Positions 1 to 64,000 of a stretch of 64,000 bases of DNA are shown here, in pieces. The notes beneath the pieces were generated by a model that made no database searches, had not been told where the DNA came from, and was given only the letters and a program-made list of their open reading frames with translations. The DNA lies in the NCBI GenBank assembly GCA_965602015.1, contig OZ271918.1, positions 2,304,001 to 2,368,000 on the forward strand, in the 5' to 3' direction. Both the position numbers and the translations under genes were made by a program. The DNA comes from Salinispira sp. (GTDB lineage Bacteria; Spirochaetota; Spirochaetia; DSM-27196; Salinispiraceae). Positions within the stretch are counted from its first letter, which is position 1; the number at the start of each line of letters is the position of its first letter.

Positions 1-2210
1 TCCAGACTTTTTGCCAGACTTTCGGAAAAATCCCTGTTTTTATCATCGAAGGTTGTTTTGAAGCTCCGAAGCTTGGCAATGAGAGCCATTGAGCGGTCAA
101 TCAGCTGTCCCAGCCGGGACAGTTTGACAGTGAGGGAAAGGAAATCGCTGTTTTTCACCTTGGCCTTGCCCTTCATTTCCACCAGAAGGTCTTCCATGCC
201 ATGGGCCAGGGCGGCGACGGGCTCAAGACCAATTACCGCCGCCTCCCCCTTAATGCCGTGGGTGAGCATTGATATTTGATGAAGCCGGCTCGCCTGATCG
301 CCCTCATCCTTCAGTATATGATTTATCCGGTCTATATCCCGCTTAACATGAGCCAGAAAATCACCTAAAAGCTCGGGGTCGGTGTGTAGCATCCGGTAGA
401 ACAGCTCCATCTCCGACTCGGCCTTGTTCTGTTCCTGTACTATTCGCCTTGAAAGAATGGCTTCTTCGGTTACGTCCCCAATTACAGCCATTATTCTCGC
501 GCCTTCATCATCGGCTATCCTGTGGAATGAGAGCTTCAGATGTTTAGAGGAGATTTTCCCGTTGCCATGGTCGAAATAGCACTCCACCTGGTCAACGGGA
601 TTCAGATTTGCCAGGGCCTTGGGATCGGTTTTGGGATCGGCCAGAAGTTCGAGATAATCCTCAAGCTCACCGGCGGCGGTATCCGACAGGTGGCTGCCGA
701 ACAGTTCGGAAAACCGTCTGCCCTGGAGATCGCTTTGCCCGAGAATCTTCTCGCTGGCCAGGGAATAAAACGGGCCGATTCGTCCCTCCTCGTCCAAAAG
801 CAGGATGCCATCGCTTATATTGCTGAGTATGTTGAGAAATTCGTCCCGGGCGACAGTGGTCTCCTCGAGGCTGTCGAGCACTGCGTTGTAACGACGGGCA
901 ATTTGTCCGACCTCCGTAAAGGGTTCTACCGGCGCCCTCAGGCTCAGATTTGCCGAGCGGGCCTGCTGTTCCAGAACCTGAAAAAACGCATGGGTCTCGG
1001 TATTTTCACCGTGCTCCGACACATTTAAACCCTTCTCTTCGTCATCGGGGTCGACCCTCAGAGGGAAGAATTTGTTAATCAGCCAGAGCAGACTGTATGA
1101 CAGGGCAAATGACCAGGCCCCCGCCACCACTATTCCGATGAGCTGAACGGTCATCTGGCGGTCCAAACTGAGCCCCGTGGCCAGCAGTTCCGGATCTCCG
1201 AAAATCGCCACCGCCAGGGTGCCCCACATGCCCGCAAAGAGATGGACCGGTATGGCTCCCACCGCATCATCTATGCGGAGCTTTTCGAGCATCATGGAAC
1301 TCAGAAGCATTACCACTCCGCCGACGGCTCCGATGACTATGGCGTCAATTTCGCCAACCGCGTGGGCGTTGGCGGTCACCGCGACCAGCCCCGCAAGGGC
1401 GCCGTTGAGTATGAGCATAATGTCCGGCTTCTTGTAGATCGGCCAACCGACAATCAACGCGCCGATCATCCCCGCGGAGGCCGAGAGGGCGGTGTTGACC
1501 AGTATATGGGGGACCTGGTCGTTGAGAGCGAGGGTAGAACCGCCGTTAAACCCGAACCAGCCAAACCACAGCAGGATTACACCCAGGACAACCATGGGGA
1601 CATTGCTGCCGGGAATTTTATGCGATTTGCCGTCTTCGTCGAAGCGGTGGCGCCGGGGCCCGAGAATGAGCAAGGCGGCCAGAGCGATCCATCCTCCCAC
1701 CGAGTGGACGACGGTGCTGCCCGCGAAATCGACGAATCCCAGCTGCTCAAGCCATCCTCCGTCTCCCCCCAGCCAGAAGCTCCCCCAACTCCAATGACCA
1801 AAAACAGGGTAGATGATCGCTGCAAGAATTATGGTCGAGAAAATATATGATGAATACTTCATCCGCTCGGCGACGGCTCCGGAGACTATTGTGGCCGCTG
1901 TTGAACAGAACATCGATTGGAACAAGAAGAACACTCCGGTCCACACGGGATTCTCCGTCATCGAGAGCCGAAGAAAGAAGCCGTTGGTGCCCAGAATTCC
2001 TGAATAACTGAGCCCGAACATGATGGCGAAACCGAATAGCCAAAAGGCCAAAAAAGACACGCCGAGATCGGTGAGATTTTTTATCGCAACATTAATGGAA
2101 TTTTTAGAACGGGTCATACCCGATTCCACCATTGCGAATCCCGCCTGCATGATAAAAACCAGAAATGATGAAAACAAGACCCACAAGATGTTGATCGCGC
2201 TCTGATCCAT
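1..2210 (-). CDS. amt: Ammonium transporter (Amt) fused to HAMP-like, PAS-like and Hpt (CheA P1-like) domains; truncated by the window edge
   Basis: Manual translation from ATG 2210 (AGGAG RBS upstream): MDQSAINILWVLFSSFLVFIMQAGFAMVESGMTRSKNSINVAIKN, DFAGSTVVHSVGGW, WFGFNGGS, DDAVGAIPVHLFAG; then EPFTEVGQIARRYN, ILSNISDGILLLDEEGRI, LTHGIKGEAAVIGLEPVAALAHGMEDLL. No stop seen before base 1, which explains its absence from the ORF track. Confidence 0.93.
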   Translation of the reverse strand, partial: MDQSAINILWVLFSSFLVFIMQAGFAMVESGMTRSKNSINVAIKNLTDLGVSFLAFWLFGFAIMFGLSYSGILGTNGFFLRLSMTENPVWTGVFFLFQSMFCSTAATIVSGAVAERMKYSSYIFSTIILAAIIYPVFGHWSWGSFWLGGDGGWLEQLGFVDFAGSTVVHSVGGWIALAALLILGPRRHRFDEDGKSHKIPGSNVPMVVLGVILLWFGWFGFNGGSTLALNDQVPHILVNTALSASAGMIGALIVGWPIYKKPDIMLILNGALAGLVAVTANAHAVGEIDAIVIGAVGGVVMLLSSMMLEKLRIDDAVGAIPVHLFAGMWGTLAVAIFGDPELLATGLSLDRQMTVQLIGIVVAGAWSFALSYSLLWLINKFFPLRVDPDDEEKGLNVSEHGENTETHAFFQVLEQQARSANLSLRAPVEPFTEVGQIARRYNAVLDSLEETTVARDEFLNILSNISDGILLLDEEGRIGPFYSLASEKILGQSDLQGRRFSELFGSHLSDTAAGELEDYLELLADPKTDPKALANLNPVDQVECYFDHGNGKISSKHLKLSFHRIADDEGARIMAVIGDVTEEAILSRRIVQEQNKAESEMELFYRMLHTDPELLGDFLAHVKRDIDRINHILKDEGDQASRLHQISMLTHGIKGEAAVIGLEPVAALAHGMEDLLVEMKGKAKVKNSDFLSLTVKLSRLGQLIDRSMALIAKLRSFKTTFDDKNRDFSESLAKSL

Positions 2211-2261
2211 ACTGTCTCCTAATACATAAAACCCGAGCCAGCCCGGGTAAAGCTTTTACTG

Positions 2262-2708
2262 TTATTCCAATCCGATAATCAGGAGCGCGGTGTGACCGCG
2301 CCATTTGAGCGGAACCATAAAGGCCGGGGGATTCTGGGTAAACAGCGAGGCCAGTTCGAGACCCCTTCGCACCGCCGGCACCGAGATAAAATATTCCGAG
2401 CCAAGGTGGCGGCGCATATTTCCGGCAATGGTGTTAATGACCTCACCTGCCATATCTTCGAGATCGTCGCCGGAAATATCCTCGTTGATAATTTCCCGGG
2501 CTACATCGTTCAGAAGGGCCTCTCCGGTACTGAACAGCAGCTGCCCCCGGTGACTCCCGGAGACCGCAATGCCTGCGGAAATACTCAGGTTGCGATCCGT
2601 TGAACTGAGTACGTAGGGCACTCCCATTTCAGCCTCCTCTCCGCTGATGCTTTTGAAATATCCGGTGATGACGTCGATAAACACCTGAATGTCGCGAGCC
2701 TCCATCAT
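2262..2708 (-). CDS. cheX: CheX-family phosphatase
   Basis: EDMAGEVINTIAGN contains the ExxN phosphatase motif; ISAGIAVSGSHRG and ISVPAV are typical of CheX. Confidence 0.88.
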   Translation of the reverse strand: MMEARDIQVFIDVITGYFKSISGEEAEMGVPYVLSSTDRNLSISAGIAVSGSHRGQLLFSTGEALLNDVAREIINEDISGDDLEDMAGEVINTIAGNMRRHLGSEYFISVPAVRRGLELASLFTQNPPAFMVPLKWRGHTALLIIGLE

Positions 2709-3085
2709 GTCACCCCCGCCGGGAGGATTCTATGTATTTCTCCCGCGAGTTCCTCGTTGGAAAAGGGTTTTGACACAAAGCCCCGGGCTCCGAGTTTCAG
2801 CGCCCGTAAACCCGTTGCCCGGTCGTTCAGTGCGCTGATAACCAATACATGTACCTCCGGTCGCAGGTGCATCATGCGCTCCAGGCAAGCCAGACCGTCC
2901 ATTCCCGGCATGGTGATATCCAGGGTAACGAGATCGGGTTCAGTGCGGGCAAACTGTTCTAGGGCTGCGGTCCCGTCCGGAGCGCATGTGATGTGATCTA
3001 TTTCAAGACCGGCAAAAACCGAGCTAATGGCTCTTTGAACTATCCTCGAGTCATCGACAATAAGAACTTTCATGTACATGAACAT
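2705..3085 (-). CDS. CheY-like single-domain response regulator
   Basis: KVLIVDDS, DLVTLDITMPGMDG (phosphoacceptor Asp), ISA, SKPF; stop overlaps cheX start. Confidence 0.92.
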   Translation of the reverse strand: MFMYMKVLIVDDSRIVQRAISSVFAGLEIDHITCAPDGTAALEQFARTEPDLVTLDITMPGMDGLACLERMMHLRPEVHVLVISALNDRATGLRALKLGARGFVSKPFSNEELAGEIHRILPAGVT

Positions 3086-3218
3086 GCAAAATATGGGCCA
3101 CTTTTGTTTTTTCTTGCATATTTATACTAAGTTATTACCGGCAGTCGAATTAGCAATCTGGTTACCCATTGCCTTGCCGAGGCGAATACTACTTTTCTGT
3201 ATTTTTTTGCAATACAAG

Positions 3219-3929
3219 CTACGCAGATGTACCAAATAACGAAATAATAGCGTAGTACAGGGGCGGTATGAGGAGGGAGGGAAGAAGGTTAGCCGTCTTG
3301 ATTCGCCGTATCTTTAACAGATCGATACCGATAGCAAAAATCAGAATACCTCCTATATTTGATATCTCACGAATCACCGCCTCGCCGATCCAGGGCTCGA
3401 GATAGGAGGAAAAAAGTGTTAATGAACCCTGATACGCGAGCAATGGCAGAGCGCTAAAGATAACCCCTATTCCCAGGCTCGAGGCGAGAATGACCGAGGT
3501 TATACCATCGAGAATGGATTTTGCGAAGAGTATGCTGTGGTCGGCCTGGAGTCCGCTTTTGATCGAACCGAGAATTGCCATGCTGCCCACGCAATAAATA
3601 AGCGATGCGGTAACGAAGGCTTCGGAAACCTTGCCGTGACCGTCTCCCAGGCGCTTCTGGAGCCGGTCGCCAAGCTTCTCCATCTGCCGTTCAATCCCGA
3701 TAAGTTCGCCGACGACACCCCCGAGGGCCAGACTGATTATAAACAGCAGGGCTTCGCTCTCGGGATCGAGCAGACCCGAAAGGGCGGTGGCCATTCCGAT
3801 GAACAGCACGGCAAGGGCTATGGACTGAAGCAGGGTCTCCTTAAATCGCTCGGGAAGACCGTGTCTTAACAGTACGCCTGTTACTGATCCTAAAATAATA
3901 GCGGCGGCATTGACGTAGGTACCCAGCAT
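3219..3929 (-). CDS. DUF554 (YdfK-like) membrane protein
   Basis: MLGTYVNAAAIILGS, CVGSMAILGS, AKSILDG, ANLLP motifs. Confidence 0.88.
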   Translation of the reverse strand: MLGTYVNAAAIILGSVTGVLLRHGLPERFKETLLQSIALAVLFIGMATALSGLLDPESEALLFIISLALGGVVGELIGIERQMEKLGDRLQKRLGDGHGKVSEAFVTASLIYCVGSMAILGSIKSGLQADHSILFAKSILDGITSVILASSLGIGVIFSALPLLAYQGSLTLFSSYLEPWIGEAVIREISNIGGILIFAIGIDLLKIRRIKTANLLPSLLIPPLYYAIISLFGTSA

Positions 3930-3959
3930 ACAGCCATGGTAGCGCGTTTGATGAGAAGG

Positions 3960-3992
3960 GGCAAACGGCCTCCGGAATTATCCGGAGGCCGT
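3960..3992 (-). terminator. Probable intrinsic terminator after wrbA
   Basis: 12-bp stem ACGGCCTCCGGA/TCCGGAGGCCGT with 4-nt loop, followed by a short T tract on the minus strand. Confidence 0.6.
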
Positions 3993-4029
3993 GCATTTCA
4001 TGGGTGCAATGAAATGCCTGGAAGACTGG

Positions 4030-4638
4030 TCAGCCCGCCAGCTTCTTTGCCAGCTCTGCGGTGCGCCTTCCCTGGAAACGTGCGGCTTCAAGTTCGTTCT
4101 CGCTGGGCATCCGCGAACCGTCTCCTCCGGCTATGGTTGTGGCTCCGTACGGGCTGCCACCGGTTATTTCGTCGACACCCATCTGGCCCTGGAAGGTATA
4201 GGGAAGACCGGCCACAACCATGCCCTGATGGAGGAAGTAGCGGTGGATGCTGAACAGCGCGGCCTCGTTTCCACCGTGCTGGGTTGCCGTGGCAACCATG
4301 GCGCTTCCGACCTTGCCTTCCAATGACTGGCTGGCCCACTGGCCACCGGTCTGGTCAAGAATGTTCTGAACCTGTCCGGGAACATTTCCGTAACGGGTGG
4401 CGGTCACAATTATGTACCCGTCGGCATCGGCGAAATCCTGGGCGCTGAGTACCGGTACTTCGGCGAAGGCCTTTTGTGCTTCTACCGCCCCCATCTGCTG
4501 CAGTACCTCCGCCGGAATCGTCTCGGGAAAACGCTTGAGTTCTACCTCGGCCCCAGCCTGGGCAGCACCTTCGGCCGCGGCTTTTGCCATTATATAATTG
4601 TGTCCGTATGTGGAATAAAAAAAGACCTTAACCTTCAT
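4030..4638 (-). CDS. wrbA: NAD(P)H:quinone oxidoreductase, WrbA family
   Basis: FYSTYGH, ATRYGN, ATQHGGNE, GGSPYGATTIAGGDGSRMPS. Confidence 0.95.
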   Translation of the reverse strand: MKVKVFFYSTYGHNYIMAKAAAEGAAQAGAEVELKRFPETIPAEVLQQMGAVEAQKAFAEVPVLSAQDFADADGYIIVTATRYGNVPGQVQNILDQTGGQWASQSLEGKVGSAMVATATQHGGNEAALFSIHRYFLHQGMVVAGLPYTFQGQMGVDEITGGSPYGATTIAGGDGSRMPSENELEAARFQGRRTAELAKKLAG

Positions 4639-4640
4639 CC

Positions 4641-5093
4641 TTACTCTCCTAAACCGAGTTTTTTGTTCAGCCTGATGTATTCTGCAATTTCATCGTCGCT
4701 GAGATGAGCGCAGGCTCGCTCGATACCCTCAGAGACCCGTTTGTAGCATTCGGCGATAAGCGGCCTGCCCTTCTCAGTGAGAGAAACCACGGTATGCCGA
4801 CGGTCTTGGCTGTCCTGAATCCGGTGCACCAGGTTTTTTTCAACAAGCCGCTGCACGGCGATTGAAATGTTCCCCCGGGACTTCAGGATTTTATCCGCAA
4901 CCTCCGACTGATGCAGACATCCTTTGAAATACAGCGCCTCGAGAATCGCGAATTCCGTCGGGCTAACCTTATCTTCCAGCGGATCATCGGAAAAACTCAT
5001 CTGCAAAAAGCTGTCGCTGGCCCGCATCAGGGTGGTGAACAGCTTCACAGATCGTTTTCGTCGTTCGGATTCTCCAATGGATACTGAGCTCAT
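4641..5093 (-). CDS. MarR-family regulator (MhqR-like)
   Basis: SPTEFAILEALYFKG...ILKSRGNISIAVQRLVEKNLV...DRR...LTEKG. Confidence 0.9.
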   Translation of the reverse strand: MSSVSIGESERRKRSVKLFTTLMRASDSFLQMSFSDDPLEDKVSPTEFAILEALYFKGCLHQSEVADKILKSRGNISIAVQRLVEKNLVHRIQDSQDRRHTVVSLTEKGRPLIAECYKRVSEGIERACAHLSDDEIAEYIRLNKKLGLGE

Positions 5094-5126
5094 GTGGTTA
5101 ATATAGCGATATATTGTTTAGAGTCA

Positions 5127-5148
5127 AATAGTTTATTGCTAAACTATT
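5127..5148. promoter_or_regulatory. Candidate MarR operator
   Basis: Perfect inverted repeat AATAGTTTA-TTGC-TAAACTATT about 35 bp upstream of the marR-wrbA start. Confidence 0.65.
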
Positions 5149-5175
5149 AATTTTTATTTACCGGGCACCAGCCAG

Positions 5176-5198
5176 TGCCCCGAAAACAGCTGATTTCC
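5176..5198. repeat. Dispersed 23-bp repeat, single arm
   Basis: TGCCCCGAAAACAGCTGATTTCC is identical to the reverse complement of 52788-52810. Confidence 0.75.
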
Positions 5199-5234
5199 TC
5201 ATCCAAACGGTACAGATCCGTAGGTAAATAGGAT

Positions 5235-5987
5235 TCAGCTAAAGTCTTCAAAAAACAGTTCATGGGTTTCAGGAGTTCCGTAGCCCGGAAGGCTTCGGCG
5301 TTTCATACCTCGTGAAGAGATGGCGGTTTCGACGATGGTCCGGTTAAACGGATGGGTGTCTTCATCATTGAGGTATTCAGTAACAGGCATCCACCGGGCC
5401 TCCTCGATTTCGGAGGTATCGAGGACGATATCAGAATTCAGCGGCTTGAGCCTGCAAATGAAGTAAATATCCGATTTTCCGTAGCGGTAGCCGTGCCAGT
5501 GCCGAAAACCGGTAAGCGATATAAATTCCGTCCGTATTCCCGTCTCCTCAAGAACTTCGCGCATTACCGCTTCTGAGATATGCTCCCGTTTATCCAAGGC
5601 TCCTCCGGGCAGTTTCCAATGCCGGCGCTGGCGCCGAAAGCGCTCCTGAACCACCAAAATGCGCTTTTGCTTATCTATCACCACTCCGCCTGCTCCAATG
5701 TAATGGGTGGCATAGGCGGGAATATGCGCATCGGGATGCAGAGCAAGGACGAGCTGTAAATTTCCCTCTTCTGCATGATGATAGGCGAATCCCCGACTTA
5801 CCGCCGGGTCAACCAGGATAGAGAGCGCCGGGGGCAGGTTGAGCCATATGAGTTTTGCGCCGTTTTCCCGAAGATATCCGATGGTTTCATCCAGATCATC
5901 TTCCCAGCGTCGGGGATCGTCAATGTGGGTGAGGGGCGAAAGGGAGGCGCCGGCAAATCTGTCGCGTACATAGTCGAGAATGGCCAT
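5235..5987 (-). CDS. NUDIX hydrolase (NUDT6-like, with N-terminal extension)
   Basis: PGGALDKREHISEAVMREVLEETG Nudix box; ATHYIGAGGVV; GFAYHHAE. Confidence 0.9.
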   Translation of the reverse strand: MAILDYVRDRFAGASLSPLTHIDDPRRWEDDLDETIGYLRENGAKLIWLNLPPALSILVDPAVSRGFAYHHAEEGNLQLVLALHPDAHIPAYATHYIGAGGVVIDKQKRILVVQERFRRQRRHWKLPGGALDKREHISEAVMREVLEETGIRTEFISLTGFRHWHGYRYGKSDIYFICRLKPLNSDIVLDTSEIEEARWMPVTEYLNDEDTHPFNRTIVETAISSRGMKRRSLPGYGTPETHELFFEDFS

Positions 5988-6065
5988 GGACCATATGGTA
6001 TCGCAAATGTCTATCGTGTGGTAGTTATTTCCGCAGGCATCGGCCCTCAGGAATTGGCCCTCTGC

Positions 6066-7589
6066 TCAGCGCTTGAGATAGGAAAGACAGGATGGAAGCA
6101 TAATATTATTTCCAAAATCATCTTCGCCGTAGCCGCATTCCGCCAGGCTCTTTAAATCCTTCAGCACCCGCTTGTCACCCCTGAACTTCACCGTCAGGTC
6201 GGTTCGAATATCGATGCTCCCCTCCGCCAGGAGCTGAGCGATAACCCGGTTAACGTATTCGGCGTAGGATTCCTCGGGAGCTTTTTCAAGCTCTGGGGGC
6301 TCGAGATTGATATTGTAGCTGATGAGCTGGTTTCGCTCCGCAAGCTGGCTCAGGGCCGCCCGGGCTACGTCTCGCGGTTGACCCAAACCCGGGGGCAGAT
6401 CCACCACATCCAGTTCGGAAACGACTTTTGCAATGCGCTTGCGCTTTTCCGCGTTGATCTTTTCATTAACCCGAAACAATTCCAGCGGCAGTCCCGCATC
6501 GCATTCAAGATCGGAGATATCGAGACTGACATTGCTGCCGTAATGCTGAACAATTTTCGCCACCAGGGTGGACGGACGGACATGAAAACCCCGGTAGTTG
6601 GGAACCGGCACCTCAATTTCGCCGTATTCCGCGTAACTGGCTATCACCTCCCGGCACAGGGAAATGCTTCCCTCCAGGAACTGATCGGCGTAGCTAAGGC
6701 TGTAGCGGAAAACGAGACGGAGAACCTCTTCCCTGCTCATGGGCAGGGGAATGGCCGGCTCGGTCTTGCCGCCGGGGGACATATGCCGTTCATAATAATG
6801 GATGAGATTGGTGGCCAGTTCCAGAAGATGATAAATGATGGATGCATGACCCCGTATCAGGGGCAGGCGGGCATCCACCGACTCGATATTGGTGTCAGCC
6901 AGCCGGGTGTCATAGACGCTCTGCAGATTGTGGAACTGCACTTCCAAATCCCGCAATGAACTCTCGCTGATCTGATCGGGAATGTACCGGGGGTACTCCG
7001 ACGGATCCTCCTCACTGAGGTCGTGAATCTCCGTCTCGGTAAAGAGGTTGAGAAAGGCTGTGGCCATGTTTACCACGACGGCTTCCCGGTCTTTTACCGG
7101 CGGTTTGATCCGGTCTTTCGGCAGGGCTGCGGAAGGCAGGGGCAGTTTGAAGTCGAAGGCATGATAGAAGTCGCTTTCCACCAGCCCGTACTCCTTGCCG
7201 AATTTAGAAAAGGTCAGAAGAGAGCGGCGCAGACCCTCCACAAGACTGGAGAGGGTAAGCCCGGTATCCCGCAGGAAGCCTTCGATGTTTCCCGCGAGTT
7301 TGTAGTGCGGGCTGGCTGACCGGATATGCATGGCGATATAGCTGACATTCGCAAACATTTTTACCGAGGCAATGCATTCCCTGAAGGGGAACCACCGGGA
7401 GTTATTTTTCGCCCCGCTGTAGTCCACGAATTCTTCGAGGCGGGTGGCAAGTGACAACACGATACCGACGTATTGGCTGCTGGGCCATTCGGGGTCATCC
7501 TCGGCGGCGAATTGGGCGAGCTCGCACAGCCGATCGCTGAAAGGCGCTAAAAATTTGAGAAATTCTACGTCGTTAAGCTCTCTTTCCAT
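6066..7589 (-). CDS. Large protein with a C-terminal, interrupted HPr-like phosphocarrier domain
   Basis: VPVPNYRGFHVRPSTLVAKIVQHYGSNVSL resembles the HPr His15 motif GLHARP; 507 aa in total. Confidence 0.75.
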   Translation of the reverse strand: MERELNDVEFLKFLAPFSDRLCELAQFAAEDDPEWPSSQYVGIVLSLATRLEEFVDYSGAKNNSRWFPFRECIASVKMFANVSYIAMHIRSASPHYKLAGNIEGFLRDTGLTLSSLVEGLRRSLLTFSKFGKEYGLVESDFYHAFDFKLPLPSAALPKDRIKPPVKDREAVVVNMATAFLNLFTETEIHDLSEEDPSEYPRYIPDQISESSLRDLEVQFHNLQSVYDTRLADTNIESVDARLPLIRGHASIIYHLLELATNLIHYYERHMSPGGKTEPAIPLPMSREEVLRLVFRYSLSYADQFLEGSISLCREVIASYAEYGEIEVPVPNYRGFHVRPSTLVAKIVQHYGSNVSLDISDLECDAGLPLELFRVNEKINAEKRKRIAKVVSELDVVDLPPGLGQPRDVARAALSQLAERNQLISYNINLEPPELEKAPEESYAEYVNRVIAQLLAEGSIDIRTDLTVKFRGDKRVLKDLKSLAECGYGEDDFGNNIMLPSCLSYLKR

Positions 7590-7641
7590 CTCTTCATAAA
7601 ATGATACTGTATTTCACTGATTTTTTCCCATGATACGCGGT

Positions 7642-8424
7642 CTAATCGGGAATCTCCCCCACCCCATCGATAATGATGCCCGGCTGATAGGCGAATTTCC
7701 GGATGTTTTCCCGATCCGATACACCGCTGAGCACAAGCACCGTATCTATTTCCGACTCGATTCCGGCAATCATGTCGGTATCCATCCGGTCTCCGATAAT
7801 TGCCGTGTCCTCTCTTCTGGCAGCAAGCCGCTTGATGGCATGCCGCATCATCAGGGGGTTCGGCTTCCCCACAAAGTAGGCTTTCGAGCCGGTGGACATT
7901 TCAACGGGAGCAATAAGAGAGCCGGTGGCCGGCACAATGCCTTTTTCGATGGGACCGGTGAGGTCGGGATTCGTACCGATGAGCTTTGCACCCTTCCTCA
8001 CGAGGTTTACCGCACGGGTGAGATTTTCAAAGTTATAGCTTCGGGACTCCCCCACCACCACATACTCCGGATTGATTTCATTTATTGTATATCCGATATC
8101 GTACAAGGCATTGAGCAGGCCCGCTTCGCCGATGACATAGGCGTCCCCACCGGGTTTTTGACTTTTCAGAAAGGCGGCGGTAGCCAGGGCGCTGGTGTAA
8201 AAATGCTCTGCTCCCACATCCACCCCCAGCCTGGAAAGCTTCTGGTTTAATTCCCTCGGTGAGCGTTCGGAGCTGTTGGTCAGGAAGAGGAACTTTTTAT
8301 TACGGGCGCTCAACCATTGAATGAACTCACGGGCTCCGGGCAACAGGGTGTTTCCATGGTAGATAACTCCATCCATATCGCAGATGAAGGCTTTTTTTGC
8401 CCGGATTTTTTCGATATCTAGCAT
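7642..8424 (-). CDS. nagD: HAD-IIA hydrolase, NagD family
   Basis: DMDGVIY, FLTNSS, GKPNP, IGDRMDTD. Confidence 0.88.
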   Translation of the reverse strand: MLDIEKIRAKKAFICDMDGVIYHGNTLLPGAREFIQWLSARNKKFLFLTNSSERSPRELNQKLSRLGVDVGAEHFYTSALATAAFLKSQKPGGDAYVIGEAGLLNALYDIGYTINEINPEYVVVGESRSYNFENLTRAVNLVRKGAKLIGTNPDLTGPIEKGIVPATGSLIAPVEMSTGSKAYFVGKPNPLMMRHAIKRLAARREDTAIIGDRMDTDMIAGIESEIDTVLVLSGVSDRENIRKFAYQPGIIIDGVGEIPD

Positions 8425-8527
8425 GCATCCTCCCGTGGGATCCGTCCGCCGATTGCGCCTGTGGTAATTATCAGCTTACCGCGCCGTCTGCAATTCGCAC
8501 AATAACAATGCACCCCCGAGAAAAAAA

Positions 8528-9343
8528 TCACAAATCCCGATAAGCGCGCCGATCCGGCAATCCGGACAGGACACCGTAATACGAAAGCCCCTCAAGGACT
8601 CCGGCGGCGAAGGGTTTTTCGGCGACGAAGGCCCCCCTGCTTGTAGCCGCAGACATCAACTCCGGAAGGGCGTTGCCAACGGCAATTCCCCGCACCCCGT
8701 CGAGGGCGAACATTGAACTGTCATTTCCCGTATCTCCGGCGACCAGACAGGCCTCGGGAGAAATTTTCAGCCAGGCGGCAAGCCATGCCAGGGCATTTCC
8801 CTTGTTGGCCTTTGCCGGCAGGATGTCCAGATCCCGGTCAGAGGAGTAAATCAGGTTTACTTCCAGATTTTGCCCATGGAGGGAGGCGAGGATTTCCTCT
8901 AGCTGCTGTGGAGTAGCATTGTGCAGGTACCAGCTCGACTTAAAGCGATTTTGAAACTTCTCCGCCTGCATTTCAGCATGCGGAAAGGTTCTCATCACCT
9001 TTAAAACCACATCGAGGTCCCATCCCTTATTGAGGGAATCGGAAAACTCATTAAGCACCGTTTTGGCGGCAAAATCGTAAATAACCGTGCCGACCCCGCA
9101 TATCAGGTAATCGGGATCCGGCAGGTCCGTGGTTTCAACGGCTTCAAGACTGTGGTCCAACAGCCTTCCCGAGTTATACACGAGGTAGGGGGAAGAGTTT
9201 TTGTCACTGCCGGATCCGTTTCTCCTCAAAGCCTCCCAGTTTTTTTTGAAGGCCAGGGTCGCAGCCGGATCGCCAAGCAAGGTTCCGTCCAGATCGGAGG
9301 AGAACAGTGCAAATGATGGAGGCATGTGCATCTCCCTTTCCAA
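8528..9343 (-). CDS. mfppA: HAD-IIB sucrose-phosphatase-like enzyme, probable mannosylfructose-phosphate phosphatase
   Basis: SDLDGTLLG, YNSGR, PDYLICGVGT, DLDILPAKANKG, AGDTGNDSSM; adjacent to an mfpsA-like gene. Confidence 0.75.
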   Translation of the reverse strand: MEREMHMPPSFALFSSDLDGTLLGDPAATLAFKKNWEALRRNGSGSDKNSSPYLVYNSGRLLDHSLEAVETTDLPDPDYLICGVGTVIYDFAAKTVLNEFSDSLNKGWDLDVVLKVMRTFPHAEMQAEKFQNRFKSSWYLHNATPQQLEEILASLHGQNLEVNLIYSSDRDLDILPAKANKGNALAWLAAWLKISPEACLVAGDTGNDSSMFALDGVRGIAVGNALPELMSAATSRGAFVAEKPFAAGVLEGLSYYGVLSGLPDRRAYRDL

Positions 9344-10678
9344 TCAGGCCGGGCCTGCATCAGTGAGGGTTTCCACCTCGTTGAGCAGGTGCTGTGCAAT
9401 TCCCGTCCAGGTAAACCTGGCCCGGGCCCGCTGAGCACCCCGGAGCTTGAGGCGGTCGTGAAGCCCGCGGTGCTGAAGAACCTGATACATATTAATCCCC
9501 AGCTCCTGCTTGTCGAAAGGATCGGCGAACAGGGCGTGCACTCCGTAGTCGAGAACCCGGTGTAGCCCGCCGTTCATGGTTACCACGCAGGGGGTACCGC
9601 TGGCCATTGCCTCGATGGCAGTCATTCCGAACGGCTCGTAGCGGCTCGATAGCACAAAGAGATCAGCAGCGCGGTAGTACTCCGGCAGGTCCTCGTCACT
9701 AATGTACCCCATAAAATCCACGCACTCCTGGACGCCGCCGTTTTTGGCGACACTCTGCAGTTTTTCGAAAATCGCCTGCTCGGAAGGACTGCGGTCGTCG
9801 TGTCCGATTGCCAGAACGAGCCGGGCGTCGGGGATGCGCTGATGCACCAGGGAGAACGAATCGATAAGAAGGTCCAGACCCTTGTTATCCGCCAGACGGG
9901 ACACGGCGAAAACCGTCGGCCCCCTCCAGTTTAGCTGGGTACGCAAGGCTTCGCGGCTTGATTCTCCCACGGGGTAAAACCGGTTGTCGTCATAGCCCGG
10001 AGGAATCATCCGCATATCTGTCTGGGATACGTCGTAATCTTCGCCGATTTTGTCGACCTGAATGGGCGTCGTTGCAATGAGCAGGTCGCAGGTGCGGTAT
10101 ATACGGTTTTCGTGGGCAATCCGCTCGTTGAAATTATACTTTTCCTCGAAGGAATCGGCATTCTCCCGGTAATCGGTCTGCATTTGCTCTTTCTTCCAGC
10201 TGCCGATCGAGTGGGGCGTATGAACATGGGGAATTTCCAGCTGCTCGGAAATCAACTGACCGGCGAGTCCCGCATCCCAGTAATGGGAATTCACAAAGCT
10301 GTACTCCAGATTGTGACGGTCTATGTATGCCTTGGCGTTTTTAACCCATTCGGGGATATTTTTATACAGATATTCCTTGGGGATGAAGTCCTTGCCCCCG
10401 CAGGGCACACGGATAACCCGGACGTTTTCATCCACGCTTTCCACCTGCACCTGATCTTCGAACTGTCGGGTCCAAATGTCGACCTTGTACCCGAATTGAG
10501 CGATTTTTTTTGAGAGCTCGATAACATATACCACCTGGCCCCCGGTGTCCGGAGCTCCGAGAGGCGGATCTGCGGCCACATACCCGTGGGTGGAAATCAT
10601 CATTATGCGCCGGGATGCGCTTGGTCTTAGATTCCCTTCTTTCTCGCCGCTTTGCGCCTTTTCGCCGTTATGTTCCAT
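9344..10678 (-). CDS. mfpsA: GT4 glycosyltransferase, probable mannosylfructose-phosphate synthase (SPS-like)
   Basis: ISTHGYVAADPPLGAPDTGGQVVYV, PCGGKDFIPKEYL, SHYWDAG, HTPHSIG, YEPFGMTAIEAMASG. Confidence 0.78.
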   Translation of the reverse strand: MEHNGEKAQSGEKEGNLRPSASRRIMMISTHGYVAADPPLGAPDTGGQVVYVIELSKKIAQFGYKVDIWTRQFEDQVQVESVDENVRVIRVPCGGKDFIPKEYLYKNIPEWVKNAKAYIDRHNLEYSFVNSHYWDAGLAGQLISEQLEIPHVHTPHSIGSWKKEQMQTDYRENADSFEEKYNFNERIAHENRIYRTCDLLIATTPIQVDKIGEDYDVSQTDMRMIPPGYDDNRFYPVGESSREALRTQLNWRGPTVFAVSRLADNKGLDLLIDSFSLVHQRIPDARLVLAIGHDDRSPSEQAIFEKLQSVAKNGGVQECVDFMGYISDEDLPEYYRAADLFVLSSRYEPFGMTAIEAMASGTPCVVTMNGGLHRVLDYGVHALFADPFDKQELGINMYQVLQHRGLHDRLKLRGAQRARARFTWTGIAQHLLNEVETLTDAGPA

Positions 10679-10812
10679 GTTCTCTCCTTATTTTCTGCTC
10701 ATTCGTTGATGCTTATCACACTAACATACAAATCATCACGGCGAACGGCCAGTGGCCTTCAGTCTGCCCGGAGGTGCTTGTGCCCCGGGGCCTGCTGCAG
10801 TAGGGTATAGGT

Positions 10813-12480
10813 ATGAGCAGGAAACGCGACCGTTCCATCGGCGATTTTTGCGCCGATGAAGAGCTTCAGCCGGAAGACAAGCGGGGCTACGAACTAATCA
10901 GCGACGCCCGGGGAAACAAGGGTACCAGCTTCAGCCGTGAAGAGCGCAATAACCTGGGACTCCGGGGCCTTCTACCCTACGGCATTGCAACCCAGGATTT
11001 CCAGGTGAAGCGGGTGCTGTCAAATCTGGATACCAAGACGACGCCCATCGGTAAGTATATTTTTCTGCGCTCCCTGGAGAACCGCAACGAACGGCTCTAC
11101 TACCGGGTAATAATGGACCACATCCGCCAGTTGATGCCCATAATCTACACCCCCACTGTCGGTCAGGTATGCAAGGAGTTTGCCCAGATTTTTCGGCATG
11201 CCAAGGGATTCTACGTCACGCCGGAAGATCGGGGTCAGATCCGCCGCATCCTGGACAACTGGCCCAGGGACGAGGTGAAAATAATCGTCGTCACCGACGG
11301 TGAGCGGATTCTCGGCTTGGGAGATCTGGGCGCAAACGGCATGGGTATTCCCATCGGCAAACTGGACTTGTACATCGCCGGGGGCGGCATTGATCCTAAA
11401 TACTGCCTGCCGGTCATGCTCGACGTGGGCACTGAAAACGAAGAGCTGCTGAAAGATCCCCTCTACCTGGGCTGGCCGCATCGCCGCCTCAGGGGAGCCG
11501 AATATATGTCCCTGGTCGAGGAATTCGTTTTCGCCGTCCAGGACAAATTCCCCAAGGCGCTCATACAGTTCGAAGACTTCGCCACGCCCAATGCCTACCT
11601 TCTTCTCGAACGTTTCCGGGATGCGGTATTGTCATTTAACGATGACATTCAGGGCACCGCGGCAGTGGTGCTGGCCGGTTTAAAGGCGGCCATCCGCATC
11701 AGCCGGACGGCCTTCCGCGACCTAAAAGTGATGTTTTTGGGCGCGGGCTCCGCGGCCACGGGTATTGCCCGGCTACTGATAAAGGCCTACCAGTTTGCCG
11801 GCCTCAGCGAAGATGAGGCAAAGTCCCGGATTGTATTCGTCGATGAACACGGCGTCCTCATCACACAACGGGACGATTTGAAGGATTTTAACCGGGATTT
11901 CGCGGTGGACCGCAGCCCCACGGACTTCCTGACGGCAATAAAGGATTTTGCCCCCCACGCGCTTATCGGCGCCACCGGCGTCCCGGGCACCTTCAGCGAG
12001 GAAGCCCTGGGGATTATGTCGGAGGGAACCTCCCGGCCCATAGTGTTCGCCCTTTCGAATCCCACCGAACGGGCGGAATGCAGCGCGGAAGAAGCCTATG
12101 CCAGAACAGGCGGAACGGCGATTTTCGCCAGCGGCAGCCCGTTCCCCGGGCTGACCATGGGCGGCAAAAGCTTCGAGCCGGCGCAGGGGAATAACGTGTA
12201 TATCTTTCCCGGAGTGGGGCTTGGAGCCATCAGCGTGGCGGCAAGCAGGGTGTCAGACAGCATGTTTCTCGCCGCAGCGGAGTGCCTCGCCGGTCTGGTT
12301 GAGGAGGATGCCCTGGAGCGCGGCGCGGTCTACCCGCCGTTGAGCGACCTCCACAACATATCTCTTGAGGTGGCGGTTGCCGTCGCCCGGCAGGCCTATG
12401 ATGAAAACCTCGCTCGCCTGCCCCGCCCGGCGGACCTGAGAGAATTTATCGAAGCGCAGATGTACTCGCCGAAGTACTGA
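10813..12480 (+). CDS. maeA: NAD-dependent malic enzyme
   Basis: IYTPTVG, VTDGERILGLGDLG, QFEDF, FNDDIQGT, GAGSA, ALSNPT, QGNNVYIFPG. Confidence 0.95.
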   Translation: MSRKRDRSIGDFCADEELQPEDKRGYELISDARGNKGTSFSREERNNLGLRGLLPYGIATQDFQVKRVLSNLDTKTTPIGKYIFLRSLENRNERLYYRVIMDHIRQLMPIIYTPTVGQVCKEFAQIFRHAKGFYVTPEDRGQIRRILDNWPRDEVKIIVVTDGERILGLGDLGANGMGIPIGKLDLYIAGGGIDPKYCLPVMLDVGTENEELLKDPLYLGWPHRRLRGAEYMSLVEEFVFAVQDKFPKALIQFEDFATPNAYLLLERFRDAVLSFNDDIQGTAAVVLAGLKAAIRISRTAFRDLKVMFLGAGSAATGIARLLIKAYQFAGLSEDEAKSRIVFVDEHGVLITQRDDLKDFNRDFAVDRSPTDFLTAIKDFAPHALIGATGVPGTFSEEALGIMSEGTSRPIVFALSNPTERAECSAEEAYARTGGTAIFASGSPFPGLTMGGKSFEPAQGNNVYIFPGVGLGAISVAASRVSDSMFLAAAECLAGLVEEDALERGAVYPPLSDLHNISLEVAVAVARQAYDENLARLPRPADLREFIEAQMYSPKY

Positions 12481-12517
12481 GTTCCTGGCTCTCCTGTAAT
12501 AAAAACTTTGCCGATTG

Positions 12518-12557
12518 ATCGCACAAGATATATCTTACCCGATATATCTTGTGCGAT
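12518..12557. promoter_or_regulatory. 17-bp perfect inverted repeat, candidate OhrR/MarR operator
   Basis: ATCGCACAAGATATATC-TTACCC-GATATATCTTGTGCGAT, immediately before the GGAGG RBS of the oxidoreductase gene. Confidence 0.75.
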
Positions 12558-12571
12558 GTATTGGAGGCAGC

Positions 12572-13969
12572 ATGAAAACGGTTCACAGTTTGGTAATCGG
12601 AGCGGGCTCGGGAGGCATTACCGCAGCAGTGACGGCGGCGGGATTCGGCAAATCGGTGATAATGGTAGATAAAAATCTTCCGGGCGGAGAATGCACCTGG
12701 TCGGGCTGCGTGCCCAGCAAGGCCCTCATTCACAAGGGGCAGGAAAGCTGGACAACCAGGCAGCTGGTTGCGGATTACGTTCCCGACCGGAAAGCCGCCA
12801 TGGACTACGTTCACCAGGTACGCGAAACCGTATACCAGCACGAAAGCCCCGAGGCATTAAAAAAAATGGGAATAGATTTTATCCAGGGAGAAGCCAGCTT
12901 TATCGACGGTAATACGGTTTTGGTGGGGGATGAAAAAATCCGGGCAAAGCGGATATTTATTGCCACCGGCTCCTCAGCCTTTGTCCCTCCCATCGAAGGC
13001 ATAAAAGATATTCCATTCCTCACAAATGAGAGCCTGTTTGAACTCGATAGTTTGCCTGAATCCATGATCGTGCTCGGCGGCGGCCCCATCGGCATAGAAT
13101 TGTCCCAGGCGATGGTGCGCCTAGGCGTGAAGGTCGATCTGGTAGAAATGATGGACAGAATTATGCCCCGGGAGGAAGAAGAACTCACTTCGCCCCTTCA
13201 GGACAAGCTCGTTGAGGAAGGCTTGGGCATTCATTGCGGGACCAAGGCCGTTCGGGCGGAAAAAGGCGAGAAGGGCGTTGTTCTCCATTGCCAGGACCCT
13301 GATAAAAAAGAGGTCGTTTTTACCGCTGATGCTATTCTTGTTGCGGTGGGGCGCAGAGCGAATGTCGACGGTTTGAAGCTTGAAGCCGCGGGCATCGACT
13401 ACAGCCCCAAGGGCATTGCGGTAAATCGGAAGATGGAAACCAGTGCGAAGGGCGTGTACGCCTTCGGTGATGTAACCGGCCCCTGGCTCTTTTCCCACAT
13501 GGCCAATACCCAGGGAATCCAGGCGGTACAAAACGCCCTTCTCCCTTTTTCACGCAAGGTAAGTGCACAGACGCCGGTGTGGGCCACATTTACCGAACCT
13601 GAGCTTGCCCGTTCAGGCCTCAGCGAGGCGGAAGCCAGGGAGCAGTACGGAAACCGCGTTCGCATCTACAAATACGATATGAATGATCTGGACCGAACCC
13701 GAACAGCAGGCCGGGGCATTGAGCAGGTCAAACTCGTTCTGGATAGAAAGGGCAGGGTCCTCGGGGCCACAATTCTGGCCGACCGGGCGGGGGAAATGAT
13801 TGGTGAAGTTCAGGTTATCCGAAGCCTGAAGGCCAATTTCGGAAAGCTGGCGGGAATAATCCACCCCTACCCCAGCTATGGAGAAGTCTTCCAGAAAATC
13901 GGGAAAAAGGTGCTGGTGGACAATCTGCTCAATCATCCGCTGGTAAAGCTGTTCAGGAAATCTTCGTGA
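12572..13969 (+). CDS. Class I pyridine nucleotide-disulfide oxidoreductase (LpdA/MerA/RclA-like)
   Basis: GAGSGG, GGECTWSGCVPSK, GGGPIGIE, GDVTG, HPYPSYGE; ATG 12572 follows GGAGG. Confidence 0.9.
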   Translation: MKTVHSLVIGAGSGGITAAVTAAGFGKSVIMVDKNLPGGECTWSGCVPSKALIHKGQESWTTRQLVADYVPDRKAAMDYVHQVRETVYQHESPEALKKMGIDFIQGEASFIDGNTVLVGDEKIRAKRIFIATGSSAFVPPIEGIKDIPFLTNESLFELDSLPESMIVLGGGPIGIELSQAMVRLGVKVDLVEMMDRIMPREEEELTSPLQDKLVEEGLGIHCGTKAVRAEKGEKGVVLHCQDPDKKEVVFTADAILVAVGRRANVDGLKLEAAGIDYSPKGIAVNRKMETSAKGVYAFGDVTGPWLFSHMANTQGIQAVQNALLPFSRKVSAQTPVWATFTEPELARSGLSEAEAREQYGNRVRIYKYDMNDLDRTRTAGRGIEQVKLVLDRKGRVLGATILADRAGEMIGEVQVIRSLKANFGKLAGIIHPYPSYGEVFQKIGKKVLVDNLLNHPLVKLFRKSS

Positions 13970-14442
13970 TCCGCGAAGACCTGCGGCTGGAGAACCAGCT
14001 TTGTTTCAGGGTGCATCGGCTTTCCAGGCAGTTCATCGGCCTGTATCAGCCCCTCCTGAACCGCCTGGGGCTGACCTACCCCCAATACCTGGTAATGCTC
14101 GTGTTGTGGGAAGAAGACAGCATGGATTACCAGGAGCTGGCCGACCGGCTGGATTACAGCACAGGAACCCTGACGCCGGTTATTCAGAGACTGGAGCAGG
14201 CAGGACTGATACAACGGGAGAAATGCAGCGTCGACCGCCGGCGTACACAGGTCTGCCTGCTGCCTGACGGGGAAGCCCTGCGCAGCGAGGTTGAGGCAAT
14301 GGCAGACATAATCAACGAAACCCGTATTGTGACCGGCGAAAAAAAGCTTTCACAATATGGCTCAGCCATAGACAGTCTCAGCAAGACCATTGAGCGCTTT
14401 GACTCCGCAAGCAAAAATAAAGAGAAAGAAGGAATACACTGA
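13966..14442 (+). CDS. OhrR-like MarR regulator
   Basis: LENQLCFRVH (N-terminal sensing Cys), GLTYPQYLVMLVLWE, TGTLTPVIQRLE, DRR. Confidence 0.9.
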   Translation: MIREDLRLENQLCFRVHRLSRQFIGLYQPLLNRLGLTYPQYLVMLVLWEEDSMDYQELADRLDYSTGTLTPVIQRLEQAGLIQREKCSVDRRRTQVCLLPDGEALRSEVEAMADIINETRIVTGEKKLSQYGSAIDSLSKTIERFDSASKNKEKEGIH

Positions 14443-14885
14443 TGATTGCACTGTACATCGCCGGTGGGCTCATCGCCCTTATGGCACTTGGTATGGTAGT
14501 TCAGAACAACCGCGTGCCGGCAAATCTGGGACAGCTGGAGGGTAAATTACATCCCATGCCCGCAAGCCCGAATGCTGTTAGCTCTCAGACTGACGACCGG
14601 GAGAAGCTGGTCGCCCCGCTGCCCTTCTCCGGAGACGCAGGCTCAAGTCTCGATGCAATTGAAAAAATCATAAAGAGTCACGGCGCCACGGTGGTCCGGC
14701 GTGATGGACACTACATTCACGCCGTCTATACCACCCGGGGAATGAAGTTCAAAGACGACGTCGAATTCCTGGCGGTTCCGGAGGAATCTCTGGTGCATTT
14801 CCGCAGCGCATCCCGGGTCGGTCATAGCGATATGGGCGTAAACCGAAAACGCTACGAAAAAATCGCCCGGGAATACGGCGGGTGA
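14442..14885 (+). CDS. DUF1499 family protein
   Basis: SPNAVSSQ, FKDDVEF, RSASRVGHSDMGVNRKR. Confidence 0.9.
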   Translation: MIALYIAGGLIALMALGMVVQNNRVPANLGQLEGKLHPMPASPNAVSSQTDDREKLVAPLPFSGDAGSSLDAIEKIIKSHGATVVRRDGHYIHAVYTTRGMKFKDDVEFLAVPEESLVHFRSASRVGHSDMGVNRKRYEKIAREYGG

Positions 14886-14934
14886 AGACCGCCGCCGGTT
14901 ACCGGTTCAGAACCTGGATGACGGCGGCTAATCC

Positions 14935-16713
14935 CTATTTGAGATACAGGCGGCTGACCACCCCACGAAAGCCATGTTCGGTAAAGGGATGCAGGGTCGA
15001 AGAGTCCAAATTCCCCACGGCATTTGAGGCGGCCACTGCCGTTTCCGGTGCGGCGGTGTACACCCATGGAGCCTTATCCAGCCAGATTTCCTGAATAATC
15101 CGATATTGGGCTCTCCGCTCATTCTCGTCGACGGTGGTGGCTGCCGCAATAAATGCATTGTCAACATCGGCCTCCCACTGTGTCGCCGGACTGGACTGCC
15201 CCGGATTGGTAAGGTGAAGATTGCCGCTGGACGGAATGGTATCGGCGCTGGCCAGGGGGTCGATCGAACTGGTAAAGCCGATCAGAACTAATTCCCAATC
15301 GTAGGTTCCAAGAAGCTGATCAACCAGATCTCCAAAGGGGATAAAGCTGGTTTGCACGTCGATGCCGGCGAGGGCCGCGGACTGGGAAAAAATCTCTGCT
15401 ATGGCTTCCCGAGCGACATTGCCCGCATTTGTCGCAATCGTCAAACTGATGGGATTGCCGCTGTCGTCTTCCCGAATGCCGTCAGAGTCGCTGTCAATCC
15501 ACCCCAGGGTATCGAGGATGGATTGGGCAGCCGCTACATCGTAAAGCGGCGCGTTCGCCGGCGCCTCCGTCCAATAAAAGGGCGATGAGGGATGAATAAT
15601 TGAATACCGCGGAACCGCCCGCCCGTTTAACGCATCGCTGATGATGGTGCTGCGGTCCACCAGATGCGCCAGGGCCCGTCGGAACTCGCGGTTGGTGAGC
15701 CATGAAAGCTCCGGATCAGATATTCCGTCGATACCGGGATCAGATGATCCATCGGGATTCTGATTCATGGCGATAAAATCCGCCGATGCTCTCACCCCGC
15801 TTTCATACAAGGTGGAATCGGGCCTTGCGGAAACATCATCGATGCCTTGGCCAAATACTTCGACGAGATCTGTGGTTTGGGCATTAAAAAGATCAACAAA
15901 ATTCCCGGGTATCATGGTAATGGTATCCAAATATGGGAGTTCTGTGTCGGCGGCATCCGACTCGAAGTAGTAGGGATTCGCCTCGAGAATGAGGCGATCC
16001 TGGTCAGGTCCCGCGCCGATTTCCTTCACCATAAAAGGACCGCTCGATACCAGTTCCCCGGGAGGAGTTTGGGAGGTCCACATCTCGTTCACCGCAGAGG
16101 CCCCTCCGGCGTTTATTATGGGCTCAATTATGTGTTTTGGCATAATCGGAATAGAGGCAAATTCCTCCCAGGAGGCATAGGCGACACTGGAGCTTATTCG
16201 CAGGGTCTGGGGATCCACAACGCTCCAGGTACTTTGGGCTCCGTCAATGGTCAAATTGACCGAAGTATCGATTATCCCTGAAAGAAAGAGGTCGACGGCG
16301 GAGTAAATAAGGTCTTCGATTGTCAAATCATCACCGTCGGACCAAAAAAGCCCTTCCCGGAGGGTTATGGTTATTCCTTTTGAGTCGGCATCAACGCTGT
16401 AGCTCTCCGCCAGTGCGGGCTCCCACTCAAGAGTTGCCTGATTTCTCCTCAACAGCGAGGTATGCATCAGACTGGTCACATCGGATACTGTAGAGGACTC
16501 GGCATTCCAAAACCTGAAGTGATCGGGAATACTCCCACCCACACGGAGGTTTCCGCCCTTGGTTCCCGTCTCTCCCCAGGGGTCGAGGGAGTAGCGAATC
16601 GGGTCCGACGCCCCCAGATCATCCAAATCCCCGGTATTATCGATTATCGGACACGCTCCAATAAGTACAAGAGCCAGGGCAGCAATTGACAGACAGCGCA
16701 ACTTTGATTTCAT
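14935..16713 (-). CDS. ABC transporter substrate-binding lipoprotein, family 5 (peptide/nickel type), orphan
   Basis: Lipobox LIGAC; EPALAESY, LREGLFWSDG, SSGPF, FRRALAHLVDR, DSDGIRED. Confidence 0.88.
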   Translation of the reverse strand: MKSKLRCLSIAALALVLIGACPIIDNTGDLDDLGASDPIRYSLDPWGETGTKGGNLRVGGSIPDHFRFWNAESSTVSDVTSLMHTSLLRRNQATLEWEPALAESYSVDADSKGITITLREGLFWSDGDDLTIEDLIYSAVDLFLSGIIDTSVNLTIDGAQSTWSVVDPQTLRISSSVAYASWEEFASIPIMPKHIIEPIINAGGASAVNEMWTSQTPPGELVSSGPFMVKEIGAGPDQDRLILEANPYYFESDAADTELPYLDTITMIPGNFVDLFNAQTTDLVEVFGQGIDDVSARPDSTLYESGVRASADFIAMNQNPDGSSDPGIDGISDPELSWLTNREFRRALAHLVDRSTIISDALNGRAVPRYSIIHPSSPFYWTEAPANAPLYDVAAAQSILDTLGWIDSDSDGIREDDSGNPISLTIATNAGNVAREAIAEIFSQSAALAGIDVQTSFIPFGDLVDQLLGTYDWELVLIGFTSSIDPLASADTIPSSGNLHLTNPGQSSPATQWEADVDNAFIAAATTVDENERRAQYRIIQEIWLDKAPWVYTAAPETAVAASNAVGNLDSSTLHPFTEHGFRGVVSRLYLK

Positions 16714-17046
16714 CTCATTCCTCCAGGATAGTCCGGATTTTTTCCCTCCATAATGGAGAATAGTTTACTTTTTTAATCCTTATTAACAGTATTGTAGGGC
16801 GACGTTTCCTTTCCTGCAAGAAATTTCACGATGGGAGGCGACAATGTTACAATCAAATCCGGATACAGCGTGAGATACGCCGATCATTTATTATGGCGGA
16901 TGCACACATTGTGCATATTGCATAATCACGTAAAGATACCGATGAATATTCGCTGTCATGCCATCGATTCTGCATATTTTTTACGATGTACCGTGATATT
17001 ATAGACGATACTCACTACACGGGGTGGTTTCTCCGAGGAGGCAGTT

Positions 17047-19116
17047 ATGGTAAAAAATAGCGCAATCGTTCTATTGATCGCACTAGGTCTGGTTCTCATG
17101 AGCGGATGTCCGGCGGATGCCGTTCTTCCCGAGCCTGAGCTGTCCCTTCCGCTGGCGGATTTATCACAGCCCGCGGGCTGGTCGACAATACCCCAGGAGG
17201 ATTTCCCCGCACTCGACGGCGCATTCCTTCAGAGCTTTGAAATGGAGAAGGTAATCGGTATCAGCGACAGATCAGTTCGCACCGTGTTGTCCCGGGCAGT
17301 TTCGAGTCACGGGGACCAAAGCCCCCGGGGCAGGGCCATCGTTCCGGTATGGACCGACTCAGTGAGCAATACGTTTAGCGGCGGCAGTATAAGCGATTAT
17401 CCCGAGCAGGGCATGACAACCGACTACAGCGTCGTTGTGGAGGACTCGGCACAGAACATTTACCGCATCACCTCCATTACCAGCTACCCGGCGCAAAACA
17501 CCACCATCGATACCTATACCGAAGAATATCTCATAAAAGACGTCACTCCCGGCGACCCGACGACTCCCGACGGAATCTGGGATTCCGCGGATCCCATCGT
17601 TGACGACGGATTTTCCGATTCCCCATCGCACCGAGAGCGGATGGAAATCCTGTTTGATGACGGGACGATTCGCTATGAGCGAATAGTCGGTCTGTACTTT
17701 AACGACGGCTTTGCTCCATTGGACGTGACCGCAAGCCTCTCCTACCCCGACTTTGCCTACCCGGGCAGCGATCCTGATGCGGTATTCTCTTCTGTGGTCA
17801 TGTACTCCCAGGAAGTTTCCGGCAGCTATGATTACTGGTTTTGGGAAGGAAGCACCCAGGGAGCACTGCTGGGTATTCGATATTATACCGAGCATTTCAT
17901 CAGCGGCGGAGATTACTACAAAGGAACCCTGGCGGCGTACGAGCGGGCGATCAGCACCTACAGCAGTAACGGAGGCGCATACGCATTCGGCGAACAGTTG
18001 TCCGATGTCTTTGTGGGCAGCGAACATACAACCCTCGCGGAATCAGTGCTTCGAAAGGAAGTGCTCTTTGAGGTAGACAATGGCTCGGTTGTGCCCAGCG
18101 CGATCGGCGGCAACGCGGTAATGCGGACCCACGTGGTGGACACCAGCGGGGTTGCGGATTCCGACTTCCTCATCCAGCAGCTGAACGATGATGCAACGGT
18201 TTTCGCCGATTGGGATTCCGCCCCCTACCACATCCCCAGCGGAGTCAGCGCCGATGAAATCGAATTTGACGATCCGGATACCCAGGTGGCAATCGAAGAA
18301 TTCATTGCCAATCCTGACGGTCCGGCAATGGATATGATTTTGTCCAGCATGCCGGGAGACAGCGATTTGGCTCAGCTCTATCAGGCCATCAGCACGGGAA
18401 CCGGAGATGCGGGAGGCAGCGATATCGGCCAGGATGTCATCGACGACTGGTATGTGGACAATTCGGGATTCGACGGGGGAGACCAGACCCACATACAGGT
18501 CGGCGGTACAGGCACCGCCCAATTCGACGGCGCTCAGGGTTTCGAAGTAGCAGGCTCAGACGCGGACCCGGCGTTTAACCCGCTAAGCGAGGGTACGGTA
18601 GAGGCCTGGGTGTACGTTGAAGCCCACGCGAATTACGCGGGGATTGTTCACAAGGGCGTTGAGCACGACTTCAGCGACGAAGGGTATACTCTTCAATTCT
18701 GGGGCAAGAGAGGCAATGTCGCCTTCGGAATCGTCGATCAGAATCCGTATAAATACAGTCTGAGAAAGTCGGGTTTACGACTCAACACCAACAAATGGTA
18801 CTATCTGGTCGGCCGATGGGATGCCGATAGGGTATATCTGGACATATACTACGACAACGGATCCGGCGATATGGTGGTAAAGCGGTACAGCACGAACAAC
18901 CGGCTGGACAACGGGACGCCTTATGAAAACTCCGGACCGCTGGTAATCGGCTCCCAGTATTTGGAAGGGTATGGAAGCCGCGGTTTCTACGGATTTCAAG
19001 GGTTGATCAACGGTGTGGTGGTCAGCGATTACGCAAAAACCGATGAGGAACTCGAGGCGTTTTACCGTTATATGACCGACGATACGGCGATTGTATCAGG
19101 ATGGCCGGCTCCCTGA
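17047..19116 (+). CDS. Acidic lipoprotein with a C-terminal LamG/concanavalin-like domain
   Basis: Lipobox MSGC; EGTVEAWVY, NKWYYLVGRWD, PLVIGS, FQGLINGV; GAGG RBS. Confidence 0.75.
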   Translation: MVKNSAIVLLIALGLVLMSGCPADAVLPEPELSLPLADLSQPAGWSTIPQEDFPALDGAFLQSFEMEKVIGISDRSVRTVLSRAVSSHGDQSPRGRAIVPVWTDSVSNTFSGGSISDYPEQGMTTDYSVVVEDSAQNIYRITSITSYPAQNTTIDTYTEEYLIKDVTPGDPTTPDGIWDSADPIVDDGFSDSPSHRERMEILFDDGTIRYERIVGLYFNDGFAPLDVTASLSYPDFAYPGSDPDAVFSSVVMYSQEVSGSYDYWFWEGSTQGALLGIRYYTEHFISGGDYYKGTLAAYERAISTYSSNGGAYAFGEQLSDVFVGSEHTTLAESVLRKEVLFEVDNGSVVPSAIGGNAVMRTHVVDTSGVADSDFLIQQLNDDATVFADWDSAPYHIPSGVSADEIEFDDPDTQVAIEEFIANPDGPAMDMILSSMPGDSDLAQLYQAISTGTGDAGGSDIGQDVIDDWYVDNSGFDGGDQTHIQVGGTGTAQFDGAQGFEVAGSDADPAFNPLSEGTVEAWVYVEAHANYAGIVHKGVEHDFSDEGYTLQFWGKRGNVAFGIVDQNPYKYSLRKSGLRLNTNKWYYLVGRWDADRVYLDIYYDNGSGDMVVKRYSTNNRLDNGTPYENSGPLVIGSQYLEGYGSRGFYGFQGLINGVVVSDYAKTDEELEAFYRYMTDDTAIVSGWPAP

Positions 19117-19134
19117 GAAATCGGGGGCGTTGCC

Positions 19135-20757
19135 CTACTCAAAAAAATTATCAAGCCCGGTCATTGCCGCAGCGCTGACATCGCGGAAGACCGGGTTTAA
19201 AAGCACGGCGCTCATTCTGATTACCCGGCCGGCGTAGAGCAAGTCGCGGTTTTCCATTAAGTGCTCTTCCATGTCCAATACCGCCTTGTCAATTTCCTCC
19301 TCGAGACGAAGCACCAGAGCGAGAATATCGGGTGTTCCCAGCGGGAAGGTCTCCCTGGAGTACCCGAAAATCCCCAGAATAACCGGCTCCACGAGAAAGC
19401 GGCGGTTTTGCACGCCCCGAACCGCGCTGCGGTACAATCTCCACATGCCGTCGTCGGGAGCCAGAACGCGGCGCTCGAAGCGGGTGTTCAGATCATTATT
19501 GGCCAGTGACGCGGCAATAAGCAGCTCAAGACCCCGGTTATTGATTATTGCCACCGGTGACAGCTCATCCATAGTCAGGAAATCACTGGGGGTGATGAAG
19601 GGCCGGGCTTCTGTTCCCACTCTGGCAAAATTAGCCACCGCGGCAGCGCTGATTCCCGTGAGAGTCCCGGGCAGGGGGTAACCCGCCTCGCCAAGGGGCA
19701 GGGTCAGGGTTGTTACGCAGCTAATATAGTTTTCCGTAAGTGAAATATCATCGTTGAGGGTGATATTAAAGCCCCAGGATTGACCGAGGTTGCGGGCCAC
19801 CGCCTCGGCGAGCCTTGTGCTTCGCCCGCCCGTGGTGCCGCCGGCCCCGTCATCGGGCCAGCGCAGGACTTCAATAAAGGCTGTGTGATCACCCCGGAAG
19901 TAACTCGCGGCGGGGACCACCCGAAGGCCCATTTCATAGCTTTCGAGAATCAGGGGATATACTCCCAGCTCGCCTGCCAGTTCGATATACATTGCTGCGT
20001 GATAGCTGTAGTTCGGTTCCTCAGCAAAGGCGGTAAAAAGCCCCTCGGAAGGATTTTTCAAATGAACCATAAGGATGTCCCCGCTTTCCAAAGCAGCGCC
20101 CCGCAGGAGAACCCGTCCTTGTGAGTCCTTCGGGTAATTTCCGATGGTCAGCTCGGGACGAGCTTGTATGCGCTGCCAATCCCAACGGCTTTCCCGTGAC
20201 GGCGGGATGCGCGGCGCGAAATCAAGTATGGCCTGATCTGCAAGAACATCGGCAAGTGAAGCATTCCCTTCGGATTCGGCGGCCTGAAGTACCGACAGCT
20301 CCTCCCGGGTCATAAAGGCGTCGGCAGCAGTCAGCACCTGAATCGCCGAGTTATTTACAGCAGGATCCCCGTCACCGGCAATGGCGGCTATCGCCCGGCG
20401 AATCACCGCTTCCTCGAGGGAAAGCAGGGCGAACTTCATATCCACAAGCTCCCCGCGGCTGCTGATGCGGCGGTTAACGTCAAGATAGCCCTGCCGGATG
20501 GTCCTTATCGCATCGGGAAGCAGCGGCAACGGCAGGTCGGCAGCGGCGGCCATTTCGGCCATCAGCAGCTCGGCTTCGGAGCCCGATGGGGACGTCGCAT
20601 GGCTGTCAGCGCGTACAAAAATGTCCGCCCCCTGCTGCTGCGGAAGTGAATGGGGTATATCAGGCAAACCCGCACAGGACAACAGAGCAAGCAGGCATGC
20701 ACATACACAAAACACACGGCAGCCTCGGGATGCAAAAGGGAGAATAGAGAATTTCAT
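19135..20757 (-). CDS. Lipoprotein with a permuted papain-like (NlpC/P60, YiiX/YaeF-like) domain
   Basis: Lipobox LLSC; ordered motifs LESGDIL...YHAAMY...ILESY...YISCVT...ITPSDF. Confidence 0.65.
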   Translation of the reverse strand: MKFSILPFASRGCRVFCVCACLLALLSCAGLPDIPHSLPQQQGADIFVRADSHATSPSGSEAELLMAEMAAAADLPLPLLPDAIRTIRQGYLDVNRRISSRGELVDMKFALLSLEEAVIRRAIAAIAGDGDPAVNNSAIQVLTAADAFMTREELSVLQAAESEGNASLADVLADQAILDFAPRIPPSRESRWDWQRIQARPELTIGNYPKDSQGRVLLRGAALESGDILMVHLKNPSEGLFTAFAEEPNYSYHAAMYIELAGELGVYPLILESYEMGLRVVPAASYFRGDHTAFIEVLRWPDDGAGGTTGGRSTRLAEAVARNLGQSWGFNITLNDDISLTENYISCVTTLTLPLGEAGYPLPGTLTGISAAAVANFARVGTEARPFITPSDFLTMDELSPVAIINNRGLELLIAASLANNDLNTRFERRVLAPDDGMWRLYRSAVRGVQNRRFLVEPVILGIFGYSRETFPLGTPDILALVLRLEEEIDKAVLDMEEHLMENRDLLYAGRVIRMSAVLLNPVFRDVSAAAMTGLDNFFE

Positions 20758-20901
20758 GGTAACAGTCGCCTCACTGGTATGAAGTGGGCAATAATACCCC
20801 GTTTCATGCGCCTTGTTCCAGCCATGCTGATAATCTGGGTATTAGCCGGGCAACGAAGGGCCTGTTCGATACTATCCATTCGGATCAGCGCCGCCATTGC
20901 C

Positions 20902-20951
20902 GCCGGAGCCGGAGCCGGAAGCCGGAAGCGGAAGCGGAAGCCGGAAGCCGG
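20902..20951. repeat. Short tandem repeat of 6-7-bp units
   Basis: gccgga gccgga gccggaa gccggaa gcggaa gcggaa gccggaa gccgg. Confidence 0.85.
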
Positions 20952-21022
20952 GCCAGCCTGGTTTTTCCCGAAGCCGGCAGACCGGAAAATATGTATACTA
21001 GGGGAGTCATGAGGCTATCTAA

Positions 21023-22354
21023 TTGAAAAGTACTGACGTTCTGGAAGGCAGTATTCCCCGGCACATGTTCCGTCTCGCCCTGCCCAATGTTGGCGGCATG
21101 CTGGCCATAATTCTGTTTAATATTACCGATACCTTTTTCGTGGCCCGCCTCGGCGACCAGGCTCTTGCGGCCATGGGTTTCACGTTTCCCGTGGTAATGC
21201 TCATCGGAGCCATATCCATGGGGATAAGCACCGGAGCCGGCTCACTCATGGCCCGGGCCATGGGCTCGGGGGACCGCAGGCTTATGCAGAGGATCGCCAG
21301 CGACGGCATACTGCTGTCAGTCGCCGCGGTGGTGATAATCTCCGCCGCCGGCCTTGTCAGCCTCAAGCCCCTGTTTAGGGCGCTTGGGGCAAGCGCGGAG
21401 GTGCTTCCCTTAATCGAGCAGTACATGTCGGTGTGGTACGCCGGGGTGATAGCCATAGTCCTGCCGCCGGTGAGCGACGGAGCCATGCGGGCCATGGGCG
21501 AAATGAAACGGCCCCTGTACGTCATGCTCACCGTTGCGGGCTTGAATTTCATTCTCGACCCCATTCTGATATTCGGATGGTTTGGATTGCCCGCCATGGG
21601 CATACGGGGAGCTGCGGTGGCGACCATTATCTCAAGGACCGCCGGCGCCCTTCTCTCCCTCGGTTTTGTCCATTTCAAATACCGGCTTCTTAATTATCGC
21701 TACGAGTCCCTCACGCTGCTCCTGGAATCCTGGAGGAAAATTCTGTATATCGGCATTCCCGGCGCTCTCATCCGGCTCCTGCCCCAACTCGTGAGAACCC
21801 TGCTGACCAGAATGGCCGCCTGGGCCGGCGGAACCGCCGCGGTGGCCGCTCTGGCGGCGGGAAGCAGAATAGAGAGCTTCACAACAATCATCAGCATGGC
21901 CGTTGGGGTCTCATTGGTACCCATCATCGGACAGAATTACGGAGCGGGGAAAACCGGCCGGATTGCCGAGACCCGCGCCCTCGTCCTGCGCCTCGCGGGA
22001 GGGTTCGCCCTGGTCCTCGGCCTTTTGGCCATACCCTTCGGCCGTTCGCTGGGGCAGATCTTCACCCAATCGGCTGAAGTTCTCGATTTTATCCAGATAT
22101 ATCTGGTCATCATCCTCATTGGGTCGGCTGGCCTGAACAGCTACAACTGGATAAGCGAATCCCTGAATGCCATGGGAAAACCGAAAAAGGCCCTGCGGAT
22201 AAACCTGCTGGGAACCATAGCGCTGCTGATACCTGCCATTGTTGCCGGCGCTGCACTGGGGGGATTCAACGGCATGGTTGCCGCTCTGGCGGCTGCCCAG
22301 CTCGTGCTGGGTTTTATATCAGCCCGGGTGACCCGCAGGGAGTTTTTCTCATAG
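21023..22354 (+). CDS. MATE-family efflux transporter
   Basis: FNITDTFFVARLG, LNFILDPILIFGWFGLPAMGIRGAAVAT, IGQNYGA. Confidence 0.93.
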   Translation: MKSTDVLEGSIPRHMFRLALPNVGGMLAIILFNITDTFFVARLGDQALAAMGFTFPVVMLIGAISMGISTGAGSLMARAMGSGDRRLMQRIASDGILLSVAAVVIISAAGLVSLKPLFRALGASAEVLPLIEQYMSVWYAGVIAIVLPPVSDGAMRAMGEMKRPLYVMLTVAGLNFILDPILIFGWFGLPAMGIRGAAVATIISRTAGALLSLGFVHFKYRLLNYRYESLTLLLESWRKILYIGIPGALIRLLPQLVRTLLTRMAAWAGGTAAVAALAAGSRIESFTTIISMAVGVSLVPIIGQNYGAGKTGRIAETRALVLRLAGGFALVLGLLAIPFGRSLGQIFTQSAEVLDFIQIYLVIILIGSAGLNSYNWISESLNAMGKPKKALRINLLGTIALLIPAIVAGAALGGFNGMVAALAAAQLVLGFISARVTRREFFS

Positions 22355-22374
22355 ATCCCGTCTACTAACTTATG

Positions 22375-23304
22375 TTAGTTGTTTTCATCGCCATAAATCC
22401 CGACGAAGCTTTTTCCGTCGGAACCGTCAGTAGCCCTGAACATACCCGGCGTATCGAAGGGCATGGTCCATTCGCCCCTGGTATTCACGGCGATGAGTCC
22501 TCCCGAGCCTCCCAAGGCGGCGATGTGCTCGAGCACCCGTGCCCCGGCCTGGGCAATGTTCGATCCCCGGATTTCAACCTCGGCGGCCATGCGGTAGGCC
22601 GCAACCGCTCGGATAAAAGCTTCGCCCTGACCGGTGGCGGACACCGCGAGGCTGTTGTTGTCCGCATAGGTTCCGGCACCGATGAGCGGACTGTCGCCCA
22701 CCCTGCCGTCGCGCTTGTTCGTCATGCCGCCGGTGCTGGTGGCCGCCGCCAGATCTCCGTGGACGTCAAGGACCACTGCGCCGACGGTGCCGAACTTGCC
22801 GTCGTGATCCAACTGGCTGCCCTCCCGCTCCGCTGCTGCTTCCAGTTGGCGCCTTCGGGTTTCCGTTTCGAACCACCGGAGTTCCATCAATTCCAGCCCC
22901 CTTTCCCGGGCGAAATCCTCGGCGCCGTCGCCGGTGAGGAGTACGTGGCTGCCGTCCTCCATAATCGCCCGGGCGGCCTGTATGGGGTTGCGGATCGAAC
23001 GGACGGCGCACAGGGCCCCCGCCCGGCGATGCCGGCCGTCCATAACCGCCGCGTCCATTTCAATCTGTCCCTTGTGGGTCAGTACCGAACCCCGGCCCGC
23101 ATTGAACAGGGGGTTTTCCTCCATTGCCGTCACCGCGCCTACCGCGGCATCCATGGCCGCCGCGCCGCCGCGCAGCAACTCTGCGCCGGTCTCAAGCGCC
23201 CGGGCAAGCCCGCTGCGGAAATCCGCTTCCAGCTCCGGGGTCATTTTGTCCCGGGTAATAACCCCGGCGCCCCCGTGAATAAGAATTCTCCATAATCCCT
23301 TCAT
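22375..23304 (-). CDS. iaaA: Isoaspartyl peptidase / L-asparaginase (Ntn hydrolase)
   Basis: IHGGAG, FNAGRGS, GTVGAV (catalytic Thr), ATSTGG, GRVGDSP, SATGQGE. Confidence 0.95.
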   Translation of the reverse strand: MKGLWRILIHGGAGVITRDKMTPELEADFRSGLARALETGAELLRGGAAAMDAAVGAVTAMEENPLFNAGRGSVLTHKGQIEMDAAVMDGRHRRAGALCAVRSIRNPIQAARAIMEDGSHVLLTGDGAEDFARERGLELMELRWFETETRRRQLEAAAEREGSQLDHDGKFGTVGAVVLDVHGDLAAATSTGGMTNKRDGRVGDSPLIGAGTYADNNSLAVSATGQGEAFIRAVAAYRMAAEVEIRGSNIAQAGARVLEHIAALGGSGGLIAVNTRGEWTMPFDTPGMFRATDGSDGKSFVGIYGDENN

Positions 23305-23394
23305 GCGGTCATTGTAGCACGCCGCATGCCGCAGCAGATGATTTGATGTGAACAGGCGTCTTTACCCTCGGCGTAATTCTGCTATACTGGCTCG

Positions 23395-26300
23395 GTGGAC
23401 CAGAACTTTTTTGTTGCGGGCGTCGGCTCCTCCGCCGGAGGACTGGAAGCCCTTCAGGACATGCTTTCCCATCTTCCCGAGGATTTGACCAATTGCGCGT
23501 TTATCGTCGCCCAACATCTCAGCCCGTCATATAAAAGCCGCCTGCGGGACCTCCTCTCCAGGGAAACCGACAGACGAGTGGAGGAGATCAGCGACAATCA
23601 GGTGATTGCCCCGAACACCATTTACATAACACCGCCGGACAACGATGTGGTCGTTAAGCAGGGGCGCCTCAGGCTCCACAAGCCCATCAACAGCATCGGA
23701 CCAAAACCCTCGGTAAACATTCTTTTCCACTCCCTGGCAATTGAGTACCAGGAACACGCCGTCGGCATAATTCTGTCGGGAACCGGGCAGGACGGCGCCA
23801 CAGGCCTGAGAGAAATCCGGGATGCCGGCGGCTTCGCCATTTGTCAGGAACCCGCATCCGCCCGCTACGACGGCATGCCCAATGCGGCGGTGCAGACCGG
23901 AAGAGCGGATTTTATTCTGGAGGCGGGAGACATCGGCAACGAACTAAACCGCCTCATCCTGCGACAATCGAACTCCCTTACCGCCGAAGCCCAACAGGAC
24001 GAATACATCCGAAAAATAATAGCAAAGGTCTCCCGATACTCGAAAATCGATTTTTCGGGCTACAAAGACAGCACTATTGAGCGGCGCATCACCAAGCGGC
24101 TCGCGGCCCTCAGGCTGGATAGTCCCCAGGAGTACTACGAGCACATTCAGCAGAATCCCAAGGAAACGGCCCATTTATTCAGCATGCTGCTCATTGGAGT
24201 CACCCAATTCTTCAGGGATCCCGAATCCTATGAAAAGGTAATAGAGGAACTCACCACCCTGATTTCGTCCCGCCAAAACGATGATGTGTTCCGGATCTGG
24301 ATTGCCGGCTGCTCCACCGGCGAAGAGGCATACAGCCTCGCTATGGTTCTGGATAATATCCGAAAATCCCTCGATATTGGGCTGCAGATCCAGGTCTTCG
24401 CCACGGATATCGACGAAAAGGCCGTCAATTTCGCCCGCAGGGGAGCATATCCCGAAGAGAGCCTCATCGACATACCTGAAGAGTACCGCGAACGGTATTT
24501 TACCCGCGACGGCGAGCGCATTGTCATCTCCAAGGATATCAGGCAGATGATACTGTTCAGCGTGCACGACGTCATCGAAAGTCCCCCCTTCCTGCGCCTG
24601 GACCTGATCAGCTGCCGGAACCTGTTGATTTACCTGGATCAAAAAATACAAAAGCAGATTCTGCCTATTTTCCACTATGCCCTGCGTCCCAAGGGCATTC
24701 TCTTTCTCGGGAAGAGCGAGACCATCGGCCAGTTCTCCGATTTATTCACCCCCCTGGACAGCCGGCACCGGGTGTTCCAGCGCACCAATGAAGCGACCCT
24801 CCCCCGCAGCCTGTACCGGGGACATCCGGGTTCCCGCCGGAGCCGGGGCGATGTGCCAACAGAACGGGAAGAGGATCTGACGATTCGGGAGAATATCAAG
24901 GAAACCCTCTTCGCCGATCTGGGACATCCATATCTGGTAATCAACGCGGCCCAGGAAGTGGTGAGGGTTCAGGGCGACCTGCACTCCATCATCGGCATAC
25001 GCGAGGGGATATTCACCTCCCAGCTGTCGAACATGCTGGCCTCGGAGCTCAAACATGAGGTGACCCAGCTTCTAAACCGGGCCTCATCGGAATCCCGCAC
25101 CATTTCGAGCCCATTCCGGCGTTACTTCCCGACAGAACCCGAGCGTTTGCTGCGAATCCGGGTCAGGCCCCTGGTGCAGAGTGCGGCGGCACAGGGCTAC
25201 ATGCTGGTCGAATTCGAACCGCTTGAAATCGCCGGGGACATCATGGCCAGCCTCATGGGCGAAGCCGAGGGAGACGGCCCCGAGCATCAGCGGATCCGCG
25301 AGCTGGAAAACGAACTAACCCTAAAAAACGAGAACCTCCAGAACTACATCGAGGAACTCGAGACAGGGAACGAGGAACTTCAGAGCCTGAACGAAGAGCT
25401 CCAAAGCACCAACGAGGAACTGCAGTCTTCAAATGAGGAGCTTGAGACCTCAAACGAGGAACTCCAGGCCAGCAACGAAGAACTGCAGGTCGCCTATACG
25501 GAAATAAAGAGCATCAACGAACAGCTCGCCAGGCAGGACCGGGAACTGGTCAAGGCCCAAACCCGCATCGACATGGCGCTGTGGGGCGGAAAGCTGGCCT
25601 GGTGGGAGTGGAATATCGCCAGCGACACCGAAGACTTTGCTCCCACCCGAGTCAAAATGCTGGGATACAACGAGGACTCGTTTCCCCACAGCCGGAAGGA
25701 CTACCTCAAGCTCATCCATCCCGAAGATATCGAAGAAAACCAGCGGATCATGGATGAACACCTCAAGGGCGCCCGACCGATTTACGACGCCGAGTACCGC
25801 ATACGAAATTTCTCGGGCACGTATGTCTGGTACTGGGACAAGGGCCGGGTGGTTGAGTGGGATGACCAGGGGCGGCCCATTCGGGTTGTCGGCCTGGCCA
25901 CCGATATCACCGACCGGAAACACAGCGAGCTCGAGCTGGAAGAAAAAATTGAAGAACGGGAAGTGCTCATCCGCGAGGTGCACCATCGGGTAAAAAACAA
26001 TTTTAATACGGTAATCGGCCTCATCGAGCTGGAGATCAGCCGTCTGTCCGACAGCAGTCAGCGGGGACTCTTGCGGGACATCCAGGGGCGGATTCGGAGC
26101 ATGGCCCTCATCCATGCCGAACTGTATCAGCGGGAAAATATTGTAGATATCAATCTGCGTGATTATCTTACCAGGCTCGGGGACGCGATCGTCCGCTTTC
26201 AAAGCCTTGAAAATCACAATGTTCACTTCTTTGAGGATATAGAAACCCTCTATATGGATGTAAGCAGTTCGCTGACCCTCGGCCTCATTCTCGTGGAACT

Positions 26301-26586
26301 CATGACCAACAGCATGAAGTACGCGGTGTACGACAAGGGAACTCATCCCGAGCTGCGGATCGGGGTCAAACGGCTGGAAGACGGCAGGCTGCAACTGCGC
26401 TACCGGGACAACGGACAGGGATATCCCCCGGATATCATCTCGGAAAAACGCTACGGAGTCGGTCTCGATTTGGTAATGTCCATGACCCGTCAGCTCGAGG
26501 GCAATATCCGACTTCTCAACGAGCAGGGCGCGGTCTGCGAGCTCAGCATTCCCTACAACGAAAAGCAGCGGCCGGAAAGGGAATGA
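23395..26586 (+). CDS. CheB-CheR fusion with coiled coil, PAS and HisKA_2-type histidine kinase
   Basis: GSSAGG/AQHLS/SGTGQDG (CheB), AGCSTGEEAYS and ISCRNLLIY (CheR), NEELQS repeats, IHPED PAS, EVHHRVKNN, ELMTNSMKYA, DNGQG. Confidence 0.93.
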   Translation: MDQNFFVAGVGSSAGGLEALQDMLSHLPEDLTNCAFIVAQHLSPSYKSRLRDLLSRETDRRVEEISDNQVIAPNTIYITPPDNDVVVKQGRLRLHKPINSIGPKPSVNILFHSLAIEYQEHAVGIILSGTGQDGATGLREIRDAGGFAICQEPASARYDGMPNAAVQTGRADFILEAGDIGNELNRLILRQSNSLTAEAQQDEYIRKIIAKVSRYSKIDFSGYKDSTIERRITKRLAALRLDSPQEYYEHIQQNPKETAHLFSMLLIGVTQFFRDPESYEKVIEELTTLISSRQNDDVFRIWIAGCSTGEEAYSLAMVLDNIRKSLDIGLQIQVFATDIDEKAVNFARRGAYPEESLIDIPEEYRERYFTRDGERIVISKDIRQMILFSVHDVIESPPFLRLDLISCRNLLIYLDQKIQKQILPIFHYALRPKGILFLGKSETIGQFSDLFTPLDSRHRVFQRTNEATLPRSLYRGHPGSRRSRGDVPTEREEDLTIRENIKETLFADLGHPYLVINAAQEVVRVQGDLHSIIGIREGIFTSQLSNMLASELKHEVTQLLNRASSESRTISSPFRRYFPTEPERLLRIRVRPLVQSAAAQGYMLVEFEPLEIAGDIMASLMGEAEGDGPEHQRIRELENELTLKNENLQNYIEELETGNEELQSLNEELQSTNEELQSSNEELETSNEELQASNEELQVAYTEIKSINEQLARQDRELVKAQTRIDMALWGGKLAWWEWNIASDTEDFAPTRVKMLGYNEDSFPHSRKDYLKLIHPEDIEENQRIMDEHLKGARPIYDAEYRIRNFSGTYVWYWDKGRVVEWDDQGRPIRVVGLATDITDRKHSELELEEKIEEREVLIREVHHRVKNNFNTVIGLIELEISRLSDSSQRGLLRDIQGRIRSMALIHAELYQRENIVDINLRDYLTRLGDAIVRFQSLENHNVHFFEDIETLYMDVSSSLTLGLILVELMTNSMKYAVYDKGTHPELRIGVKRLEDGRLQLRYRDNGQGYPPDIISEKRYGVGLDLVMSMTRQLEGNIRLLNEQGAVCELSIPYNEKQRPERE

Positions 26587-27515
26587 AATACCGACTAAAA
26601 AATTCAGCGGCCTATCTGGTCATTCTGGCCGCCGCAGCCCTCACCGTTGTGCTGGCGGGCACCATGGACGCCCCGGACTTTCACCGGGGGGAGCCCTTCC
26701 CTCGGGAACTGTTCACCGGAGGCGCCGAGATGGGCGGCCTGATGGACCGCTTCATGCAGTTTGCCAGAGAGGAAATTGACGAGGGCGATTGGGACAATGA
26801 AGAGAACGAGGTCCCCCTGAGCGTCCTTCTGGTTCCCCTGGTACTGGCGCTGGGAGTGCTGCTTGGGGTGCTTTTTATCGCCGGACGACAGCTCAAAAAG
26901 GCCGCGCTCATCAGATTGCTTCTGATTTTTCTCGCCGCAGCCCTTTCGATCTTTTTATTCTTTTCTTCGATGAACGCTTCCCCCGCGGCCCTCCCTGAAC
27001 TGCCGGATGAACCTGCCGCTCAGGATATTTCCAGGTCAGTTGAAAGCGATGGGCAAGGCGATGTCCCCGGTGAAATAGACCAAGACCGCTTGGGCGTGTT
27101 CTTGATCATCCTCCTTTCGTTTGCCCTGGCTTCGAGTCTGTTTTTTGCCGTCCGCTGGATTGCCTTCTCCCGGCCCCGTTCGAAACCCCCGAGCCTTCAG
27201 GAGGCAGCGCTGAGGGCGCAGACCGGACTCAACGAAGGCAGAGACAGCCGATCGGTCATTATCCGCTGTTATGATGAAATGAGTTCGGCAATTCTGGCCT
27301 CCGCCGGGTTGAGCAGAATGCAGTCCATGACGGCCGGGGAGTTCCGCGACAAACTGGTACAGGAAGGCCTGCCCTCCCCTGCGGTGAGCAGGCTTACCGG
27401 GCTCTTCGAAATGGTGCGATACGGCAGAGGGAATCTCAGCGAAAAACAGGAGAAGGAAGCCGTCGATGCGTTAGAGGACATCGTTGCGGCCCTTAATGAG
27501 GTAGGCGTGGAGTGA
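26583..27515 (+). CDS. DUF4129-domain membrane protein
   Basis: Transmembrane segments, then IIRCYDEM...MTAGEF...LTGLFEMVRYG. Confidence 0.8.
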   Translation: MKYRLKNSAAYLVILAAAALTVVLAGTMDAPDFHRGEPFPRELFTGGAEMGGLMDRFMQFAREEIDEGDWDNEENEVPLSVLLVPLVLALGVLLGVLFIAGRQLKKAALIRLLLIFLAAALSIFLFFSSMNASPAALPELPDEPAAQDISRSVESDGQGDVPGEIDQDRLGVFLIILLSFALASSLFFAVRWIAFSRPRSKPPSLQEAALRAQTGLNEGRDSRSVIIRCYDEMSSAILASAGLSRMQSMTAGEFRDKLVQEGLPSPAVSRLTGLFEMVRYGRGNLSEKQEKEAVDALEDIVAALNEVGVE

Positions 27516-28075
27516 CCCGCGGGGAATGGCGTTTTAAACTGGCGGGGTTTGTCATACTCATCGCCACCATTATTTTTGCCTTGATAAACGCCGGGGAAAT
27601 CCTTGGAAGGGTCATTCTCCCCCTGGCTCTTGGCGTCATTCAGCTCCTGCGTATTCTCAATTCGGTGCCCCAAACGTTCTGGTGGACCAGCGGCGGCCTG
27701 GTTGCCGTCGGGTTCCTGGCGGCGAGCCTTCGCATAAGCAATCTGAGATCGGGAAGGCGCAGCTACTCGGAGGGCCGCCGGGCTCGAACCGCCGCACTGG
27801 AAGAGCTTATGGGCGACAGTCAAAGCGAGTTTTCGAGAAAAAAAATCGCTCACATCCTCATCAATCTGTATTTGGCGAACCGCGGCGAGGATGAAATCAA
27901 CATACATCAATGCGATGCCTGGATAGCCGGACCGTCGGCTCCCCGGGAATTGCAGCATTTTTACGGCGAATTCGTCGGCAATACGACCGCCGGGAGGGAT
28001 GAAGCAGGTATCCGTTACGCGCTGGAAGAACCGCTGGCATTCATCCGATCCTGCATTGAAGGAGAGCATTCGTGA
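27512..28075 (+). CDS. Hypothetical membrane protein of the MoxR cluster
   Basis: Overlapping start/stop with both neighbours; two hydrophobic segments. Confidence 0.65.
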   Translation: MTRGEWRFKLAGFVILIATIIFALINAGEILGRVILPLALGVIQLLRILNSVPQTFWWTSGGLVAVGFLAASLRISNLRSGRRSYSEGRRARTAALEELMGDSQSEFSRKKIAHILINLYLANRGEDEINIHQCDAWIAGPSAPRELQHFYGEFVGNTTAGRDEAGIRYALEEPLAFIRSCIEGEHS

Positions 28076-29025
28076 AGAACACTAAAACGGGGATCGACAA
28101 AATTGTCCACGAAGTAGAAACGGCCGTCATCGGTAAGGGAGAGGTGTTGCGCAAGCTGCTTGCGGCGGTGCTCTGCGGCGGTCATGTGCTTTTTGAAGAC
28201 TATCCGGGTCTGGCAAAAACCCTCATGGCCAATAGCCTGGCCCGGGCCCTCGGTATTGAGTTTCGTCGCATCCAATTCACCCCCGACCTGCTTCCCGGCG
28301 ATATTACCGGGGGCTATGTCTTTGACAGGGAATCCGGCCGCTTCGACCTGCGAAAGGGTCCGATCTTCACCAATGTTCTCTTGGCTGATGAGATCAACCG
28401 GGCTTCTCCGAAAACCCAGTCCGCGCTTCTGGAGGCGATGCAGGAAGGACAGGTGACAATAGAAGGAGACAGTTTTCCCCTTCCCCGTCCGTTTTTGGTC
28501 ATCGCTACCCAGAACCCGGTGGAGTACGAGGGCACCTTTCCACTCCCGGAAGCCCAGCTGGACCGTTTTATGATCCGCCTGGCTATGGGATACCCCGAGC
28601 CCGATGACGAAAAGGAAATTCTCTCCCGGCGGAGAACCCGTCGGCGGGATGAGGTTGAAATAAGACGGGTCGTGGAGGCCGAAGAGCTTAGCGGTCTGAG
28701 CGAGAGGGTGGAAAATGTCCATCTCGACGATGACCTTGAGGATTACATCGTACGCATAATTTCCGCGACCCGGAAAGATCAGCGCATCAGGGTCGGATCG
28801 AGCCCCAGGGGTTCCCTGGCGCTCATGCGACTGGCTATGGCGCAGGCAATGATGGATGGCCGGGACTATGTGCTTCCCGATGATATAAAAGGCTTTGCCG
28901 TTGCCGCCCTTGCTCACCGGGTTATGCTCGAACCCGATTATTGGATGCGGGAGAACGCCGCCCAGGACATTATCAGCGGCATCGTCAACCAGGTACCGGT
29001 TCCCGTGAGACAGGAGCAGCGGTGA
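28072..29025 (+). CDS. moxR: MoxR-family AAA+ ATPase
   Basis: EDYPGLAKT, RIQFTPDLLPGD, LADEINRASPKTQSALLEAM, ATQNPVE, LPEAQLDRF. Confidence 0.96.
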   Translation: MKNTKTGIDKIVHEVETAVIGKGEVLRKLLAAVLCGGHVLFEDYPGLAKTLMANSLARALGIEFRRIQFTPDLLPGDITGGYVFDRESGRFDLRKGPIFTNVLLADEINRASPKTQSALLEAMQEGQVTIEGDSFPLPRPFLVIATQNPVEYEGTFPLPEAQLDRFMIRLAMGYPEPDDEKEILSRRRTRRRDEVEIRRVVEAEELSGLSERVENVHLDDDLEDYIVRIISATRKDQRIRVGSSPRGSLALMRLAMAQAMMDGRDYVLPDDIKGFAVAALAHRVMLEPDYWMRENAAQDIISGIVNQVPVPVRQEQR

Positions 29026-30293
29026 ACCGGAGTCCGGCAGTAATCGTCAGCATTATTTTGGTTTTCGCCGCCGCCCTGTTTGCCCGGCGAGGGGAAATAC
29101 TCTCGGCTATTCTGCCCTTCTTGCTGCACTTTCTTCCGGCTAAGCGGGTCAAACCACAAGCCGCCGGGCTTATACTTCGACGAATCGCAGAAAAAAACCG
29201 GGTTCAGGCCGGCGAAGAGCTGACCCTCCGACTGGACATTCATTGCGGTCCCAATCCCCTTGCGCTAACCATAGACGAATTGCTCCCCCGGGGGCTTGAA
29301 GTGGTCAGCGGCGAAGCGTCTGTCCTTGCGGCCCTAAAAGCCGGAGAAACCATATCGCTGGAGTACACCCTGCGATGCAGCCGGGGCATATTCCCCCTCC
29401 CGCCGCCGAAATGCACGATCCGCCCTCACTGGGGCCTGGCCAGAATCAACGCCAACACAGTCCTCAGCGACGACAGCATCACCGAAATCGTCGCGGTACC
29501 CCGCCACATAAACATCAAGAGCCTGCCGATTTCGGTGAGGAAAACCCTGGTGTACGCGGGTCTCAATCCCTCCAGGAGGGGGGGCGACGGAGTCTACTTC
29601 CACGATCTGCGGGAGTATCAAAGCGGCGATTCCCTGCGGCGGATCCACTGGCCTTCGGTGGCCCGGCACCCGGATCAGCTGATCACCGCGGAGTTCGAGC
29701 AGGAGCGGGTTTCGGATATCGGAATCATACTCGACGCCAGGGAGGACAGCTACCGGTGGCTCGGCTATGCCCGCCATCTCGAGTACGGAATCTCCATGGC
29801 ATCAGCCATGGCCCAGCTCCTTTTGGACATGCAGAACCGGGTCGGCCTCATGGTTTACGGAAAATACCTGAATTTTACCGTGCCGGGCTACGGGAAACTC
29901 CAGGGTGAACGAATCAGGCGCTCCCTGGCCATTGCCGAAACCGGCGACCACTCGGTGTTTAAAAGCCTGGACAATCTCCCGGTGAATCTTTTTCCCCAGC
30001 GGAGCCAGTTGATATTCGTCAGTCCCCTTATGCCCGGCGACGGCGACACCCTGAGGCGGCTGAAAGGCAGGGGCTATTCTGTGCTGGTCATCTCCCCGGA
30101 CTGTTTATCCATCGACGCCGCCGAAGAGAATAGCAGCGCAGCGGCCATCGCCGCCCTTGAGCGCCGTCAGCTCATCCACCGGCTGGAGCGCTGGGGCGTA
30201 ACGGTAATCGACTGGAATCTGAACATGACCATTGAACAGACTATTGTCGGCGCCTCGGGAAGGCTCAGGCGCATGAGCGGGAGGGGAATATGA
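29022..30293 (+). CDS. DUF58 domain protein
   Basis: FHDLREYQSGDSLRRIHW, EFEQE, RVGL; GTG 29022 overlaps the moxR stop. Confidence 0.9.
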   Translation: MNRSPAVIVSIILVFAAALFARRGEILSAILPFLLHFLPAKRVKPQAAGLILRRIAEKNRVQAGEELTLRLDIHCGPNPLALTIDELLPRGLEVVSGEASVLAALKAGETISLEYTLRCSRGIFPLPPPKCTIRPHWGLARINANTVLSDDSITEIVAVPRHINIKSLPISVRKTLVYAGLNPSRRGGDGVYFHDLREYQSGDSLRRIHWPSVARHPDQLITAEFEQERVSDIGIILDAREDSYRWLGYARHLEYGISMASAMAQLLLDMQNRVGLMVYGKYLNFTVPGYGKLQGERIRRSLAIAETGDHSVFKSLDNLPVNLFPQRSQLIFVSPLMPGDGDTLRRLKGRGYSVLVISPDCLSIDAAEENSSAAAIAALERRQLIHRLERWGVTVIDWNLNMTIEQTIVGASGRLRRMSGRGI

Positions 30294-30772
30294 TAGCACC
30301 GGTCCGTCACGGCGCGATCGCCCTTCTCACCCTCGTCCTCCCCGCATCTCTCGCTATCGGCGGAAATGCCGCCGCTATCGCCTTGGCGGCGGGAGTTCCG
30401 CTCTTCTGGCTGCTCGCCGGCCGCCGCCTGCCGATGATGCAGCTGTTTGCCCTGCCGCTGTGCAGCTTCCTTTTGCTCCTGGGCTTTCTCTACGGCAATG
30501 GTGCAGGTATTCAATACCTGATTCTCGTATTGCTGAGCGCGGTATGGGACCTTGATGACCTGTACCGGGAGTCGGTAACCCGGAACAGGATTCACAATGC
30601 AGTCCGCCTTCTGACTATGGCCGCTCTTCGGGCTCTTGGCGCTGGGGGCATACTCGCCTCGGCATTCGGGATCTCTTCACTCATTGATCTGAACCCGGGC
30701 TTCTGGCCGCTTTTGGCCGGGGTGCTGCTCCTGGCGCTCCTGTTCAAACGCATATTTGCCCGCGCCGGATAG
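30290..30772 (+). CDS. Hypothetical membrane protein
   Basis: Highly hydrophobic, AVWDL motif, coupled to the DUF58 gene. Confidence 0.65.
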   Translation: MIAPVRHGAIALLTLVLPASLAIGGNAAAIALAAGVPLFWLLAGRRLPMMQLFALPLCSFLLLLGFLYGNGAGIQYLILVLLSAVWDLDDLYRESVTRNRIHNAVRLLTMAALRALGAGGILASAFGISSLIDLNPGFWPLLAGVLLLALLFKRIFARAG

Positions 30773-30858
30773 TAATGCAAACGTCATTGAATAAAAATAC
30801 CGCAGACCATGAGATCCTCGTTGCACAACGGACCTCCCTGGAATAGATTAGATAATCT

Positions 30859-31809
30859 ATGAGCGAGCACATTCAAAACACCCCCGATCAGATAATGATC
30901 AGGGCGGGTAAACTGACAAAAACCTTCGGGGAACTCACCGCCGTCGACCAGGTCGACTTCGAAATCAGAAAGGGCGAATCATTTGGTCTCCTGGGGCCCA
31001 ACGGCGCAGGCAAATCGACCACCATGAGGATGATCGCATGCGTATCGAAACGCAGCAGCGGAAATCTGACCATCCTGGACCGGGATCCCGATGCCGAAGG
31101 TCCGGATATCCGGGCGCACCTGGGCGTCGTTCCCCAGACCGATAATCTCGACATGGATATCAAGGTGGTGGACAACCTCTACGTGTACGGGAGGTACTTC
31201 GGTCTTCCCGGCTCCTTCCTCCGGGAGAAAAGCCGCGACCTTCTGGAGTTCGCCCAGTTGACCGAAAAGGCCGATGAGAAGGTTGATAACCTCTCCGGCG
31301 GCATGAAACGGAGACTGACCATCGCCAGGGCACTGGTAAATGAGCCGGATATTCTCATGCTCGATGAGCCCACCACCGGCCTTGACCCCCAGGCCCGCCA
31401 CATCCTCTGGGACCGGCTCTTTCGTCTCAAGGAAGAGGGGGTCACCCTGGTAATCACCACCCACTACATGGATGAGGCTGAACAGCTCTGCGACCGGCTG
31501 GTGGTTATGGACAAGGGCAAAATCATGGCCGAGGGAAGCCCCGCCGAACTCATACGCCGTTACTCGAGCAAGGAAGTGGTTGAACTGCGTTTTGGCTCGG
31601 GAAAAAATGAGGAAAACGCACAGCGTCTTGAAGGCCGAGGCGACCGGATAGAGGTCCTCCCCGACCGCATTCTGATTTACACCCCGGACGGCGAGGCGGA
31701 GCTGGAGGACATCGTCAAATCGGGTTTTCACCCGAGGACAAGCCTCGTCAGGCGTTCGAGCCTGGAGGACGTCTTTCTCCGTTTGACCGGCAGGAGTCTC
31801 ATAGAATGA
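30859..31809 (+). CDS. ABC exporter ATP-binding protein, NodI-like
   Basis: GPNGAGKST, LSGGMKRRL, LDEPTTGLDPQARH, TTHYMDEAEQLCD. Confidence 0.93.
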   Translation: MSEHIQNTPDQIMIRAGKLTKTFGELTAVDQVDFEIRKGESFGLLGPNGAGKSTTMRMIACVSKRSSGNLTILDRDPDAEGPDIRAHLGVVPQTDNLDMDIKVVDNLYVYGRYFGLPGSFLREKSRDLLEFAQLTEKADEKVDNLSGGMKRRLTIARALVNEPDILMLDEPTTGLDPQARHILWDRLFRLKEEGVTLVITTHYMDEAEQLCDRLVVMDKGKIMAEGSPAELIRRYSSKEVVELRFGSGKNEENAQRLEGRGDRIEVLPDRILIYTPDGEAELEDIVKSGFHPRTSLVRRSSLEDVFLRLTGRSLIE

Positions 31810-32777
31810 AACGCGACGAATCCCTTCCGGTATCAAGCTCTCCGCCTCCCCAGGCACATCCCGAAGACCAGGCCATGGCCGCCGAACAGGACCAGTTCGC
31901 CTCCAAAAATCTCAGCCCCGAAGCCACGGCACTGGAGCATCGGGCGCACAGCGGGGCACGGGACCATTTCGGGCAGGAGCGCAGCGCACGAACTCGGGCC
32001 CGGGGAAGCTGGTATGTGACCGAACACCGGCTGCTAACCATGAAAAGCTACATGTACACCATACTCGCCTCAAGCGTGTTTAATCCCCTCATGTATCTGT
32101 TCGCGCTGGGGCTGGGGATAGGCAGTTACATCGACGGCGAGTCAGGGGGAAACGTGCTGTACGGGGTGAGCTACCTGAGCTTCGTGGGGCCAGCCCTCCT
32201 GGCGAGCGCCGCGGTAACCGGGGCGTTTGAGGAAACCACCTTCCCGGTAATGGCGGGTTTTCGCTGGACCAAAGAGTTTTACGCAATGCACGCCACACCG
32301 CTTCAGCCCTATCAAATTGCAAACGGCGTGCTCATCGCCGCGAGTATCCGAATCGTGTTTACCGTCACCATGTTCTGGACCATGCTCCAGCTGTTCGGGG
32401 CTCTGACTTCGCCCCGGGCGCTTTTGGCCATTCCCATCGCAGTGCTCACCGGTCTCGGCATCGGTTCTATTATGTCAGCCCTGGCGGCGAGCCTCACCGA
32501 TGACGACGGCTGGTTCGTCATGATAAACCGCTTTGTCATCGCCCCTATGTTTCTCTTCTCGGGAACCTTTTATCCCCTGGACCAGATGCCCATATATCTT
32601 CGCTGGATAGGGTGGATCAGTCCGCTGTGGCACGGCACCGATCTGGGCCGCTGGGCGGCCTTTGGTATGGAGATGTCGCCCCAGCGGCTGATTTGGCATG
32701 TATCCTATCTGATCCTGCTGTTCGCCCTGGGGCTGGTGCTTATGTGGCGTCAATTTGAGAAGAGGCTGATCGAATGA
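31806..32777 (+). CDS. ABC-2 permease, NodJ-like
   Basis: PLMYLFALGLGIG, PMFLFSGTFYP, SPLWHG. Confidence 0.9.
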   Translation: MKRDESLPVSSSPPPQAHPEDQAMAAEQDQFASKNLSPEATALEHRAHSGARDHFGQERSARTRARGSWYVTEHRLLTMKSYMYTILASSVFNPLMYLFALGLGIGSYIDGESGGNVLYGVSYLSFVGPALLASAAVTGAFEETTFPVMAGFRWTKEFYAMHATPLQPYQIANGVLIAASIRIVFTVTMFWTMLQLFGALTSPRALLAIPIAVLTGLGIGSIMSALAASLTDDDGWFVMINRFVIAPMFLFSGTFYPLDQMPIYLRWIGWISPLWHGTDLGRWAAFGMEMSPQRLIWHVSYLILLFALGLVLMWRQFEKRLIE

Positions 32778-33625
32778 GTACAGAACAGCAAAACACAATA
32801 CAGACCGGGAGAAAGAGAGCCATCCCGCGCCGGTATCAGGGTCCGCTCTCCCGGTATTTTTCCGGCAGACCTCACACCGTGGTACTCAGGTCTCTATTCG
32901 CCCTGAAGACCTCGTCCTGGTACATCGTCATATCGGGATTTTTCGAACCGGTGTTCTACCTGCTTGCATTCGGGCTTGGGGTGGGTCAGCTCATCGGAGA
33001 CGTCGAGGGTCCCGCCGGCCAGGCAGTGAGTTACGCGTCGTTTATTGCCCCCGCCCTTCTTGCAACATCGGCGATGAACGGGGCGATTTACGATTCAACC
33101 TGGAATGTGTTTTTTAAGATGAAATTCGGCAAGCTCTACGAGGGCATGGTGGCTACCAGCCTCGGCACCCTGGACATAGCCCTGGGGGAGATCATCTACG
33201 CCCTGCTCAGGGGACTGGTTTATTCCATGGCGTTTATGGTGGTGATGTATGCTCTGGGCCTGGTGGTGGCCCCGTTTGGATTCCTGGCGATTCCAGCGGC
33301 CCTGCTCATCGCCTTCGGCTTCTCAGCCTGCGGGATGGCGGTCACCAGCTACATGAGCACATTCCAGCAGATGGACTGGATCAACTTCTTTCTTCTGCCG
33401 ATGTTCCTGTTTTCCGCAACCTTTTACCCCATCACCGTCTATCCGCCGCTGATACAGCTCCTTATCAAACTATTCCCGCTTTGGCACGGCGTGGAGCTCA
33501 TTCGCGGTCTGACCCTGGGTCCCGTCGGGCCGGAGATACTCGGCCATGCGGGATACTTCGGCGTCATGATCATTATCGGACTCACGGTGACGACCCGGCG
33601 GCTTACCCGGCTGTTCATGCGTTAA
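32774..33625 (+). CDS. ABC-2 permease, NodJ-like
   Basis: FFEPVFYLLAFGLG, FIAPALLA, PMFLFSATFYP, PLWHGV. Confidence 0.9.
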   Translation: MSTEQQNTIQTGRKRAIPRRYQGPLSRYFSGRPHTVVLRSLFALKTSSWYIVISGFFEPVFYLLAFGLGVGQLIGDVEGPAGQAVSYASFIAPALLATSAMNGAIYDSTWNVFFKMKFGKLYEGMVATSLGTLDIALGEIIYALLRGLVYSMAFMVVMYALGLVVAPFGFLAIPAALLIAFGFSACGMAVTSYMSTFQQMDWINFFLLPMFLFSATFYPITVYPPLIQLLIKLFPLWHGVELIRGLTLGPVGPEILGHAGYFGVMIIIGLTVTTRRLTRLFMR

Positions 33626-33666
33626 TCAGATGGAGCCCGGTGGAACAGCTATTGCTCCCGGCATCC

Positions 33667-34854
33667 TTAGTCCCCGGCTTGAACTGTTTGATTCCGGGGA
33701 ATGAAGCCAAGGGCAAAACTTCCCAATGCCACAAGCGGCAGGATGGAAATATAAATCAGCAACTGATTGTATGAACCGGCGGCATCGTAGAGAACCCCGC
33801 CGAGTACCGGTCCGATAAGAGCAGCCAATCCGTAGGCGGTAAAAATCATCGGATAGACAGTGCTAATCGCCCCATCTCCGAAATGGTGCTCACAGAATGA
33901 ACCGTAGAGCACAAGCGACGCGCCGAACTGAAAACCCGTAAGAAAAACACCGGTAAAAAACAGCAGGGGAATTCCGTTGGAAAAGAGAATAAGGACAAAA
34001 CCCAGAAGCATGAGCACCAGGCTAACGGGAATGGCGCGGATGCCTATCCTGTCCATCATGCTACCCCAAATAAGACGGCCGCTTGAGTTTCCCAGTGCGA
34101 GAACACTGATGCCAATGGCGGAAACCGCTGCAAAACCCAATTCGTTGCCCAGGCTGACCACGCTTCCAATAATAATCAGCCCCCCGAGGGTAGCGGTAAA
34201 CATCGTCGCATAAAGACTCCAGAAAGAACCGTCGCGCATGAGTTGACCCACCGGGATTGGCGCGGGGCGGGTGCCGGTTTGGATTTGCAGTTTCATAGCC
34301 TGGGGATATTCCTGTACAGATGAGGCCAGAAGAAGCACCGCCGCTCCGATTCCTGCAAACAGGGGGAACATATCAAGAACCGAGACGCCGGAAGCATCCA
34401 GACTCCTGACCAGCCAGGATGCGAGAATGGCCCCGCCGCCGAAGCCCATAACAGCCAGACCGGTAACCGTTCCCTTGATATTCGGAAAATGTGCGGTAGC
34501 GGTAGAAAGCGGGACAACATAGCCCGCCGCGATTCCAAGTCCCAGGAGCAGGCCCAGGCTGACAAGAAGGATTGGATACGAGCCTCCGCTGATGCCCGCA
34601 ATTAGGTAGGATGACCCGAACAGCAGCGCAGAAATAGCCGTTGAAATCCTGGGGCCGATACGCCTGAGCATTCGACCGAAAAAGATGGTTCCCGCTGCGA
34701 ATACCCCAATGGCCGTCCCGTAAATGCTCTGGGCCTGGGCTGCGCTGAGTCCGACTGAGTCGCTTAATAATTCGGCTATGGCAGACCAGGCATAAATTGA
34801 ACCCAAAATCAACTGAATGGCCACTCCGGAAATCAGAACCAGATACTTCTTCAC
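33667..34854 (-). CDS. MFS transporter, oxalate/formate antiporter (OFA)-like
   Basis: LGSIYAWS, KGTVTGLAVMGFGGG, NSSGRLIWG; about 12 hydrophobic segments. Confidence 0.85.
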   Translation of the reverse strand: MKKYLVLISGVAIQLILGSIYAWSAIAELLSDSVGLSAAQAQSIYGTAIGVFAAGTIFFGRMLRRIGPRISTAISALLFGSSYLIAGISGGSYPILLVSLGLLLGLGIAAGYVVPLSTATAHFPNIKGTVTGLAVMGFGGGAILASWLVRSLDASGVSVLDMFPLFAGIGAAVLLLASSVQEYPQAMKLQIQTGTRPAPIPVGQLMRDGSFWSLYATMFTATLGGLIIIGSVVSLGNELGFAAVSAIGISVLALGNSSGRLIWGSMMDRIGIRAIPVSLVLMLLGFVLILFSNGIPLLFFTGVFLTGFQFGASLVLYGSFCEHHFGDGAISTVYPMIFTAYGLAALIGPVLGGVLYDAAGSYNQLLIYISILPLVALGSFALGFIPRNQTVQAGD

Positions 34855-35168
34855 TATACCCCTCCCTTTCGGGGAAAATAGCTTCCGATAAAATCCAGAA
34901 GCTCTCCTACTGTTTTATGCGACTCCGCCTGATGCCTGAGCCTGACGTCCCTGTTGACCGTATAATGATTTCTGCGGCCCCGGCGGCTGATCTCAATCAC
35001 CTTAATATCCACCAGTTCCCGGACTATCCGTTGCACCGCCCGCTCGGTGATTCCCACCTCTTCCGCGACTTCCCGCATTGAAATATTTGAGTCATGAGCG
35101 AGATAGAACAGGACATGCGAGTGGTTGGTAAAGAACGTCCATGAATGATGATTCGCGAATTTATTCAC
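34854..35168 (-). CDS. Small winged helix-turn-helix regulator
   Basis: WTFFTNHSHVL, REVAEEVGITERAVQRIV, RRGRRNHY. Confidence 0.85.
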   Translation of the reverse strand: MNKFANHHSWTFFTNHSHVLFYLAHDSNISMREVAEEVGITERAVQRIVRELVDIKVIEISRRGRRNHYTVNRDVRLRHQAESHKTVGELLDFIGSYFPRKGGV

Positions 35169-35199
35169 GCGAATTGTATATCACGAATTTTTTTTCGTG
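35154..35199. promoter_or_regulatory. Candidate autoregulatory operator of the wHTH-MFS pair
   Basis: CRCGAATT at 35154, 35168 and 35182 (14-bp period); the last forms the palindrome CACGAA-N6-TTCGTG. Confidence 0.55.
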
Positions 35200-35300
35200 T
35201 ATAGCAATTCGCCATTAGGTTTTCCCGATTTTCTTTTCGTCCTTTTTTGTCATGGCTTGAGTTTCTTGCCACGGGCACACAGGGGCGCTATATTTTCTGT

Positions 35301-35618
35301 ATGCAAAAGGCCCTCCCAAAATCGTTTTTTGATCTCATCAGTGCGTCGGATAAGCCGGTACTGGTAGATTTTTATGCGGACTGGTGCGGTCCATGCAAAA
35401 TGGTTTCCCCGGTAATCAAGCGCCTGGCCGGCGAGTTTAAGGGGCGGATTTTAACTATCAAAGTCGATGTGGACAAAAAGCCCGAAGTAGCCAATCGGTA
35501 CCAGATCACCAGTATTCCCACCATCATGCTCTTCAAGGACGGAAGGCCGTCCATGCGGATTCAAGGCGCCCAACCCTATTCCGCCATCAAGAATCAGTTG
35601 CAAAAGGCCTTGATGTAA
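35301..35618 (+). CDS. trxA: Thioredoxin
   Basis: VLVDFYADWCGPCK, SIPT. Confidence 0.95.
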   Translation: MQKALPKSFFDLISASDKPVLVDFYADWCGPCKMVSPVIKRLAGEFKGRILTIKVDVDKKPEVANRYQITSIPTIMLFKDGRPSMRIQGAQPYSAIKNQLQKALM

Positions 35619-35693
35619 AATAATCCTGCGATTCTTTCGTACGCCCACCAAACATCATCTTCCATGCTACAATGCCAAAAAAGGGGAGATGCA

Positions 35694-36410
35694 ATGGACG
35701 TAACTAACCTCAAATCTAATTGGGAACTGGAAGTAGAATCCGATCAGAGCATGGGCAAGGATATGCCGTCGTTTCAGAAGGAACCGCGGGAATCCGCATC
35801 GCTCATAGACCTTCCGGAGCCTGACTGGAGTCAGTTTCGCGGAACAGATCTTGTCGATGCCCTCCTGGCAAGGAGAAGCGAGCGCAAATTCACCGATTCT
35901 CCGCTGAGCATTAATGAAATGAGCTGGCTGCTCTTCGCGACCCAGGGTGTGCAAAAGGAGCTAAAACGGGGAAGCTTTCGAACAAGTCCGTCAGCCGGCG
36001 CCCGCCACCCCTTCGAAACCTACATTGCAGTACTGAACATCAGCGGCCTGGAAAATGGCCTCTATCGTTATCTCCCGTACGGTCACAAGTTGGAGCTTAT
36101 CAGTCAGAGAGAGGATTTGCGGTCGGCGGCGGAATCGGCGCTGAATGGCCAGGGTTGGAACGCGCCGCTTATTATGTATTGGACTGCAGTTGCATACCGC
36201 ACTCACTGGCGTTACCCCGGCCGAATGCCCAAGCTTATTGCGCTTGATGCGGGTCATCTGTGCCAAAATCTCTACCTTGCCTGCGGCGCCATCGGTTGTG
36301 GAACCTGCGCCATAGGCGCATATGACCAAGCTCTGGGAGATGCCCTCCTGGGAGTGGATGGAAAAACAGAACTGCTGGTATATGCGGCACCAGTGGGCAA
36401 AATTCGATAG
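35694..36410 (+). CDS. SagB/ThcOx-like nitroreductase-family protein
   Basis: RRSERKF, SPSAGARHPFETY, DAGHLCQNLYL, IGAYD. Confidence 0.9.
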   Translation: MDVTNLKSNWELEVESDQSMGKDMPSFQKEPRESASLIDLPEPDWSQFRGTDLVDALLARRSERKFTDSPLSINEMSWLLFATQGVQKELKRGSFRTSPSAGARHPFETYIAVLNISGLENGLYRYLPYGHKLELISQREDLRSAAESALNGQGWNAPLIMYWTAVAYRTHWRYPGRMPKLIALDAGHLCQNLYLACGAIGCGTCAIGAYDQALGDALLGVDGKTELLVYAAPVGKIR

Positions 36411-36415
36411 CATCC

Positions 36416-36769
36416 ATGCGCGGAGGAATCGTTTTTTTCAGAACCCGGCAGTTAGATGTAATTTCCCGTTTTTATCGGGAAGAAATCGGCTGCGAACTTT
36501 GGCTCGATCAGGGCGGATGCCATATTTTTAAATTCGGTAATATGCTTTTTGGCCTCTGCCAACGCAAGGAAACGGATAACCAGGGAATAGTAACCTTTGT
36601 TTTCCCCAACAAAAAATCCGTCGATTCAATGTACTCCCGGCTCTCACAAATCGCAGACGAGGCTCCGAGAGACAATGCTGACTATCGAATCTACCACTTT
36701 TTTGCCCGGGATCCCGACGGGCGGGCAATCGAGTTTCAATACTTCTGGGATGAAATGCCGGGCGTTTAA
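36416..36769 (+). CDS. VOC/glyoxalase family protein
   Basis: FYREEIG, FFARDPDGRAIEFQ. Confidence 0.85.
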   Translation: MRGGIVFFRTRQLDVISRFYREEIGCELWLDQGGCHIFKFGNMLFGLCQRKETDNQGIVTFVFPNKKSVDSMYSRLSQIADEAPRDNADYRIYHFFARDPDGRAIEFQYFWDEMPGV

Positions 36770-36834
36770 TCGCCTCGTGGTTATTTCGCCATTCGGCGAC
36801 CGCATTCCGACTGGCAACCCGTATTTCCGCTTAA

Positions 36835-38295
36835 TCAAGGAGTCCGGGGCAGATCTATGACGCGGTGAAGATTGCGGGCATATCCCCGGGCGATGCTCAC
36901 AACAGCAAGGTAATTGATGAACAGCACATCGTCGATTTGCTGTTCCGCCACATATTGAATCAGGTTCCGGTCAAAATACCGCGGATCGATAATGTGTACC
37001 TCTTCAAAATGCGGCATGAGGAATGGAATAAATGCATTCCCATAGCTGTCCTTCACAACCGCAATCCGCCGGCCCCCGCCTACCGTGTTTTTTATGACGG
37101 CCAGGGGACGGTCGCTGCTAATAAATATTTCATACTTGTTGGGGCGGTCAGCGTAGAAATCATCGAGGATAGGTTTGTCCACCATCTCGCCGTATCGTTG
37201 CACCTGATACCTGTGCTCGACGAAGGGCACAAACAGCTCAACCACGTCAGGTTCCCGGGCCAGAGCCCGGTTGCCGGTGAGAAGGTACATTGAACCGAGA
37301 AAACCCGGAACCTCCCTCACAGAATACCGCGACAGGGGAACCGGTATGAATCGGGCTTTTATGGCAAACTCCCTATACGCCAGGTAAGCCCCGCGGGCAG
37401 TCCAGTGATGATCGGTGCGAAAATAGATTCCCTCGGCATTCCGGTTCGTCAGTGCAGGGAAAACATCGACGCTCTTGACCTGTCCTCCAACCCGGTTATG
37501 AATAAAATCGATGGCCGCCCGCTGATCAGCTCCGAGGGGGCCGCCATACAATTCCGGGTCGATCTGCTGGAGATGAGAGGGGGCGACAATCAGGTAACTG
37601 TCCACATCGTCACCAGTCAAAGCTGCAAACCGCGCGACGGCGTCAGCGTAGTATGCTGCCGACCCCTCGGAATATTTCACCACCTCAAAACCCCGATTCC
37701 CCAAAATGAGAATCGCATTCTCCGTTCGCACCTGTTCTCCGGGTTGTTCGGGCCGATGAACTTTGGGGCCGGGAATGAAGAGCGCCTTTAAGCCGTCGCC
37801 AGGAAGGAGAAATCCCGCCCTTCCGCGTATGCCCTGGGCTCCCAGGGACAGCATCCTTCCGTTCAGCGGCAGATTCTTTTGGTCGCCGGCCGCTAAACCT
37901 GAATCGGGGGGCGTGCCCGGATCGCCTAAAATAGATGCTTGCTCCGACAACACATTGTCCGCCTCGAACAGATTTCCCGACCGTACCCTTACCAGTCGCG
38001 GCCCGGTCTGAAACCCCCGCATCTCTTGGATTATGCGGTTGACTTGAAGGAAATGCCCGCGAAAAACAAAGCGGTCGGTCACCCAGGAGTCGAAGTCCTC
38101 CGCGAATTTTCCGGACATCATGCCCGGTTCATTGAAGCGGGGAAGCTCGGCGAGACGACGGTTTTCGTCGGCAGACAGGTCTTCCCGGTTATGCCATCTG
38201 AGATTAAGCGCGGATAGAGCGATAAAGAACAGGATCATGCCCAGGCTGTGAAATACCGCGCCGATTCTTTTGCGTCGTACTCGTTTCTCTCTCAT
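36835..38295 (-). CDS. DHHW-family (AlgX/AlgJ-like) O-acetyltransferase partner
   Basis: ENRRLA, YFRTDHHWT, KDSYGN, IIDPRYF. Confidence 0.88.
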   Translation of the reverse strand: MREKRVRRKRIGAVFHSLGMILFFIALSALNLRWHNREDLSADENRRLAELPRFNEPGMMSGKFAEDFDSWVTDRFVFRGHFLQVNRIIQEMRGFQTGPRLVRVRSGNLFEADNVLSEQASILGDPGTPPDSGLAAGDQKNLPLNGRMLSLGAQGIRGRAGFLLPGDGLKALFIPGPKVHRPEQPGEQVRTENAILILGNRGFEVVKYSEGSAAYYADAVARFAALTGDDVDSYLIVAPSHLQQIDPELYGGPLGADQRAAIDFIHNRVGGQVKSVDVFPALTNRNAEGIYFRTDHHWTARGAYLAYREFAIKARFIPVPLSRYSVREVPGFLGSMYLLTGNRALAREPDVVELFVPFVEHRYQVQRYGEMVDKPILDDFYADRPNKYEIFISSDRPLAVIKNTVGGGRRIAVVKDSYGNAFIPFLMPHFEEVHIIDPRYFDRNLIQYVAEQQIDDVLFINYLAVVSIARGYARNLHRVIDLPRTP

Positions 38296-38296
38296 A

Positions 38297-39739
38297 TCAA
38301 AACCTGAAATAGAGAAAGGGATTGTAACTCGACCCCAACAGCAATGCGGTGCATGTGAGTATCAACACCACATCTCCTGCTCTGGCAAAACCCCTGAGCA
38401 GTGGGAGCAGCGCCGGGGTTCGAACCATCCCCTTCCAGAAAACCGGAAACAGGGGCATGCTGGCCAGAACTGCCAGGATAAGCAGGTTTACATTTCCCCG
38501 CAAAGATAATACTAACTCGGCGGAAACCAGGGGATTGCCCGAACCGCCGAACATGATTCCAAGGGCAAGAGCTAAGCGACCCATGTCGGTGAAATAAAAG
38601 AGGGTCCACCCAATCAAGGTGACGACGATGAGATATACGTGTCCGCTGATTGCTGAGATGACTCCCCAGCCTGGAAACCCGCCTTCGATGCCAATGCCCG
38701 AACGGCGAATGAGAGCCGCTCCACCCCGTTCAATAGCTATAAGAAGCCCGTAGTACAGCCCCCATAACACAAAATTCCAGCTGGCCCCATGCCACAGCCC
38801 GGTAAAAAACCACACCGTCATGAGATTTCTCAGATACCTATGCCGGTTCCCTCCCATCGGGATGTACAGATAATCCTTGAAAAAGCTCCCCAAAGATATA
38901 TGCCAGCGGCGCCAGAAATCAGTAGCGCTGCGGGAGACATAGGGGTAACGGAAATTCTCCCGGTAGTGAAAGCCAAACATGCGCCCCAGGCCGATGGCCA
39001 TATCCGAATATCCCGAAAAATCAAAATAAATCTGGAAGGCAAACATCAGCATTCCCCACCAGATTCCCAGGACCGGCAACTCGCTCAGATTGGCATCAAG
39101 GAAGGCGGATGCCACGTCTCCGGCGGCGTTGGCGATCATCACCTTTTTTGCCAGACCGATGGCAAAACGGCTCATCCCGGAACTGAAGCTTCGAAAAGAT
39201 ATGCTGCGCTTCTCAATTTCCATTGCTATATCGCGGTAGCGGACTATGGGGCCCGCGACCAGCTGATGAAATAGCGAGACGAAAAGAAGAAATTTCCAGA
39301 AGGACCGCTGAGCCTTAACCTTTCCGCGGTACACATCGACGGTATAGCTGATAGTTTGGAAGGTGTAGAAGCTGATGCCTATTGGAAGGGAAAACCCCGG
39401 CCATCCTGCGGACAGCCCCGTAAGAGCATTAAAGCTGTTCACGAGCATTCCCGAATATTTAAAGACCCCGAGCAGCCCCAAATTTACTGCGAGGGAGCTG
39501 ACCACCATGGCCTTGGCGACCCAGCTTCCCCGGCGCATTTCAATCACCCTGCCGTGGATGTAATCAGCTATGGACGAAACCAGCAAGAGCACGGTCCACA
39601 ACGGCTCGCCCCATGCGTAAAAAAACAGACTTGAAAAAATCAGAACGGTATTTTTCCACCGCATCGATGGTATGGCGTAATACAGGATTATCGTCGCCGG
39701 GAGAAAAAAATACAGAAATGTGAGGCTGGAAAAAACCAT
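38297..39739 (-). CDS. MBOAT O-acyltransferase (AlgI/DltB-like)
   Basis: MVFSS, LPIGISFYTFQ, QIYFDFSGYSDMAIG, FWRRWHISL, GLWHGASWNF. Confidence 0.95.
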   Translation of the reverse strand: MVFSSLTFLYFFLPATIILYYAIPSMRWKNTVLIFSSLFFYAWGEPLWTVLLLVSSIADYIHGRVIEMRRGSWVAKAMVVSSLAVNLGLLGVFKYSGMLVNSFNALTGLSAGWPGFSLPIGISFYTFQTISYTVDVYRGKVKAQRSFWKFLLFVSLFHQLVAGPIVRYRDIAMEIEKRSISFRSFSSGMSRFAIGLAKKVMIANAAGDVASAFLDANLSELPVLGIWWGMLMFAFQIYFDFSGYSDMAIGLGRMFGFHYRENFRYPYVSRSATDFWRRWHISLGSFFKDYLYIPMGGNRHRYLRNLMTVWFFTGLWHGASWNFVLWGLYYGLLIAIERGGAALIRRSGIGIEGGFPGWGVISAISGHVYLIVVTLIGWTLFYFTDMGRLALALGIMFGGSGNPLVSAELVLSLRGNVNLLILAVLASMPLFPVFWKGMVRTPALLPLLRGFARAGDVVLILTCTALLLGSSYNPFLYFRF

Positions 39740-39885
39740 AGACCATCCCGAAACGGTACGACTCGACGCTAACTCTCCGTCGATGTGCGCGGAATTGTAA
39801 ACTAAAACCGATTCTCGGACAATCAGATCCGGTCTTCAGGCATCAGCGGAATTCCGGACCTTGTAGTATTAGCGGCGAAAAACCC

Positions 39886-39964
39886 TTGCACAGAATCAAA
39901 GTACGGAATACCATTTTCCTAACCACCCGCTAACGCGTTTTTAACAATCGTCGGGGATTATGGT
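39886..39964 (+). promoter_or_regulatory. Sigma70-like promoter plus candidate Pho box upstream of phnD
   Basis: TTGCAC-17-TACCAT (39886-39914); TAAC at 39920, 39931 and 39942 (11-bp period) followed by -10-like TATGGT at 39959. Confidence 0.5.
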
Positions 39965-40002
39965 ATTTCGTTTGGATGATCATGTTTAAGGAGGAACAAA
40001 AC

Positions 40003-40899
40003 ATGAAAAAAGGATTTATCGCAGCAATGATTCTGCTCGCGGCCGTTTCTGTCCTGGGTACAAGTTGTGCCAGGGAAGCTGAGCTCGGCACCGAGGACAA
40101 CCCCATTGTCTGGTCTTTCGTTCCCTCGGGCGAACTCCAGGAAGTAGCCGCCGGCGCCGATCAGATCGCCCGCCTCATCTTCGAAGAAACCGGTCTGTTC
40201 ATCACCACTAATGTGGCCACGGAATACGCCGGAGTAATCGAAGCCATGTCTGCCGATCCCCCGAGCGCGCACATGTCAGCACTGGCAACATTTGCATACA
40301 TTCAGGCCTCTGACCTGGGCGTTGCCGAAGCGGCCCTGGTTTCCGTTCGATTCGGTTCTCCCACCTACGCGGGTCAGATCATCGCCCGGGCCGATTCAGG
40401 AATCACCAGCATCGCAGACCTGGCCGGTAAGACCTTCGCCCGCCCCGACCCCCTGTCAACCTCCGGCTGGATCATTCCCATGCTGACACTTCAGGCCGAG
40501 GGAATCGACCCGATGAACGACATTGAAGTATTGGATGCCGGAAGCCATGACAGCGTCGTAACCGCAGTGTATAACGGCGACGTCGATGCAGGCGCCACCT
40601 ATGACGATGCCCGGGGAACCATCGCCGACGAGTATCCCGATGTCCGGGATCAGGTCGTGGTTATCGCCACATCCGCGCCTATTCCCAACGACGGGGTTCA
40701 GTTTTCCCCTGCTGTTCCTGCGGAAATGCGCGAGACAATTGTCGACGCCCTGCTGAAAATCAGCGAGACCGAAGAGGGCCAGGAAGCCCTAGATATCGCA
40801 TATAACTGGAGCGAGCTCATCCGTCGGGATGACAGCTTCTACGATCCCTTCCGCCAGACCCTTCAGCGGGCAGGGGTAAGCGTCAACGACATACAGTAA
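40003..40899 (+). CDS. phnD: Phosphate/phosphite/phosphonate ABC substrate-binding lipoprotein
   Basis: Lipobox GTSC; FVPS, EYAGVIEAM, STSGWIIP, GSHDSVV, PIPND. Confidence 0.88.
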   Translation: MKKGFIAAMILLAAVSVLGTSCAREAELGTEDNPIVWSFVPSGELQEVAAGADQIARLIFEETGLFITTNVATEYAGVIEAMSADPPSAHMSALATFAYIQASDLGVAEAALVSVRFGSPTYAGQIIARADSGITSIADLAGKTFARPDPLSTSGWIIPMLTLQAEGIDPMNDIEVLDAGSHDSVVTAVYNGDVDAGATYDDARGTIADEYPDVRDQVVVIATSAPIPNDGVQFSPAVPAEMRETIVDALLKISETEEGQEALDIAYNWSELIRRDDSFYDPFRQTLQRAGVSVNDIQ

Positions 40900-40916
40900 G
40901 AGCAGCACAACTTTTC

Positions 40917-40945
40917 AGCGGTCCGCTTATGCGGACCGCTTTTTT
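40917..40945 (+). terminator. Intra-operon terminator-like hairpin after phnD
   Basis: AGCGGTCCGC-TTAT-GCGGACCGCT followed by a T tract. Confidence 0.75.
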
Positions 40946-40987
40946 CATGTATACTGAGCATCTCATAAATCAAAAAAGGCGGGTTAT

Positions 40988-41767
40988 ATGCTGGAAATCA
41001 AGCATCTTTCTAAAACCTACGACGACGGAACAGAGGCGTTGAAGGACGTCAGTTTCACCGTTGAACGGGGTGAATTCCTGGTGGTCATCGGACTCTCGGG
41101 TTCGGGAAAATCCACCCTGCTTCGCTGCATAAACAGGTTGGTCGACCCAAGCGCGGGTCAGATCCTGCTGGAAGGACAAGACGTGGCGGTTGCGGAGGGC
41201 GTTGAGCTCCGGAAATTCCGACGGCGCATGGGAATGATTTTCCAGCACTTCAACCTGGTTAAGCGCTCTTCGGTTTTGACCAATGTATTGTCCGGAAGGC
41301 TGGGATACACCGCTCCCTGGAAAAGCCTCACCGGCCGTTTTTCCTCGACAGACCGCAAAAATGCCCTCTCCGCCCTCAAGCGCGTGGGCCTGGAAGTACA
41401 GACCCATAAACGGGCGGACGAGCTATCCGGCGGCCAGCAGCAGAGGGTCGGCATTGCCCGGGCTCTTATGCAGGATCCAGATTTGATTCTGGCCGACGAA
41501 CCGGTTGCGAGCCTTGACCCGGTCCTGGCCCATTCTATCATGGGATACCTTGAAACCCTTAACCGCCAGGAGGGAATGACGGTAATCTGTTCGCTCCACT
41601 ATCTGGATCTGGTGCAGCGCTATGCCACCAGGGTAATCGGTTTACGCGACGGCCGACTGGTCTACAATGGAACCGGGGCGGACATTCGGAAAATCACCGA
41701 CGAAGAGTTCAAGGAAATATACGGCGAGGAAGCCCAGCGGGTAGGCGCCGCCGGAGGTGTGGAATGA
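40988..41767 (+). CDS. phnC: Phosphonate-type ABC ATP-binding protein
   Basis: [41 protein letters not shown]. Confidence 0.93.
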
Positions 41768-43290
41768 GAACATCGAAAATTGATACCACTGTGGTAGGCA
41801 GTCCCCTCCCCCCGGTGCTAACCGGAATCGCTTCGCTCATTATTCCCGGGCTTGGTCAGGTATTCAGCAATCAGGCCCGCCGGGGTCTGCTTATGCTGGC
41901 CTCCCTGGGCACCATGGTGGGAATCCTCATCACCCGCATCTACGCCATCGGGGTCGAGTATTTCGTCGACGGTTTTTGGCCCGCCGCCGCAAAGGCCCTG
42001 GAACGCTACACCGCCTTCTCAGTCGTCATGGTTTTATCCCTGGGTTTTTTATACCTCTGGATAGCGTATGATGCGTATCGGCTCGCGAAGGACAAAAAGA
42101 AGCAGAAAAACTTCGGTTTCTGGGTGGTGCTCCTGGGTTTTTTCACCCTGGGTTACCAGCTCTCGGAAATCAACCTGGTCCGCATGGTACAGAACTTTCC
42201 CGATGCTTCAAGGCGCATGGCCCGGGTAATGTGGCCCTGGGAAGCGGCGTTCGAGTACGATGAAGAGCGGGTGGAAGCCGACGCGTTAATCAGAGTAAGC
42301 GCCGAAGGCGAACTGCCCCCGGTTCCCCAGCGGGAAGACGGGGAGCCCTACATTAGCATCGAACCACGCTTCGGAACACTGGGCCAAGTGGACGAACAGT
42401 ACAATCAGGTACCGGGCACGGAGATTACCGTTACCGGCAGCGGATTTACCCCGAACACCTTCACGGAAATATACTGGGTCGACGACGCCGCGACGGAATT
42501 CCGTCCCCGGACAGACGGGAGCTACGTATCAGTTACCACCGACGCCGACGGAAATTTCCAGCTGACCATGGACCTGCCTTTCGATGACACCCCGAGCGGG
42601 AGAACCGGTACGATATACAACGAGGTAATCGCCCGTCAGAGTTTTGAGGTGGGCAATGCCCGGTTCTCAAACGAGTTGAATCTCATACTCGAACTGATGC
42701 TCGAGACCATTTTTATGGGAATGATGGCGACCATATTCGGAATCGTTTTTTCCATCCCTGTGAGCTTTCTGGCTGCCCGGAACATCATGGGAGGAACCAA
42801 ACTCGGACTGGCGGTTTACTATCTCACCAGAACAATATTGAATATTATCCGGTCAATTGAACCTCTCATTTGGGCGGTTATCGCCGTTGTCTGGGTCGGA
42901 ATCGGCACCCCGTTCGCGGGTATAATCGCGCTGACGATTCACTCCATAGCCGCCCTCGGCAAGCTCTATTCAGAGGCAATCGAGAGCATCGATCACGGAC
43001 CGATAGAGGCGATACAGGCAACCGGTGCCAATCAGCTCCAGACGATAATGTTCGCCATAATTCCCCAAATGATCAGCCCGTTTGTATCGTTCTCGATATA
43101 CCGATGGGATATTAACGTCCGCATGTCCACCATCATCGGTATGGTCGGCGGCGGGGGCGTAGGATTCATCGTCGTGCAGTTTATACGCCTGGGTCTCTAC
43201 CAGGAGGCGGGAATCGCCGTCTGGTTCATCGCGATGACCGTTGCCCTGCTCGATTATGTCTCGGCCGAAATTAGAAATAGATTTGTGTAG
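41764..43290 (+). CDS. phnE: Phosphonate-type ABC permease, elongated
   Basis: C-terminal IRSIEPLIWA, LGKLYSEAIESID, YRWDINVRMS; extra N-terminal helices and a soluble insert. Confidence 0.88.
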   Translation: MRTSKIDTTVVGSPLPPVLTGIASLIIPGLGQVFSNQARRGLLMLASLGTMVGILITRIYAIGVEYFVDGFWPAAAKALERYTAFSVVMVLSLGFLYLWIAYDAYRLAKDKKKQKNFGFWVVLLGFFTLGYQLSEINLVRMVQNFPDASRRMARVMWPWEAAFEYDEERVEADALIRVSAEGELPPVPQREDGEPYISIEPRFGTLGQVDEQYNQVPGTEITVTGSGFTPNTFTEIYWVDDAATEFRPRTDGSYVSVTTDADGNFQLTMDLPFDDTPSGRTGTIYNEVIARQSFEVGNARFSNELNLILELMLETIFMGMMATIFGIVFSIPVSFLAARNIMGGTKLGLAVYYLTRTILNIIRSIEPLIWAVIAVVWVGIGTPFAGIIALTIHSIAALGKLYSEAIESIDHGPIEAIQATGANQLQTIMFAIIPQMISPFVSFSIYRWDINVRMSTIIGMVGGGGVGFIVVQFIRLGLYQEAGIAVWFIAMTVALLDYVSAEIRNRFV

Positions 43291-43293
43291 GCA

Positions 43294-44283
43294 ATGTTGA
43301 TGTATGTCCCCGCGCTCGTCGCGGGGCTTGTACTTCTCCTTTGGTCCGCGGACCGTTTCGTCGAAGGATCTTCCAGGGCCGCTGAGTACGCCGGCGTTCC
43401 TGCGGTTCTCATCGGCATGATCATTGTCGGTTTTGGAACCTCGGTGCCCGAACTGCTTGTGTCGGCCCTGGCTGCCGCCGAGGGAAACAGCGGCATCGCA
43501 TTGGGAAATGTTCTGGGTTCGAATATCGCCAATATCGCACTGATCATCGGCGTCAGCGCGGTTGTGGCTCCTATGGCGGTTCATTCTTCGGTGATCAAAC
43601 GGGAGTTGCCGATGCTGGCCGCCGTCACAGTTATCGGATCTGTTCTTCTTCTCGATCGACAGCTTGGAAGGCTCGATGCGCTGCTTATGCTGGCGGTTTT
43701 CGCTGCTGTACTGTGGTGGAGTATAAAAACCGGAAATGCAAACCGGGAAGACGGACTCGCAGTAGAGATTCGCGCCGAGGCCTCGGGAGGCGCGATGTCG
43801 CCAAAATCCGCAATACTCTGGATAATAATCGGGCTGCTAATACTCCTGTTGAGTTCCAGACTGCTCATCTGGTCCGCCACCGGATTAGCCAGAATCTTCG
43901 GGGTAAGCGAGACCATAATCGGACTCACCATCATAGCCGTGGGAACGTCGCTACCCGAGCTGGCTTCCTCGGTGTTGGCTGCCCGCCGAGGCCGCCATGA
44001 ACTGGCCCTGGGCAACGTCATCGGCTCAAATATCTTTAATCTCATGATGGTGACGGGCCTCGCTGGTATTATCCGTCCGCTCAAAATCGAGCCCCTTGTC
44101 CTCAACAGGGATGTTCCTTCAATGGCCTTTGTGACGGTGTTGCTGTTTCTCTTTGCATTCGGTTTTCGAGGACGTCCTGGAAGGATTAACAGAGTCGAAG
44201 GCCTGGTATTGATTATGACCTACATTTTGTACAGCTTTCTGGTTTTTTTGCTTACAGCTGATTTTAATGCCATGACAATATAA
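43294..44283 (+). CDS. Calcium/sodium antiporter (YrbG family)
   Basis: GTSVPE/GTSLPE and GNVLGSNIAN/GNVIGSNIFN repeats. Confidence 0.93.
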   Translation: MLMYVPALVAGLVLLLWSADRFVEGSSRAAEYAGVPAVLIGMIIVGFGTSVPELLVSALAAAEGNSGIALGNVLGSNIANIALIIGVSAVVAPMAVHSSVIKRELPMLAAVTVIGSVLLLDRQLGRLDALLMLAVFAAVLWWSIKTGNANREDGLAVEIRAEASGGAMSPKSAILWIIIGLLILLLSSRLLIWSATGLARIFGVSETIIGLTIIAVGTSLPELASSVLAARRGRHELALGNVIGSNIFNLMMVTGLAGIIRPLKIEPLVLNRDVPSMAFVTVLLFLFAFGFRGRPGRINRVEGLVLIMTYILYSFLVFLLTADFNAMTI

Positions 44284-44299
44284 ACCCCTTCCAGCCGGC

Positions 44300-46549
44300 T
44301 CAGCGCTCCTCAACCAGGGAGACCAGGTGCATAATTGACTTCCTGTTGTCCGACTGGGCATTTTGAACCGATTGTATAGCCTCGTTGAGCGAACGGATGC
44401 GGGAAATCATCTCCGCGACGTCCTTGTGGCTGTGGCGGCTTACCTCTTCGAGATCGCTCATCGCCGCGGTGCTCTGACTCCGTTCTTTTTCAAGCACCGC
44501 GCTTTCTTCCCTCAGCTCACGGCTGACCTGCCCCATTCTCTCGATCTGTTGGCGGATCTCACTGCCCTTGGACAACTGGGCCTGCAACAACTGCCTGACT
44601 GCGTCTATTGTGCCTGAGAAACCGGAAACCGCACCCCTGATCCGCTCAAAACCTCCGAGGACTTGGCGGTTGGTGTCAACCGCTGCCTGTATGCCCGATG
44701 AAATGGCGGTCAGTTCCTCGCCGGTTATGGCTGACTGTTCGGCGGTTTCCTCCGCGAGCTTTCTGATTTCTTCGGCAACAACGGCGAATCCCCTGCCGGT
44801 ATCACCGGCGTGGGCGGCTTCGATAGCGGCGTTCATCGAGAGCAGATTGGTCTGGCTTGAAATGTTGGAAATCAACTCATTAGTTTCGAGCAGCTGTTCA
44901 GATCTGGCGCTGATATCCCGGACATGTTCGCTCATGCTTTCTATCTGGTCCAGACCGCTGGTACTGGTCTCATCGAGTTCGGAAAACGATTTCTCCAGGC
45001 TGCTGAACTGGCTGCTCAGGCTCTGCAGGTCGGCGATCATGTCGCTTACCGAATCGATCGAGCTCTCGGCGTCCCGGGTCTGAGCATTGATGGTTTCCTT
45101 CACTGAGGCAAAGTAGCCGCTCAAGTGTCCGTTGATCTCCTGAGCTGTCGACAGGCTCCCGTCCTGCCGGACAAGTCCCTCATCCACCCCGTTCATCCGG
45201 TTTTGCAAATCCGATAGCGCCTGTTCGGCCTGGGAGAGACTTTGGCTGAGCAGCGCGTTGGATTCGCTTACCGAGGCGCCGGCCTTGCGGATTTCCACAA
45301 AGAGGGACTCAAGCTTTCCGGTGGACTGATTCAGTTCTTCGCTGCGGCGAACGCTTTCCTGTCGTTCACGGGTGAAGCGTTTTGCCAAGTAAACCGATTG
45401 ACTCACGAAAAACATCAACAGACCGCCGCTGAGAATTGAGCCGGTCTGGAGTATCAGGAGGGCGTTGAGCATGTCGTTTACGAAGGCAACCAGAAGGGAC
45501 AACACGGCGATGAACACAAAACGACCCCCGTTCCGCCGGCGTATCATGACCAGCGCGGCGATAACTACCACATACAGAACCTGGATAACCAGCAGGCCCT
45601 GCTGAGCGCTGACCAGGGAGGTGAAAATCCTGACCGGAGCAAACAGTATCAGCAGTCCGTACACCGCCTCGATGGCCAAAAAGATCAGATATAACCAGGT
45701 CCTAACCTCATTGGGATACAGGGAACGGAGAAAGGCGATCATCGCCACTCCGATGAATGCGAAGGTCAAATATTCAATCCGAATAACAACGAACCAGGAC
45801 AGAAAAGGCAGCAATTCCTGGAGGAAAATATGTTCGGTGCTCAGAACGCGGAATGCGGCGAGAGCCGTAAAAATAAAAAAGTACAGAAGACTCTTTTCAG
45901 CGGGCTGGTAGGCCCACAATGCCAGATGATAGAGGGCCATCGCCACGGCTATCCCGACAAAAATCCCTTCGATGAGACGCTGGCGGTTCCACTGGTCGGA
46001 AAGGAGCTGGAACTCTCCGATACTCACCGAGCTTTGAAGTCCCGAACTGTTCTGATGGAAATTACTGATCTGGATTATCAGATCGATACTGCCCTCATGG
46101 GCAGGAAGCGGTATGAGGCTGTGATCGTATTGGGGAACAGTGGAAGCCCGGTCAGTGCCGACCCGGCCTACTTCGCGGATTACCTGTCCATTGGCCAGAA
46201 CCCGGTACGCGTTATTCGGTCTGCGCAACAGGAGACCCAGGTTGGCGGCCCGGGAGTCGAGAAGAATACGCATCCCGTAGCTGGCAAAGCCTGAGCCGTC
46301 GATGGTTTGTCCGCCGACTTGCTGCCCTTCCCAGGCGGCGGGTGCGTCGATCACATCCCCGGAAAAATCCCGAATATCGTCGACGTGTTCCCGCCAGGCG
46401 AATAGCCACTGTCCCGAGAGCTCTTGGGAGAACCCCGGTTCCCCGGAGGCGCTGCGAAAATCTGCTGTACCGGAACGGATGCTTTGGGCTCCCGCTGCCG
46501 CAGCAGTGAACAGCATCAGGGCGATTATGGTGATCTTGCGAATGTACAT
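44300..46549 (-). CDS. Methyl-accepting chemotaxis protein with 7TM-DISM-type sensor
   Basis: LSGQWLF/GFASY/QISNFH extracellular region, about 7 helices, [35 protein letters not shown]. Confidence 0.92.
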
Positions 46550-46599
46550 TTATTCAGTATTATCGCAATTACCTGCGCTGTAAATGCCGTCCGGTCAAA

Positions 46600-46690
46600 G
46601 ATTGTCGGTTGTCGGAGTTTGGTTGTCGGACGTCGGAGGCCGGGCGTAGGAGGCCGGACGTCGGAGACTGGGCGTCGAACCGTGAACGCA
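46600..46690. repeat. Degenerate heptamer tandem array
   Basis: gattgtc ggttgtc ggagttt ggttgtc ggacgtc ggaggcc gggcgta ggaggcc ggacgtc ggagact gggcgtc gaaccgt gaacgca. Confidence 0.8.
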
Positions 46691-46731
46691 ATAGACGGCC
46701 GCAACCCGAGGCAGCGGCCGTCCCACAGTTT

Positions 46732-48078
46732 TTATTCCCGCGGATGTTTCGCGATATTCTCTTCGATCATTTCCTCGGCGCTTTCTTCATTGGCCCCCGT
46801 ATTGAGGGTTTTCGGAAGAATCAGGTTCAGAAGGATTCCCACGAGAGTAGCCAGTGCGAGGCCGCTGAGTTCGAAATTCAGTCCCTCTCCCATTGGAAAA
46901 AACAATCGCCCCCCGCCTATTCCCAGTACGAGAATTACCGAGGTAATTGTCAGGTTTTTCTTGCAGGTGTAATCGACACCGCTTTCGACAACGGTCCGGA
47001 TACCCGCCGAAGCGATGATGCCGAACAGCATAGTGGAAATGCCGCCCATAACCGGAGTCGGGATGGTGCTGATTATGGCTCCGAATTTCTGAATGAAGGA
47101 CAGCGCCAGGGCAACCACCGCCGCCCCTCCGACGACCCATACGGAATACACCCTGGTCATTGCCATTACGCCGATATTCTCCCCGTAGGTGGTGTTCGGC
47201 GGGCCCCCGAAGAGGGAAGCCACCGTTGTGGCCAGTCCGTCGCCGCTGAGGGTTTTATGAAGACCGGGATCGCGGTAAAAATCCCGTCCAACAACCTTGC
47301 TTAAAACCAGGGTATCTCCAAGATGCTCGGCAATGGTCGCCAGGGAAACAAGCAGGAATGTTACCACAGGAACCAGACTGAATTTCGGCAGTACAAGGGT
47401 CGGAAGGCCGAACCAGGCGGCATCTCGGATCGCCGCGAAATCGATAAACGCAAAGGACGGGAAGAACAGTCCCATAATCAGGGTAAACAGATATCCACCG
47501 GCTATGGCGATCAATACCGGAATGACGGTAAAAAACCCTTTGAGAACTACGGAAGAGAGTACCGCGATGCCCAGGGTTACCGCGGCGATTGCCAGGGAGC
47601 TCAAGGAGTACACCGAGCTTCCGTCTTCCGCCATTCGGAACAGCGCCATATCCATGGCCACCGGAGCCAGGTTGAGTCCGATGACGATGATAACCGCACC
47701 GGTGACCACCGGAGGCAGCAGAAGGTCCAGCCATTTGGTGCCGGCGAAGCGGATGATCTGCCCGACCAGCAGGTACAAGAGGCCGACGGCGAAGGCGCCT
47801 CCCATGGCATAGGCGACTCCGTACGCGCCGCTCACGGCTATCAGCGGCGGAATGAAGGCGAAAGACGAACCCAGATAGGCCGGCACTTTGGCACCGGTAA
47901 TAAGGATGTACAACAGGGTTCCCAGACCCGAGGTGAACAGCGCCGTCGAGGGGGAAAGGCCGGTGAGCAGCGGGACCAGCACGGTAGCTCCGAACATGGC
48001 GAATACATGTTGAAAGCTCAGAGGAAGCCAGCGGGAAACCGGCGGCTTTTCCGTTACGTCGAGGTAGTCGTGTGACAT
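46732..48078 (-). CDS. uraA: Uracil permease (NCS2 family)
   Basis: [41 protein letters not shown] 48078 follows AGGAG. Confidence 0.93.
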
Positions 48079-48191
48079 GGTGATGTCTCCTGGAATTTTT
48101 TCGATTATATCAAAAGTGTCGCCGGCGCGAAAAGCGCCGGAGGAAACTTTGGTACTGCACCTTTGGGGGCGTACCGTCATATACTCAAGCA

Positions 48192-48626
48192 ATGACCATC
48201 GAACAGAAAATCATTACCCTGGATGAGTACCCCAGGGGATGTCAGCTCATCAGCGCAGAACTGTTCTCCCGGCTGCCCGGCCTGGGGGAACTTGAGGTCG
48301 GCATGCTGCAGTTGACTATTCTGCATACATCAGCCTCTCTGGTTCTTAATGAAAACGCCGATCCTGAGGTGCGCACTGATATGGAAGCCATCCTCAATCA
48401 TTTGGTGCCCGAAGGACTTCCGTTTCTTACCCATTTGTATGAAGGAGCCGACGACATGCCGGCCCATGCGAAGGCCGCTATTCTCGGGTCATCGGTGATG
48501 ATACCCATAAACCGGGGAAGACCGGTTCTGGGAACCTGGCAGGGCATTTACCTGTGCGAGCATCGAAATCATGGGGGGAGGCGGCGGATAGCCGCCACCT
48601 GGTGGGGAAAAACAAGCCAACACTGA
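48192..48626 (+). CDS. yjbQ: YjbQ / UPF0047 family protein
   Basis: HTSASL, NENADPEV, EGADDMPAHAK, LGTWQGIYLCEHR. Confidence 0.93.
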   Translation: MTIEQKIITLDEYPRGCQLISAELFSRLPGLGELEVGMLQLTILHTSASLVLNENADPEVRTDMEAILNHLVPEGLPFLTHLYEGADDMPAHAKAAILGSSVMIPINRGRPVLGTWQGIYLCEHRNHGGRRRIAATWWGKTSQH

Positions 48627-48686
48627 GAATCGAACTCAGGACCTACGCTTTACGAGAGCGTTGCTCTACCGCTGAGCTATGTTGGC
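48615..48686 (-). tRNA. tRNA-Thr (anticodon CGT), CCA not encoded
   Basis: GCCAACATAGCTCAGCGGTAGAGCAACGCTCTCGTAAAGCGTAGGTCCTGAGTTCGATTCTCAGTGTTGGCT folds as a cloverleaf: 7-bp acceptor stem, ACGCT/AGCGT anticodon stem, TTCGA T-loop. Confidence 0.96.
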
Positions 48687-48734
48687 ATGTACGTGGAAAT
48701 TTATAGCATATATGAGGCCGAAGTCAAACATGGT

Positions 48735-50438
48735 TTAGCCGCGGTTTTTTACTTCTTGCATCCATCTGACAACGGCGTCCGCCGAGGCCGGCCGGGCGTA
48801 CAGGAAACCTTGAAAGAGAACGTCATCGCGACCTTCATAGCGGGAATGCTGGGCTTCGTTTTCCACCCCTTCGATTATGACCCGTTTTCCAATGTCGGTG
48901 ACTATATCCACCATGCCCGAAACGATTCTACCGTCGACCCCGTCATCGTCCACCCTTTCTATGAGGTGGCGGTCGAATTTCACGTAATCGACAGCCAATC
49001 TTCCGAGGTAGTTCAGCGAGGAATAGCCCGACCCGAAATCATCCATGGCGAAGCGATTACCCGCTGCAAGGAGTGACTGAATCCGGTGGTTAAAATCCTC
49101 AATGTCTTGAATGATCACCGACTCGGTTATTTCCAATAGTATACTGCTTCCGGATACTCCCGCTTGTTCAAGCAGATCAATAATAATCCGGGGAAAATCC
49201 GGATCCTGGAACTGGACGGCCGACACGTTCACCGATATGAGCAGGTCCGGGTTCTGCGGCTCGAACTGAGCGGTAAAATCTTCAAGCAAGCGTTCAAAAA
49301 GATATGTTCCGATGGGAGAAATCAGCCCGGTTTCCTCGGCTATGGGGATAAATGAATCCGGGGGTATCATTCCCTTTCCCGGGTGGGTCCATCGGGCCAG
49401 GGCTTCCGGAATAACCGCCCCTCCCCTCTGATCGACGATGGGCTGGTATGCCAGCGACAATTCCCGATTATCAAGAGCGGAGTAGAGATCCGATTCAATT
49501 TCCGCCCTGTTGAGGGCAGTCCTGGAAAGCTCTTCTGAAAAAAACCGGATGTGCTGGGGTGTTTTCTTTGCGGCGTACATCGCCAGGTCCGCGTGCTTCA
49601 GCAACACCCCTATTTCCTCTCCGTCCCGGGGGTAGAGGGCGATGCCGAAGCTTCCGTTCACCTCCAGGTGACTTCCCCGAACCAGGAACTCGGAGGATAA
49701 TGCGCCGCGAAGTTTTGCACAGATTTGAAAGGCATCCTCTTCCCTGGACAGCTCGGTCGACACGATGACGAATTCATCGCCGCCGACCCTGAAGCAGAGG
49801 TCGCTGCGGCGCAAATTTTCCCGGATGCGCCGGGCGCAGAGACGCAGGAGCTCATCCCCTGCCTGATGGCCGAGGCTGTCATTTATTGTCTTAAAACGAT
49901 CGAGGTCGATAAAAACAACCGCCATGACACCCTGATCCCCTTCCCTGCGGTTCATTCCGGAGTGAAAAAAGGACATAAGTGCCTCCCGGTTTCGAAGGCC
50001 GGTGAGGGAATCGTGTTGGGCCAGATATTCGTTTCTCTCGACGATTTCCAGCTGCTTGCGGTAGTTGAACCGCATCCAGTTTCTCAGGCCCAGGGAAACC
50101 ATGAGGAAGCCCGAAACGAAGGAGAGGTTTTCGACGGCGGCCCGGATCGCCAGGCGAAGACCAAATTCATCCAGCAAATCTGCCAAGGCGCCAATGGCGA
50201 ACAGTCCGACCCCGACGGAAATGACCAGCCTGTCGGCGGGGTCGTGTATGTGCTTCAGGAACCTTGTCCAAATCAGAACAAAGGCAAGCACCGAAAGCTC
50301 TGAGAAAAAATCAACGATTTCAAAGGCAGCGGGCAGCAAGGGGCTGAGAATGGCGGACAAGGCGAATATCGCGATGTTAACCACAAAGACAATGAGGAAT
50401 GTTCGTGTCACATACCGGGTACCGGCGTCCTTATCCAA
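48735..50438 (-). CDS. Membrane-anchored GGDEF-EAL protein
   Basis: Four hydrophobic segments; HDSLTGLRNR, RRSD I-site, GGDEF, EALARW, DDFGSGYSSL, EGVE, QGF. Confidence 0.95.
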   Translation of the reverse strand: MDKDAGTRYVTRTFLIVFVVNIAIFALSAILSPLLPAAFEIVDFFSELSVLAFVLIWTRFLKHIHDPADRLVISVGVGLFAIGALADLLDEFGLRLAIRAAVENLSFVSGFLMVSLGLRNWMRFNYRKQLEIVERNEYLAQHDSLTGLRNREALMSFFHSGMNRREGDQGVMAVVFIDLDRFKTINDSLGHQAGDELLRLCARRIRENLRRSDLCFRVGGDEFVIVSTELSREEDAFQICAKLRGALSSEFLVRGSHLEVNGSFGIALYPRDGEEIGVLLKHADLAMYAAKKTPQHIRFFSEELSRTALNRAEIESDLYSALDNRELSLAYQPIVDQRGGAVIPEALARWTHPGKGMIPPDSFIPIAEETGLISPIGTYLFERLLEDFTAQFEPQNPDLLISVNVSAVQFQDPDFPRIIIDLLEQAGVSGSSILLEITESVIIQDIEDFNHRIQSLLAAGNRFAMDDFGSGYSSLNYLGRLAVDYVKFDRHLIERVDDDGVDGRIVSGMVDIVTDIGKRVIIEGVENEAQHSRYEGRDDVLFQGFLYARPASADAVVRWMQEVKNRG

Positions 50439-50500
50439 TTAGCTCTTTCCGTTCAGTACGATTTAACTCTCACTAACGAGTATAACGGATTGGAAAAAAA

Positions 50501-51487
50501 TCACCATAAATGATGGACTATCGGCTTGATCTGCCGCTGATAGAGCTCCCGGGCAGCCTTCATCGACGGGGAATCCAGGATTCCCGCATCGGCAGCTTCG
50601 GTATTTTGAATTACCTGCTCCTGACTTGAAGCACCGGGGATCACCGTGGAGATTTGAGGATGAGTGAGTATCCATCGCAAGGCGCTGTGAGCCAGCGGTT
50701 GGGGAAGGCTTTTCTCCAGTTCGCCCACTGCAGACAGACCGGTCTCGTAGGGTACCCCGGAAAAGGTCTCCCCCTTGTCAAAGGCCGCGCCGTCACGGTT
50801 AAAGTTCCGGTGATCTCCCTCGGCGAAGCTGCTTGTCTTCCCGAATTTGCCGGTAAGAAGGCCGCTTGCAAGCGGTACCCTGGCAAGGACCGCGCAGTTT
50901 TTCTCCGCCGCCCGGGGCAAAAAGAGTTCTGCCGGCCGCTGCCGGAATATGTTGAAAATGATCTGCACCGAAACCACATTTTCGTACTCTATCGCTTTTA
51001 ATGCCTCTTCGACTTTTTCGACGCTGACCCCCAGATGGAGGATTTTCCCCTGCTCTTTCAGCCTTTCGAAGGTAGCGAAAATTTCCGGGCGGTAGTAAAT
51101 CTCCGTAGGGGGACAGTGCAGCTGAATGAGGTCGAGGGTTTCAAACCCGGTGTTTTTCAGACTTGCCTCGACGAAATCCGTGAGGGCCTGCGGGGTATAG
51201 GATTCGTTGATATGGGGATTGAGGAACCGGCCGCATTTTGTGGCGACATAGACCCGTTCGCTCCGCCGTTTCACCACCCGGGCGACCGCCGCCTCGCTTT
51301 GGCGGTTTTCGTATACATCGGCGGTATCGATGAAATTAACGCCCCGGTCCACGGCCTCGTTTATAATGCGCTCGGCCAGGGCTTCATCAAATCCGCTGCC
51401 CCATTTTCCGCCGACCTGCCAGGTTCCCAACGAGATTTCCGAGACATTCCAGCCCGTTCTGCCAAAGCACCGGTAGTTCATATTCAT
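50501..51487 (-). CDS. Aldo/keto reductase
   Basis: FIDTADVY, VATKCG, DLIQLHCP, RVPLASGLLTGK, VIPGA. Confidence 0.94.
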   Translation of the reverse strand: MNMNYRCFGRTGWNVSEISLGTWQVGGKWGSGFDEALAERIINEAVDRGVNFIDTADVYENRQSEAAVARVVKRRSERVYVATKCGRFLNPHINESYTPQALTDFVEASLKNTGFETLDLIQLHCPPTEIYYRPEIFATFERLKEQGKILHLGVSVEKVEEALKAIEYENVVSVQIIFNIFRQRPAELFLPRAAEKNCAVLARVPLASGLLTGKFGKTSSFAEGDHRNFNRDGAAFDKGETFSGVPYETGLSAVGELEKSLPQPLAHSALRWILTHPQISTVIPGASSQEQVIQNTEAADAGILDSPSMKAARELYQRQIKPIVHHLW

Positions 51488-51548
51488 CCTCCTGATGCGG
51501 AATAGCCGCTAACAGATGAGATTCTGCGCTTACCCATTACGGCCGCAT

Positions 51549-52280
51549 CTACAAAAGCTTCTCGCGCAAAACCGGCAGGTACTCGCCCCGGGTTCGGTTT
51601 ATCTGAATTGGGCTGATGGATAGATACCCGTTCTCATAGGCCCAGACATCGCTTTCTTCGGTATTCTCCGCCTCGTCCCAGTCTCCCCTCGACCAGTAGA
51701 CCCCGTCTTCCTCGACGAAATCATGGAGAAAGGGTCTGACTCCCATTTCGGTGATCCGCAAGCCTTTGCTCGAGTTGTAATCCTTGCGGGGAAAGTTGAC
51801 ATTGAGAACCAGTTCAGCGTTGAGCACGTCGGCGCTGAGGATTTTCTCTAGAACATCGGGGAGCTCCCGGCGCACCAGGTTGAGGTCGCCGAAGTCGGCC
51901 GACAGGGCCATGGATGGTATACCGCAGATTACGCCTTCGCTGGCCCCTGCGAGGGTGCCGGAATACATGATATCGGTGCCAAGATTCGGTCCGTCGTTGA
52001 TGCCCGATACCACCAGGTCGATGTTGAGGTTAAGGGCGTACAGGGCGAACTTCACGCAGTCCGCGGGCTTGGCTTCCAGACTCCAGCTCTCAATGCCGTC
52101 GAGCAGGTCGGTCCGATGATGCAGCCGAATGGGCTCGTGTATGGTGATTCCGTGACCGATGGCGCTCTGCTGTGTGTGGGGTGCCACCACGTAGACCGTA
52201 CCGTATTTCTGCATGCTGCGGGCAAGAAGCTCGATACCCGGTGAGTTAATGCTGTCGTCGTTTACCGCGAGAATATTCAT
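51549..52280 (-). CDS. surE: 5'/3'-nucleotidase SurE
   Basis: VNDDSINSPG, VVAP, PADCV, VVSGINDGPNLG, YSGT. Confidence 0.94.
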   Translation of the reverse strand: MNILAVNDDSINSPGIELLARSMQKYGTVYVVAPHTQQSAIGHGITIHEPIRLHHRTDLLDGIESWSLEAKPADCVKFALYALNLNIDLVVSGINDGPNLGTDIMYSGTLAGASEGVICGIPSMALSADFGDLNLVRRELPDVLEKILSADVLNAELVLNVNFPRKDYNSSKGLRITEMGVRPFLHDFVEEDGVYWSRGDWDEAENTEESDVWAYENGYLSISPIQINRTRGEYLPVLREKLL

Positions 52281-52300
52281 AGTATCGGGAAAGCATACCG

Positions 52301-52678
52301 TCAGCCGAGCTTCCTTTCAAGGACGTCCCTCACGTAATCGTAAATTTCCGGCTCGAGGCCCGAGGCGTGTTGGAGAAAATCCCGCACAAGGCTGTTATCC
52401 GGGAGGCTCACCGCACCGTTCAGGATTGGCGTCGCCCGGCTGTTTACCTCATCGACTATCGATCGATGGCTGAAATGTCCGTCGGCCCAGGTGATGGCGT
52501 TTTCCGAGTTTTCCGGGCCGTAGCAAATCTGGAATCCCGTCAGCTTCTGATCGGGCTCGTCGTACCACAATATGAGCTCATAACTGCTGTCGGAAAACCA
52601 GCGCCGTCGAATTCCCGGCTCGTTCTGATGTACATGATAGAACTCTTTAAGCCCCTCATTGCCGACTGTGCTACCCAT
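52301..52678 (-). CDS. Hypothetical protein
   Basis: 125-aa ORF co-oriented with its neighbours; RRWFSD...LILWY...GFQICYG looks like a folded domain. Confidence 0.7.
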   Translation of the reverse strand: MGSTVGNEGLKEFYHVHQNEPGIRRRWFSDSSYELILWYDEPDQKLTGFQICYGPENSENAITWADGHFSHRSIVDEVNSRATPILNGAVSLPDNSLVRDFLQHASGLEPEIYDYVRDVLERKLG

Positions 52679-52763
52679 TCAGGCCTCCGTGTTGCAGCAG
52701 TATTCTCATTGAAATATATCTCCCGATAGAGAAAATTCGACCGGTATCGTGACAAATACCCTG

Positions 52764-52810
52764 TGCCCCGAAAACAGCTGATGTACGGGAAATCAGCTGT
52801 TTTCGGGGCA
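52764..52810. repeat. 19-bp perfect inverted repeat (hairpin) sharing an arm with 5176-5198
   Basis: TGCCCCGAAAACAGCTGAT-N9-ATCAGCTGTTTTCGGGGCA directly after the DUF1295 stop. Confidence 0.8.
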
Positions 52811-52813
52811 GTA

Positions 52814-53425
52814 TCAAAAAAACAGCCGGCTTCGGCGCGTATATTCGGGAAAATCCTCATAACGGCTCAAACTTTTGTCCTTGCGGATCATATTGGGGAG
52901 CCAATAGGCAAGAACCCACAGGGCCAGAATAGCTAATGGCAGCCAGTGCATGGCCAGCATGCCGAATCCGCCGTAGATGAGCAGTTCACCCAGATAATTC
53001 GGGTTTCGCCGGTACGCAAATAGTCCATCCCGGATCAAATGGCCGGGACGCAGCGTGAGATATGCGTGTTTTTGCATGTCGGCGGAGAAGTGCAGGAAGA
53101 TCCCCACAGCGTACAGGGCCACCGCAATGGCATGGTACCAGGCGGGTGCCTGGACATCGAAGTGGAAAATCATCCATCCGGCTATCCAGTAGAGGCTCAA
53201 TCCCCCGAGAATTCCGAAGAGGGCGAACCACCAACTCGTTTTTTCTTCCCAGCGCTTATCGGGGAAAACCCGGCTCTTCCACACCCACAGCACGCCGTAC
53301 GTGCCGTGCATGGCTATATACAGCCACGCTGTATGACTCTCCCAACGGCGGTAGACGAGCATAAGGATTATCATGACAAGGCCGGTAACGCCCTTGTGAC
53401 CGTCGATAAAATACTTCATTTTCAT
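52814..53425 (-). CDS. DUF1295 / steroid 5-alpha-reductase-like membrane protein
   Basis: ADMQK, GLFAYRRNPNYLGELLIY; ATG 53425 follows AGGAG. Confidence 0.8.
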   Translation of the reverse strand: MKMKYFIDGHKGVTGLVMIILMLVYRRWESHTAWLYIAMHGTYGVLWVWKSRVFPDKRWEEKTSWWFALFGILGGLSLYWIAGWMIFHFDVQAPAWYHAIAVALYAVGIFLHFSADMQKHAYLTLRPGHLIRDGLFAYRRNPNYLGELLIYGGFGMLAMHWLPLAILALWVLAYWLPNMIRKDKSLSRYEDFPEYTRRSRLFF

Positions 53426-53445
53426 CGGGTGACTCCTTCTCTTGC

Positions 53446-53922
53446 TCACGCGAGGGATACGGCGGTTTTTTCCGCAATTGTCGATAGAACAATGGTGCTG
53501 CTGGTCTTATCGATTCCCGGAATGGTGGTGAGCCGTTCCCGGGTAAACACCTCAAAATCCTCGATGTTTTCGCAGATCACCTTCAGCAAGTAGTCCTTTT
53601 CTCCCGCCAAGCGGTGAGCCTCCATAACCTCAGGCAGGGAGGCGATTCCATTATTGAAATTCTTCATCACATCGGATGAGTGTTCCTTCATTGTAATAAA
53701 AATAAACGCCTTAATATGCTTTTCAACGGCTTTTTCATCGATGATGGCCACATATCGGCGGATCACCCCCGCAGCCTCAAGCTTTTTAACCCGTTCCAGA
53801 GTCGAAGCCGGAGATAGGCCGATTGCAGCTGCCAGCTGCTGATTGGTTATAGAGCTGTCGCTCTGTAGAATCTCCAGAATTTTGCGGTTAATTTCGTCAA
53901 GCCGGGCCACAGACGCCTCCAT
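53446..53922 (-). CDS. Lrp/AsnC-family regulator
   Basis: LDEINRKILEILQ, IGLSPASTLERVKKLE, PEVMEAHRLAGEKDYLLKV. Confidence 0.95.
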   Translation of the reverse strand: MEASVARLDEINRKILEILQSDSSITNQQLAAAIGLSPASTLERVKKLEAAGVIRRYVAIIDEKAVEKHIKAFIFITMKEHSSDVMKNFNNGIASLPEVMEAHRLAGEKDYLLKVICENIEDFEVFTRERLTTIPGIDKTSSTIVLSTIAEKTAVSLA

Positions 53923-54053
53923 CCGTATTTTATTCGGTTTATCCTAACACATCCATATTTTATTCGTATACATGATATGCGACCCACTTATTATTCGTCT
54001 TTATTTGCCAAATGCCGATTTTGGGCGTATAAAGATAGGGAAACCACTTATTA
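53921..54053 (+). promoter_or_regulatory. Phased Lrp-type sites and sigma70 promoter for the ior operon
   Basis: TATTCG at 53931, 53961 and 53992 (30-31-bp period); TTGCCA-17-TATAAA at 54005-54033. Confidence 0.6.
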
Positions 54054-54066
54054 CAGGGGACGCAGG

Positions 54067-55746
54067 ATGACCGAACACGTACTTTTGGGCGACGAAGCCC
54101 TTGCTCTGGGAGCTATTCATGCGGGAGTTTCACTGGCCTACGGATATCCCGGAACGCCGTCTACCGAGATTTTAGAATACCTGCAGCGGGTTCAGAAAAA
54201 CTGGGATTACCGGGCCCACTGGTGTTCCAACGAAAAAACCGCCTACGAATCGGCAGTCGGCGCTTCCATGATGAACCGGCGCAGCCTGGTAACCATGAAG
54301 CATGTGGGGTTAAACGTCGCCGCCGATCCGTTTATGAACTCCGTTCTGATGAACATCAAGGGCGGACTGGTTCTGGCGGTCGCCGATGATCCGGGGATGC
54401 ATTCATCACAGAACGAGCAGGATTCCCGGTATTTCGCCGATTTCGCAAAGATGCCCTGCCTGGAACCCCGAAATCAGCAGGAAGCCTACGAGATGACCAT
54501 GCGGGCATTTGATCTTTCCGAACAGTTCCACGTACCGGTAATGGTCAAGCTGGTCACCCGCCTCAGCCATTCCAGGGCCGTGGTGAAGGCCGGGGACGAT
54601 AATAAAGCCCGCAAGCAGAATCCCCCGGAGAAGTTTGAAGGGGTCACGGACTACATGGTTCTCCCGGCAGTCAGCCGCCGCAATTACGCCCATCACCTTG
54701 AGGTCATGAAGGAGCTTGAAGCCTGGAGCGATTCCAGCGACTACAACCGCCTCGACCTCAGCTCCAAGCGGACCGATGTGGCGGTTATTACCAGCGGCCT
54801 GGGCGGGAACTACTATGAGGAAAATCTCGATGATCTTGAGACTCCTCCTAACCGGCTGCACATTTCAGCCTATCCCCTGCCAGTGGAAAAGATCCGCAGT
54901 CTTGCGGCTACAGCGGAGCGGATCATATGCATCGAGGAAGGCTATCCCTACATCGAAAGGCTGCTGGCGGGAATACTTCCCCAGCAGAAGAAGATAAGCG
55001 GAAAACTCGACGGCAGCGTCCCGGCATCAGGGGAGCTCAACCCCGACAATGTCCGGCCCGCCATGGGGCTGTCTCCCCTTGCGGGAACCGATGTAGACCC
55101 GGGCCCCCTTCCCGGCAGGCCTCCCCAGCTATGCCCCGCATGTCCCCATGCGGATACTTTTATTTCCATGCAGGAGGCCCTGGCGGACTATCCCGACAGC
55201 CTGGTTACCAGCGACATCGGCTGCTACACCCTTGGATTCCTGCCGCCTCACAGGGCCATCGAAACCGCCTTGTGCATGGGCGCCTCAATACCCATGGCCC
55301 GGGGAGCCGCGGAGTCGGGAATGCATCCGGCCATAGCGACCATCGGCGACAGCACCTTTATGCACTCCGGCCTGACGGGACTCGCCGATGCTGCGGCGGC
55401 GAATGTGCCGATGACCGTGGTGATAATGGATAATGAAACCACTGCCATGACCGGCGGCCAGAACACCGTCGTCAGCTCACCGCAAATCCGCGCGGCGGTG
55501 TCCGGTCTGGGCGTCGATCCGGATCACATCGTCGAGCTCATTCCTCTTCCAAAGAAGCGGGAAGAGAACAGCGCGCTGATGAGGCGGGAGTTCGAGTACC
55601 GGGGTTTGTCGGTGGTAATCGCCGTCCGTGAATGCATCCAGACCCTCAAAAAGCGGAACCAGGCAAAAAAGGCCGCACAATCCCTGGCCGCCCAGTGCGA
55701 GATTCAGGACAGCGGCTCACCAGCCGCTCAGCAGGCGGAGGTGTAA
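54067..55746 (+). CDS. iorA: Indolepyruvate:ferredoxin oxidoreductase alpha subunit
   Basis: YGYPGTPSTEI, NEKTA, MKHVGLNVAAD, SSQNEQDSR, PPQLCPACPH, DIGCY, IGDSTF, DNETTAMTGGQ. Confidence 0.93.
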   Translation: MTEHVLLGDEALALGAIHAGVSLAYGYPGTPSTEILEYLQRVQKNWDYRAHWCSNEKTAYESAVGASMMNRRSLVTMKHVGLNVAADPFMNSVLMNIKGGLVLAVADDPGMHSSQNEQDSRYFADFAKMPCLEPRNQQEAYEMTMRAFDLSEQFHVPVMVKLVTRLSHSRAVVKAGDDNKARKQNPPEKFEGVTDYMVLPAVSRRNYAHHLEVMKELEAWSDSSDYNRLDLSSKRTDVAVITSGLGGNYYEENLDDLETPPNRLHISAYPLPVEKIRSLAATAERIICIEEGYPYIERLLAGILPQQKKISGKLDGSVPASGELNPDNVRPAMGLSPLAGTDVDPGPLPGRPPQLCPACPHADTFISMQEALADYPDSLVTSDIGCYTLGFLPPHRAIETALCMGASIPMARGAAESGMHPAIATIGDSTFMHSGLTGLADAAAANVPMTVVIMDNETTAMTGGQNTVVSSPQIRAAVSGLGVDPDHIVELIPLPKKREENSALMRREFEYRGLSVVIAVRECIQTLKKRNQAKKAAQSLAAQCEIQDSGSPAAQQAEV

Positions 55747-55747
55747 T

Positions 55748-56314
55748 ATGAAATACGACATAATTCTTTCGGGAGTGGGCGGCCAGGGTATTCTCTCAGT
55801 GGCGGCGGTAATCGCCACAGCGGCAATGGCCGAAGGCCTGTATGTCCGACAATCCGAAGTGCACGGCATGGCTCAAAGAGGCGGGGCGGTCCAGGCCCAT
55901 CTGAGAATTTCAGACAGGCATATTCCATCGGATCTCATAGGACGCGGCAGGGCTGATATGATCCTCAGCATGGAACCGCTTGAGAGCCTGCGCTATCTGG
56001 ACTTCCTGAAGCCCGGCGGAAGACTGGTGAGCGCAGCTGAGTCTTTCAAGAATATTCCCGACTATCCCGCCGAAGAGGGAATTGACCGGGTCATCGGACA
56101 GGTCGCCGATTCGAGGCTGATACACACCAAGGAGCTGGCCGCCAGCGCCGGCTCGGTCAAGGCGGCCAATATGGTGCTCATCGGCGCAGCCTCTCCGTAC
56201 CTTCCCCTGAAGGCCGAGTCCCTGGAGAAAGCGGTGCGCGAGCTATTCCTGAGGAAGGGACAGTCTACGGTGGACATCAATCTCAAGGCCCTGGATCTTG
56301 GGAGGGCGGCATGA
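55748..56314 (+). CDS. iorB: Indolepyruvate:ferredoxin oxidoreductase beta subunit
   Basis: GVGGQG, SEVHGMAQRGGAV, EPLESLR, ANMVLIGA. Confidence 0.93.
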   Translation: MKYDIILSGVGGQGILSVAAVIATAAMAEGLYVRQSEVHGMAQRGGAVQAHLRISDRHIPSDLIGRGRADMILSMEPLESLRYLDFLKPGGRLVSAAESFKNIPDYPAEEGIDRVIGQVADSRLIHTKELAASAGSVKAANMVLIGAASPYLPLKAESLEKAVRELFLRKGQSTVDINLKALDLGRAA

Positions 56315-57207
56315 GTTTTGCCGAACTGGAACAGCAGGTTCTCGGCGGAAGGAAGCTGACCATCGCCGTAGCCGGCCCCCGGGGAGCGGAAGTTTTCGAC
56401 GCCCTGGCTGCTGCCCACGAAAAACGTCTGGCGGACTTCATTCTCTGCGGCGATGAGGCCGCCATCCGCCTGGAAGCCGGGGAACTGGCCGATGCGAGAA
56501 TCATTTCAGCATCGGACGACGAGGCGGCTGCACTAGCCGCAGTCGAAGAAGTGCGCAGCGGGCGGGCGGACATGGTCATGAAGGGAAAAATCCCCACCGC
56601 AGTCCTGCTCAAGGCCATTCTTGCAGAGAAAACCGTATATAACCGTGGGCGGCTGCTATCCCACATCCTCATCCTCCAAAATCCCGAGGGAAAATTCCTC
56701 GGCGTCACCGACGGGGGCATGAATCTCTACCCCGACGTGGAGCAGAAGCAGGACATCATCCGCTCAGCCGTCGAATGTTTTCACTCGCTGGGAGTACCAA
56801 AACCGAAAGTCGCGGTTCTGGCGGCCATGGAAAAAGAAAACCCCAAAATCACCGAATCTATGGATGCCGCCGAACTGACCCGCCGATACAAGGCGGGTGA
56901 ATTCCCGGACTGCATCGTCGAGGGTCCCATTGCCCTCGACCTGGCGGTGAGCAAAAAAGCATGCGAGCTTAAGGAATGGAAGGGCGAAATTCGCGGCGAC
57001 AGCGACATCCTCCTGGTCCACGATATTTCCAGCGGCAATTATCTCGGCAAATCGCTTATTTACCTGGCGGGATACAGCGGCGGCGGCCTGGTGCTCGGCG
57101 GCGGACGACCGATTATCCTGCTTTCCAGAAGCGACAGCGCGACGGAAAAATACCAGTCCATTCTGCTGGCCCTGGCGCTGGAGCGGCATCGTCAACAGCT
57201 CTTGTAA
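56311..57207 (+). CDS. ptb: Phosphate butyryl/acyltransferase
   Basis: ADMVMKG, LLSH, TDGGMN, PKVAVLAAME, EGPIALDLA, LSRSDS. Confidence 0.9.
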   Translation: MSFAELEQQVLGGRKLTIAVAGPRGAEVFDALAAAHEKRLADFILCGDEAAIRLEAGELADARIISASDDEAAALAAVEEVRSGRADMVMKGKIPTAVLLKAILAEKTVYNRGRLLSHILILQNPEGKFLGVTDGGMNLYPDVEQKQDIIRSAVECFHSLGVPKPKVAVLAAMEKENPKITESMDAAELTRRYKAGEFPDCIVEGPIALDLAVSKKACELKEWKGEIRGDSDILLVHDISSGNYLGKSLIYLAGYSGGGLVLGGGRPIILLSRSDSATEKYQSILLALALERHRQQLL

Positions 57208-57213
57208 ATGCCG

Positions 57214-57273
57214 CAGGTTCCCGGAATGATACCCGGATAGGTTTCCGGAGAGGTTTCTGAAGATCTCTCCGGA
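57214..57273. repeat. Degenerate 12-bp tandem repeat (5 units)
   Basis: CCGGA (once CTGAA) at 57221, 57233, 57245, 57257 and 57269. Confidence 0.7.
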
Positions 57274-57295
57274 CAGCAATAGAAGGAGTGGGCTA

Positions 57296-58408
57296 ATGAG
57301 CCGCAAGTACATGTTTTTGGTAATCAATCCCGGGTCAACCTCAACAAAAGTGGCCTTGTACCGAGGAAATGATCCCTGGAGCATCGAAGAGATAGAGAGC
57401 CGAAATCTTATTCACCCCGCCGAGGAGTTGCGAGATCTGAACGATGCAATCGATCAGCTCGAAATAAGAAGCCGGGCGGTGGAGGCCTTCCTCGAGGATT
57501 CCGGGAAGCCCGAGCTGGACGCCGTAGCCGGCCGGGGGGGACTGACTCACCCGGTTGAAGCCGGCAGCTATGCGATCAACGAGGCTTTAAAGGAAGACCT
57601 GAGAACTGCGCGATACGGCAACCACGCATCGAATCTCGGCGCCCTCATAGCCGACCGGATTGCGGCGCCCCGTAATATCCCCGCCCTCATCGCCGATCCG
57701 GTGGGGGTGGACCAGTTCGAGACCCCAGCCCGCTACTCCGGTTGGCCGGATCTGGAGAGGAAATGCCAACTTCACGCCTTAAACATGCGGGAAATGGCCA
57801 GGCGGGCTGCCAGAGATCTGTCTGCCGAGTCCCGGGGTAAACGATCCGAAGAGATATCCGAGTACCGGCTAATTATCGCCCACCTGGGCGGCGGAATTTC
57901 CATCGGCCCCATGGTGGGCGGCCGGATTATAGACGTGAACAACGCAATGGACGGAGGTCCGTTTTCTCCCCAGCGGGTCGGCTCGCTGCCCACCACCGGA
58001 CTGATAGACCTGTGCTTCAGCGGCGCGTACAAATCCTCATCTGAACTCAAGGCGGCGATGACCCGGCGGGGGGGACTGTTCGCCTATCTCGGCACCGATG
58101 ACGGGCGGGAGATTGCGAAGAGAATAGCCGATGGAGACAAAAAGGCCCGGGAGGTCCTGCATGCAATGGCCTATCAGATAGCAAAGGAAATCGGCGCCAT
58201 GGCCACGGTCCTGGAGGGTCGGGTAGACGCCATCATTCTCACCGGCGGCCTTCCCCGCCCCCCTCTTTCGGACTGGATTACCGAACGGGTGTCATGGATC
58301 GCCCCGGTAAAAGTATATCCCGGAGAAATGGAACTGCTGGCCCTCGCCCGGGCCGCGGCACGGCACATCTGTCAGGGCGAAGCGCTGCTTGACTACCCGG
58401 CGCAATAA
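57296..58408 (+). CDS. buk: Butyrate (branched-chain acid) kinase
   Basis: INPGSTSTKVA, GRGG, HASNLGA, HALN, AHLGGGISI, GPFSPQR, YPGEME. Confidence 0.95.
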   Translation: MSRKYMFLVINPGSTSTKVALYRGNDPWSIEEIESRNLIHPAEELRDLNDAIDQLEIRSRAVEAFLEDSGKPELDAVAGRGGLTHPVEAGSYAINEALKEDLRTARYGNHASNLGALIADRIAAPRNIPALIADPVGVDQFETPARYSGWPDLERKCQLHALNMREMARRAARDLSAESRGKRSEEISEYRLIIAHLGGGISIGPMVGGRIIDVNNAMDGGPFSPQRVGSLPTTGLIDLCFSGAYKSSSELKAAMTRRGGLFAYLGTDDGREIAKRIADGDKKAREVLHAMAYQIAKEIGAMATVLEGRVDAIILTGGLPRPPLSDWITERVSWIAPVKVYPGEMELLALARAAARHICQGEALLDYPAQ

Positions 58409-58433
58409 TGGCGCAATAAACAGGAGGGCACAC

Positions 58434-59618
58434 ATGGCATTGGCACGAAGACTTGATCCCATTCTCGCGGGGGGAACCCTCATCCGGAAGATGTTTAATC
58501 AGGGACAGGAGCTCATTGAAAAATTCGGAGCAGACAAGGTGTATGACCTGAGCATCGGAAACCCCGACCTCTCCCCTCCCCAGTCTTTTTACCGGGCGGC
58601 CGCCGATATTCTATCGGCAGACATTCCCCGCAAGCATGCCTATATGAACAACGCCGGGTATCCCGAAACCCGCCAGGTCATCGCCCACCGGGTGACCAGG
58701 GAACAGGAAACTGAAACTGACTGGAAAAACATCGTCATGACCGTCGGGGCCGGGGGAGCCCTCTCCCTGTGCTTTTTTGCCCTGGTGAATCCCGGAGACG
58801 AGGTACTGGTCAATGCTCCGGCATTCGTCGCCTACAATAATTACCTCTCGGTTCACGGCGGAGTCTTAAACGTGGTGCCCGGCCGGGAGGACTTTGATTT
58901 GAATCTCGAAGCCATGGAGGGCATGATCAGCGAGAACACAGCTGCAATAATCATTAATTCGCCGAACAATCCCAGCGGAGTGATTTACCCCGAATCGAGC
59001 CTGAAGGCCCTGGGTGAAATGCTCGAACGGGCATACCGCCGTCACGGCAGACGGATTTACCTGATCAGCGATGAACCGTACCGGGAGATCATTTACCGGG
59101 ATGAGGGCGTACCGCCGGTATTCCCCTCCTATCCCCACAGCATAATCTGCTACTCCTATTCGAAGGCGCTTTCGGTACCCGGCGAGCGCATCGGCTGGGC
59201 GGCGGTGCATCCGGAAGCGGAAGACTCGGCGCGGCTTATAGCCGGCATGACCGGCGGAACCCTTAACATGGGTTTCACCAACGCACCGGCGCTCATGCAG
59301 CGCATAATCGCGAAGATCGACGGCGAAGTAGTCGATGTGGAGCGCTACCGCCGAAGAAGGGACACCCTCACCGAAGGCCTCGCCCGGATAGGATATGATT
59401 TCACCGAACCGGAGGGGGCATTTTACCTGTTTCCCAAGGCGCCGGGGGGCGATGATACGGCATTCTGCGATGCCCTGGTGGAGGAACGGATCCTGGCGGT
59501 TCCCGGAGCCGGATTCGCAATGCCCGGATACTTCCGCATCTCCTACTGCGTCGATGAAGAAATTATCCGCCGCTCCATGCCGGGATTCGAACGGGTTTTC
59601 CAGCGAATGAACGAATAG
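58434..59618 (+). CDS. Class I/II PLP-dependent aminotransferase
   Basis: DLSIGNP, INSPNNPSG, ISDEPYRE, SYSKALSVPGERIG. Confidence 0.93.
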   Translation: MALARRLDPILAGGTLIRKMFNQGQELIEKFGADKVYDLSIGNPDLSPPQSFYRAAADILSADIPRKHAYMNNAGYPETRQVIAHRVTREQETETDWKNIVMTVGAGGALSLCFFALVNPGDEVLVNAPAFVAYNNYLSVHGGVLNVVPGREDFDLNLEAMEGMISENTAAIIINSPNNPSGVIYPESSLKALGEMLERAYRRHGRRIYLISDEPYREIIYRDEGVPPVFPSYPHSIICYSYSKALSVPGERIGWAAVHPEAEDSARLIAGMTGGTLNMGFTNAPALMQRIIAKIDGEVVDVERYRRRRDTLTEGLARIGYDFTEPEGAFYLFPKAPGGDDTAFCDALVEERILAVPGAGFAMPGYFRISYCVDEEIIRRSMPGFERVFQRMNE

Positions 59619-59641
59619 CTTAACCGGTACATCATATTCTG

Positions 59642-59689
59642 ATGAACAGGCGCATGAACCGGTGCAAAAACCGGCTCATAAACCGGCAG
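59642..59689. repeat. Degenerate 12-bp tandem repeat (4 units) upstream of putA
   Basis: atgaacaggcgc atgaaccggtgc aaaaaccggctc ataaaccggcag. Confidence 0.7.
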
Positions 59690-59738
59690 TGTAATTTACA
59701 GATGAATCTGGGGAAGCAGTAAATCACAGGGAGGCTCG

Positions 59739-62507
59739 ATGATAGACAGGGAATTTGCCCGGGAACTACACCACAGGATGTCCGAGCTGGGAGAACCGCT
59801 TTTCTCCCACGATCAATGGGCCTCCCGGATTTTAGCCTTCGCAGCAGGGCAGCGGGACTTTATGAATGCCCTGCTGCAGTTCGTCGATGTGTTTCCAGTG
59901 CTTCACAGCGATGATTCCCTGAGGGACCACATAGAGAGCTACTTCGCCGCCGTCACCTGTCCCGACGGCTTTTTTACCGGAGATGAGAAGGCGTTCAGAA
60001 ACAACATTCAGAGCCTGTTTTTACTGTTTGTCGTCGGACGGGACCTGGATGAGCTGATACGGGGAATACGGGCCCTGGCGTCCGACGGTTTTGCCTATAC
60101 CCTGGACATGCTCGGCGAAGCCTGCCTGAGCGAGGCTGAGGCCCAGGACTATGTCAGCGGCCAAAAGCAGGCAATTACCCGCATCCATAATGCGGGGCTG
60201 CCGGTTCATATCACCCTCAAGCCCACCAGTCTCTACAGCCAGACCGGGCCCTTGAATTTCAGCCGCAGTGTGTTGATGTTGGCGGACCGGATGAGCGAGA
60301 TTGTCGAACAGGCTCTGAAGGTCGACGGTTTTGTCCACATCGATATGGAACAGCGCCAGTTTAAGAATGTCACCATCGAAGCGTTTAAGGAACTGATTCG
60401 CCGCTATCCACAAAACGCAAATTTGGGCATCGCGGTTCAAAGTTATTTGAAGGAGAGCGAGTCGGATATTCTCTCTCTCATTGATTTTGCCCGCCGGCGG
60501 GATTACCGATTTACCGTTCGTCTGGTGAAGGGGGCATATTACGACTGGGAAACCCTCTTTGCGGAGCAGAACAACTGGCCGAATCCCCTGTGGGAAGAAA
60601 AATGGCAAACCGACATTGCCTATGAAACAAACCTCGCTCACCTGCTTTCCAATTCCGATAGAATCTTCACGGCAGCCGCCACCCACAACCTACGTAGCAC
60701 GGCGGTAGTCAAAAAGCTCGCTGATGAACACGGGGTCGATCAGTCGGGCTACGAGTACCAGATGCTCTACGGTATGGGCTCATCGATGGCGGCGGCCTTG
60801 AGAGACATGGGTCAGACCGTCCGGCTCTACGCTCCATTCGGACCCCCGGTTCCCGGCATGGCATATCTGGTTCGCCGCCTGGTTGAGAACACCGCCCTTA
60901 ACGGCGCGGTGAGAACCCAATTTCTGCAGAGACGGCATCTGGCGGAACTGTTGGCAGATCCCAGAAGCAACGCCGCGGGGCCGAATCCGGCAACCAGAGC
61001 TTTTGCCGGTTCCGGCAACCCATCGCTTACGGAGCCGTCAGACCGAAGACACGCGTTCGCAAACCATCCCCCCGCAGATTTTTCCTCCGCAGAAGTTCGC
61101 GCCCATTTCGCAGATGCCCTGGAGAACTGCGAATCGATGCTGGTCGCCGCGGCGGGCATTCCGGACGTCCGCGCGTCTGATGTCGATCCGGCGGTTCAAC
61201 GCGCGGCTTCTGCCCAAAAAGCATGGGGAGATAAAACAGCGGTGGAGCGCGGGAATATCCTTCGCCGGGCCGCTGAAATTATGTCGGCCCGGATCTACCA
61301 GCTCGCTGCGGTCCAGGTCAGGGAGGTCGGCAAACAGTGGGACCAGGCGTACAACGATGTATGCGAGGCCATCGATTTTCTCAAGTTTTATGCCGGGGAG
61401 GCCGAGGTCCTCTTTGATCGACGGCGGTTAAGTCCCATACCCGCGGAGCGCAATGTCCAGACATGGCGGCCGCGGGGGGTGTACGGGGTCATTGCGCCCT
61501 GGAATTTTCCCTTGGCTATCAGCTGCGGCATGGTGAGCGCCGCCCTGGCCTGCGGCAATTCCGTACTCTACAAACCCGCCGAAGAAAGCCGGATAACCGG
61601 CGCCTTGCTCCACGAAATACTCACCGAAGCGGGACTGCCCGACGGGGTGCTTCACTTTCTTCCAGGCCCGGGTGAAAGCGTGGGCGCAGCATTGGCGTCC
61701 CATCCGGGCATTCGGGGAATTGCCTTCACAGGATCCCGGGAAGTTGGGGTAAAAATCCTCGAAGCCCGGTCTAAGCCTTCGGCGGGCAGCCGGCACATCG
61801 CCGCAGTAATCGCCGAAATGGGCGGAAAGAATGCCATCATCGTCGATGCCGATGCGGACATCGACACCGCCGTCCAGTCAGCAATCGACTCGGCCTTTGG
61901 TTTCCAGGGCCAGAAATGCTCGGCTGCCAGCAGGATTATTATCCATCGGGAGGTATATGCTGAGTTTTCCCGCAGGGTAGTCGAGGCAGCCCAATCTCTC
62001 ATTATCGGCGAAGCTCTGGATTCGGGAAGCAGAGTGGGTCCCCTGGTGAGCTCCGAGGCAGACAAAAAACTCCGTCATTACCTGGAAATTGCCAGAGCGG
62101 AGGGACGGGAACTGCTGTACCGCCACCCCCTTGCTATTTTTGAAGTGCCGGACATGGACCGGCGAATCTGCCGGGAGGAAGTATTCGGACCGCTCCTTGT
62201 CCTGATTCCTGCCGAATCCCTGGAGCAGGCCATTTCCATGGCCAACGATGTGGATTACGGCTTAACCGCGGGGATCATCAGCAGAAACCCGATTCACATC
62301 GATCTGGCCTGCAGACGTCTTGAGGCGGGGAACATTTACGTCAACCGAGGCATAACCGGAGCATTGGTCGGCAGGCAGCCCTTCGGCGGCCACAAGCTTT
62401 CCGGAGTCGGAGCCAAGGCGGGGGGCGAGGATTACCTGAAGCAGTTCGTCAACCCGGTTACCATCAGCGAGAATCTGGTGCGGCGGGGTTTTTCTCCTGA
62501 GCTGTAA
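59739..62507 (+). CDS. putA: Bifunctional proline dehydrogenase / P5C dehydrogenase
   Basis: DMLGE, IDME, RLVKGAY, ATHN, YLVRRLVEN; IAPWNFP, FTGS, EMGGKN, GQKCSA, EEVFGP, QPFGG. Confidence 0.93.
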   Translation: MIDREFARELHHRMSELGEPLFSHDQWASRILAFAAGQRDFMNALLQFVDVFPVLHSDDSLRDHIESYFAAVTCPDGFFTGDEKAFRNNIQSLFLLFVVGRDLDELIRGIRALASDGFAYTLDMLGEACLSEAEAQDYVSGQKQAITRIHNAGLPVHITLKPTSLYSQTGPLNFSRSVLMLADRMSEIVEQALKVDGFVHIDMEQRQFKNVTIEAFKELIRRYPQNANLGIAVQSYLKESESDILSLIDFARRRDYRFTVRLVKGAYYDWETLFAEQNNWPNPLWEEKWQTDIAYETNLAHLLSNSDRIFTAAATHNLRSTAVVKKLADEHGVDQSGYEYQMLYGMGSSMAAALRDMGQTVRLYAPFGPPVPGMAYLVRRLVENTALNGAVRTQFLQRRHLAELLADPRSNAAGPNPATRAFAGSGNPSLTEPSDRRHAFANHPPADFSSAEVRAHFADALENCESMLVAAAGIPDVRASDVDPAVQRAASAQKAWGDKTAVERGNILRRAAEIMSARIYQLAAVQVREVGKQWDQAYNDVCEAIDFLKFYAGEAEVLFDRRRLSPIPAERNVQTWRPRGVYGVIAPWNFPLAISCGMVSAALACGNSVLYKPAEESRITGALLHEILTEAGLPDGVLHFLPGPGESVGAALASHPGIRGIAFTGSREVGVKILEARSKPSAGSRHIAAVIAEMGGKNAIIVDADADIDTAVQSAIDSAFGFQGQKCSAASRIIIHREVYAEFSRRVVEAAQSLIIGEALDSGSRVGPLVSSEADKKLRHYLEIARAEGRELLYRHPLAIFEVPDMDRRICREEVFGPLLVLIPAESLEQAISMANDVDYGLTAGIISRNPIHIDLACRRLEAGNIYVNRGITGALVGRQPFGGHKLSGVGAKAGGEDYLKQFVNPVTISENLVRRGFSPEL

Positions 62508-62521
62508 TTGTTCATTGCGGT

Positions 62522-62551
62522 AAAAAAACGGCGGAGCATTCGCCCCGCCGT
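62522..62551 (-). terminator. Intrinsic terminator of ppdK
   Basis: Minus strand reads ACGGCGGGGC-GAAT-GCTCCGCCGT followed by a T tract, between convergent putA and ppdK. Confidence 0.75.
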
Positions 62552-62571
62552 CATGCTGCTAACGCATTCCC

Positions 62572-64000
62572 TTATTTTGAATTGCTCAGTACCGATTGTG
62601 CCGCCGCCAGACGGGCGACGGGAACCCGGAAGGGTGAGCAACTGACGTAGTTCATCCCCGCCCGGTAACAGAAATCGATGGAGCTGGGCTCGCCGCCGTG
62701 CTCGCCGCAAATGCCGATTTTGATGTACTTGTTGGTCGAGCGCCCCTTGCTGATTCCCAATTCAACCAGCTGACCGATGCCCTCCTGATCGAGCTTGGCA
62801 AAGGGATCATCCTCGAGAATGCCCTCCTGGATGTACTGAGGTACGAAGGATCCCACGTCGTCCCGGCTGAACCCATAGGTCATCTGGGTGAGGTCGTTGG
62901 TTCCGAAACTGAAGAAATCCGCGTGTTTGGCCAGTTCGTCGGCAACGAGGGTGGCCCGGGGTACCTCGATCATGGTGCCGACCTTATAGTCGATCTTCGC
63001 CTTCGTTTCGTGAAGTACCATCTTCGCCACTTCCTCTACGTGCTCACGCATGATCTCAAGCTCGCGAATATGCCCTACGAGGGGGATCATGATTTCAGGA
63101 TAGACCTGTACCCCTTTCAGGGCTGCCTCGCATGCGGCCCTCATAATGGCTTCGGCCTGCATACGGTAGATTTCCGGGAAGGTGATTCCAAGACGGACGC
63201 CCCGATGACCCAGCATGGGGTTTTCTTCATGGAGGCTGCGGATTTTGTTTTTCAAGGCCTGGGCCGATATGCCGGCGATCTTGGCAAGCTCGCTGATCTG
63301 GGCCTCTTCCTTGGGAACAAACTCGTGGAGCGGCGGATCCAGCAGTCGGATGGTAACGGGAAAACCGTTCATCGCCTCGAAAATGCCCACGAAATCCTTC
63401 TGCTGCAGTGGCAGCAATTTGTCCAGGGCCTTCTGGCGGGCTTCCTTGTCCGTGGCTACAATCATTTCGCGGAAAATACGGATTTTATCTTCTTCAAAAA
63501 ACATGTGCTCGGTTCGGCACAGTCCGATGCCTTCGGCGCCGAAATCACGGGCCCGCTTTGCGTCCACAGGGGTATCCGCATTGGTTCGGATGCCAAAACC
63601 CTTCATGCCCTTCGCCGCCCGGAAACTGTTCATTCGAATTTCATCGGACCAGCTGAGGAAGGTGGTCAGTTCTCCTTTGACCTCCGGCTCCTGAAGTTCA
63701 AGCTGTCCCTCGAACACCTCGCCGGTGGCGCCGTCCAGGGTGATGTAGTCCCCTTCTTTATATTCCTTGCCGGCAATCACCATTTTTTTCCCGACGATTT
63801 GGGCGTCCTTACATCCGGCAATACAGGGTGTTCCCATACCCCGGGCAACAACCGCGGCGTGGCTGGTCATGCCGCCGGTGCTGGTGAGAATACCTTCGGC
63901 TACGTTCATTCCTCCGATGTCCTCGGGGCTTGTTTCAGGGCGGACCAGCAAGACTTTTTTGCCCTTGGCATGCCATTCTTCAGCCTCATCCGCCGAGAAC
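62572..64000 (-). CDS. ppdK: Pyruvate phosphate dikinase, C-terminal part (start lies beyond the window)
   Basis: GGMTSHAAVVAR, GIGLCRTEHMF, RLLDPPLHEF, SFGTNDLTQ, GICGEHGG. Confidence 0.97.
   Translation of the reverse strand, partial: FSADEAEEWHAKGKKVLLVRPETSPEDIGGMNVAEGILTSTGGMTSHAAVVARGMGTPCIAGCKDAQIVGKKMVIAGKEYKEGDYITLDGATGEVFEGQLELQEPEVKGELTTFLSWSDEIRMNSFRAAKGMKGFGIRTNADTPVDAKRARDFGAEGIGLCRTEHMFFEEDKIRIFREMIVATDKEARQKALDKLLPLQQKDFVGIFEAMNGFPVTIRLLDPPLHEFVPKEEAQISELAKIAGISAQALKNKIRSLHEENPMLGHRGVRLGITFPEIYRMQAEAIMRAACEAALKGVQVYPEIMIPLVGHIRELEIMREHVEEVAKMVLHETKAKIDYKVGTMIEVPRATLVADELAKHADFFSFGTNDLTQMTYGFSRDDVGSFVPQYIQEGILEDDPFAKLDQEGIGQLVELGISKGRSTNKYIKIGICGEHGGEPSSIDFCYRAGMNYVSCSPFRVPVARLAAAQSVLSNSK

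Follow-up and report, generated by a model that had tools for sequence, protein, structure and literature searches.

The operon described here, from the spirochaete Salinispira sp., appears on balance to encode a class III-like phosphorelay without CheW, which is likely transcribed together with amtB-glnK under nitrogen shortage and whose predicted role is to signal ammonium by way of a CheY-like receiver of its own. It consists of genes for a cheY-like receiver, CheX and a kinase, all at the places first described in a sequence-only reading of the window (the whole 64,000-nucleotide stretch of DNA that was analysed). The kinase gene is a single minus-strand frame of 914 codons (G000:C1:2303466-2306210), the first 736 of which are in the window (1..2210, minus strand); it ends 534 bases to the left, at G000:C1:2303466. 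The frame had been read as starting at ATG 2210 and continuing from the Amt domain onward without a stop, and it is indeed open to the window edge. A frameshift or split gene between Amt and Hpt is ruled out by the one 914-codon frame, and Amt, Hpt and HATPase are found within one chain in 34 of the 36 best relatives.

The domain order of the kinase is Amt-HAMP-PAS-Hpt-HATPase. The HAMP-like linker (846..998, minus strand; residues 405-455) aligns to residues 404-448 of Sd-Amt1, a region modelled as HAMP by its authors (PMC11152129). It forms a helix-connector-helix of modest confidence in the structural model, and there is no Pfam match to HAMP in the kinase protein. The PAS domain (465..815, minus strand; residues 466-582) has a weak Pfam PAS_9 match (E 1e-4, under the curated cut-off) and a PAS-like order of strands and helices in the model. 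The Hpt domain (48..377, minus strand; residues 612-721) is matched by Pfam at residues 613-688 (E 4e-10). Its predicted phospho-acceptor H651 (codon 260-258), accompanied by K654 and E673, is present in all 59 aligned proteins that reach this position. A CheA P4-type ATPase domain (residues 728-911) starts at 1..29 on the minus strand and lies nearly all outside the window, where a C-terminal HATPase_c had been anticipated and is present (residues 773-911, E 3e-11). The best solved matches of this domain are CheA P4 (E 4e-23), and its motifs N781, H785, D821-x-G-x-G and G874-x-G-x-G are kept in 57/57 proteins that reach them; by sequence comparison, the catalytic residues of the kinase are all intact. 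In the model, Hpt and ATPase are connected by a short loop. Pfam finds no H-kinase_dim, HisKA or CheW domain in the kinase, whereas both true CheAs of the genome match H-kinase_dim and CheW. The CheA core domains are P1-P3-P4-P5 (PMC10782961), and a true (class II) CheA is ruled out by the absence of P3 and P5. This presents a mechanistic puzzle, as a kinase without a dimerisation domain sits on a trimeric receptor.

The cheX gene (2262..2708, minus strand) encodes 148 amino acids, with a Pfam CheX match (E 1e-15) and the active-site motif D-x2-G-E-x2-N, which is also found in the CheX of all 28 relatives. The single-domain receiver gene (2705..3073, minus strand; Pfam Response_reg, E 3e-27) encodes 122 amino acids and carries D11, D12, D56, S84, F103 and K106 (126-aa numbering); among solved structures, archaeal and Thermotoga CheY match it best. 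The Pfam matches and a 4-base overlap between receiver stop and cheX start agree with the earlier placement of both genes upstream of the kinase on the same strand. The receiver probably starts at ATG 3073 and not at 3085, because position 3085 is inside the predicted sigma-54 element and relatives start at the matching Met. The order cheY-cheX-kinase is conserved in 28/28 relatives with visible upstream DNA, and the kinase, receiver and CheX motifs are invariant across relatives. Domain searches and gene order thus uphold the original proposal of a CheA-like kinase without MCP or CheW that has its own receiver and CheX.

This architecture resembles that of the class III histidine kinases, reportedly treated by Wuichet and Zhulin in 2010 and by Adebali et al. 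in 2017 (J Bacteriol 199:e00218-17). The design attributed to the 2017 work is said to consist of a sensor, Hpt with a CheA-type ATPase, a single-domain receiver and CheX, with no dimerisation or CheW domain. A role in type IV pilus control has reportedly been proposed, with PilT co-occurrence as the correlate; to our knowledge, these kinases have been described computationally only and the pilus role is a guess. Judged by these features, the Salinispira kinase has the same N-terminal sensor on Hpt and CheA-type HATPase, the same missing P3/HisKA and CheW domains, and the same nearby single-domain receiver and CheX, here and in 28/28 relatives. It differs in its Amt input, its nitrogen-type promoter and the lack of an adjacent soluble chemoreceptor. 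PilT was found in 0/46 genomes above the TIGR01420 cut-off, and no T2SSE-family ATPase is above cut-off in this complete genome. The missing PilT speaks against a type IV pilus role and makes the system a class III variant, whose architecture matches but whose genomic context does not. The class III work of Adebali et al. 2017 is cited and paraphrased in PMC6501615.

The cassette of sensor-Hpt-HATPase, receiver and CheX is common with other, exchangeable sensors, and this genome has three cassettes of class III-like layout. The initial view that no characterised system has such a layout is therefore less well supported, given also that the layout is that of the class III design. The genome has in addition its F2 chemotaxis operon and a second full CheA elsewhere. 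The spirochaete F2 CheA, encoded in one operon with CheX and CheY3, shares the Hpt, the P4-type ATPase, the CheX phosphatase and a related receiver lineage with the present system; the kinase described here lacks P2, P3 and P5 and has its own membrane input.

The Amt domain (1002..2186, minus strand; residues 9-403) is supported by Pfam Ammonium_transp (E 5e-124), by alignment to Sd-Amt1 and Ks-Amt5, and by Foldseek. The pore residues are all intact, i.e. the Trp/Ser filter (W142/S225), the Phe gate (F101/F221) and the twin His (H169/H323) of the Amt fold. Sd-Amt1, the Amt-HAMP-GGDEF ammonium receptor of Shewanella denitrificans (PDB 8QJ3, 8QJ4, 8QPF; PMC11152129), is the closest solved relative, with Amt and HAMP matched together over residues 3-448 (E 8e-130). 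Foldseek ranks 1-4 are Sd-Amt1 and Ks-Amt5, and the modelled Amt has a TM-score of 0.95 to 8QJ3. The N1/N2 ligands of Sd-Amt1 are Q22, E29, N45, D48, T104 and S107, and the switch is K44/Y119 (PMC11152129). The kinase has the same side-chain ligands (Q22, E29, N45, D48, T107, S110) and the switch residues K44 and Y122. All of these are kept in 42 of the 53 proteins covering the positions; Q22 and N45 are replaced in 11/53, and the operon is nonetheless retained.

It should be pointed out that the ligand signature is no proof of sensing, since the stand-alone AmtB of the same genome has identical N1/N2 ligand residues and cluster 2 of PMC11152129 includes transporters. The published AmR signature, QX6EX15NX2D[F/T]X54-60TX2[S/T], in its strict form fails to match the kinase, which has Leu at position 49 rather than Phe or Thr; only 2 of 61 rows examined match it. 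The kinase matches once the F/T position is left free. This position is not among the Sd-Amt1 ligands listed in PMC11152129, and the kinase is therefore classed as AmR-like in working, despite the strict mismatch. Ammonium is, by good inference, the probable ligand of the Amt part.

Sd-Amt1 presents the same trimer-to-dimer problem, but its output is a diguanylate cyclase in place of PAS-Hpt-CheA-type ATPase, and the Leu at position 49 and the companion receiver and CheX set the kinase apart from it (PMC11152129). Ks-Amt5 of Ca. Kuenenia stuttgartiensis (PDB 6EU6; PMC5764959) is likewise an Amt fused to a histidine kinase, with ligands that align. It is a classical DHp-CA kinase without HAMP or PAS, whereas here the phosphorylated His would be on an Hpt. 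According to PMC5764959, Ks-Amt5, the sole characterised Amt receptor kinase, comes with no identified response regulator; here a receiver and a phosphatase adjoin the kinase.

A sigma-54 (-24/-12) promoter is predicted at 3085..3101 (minus strand; GG at 3099-3098, GC at 3087-3086), with 7/8 consensus positions. It is one of 24 such sites in the genome, both strands counted, and its position 11 bases before ATG 3073 would give a transcript with little or no leader. A site at cheY is found in 14/28 Amt-cassette relatives (0.3 expected) versus 0/25 non-Amt cassettes; at the threshold used, none is found in 14 of the 28. Further upstream are two dyads of the TACA-N4-TGTA type, each with one mismatch: a proximal one (3190..3201), a predicted activator site, and a distal one (3220..3231), 30 bases away, which overlaps the last codons of the upstream DUF554 gene. 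The tandem dyad is found in 8/29 Amt-cassette regions (0.02 expected) versus 0/25 other cassettes, and is absent from 21/29, the pattern having been defined only after inspection of 16 of these upstream regions. Genome-wide it is found only at amtB-glnK and at this operon. The genome encodes rpoN and a NifA-family activator, and a NifA-like activator gene is beside amtB-glnK. In 5/6 relatives the tandem dyad is found again, in the region that separates amtB from the NifA-like gene, and one exact dyad is ahead of nifH in genome G030. The sigma-54 site and the rare dyad signature that the operon has in common with amtB-glnK indicate nitrogen-regulated expression. The operon therefore likely serves as a detector that is produced when nitrogen is short and signals ammonium with no need of a chemoreceptor array. 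For nitrogen control in spirochaetes, the dyads are a candidate operator and the NifA-like protein a candidate activator.

The nitrogen-regulon promoter was overlooked in the first description of the locus. Classical NifA (TGT-N10-ACA) and NtrC-type sites upstream of the operon are at chance level or absent. A scan for sigma-70 promoters and terminators also gave chance level, including a hairpin between cheX and the kinase; in the closest relative these two genes are a mere 10 bases or so apart. A link to nitrogen fixation was dropped, as the nifH difference is not significant (7/19 Amt-cassette genomes vs 5/27, p 0.19); there is no nifH in this genome.

The sequence-only reading also raised possible control of motility, which is now less supported: flagella are found in 95% of the sampled phylum, there is no PilT, and in the majority of operons a cyclase-like or SpoIIE protein is encoded as well. 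Such a fourth gene is present in 18/26 operons (cyclase-like in 14, CBS-SpoIIE in 4), and three non-Amt cassettes have next to them a cyclase of the same subfamily, fused with a receiver. Neither a fourth gene nor a cyclase of this subfamily was found in the present genome, whose operon is among the 8/26 with no other effector gene. Of the idea of a self-contained three-gene module, then, the conserved trio remains, but not the self-containment, the effector being a fourth gene in most relatives and unlinked here.

That the receiver acts on the flagellar switch, such that an array-free ammonium input, added under nitrogen shortage, shifts reversals or swimming speed (as chemokinesis or as a crude, adaptation-free taxis), we consider rather unlikely. 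The operons without another effector gene fit such a role, as do CheX, a chemotaxis phosphatase, the receiver's best solved matches, which are chemotaxis CheYs, and a quick tree in which the Amt-cassette receivers adjoin spirochaete F2 CheYs. FliM is present in this genome and in 45/46 genomes of the set, but also in 381/401 sampled genomes, so that flagellar co-occurrence is uninformative and was discarded as support for motility. Moreover, the identity of the Amt-cassette receivers to F2 CheY is only 35%, they are more variable as a group (50% identity vs 70%), and they have Gly, Ala or Ser in 21/21 cases at an alpha-4 position where F2 CheYs have Val in 16/16. We take this position to be that of the FliM-contacting Ile95 of E. 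coli CheY. The receiver face is, on the residues compared, unlike that of spirochaete chemotaxis CheY, and gradient sensing would lack both methylation and a link to CheW.

Two other explanations concern the input and the regulon. The Amt part might still transport or mainly act as a scaffold, with the PAS domain or internal nitrogen status governing the kinase in place of N1/N2 ammonium. The intact pore and the identical ligands of the stand-alone AmtB would permit this, and the PAS domain is common to cassettes whatever their input; in addition, family f8 has lost two ligands and kept the operon. Nevertheless, neither of the two characterised Amt fusions, Sd-Amt1 and Ks-Amt5, transports, although both likewise retain the pore residues (PMC5764959, PMC11152129). 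A separate AmtB-GlnK is predicted to be able to serve uptake, and Amt fills the slot held by MASE6, GAF, 7TMR-DISM or periplasmic sensors in sister cassettes, all of which makes this explanation improbable. A feedback loop seems very improbable; in it, the phosphorylated receiver would target the nitrogen regulators themselves (the NifA-like activator or PII proteins), so that the regulon or nitrogenase is switched off once ammonium returns. Such a loop would agree with the promoter signature in common with amtB-glnK and with the position of the Amt cassette in two genomes, divergent to nifH-PII-PII-nifDK (G171) or ~7 kb upstream of nifH (G030), but such proximity is found in only 2/7 nifH-bearing Amt-cassette genomes, this genome has no nifH, and no direct link leads from the receiver to nitrogen regulators.

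The preferred reading, an array-free ammonium phosphorelay, may be pictured as follows; what the sequences themselves establish are the genes, their domains and residues, the gene order and the DNA sites. The NifA-like activator would bind the tandem dyads, as the conserved DNA sites suggest, and open the sigma-54 promoter. By analogy with Sd-Amt1 and Ks-Amt5, the Amt trimer would bind ammonium at N1/N2 and re-pair two of its three HAMP linkers. The change could then reach the ATPase via PAS and a long helix; the intact motifs of the ATPase point to phosphorylation of H651 of an Hpt. The gene order suggests transfer of the phosphate to receiver D56 and its quick removal by CheX. In the weakest step, the receiver would most likely act on a signalling enzyme rather than the flagellar switch. 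In most relatives this would be the cyclase-like or CBS-SpoIIE protein that the operon encodes; in this genome the target would be unlinked. With no methylation system, the phosphorelay would serve as a switch that registers the level ('ammonium is back') rather than follow gradients.

A broader picture can be put forward tentatively. Free-living spirochaetes may have a nitrogen regulon that is new to the literature. In it, even where nitrogenase is missing, a NifA-like activator would turn on an ammonium receptor kinase that needs no array and is made from a leaderless sigma-54 transcript. The receiver, of a dedicated CheY lineage, would pass the ammonium signal in trans to the motor, to a SpoIIE phosphatase or to a cyclase-like protein. 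The kinase would then be the first of class III whose ligand is known, here a predictable and cheap one in genomes without PilT, and also the first among Amt receptor kinases to have its receiver identified. In one family, the substitutions Q22R and N45V might have retuned the binding site so that it answers to a different state or ligand. One small operon thus makes the questions of class III kinases and of Amt-receptor-kinase output testable.

A metagenome scan with the R-type alignment gave 0 full-length matches among 79 loci and a genome scan only 4 among 77, because the search patterns were generic for Amt. Mixed trimers of tandem Q-type and R-type paralogues were considered; none were seen, and family f8 has one copy per genome. 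Recent horizontal transfer was also rejected, the GC content of the locus being 54.4% and that of the genome 53.8%.

The three-gene operon at the left edge of the window is real and conserved; it brings two known kinds together in a new way, and its promoter is likely nitrogen-regulated. The Salinispira genome is complete (3.87 Mb), and the window is G000:C1:2304001–2368000 (G000:C1 being the Salinispira contig). The kinase frame has 914 codons from the minus-strand ATG at 2210 and stops 534 bases left of the window; as the sequence-only reading had proposed, Amt runs unbroken into Hpt. Pfam places Amt at residues 9–403, PAS at 466–582 (a weak match), Hpt at 613–688 and the C-terminal HATPase_c, which had been expected beyond the window, at 773–911. 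The two genes upstream encode CheX and a receiver by Pfam. Pfam detects neither CheW nor H-kinase_dim nor HisKA in the kinase, whereas it reports CheW and H-kinase_dim for each of the two full CheAs encoded in the genome. The best solved matches of the ATPase are CheA P4 domains (E 4e-23), which bears out the proposal of a CheA-like kinase without CheW. The AlphaFold model (mean pLDDT 83.4) predicts a helix-connector-helix at 405–455, followed by a PAS-like module, a long helix and the Hpt bundle, which a short loop connects to the ATPase; the domain arrangement is unsure because pTM is 0.51. The genome also encodes a cheA-cheW(CheR-fused)-cheX-cheY operon.

The output chain is intact, judging by its residues. 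H651 is present in 59/59 proteins reaching that position, and the ATPase N, G1 and G2 boxes in 57/57 proteins reaching them. The CheX motif is found in the Salinispira CheX and in 28/28 relatives, and all 21 aligned receivers keep the acidic pair, the acceptor Asp and the Lys.

A protein search with residues 380–914 scored 8000 candidates and gave 455 matches. Among the 120 matches listed there are at least 36 near full-coverage relatives, of which 34/36 combine Amt, Hpt and HATPase. The full-length relatives that carry names come from Spirochaetaceae, Spirochaetia and Treponema MAGs; in one cluster there is a protein with the label Bacteroidota. The cytoplasmic part is matched in 46 of 401 genomes of the phylum (E 1e-30 or better), a count that retains one true CheA (in G262), and 19 of the 46, Salinispira included, have the Amt form. 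The receiver and then cheX lie directly upstream in 17 of the 18 others; the remaining contig begins inside Amt. With four and seven further loci added to these 17 genomes, the order receiver-cheX-kinase holds in 28/28 loci with visible DNA, locus L009 being left out, and the trio regarded earlier as a module is thus conserved. L009 (4164–5939, a Treponema MAG) encodes a 591-aa Amt-HAMP-PAS protein that ends after PAS; a kinase, cheY and cheX are all missing there.

The same PAS-Hpt-ATPase core is also joined to MASE6, GAF, 7TMR-DISM or HAMP-linked inputs (23/35 non-Amt kinases scanned), and a receiver and CheX accompany 30 of these 35. Salinispira has two further Hpt-HATPase kinases that lack CheW, both accompanied by a cheX and a receiver of their own (L156, G000:C1:2795446–2798615; L172, G000:C1:1366900–1369394); these are, in turn, a 747-aa HAMP-PAS form and a membrane form of 552 aa whose genes run kinase-cheX-cheY. 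Among the kinases, quick trees give an SH-aLRT of 92 to the main Amt clade, which leaves out three Amt proteins; the receivers of the 21 Amt cassettes group together with weak support (80) beside the CheYs of the spirochaete F2 chemotaxis operon.

The sequence-only reading knew of no characterised system with this layout. The layout itself we take to be that of a class III histidine kinase system, reportedly described by Wuichet and Zhulin in 2010 and Adebali in 2017; for the Amt version, full-text searches, in which few subscription papers were covered, turned up no publication describing an Amt-Hpt-CheA-type kinase, nor one describing this promoter signature. An excerpt of PMC11152129 shows that its Fig. 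7B lists Amt domain organisations, and that figure, the supplements or Tremblay and Hallenbeck (2009) may already list this architecture. Class III kinases always co-occur with a pilT-type marker, as paraphrased in an excerpt of PMC6501615. In contrast, PilT is above cut-off in 0/46 genomes with matching kinases, and no T2SSE-family ATPase is above cut-off in the complete Salinispira genome; the correlate, as worded in that excerpt, is absent from the genomes tested here.

Two characterised ammonium receptor fusions are the nearest solved proteins to the kinase: Sd-Amt1 is closest, over residues 3–448 (E 8e-130), with Ks-Amt5 next, and Foldseek gives the same picture. The Sd-Amt1 ammonium ligands described in the excerpt of PMC11152129 map by alignment to Q22, E29, N45, D48, T107 and S110, and the switch residues to K44 and Y122. 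Sixty fused proteins were aligned, and 53 cover these positions. All are kept in 42/53, Q22R and N45V occur in 11/53, and E29, K44, D48, T107, S110 and Y122 are present in 53/53. With Leu at position 49, the kinase does not match the strict receptor signature, as given in the excerpt; the stand-alone Amt of Salinispira, beside glnK, is 46% identical with the same ligands, and the sequence cluster of these Amts includes transporters (PMC11152129, excerpt). For these reasons, we infer from the fusion and, by analogy, from the two tested relatives, and not from the motif, that the kinase senses ammonium. Family f8 (L294–L298 and L300, from G403, G404, G406, G411, G408 and G405, in that order) has Amt kinases with Q22R, N45V and His replacing Gln near residue 98. 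This natural variant could be stuck in a single state, or it could detect something other than ammonium.

A sigma-54-type site (7/8 scored positions) is found at 3101–3085; the genome has 24 such sites when both strands are counted. Within 330 bases upstream of each cassette, a site scoring at least 6 occurs in 14/28 related Amt cassettes versus 0.3 expected from shuffles, and by the same criterion in 0/25 non-Amt cassettes, with the receiver not the first gene in at least three controls and some positives close kin. The distance from the site to the receiver ATG is exactly 11 bases in Salinispira, in five loci of family f8 and in two further loci whose -12 element is a variant. These gaps contain no ribosome-binding site, and a leaderless transcript is therefore predicted.

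A TACA-N4-TGTA dyad, defined post hoc after inspection of 16 upstream regions, is present in 6/16 of them versus 0.15 expected. Pairs of dyads (29–33 bases apart, at most two mismatches) occur in 8/29 Amt cassettes (0.02 expected) versus 0/25 other cassettes, and at two places only in Salinispira, before amtB-glnK and at 3190–3231. Outside the discovery set (28 loci examined of 30 retrieved), 5/6 relatives that have the activator gene and amtB in that order carry the pair and a sigma-54 site between the two, and in four loci the pair precedes the activator gene; also outside the discovery set, an exact dyad and an 8/8 sigma-54 site precede nifH in G030. A Salinispira glutamate synthase-like gene, named from sequence only, is preceded by a single one-mismatch dyad and a weaker site. 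The genome has rpoN and no nifH, and the activator beside amtB is above the NifA cut-off. This NifA-like activator may bind the dyad, the signal being presumably nitrogen shortage; the genome has eight sigma-54 activators. In the amtB locus (L164, G000:C1:1988263–1991963) a GAF-AAA-HTH activator is followed by amtB-glnK, which has a sigma-54 site and three dyads spaced by 30 bases; the Amt of this locus has receptor-type N1/N2 residues. nifH is found in 7/19 Amt-form versus 5/27 other genomes (p 0.19). The operon adjoins nif genes in two genomes, being divergent from nifH-PII-PII-nifD-nifK in G171 (L166:6482–19567) and ~7 kb upstream of nifH in G030 (L165); G094, a relative almost identical to G030, carries the operon and no nifH.

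The receiver might act on the flagellar motor, as in the motility control thought possible earlier, and this is the main rival to a non-motor effector. FliM is present in 45/46 cassette genomes, and also in 381/401 sampled. The receiver alpha-4 position that in E. coli CheY contacts FliM is Gly, Ala or Ser in 21/21 versus Val in 16/16 F2 CheYs. The next downstream gene, in 26 genomes with visible DNA, is cyclase-like in 14 and CBS-SpoIIE in 4 (18/26); eight, Salinispira among them, have neither. The linked cyclase-like proteins are a distinct subfamily, with catalytic motifs degenerate in family f8 (where the downstream gene is visible) and L006, and receiver fusions of the same subfamily (L128:6436–7506, L131:6506–7603, L134:1133–2260) lie next to three non-Amt cassettes. 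For these reasons, a non-motor effector is favoured. The Salinispira genome has no close member of the cyclase subfamily. An unlinked CBS-SpoIIE protein (L174, G000:C1:3706527–3707783; E 2e-83 to some relatives' fourth gene) is a candidate target in trans; its gene cluster, of anti-anti-sigma/anti-sigma type, also encodes an Hpt-like protein and a solitary receiver.

Between cheX and the start of the kinase gene, at 2231–2248, lies a 7-pair hairpin that has a T-rich tail; it does not rise above chance level, and the closest relative does not conserve it. The upstream neighbours (3219–5093) are a DUF554 membrane protein, a WrbA-like flavoprotein and a MarR regulator, families not among the scanned flanking genes of relatives. 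Elsewhere in the genome, perfect-score sigma-54 sites at G000:C1:1855753 and 2370324 precede genes whose starts resemble sigma-70-family factors, which suggests an RpoN-to-RpoS type cascade. An identical 17-base sigma-54-like site precedes five genes (G000:C1:1738074, 3440730, 3445347, 3452128 and 3456028), two of them apparent copies, and is probably part of a repeated element.
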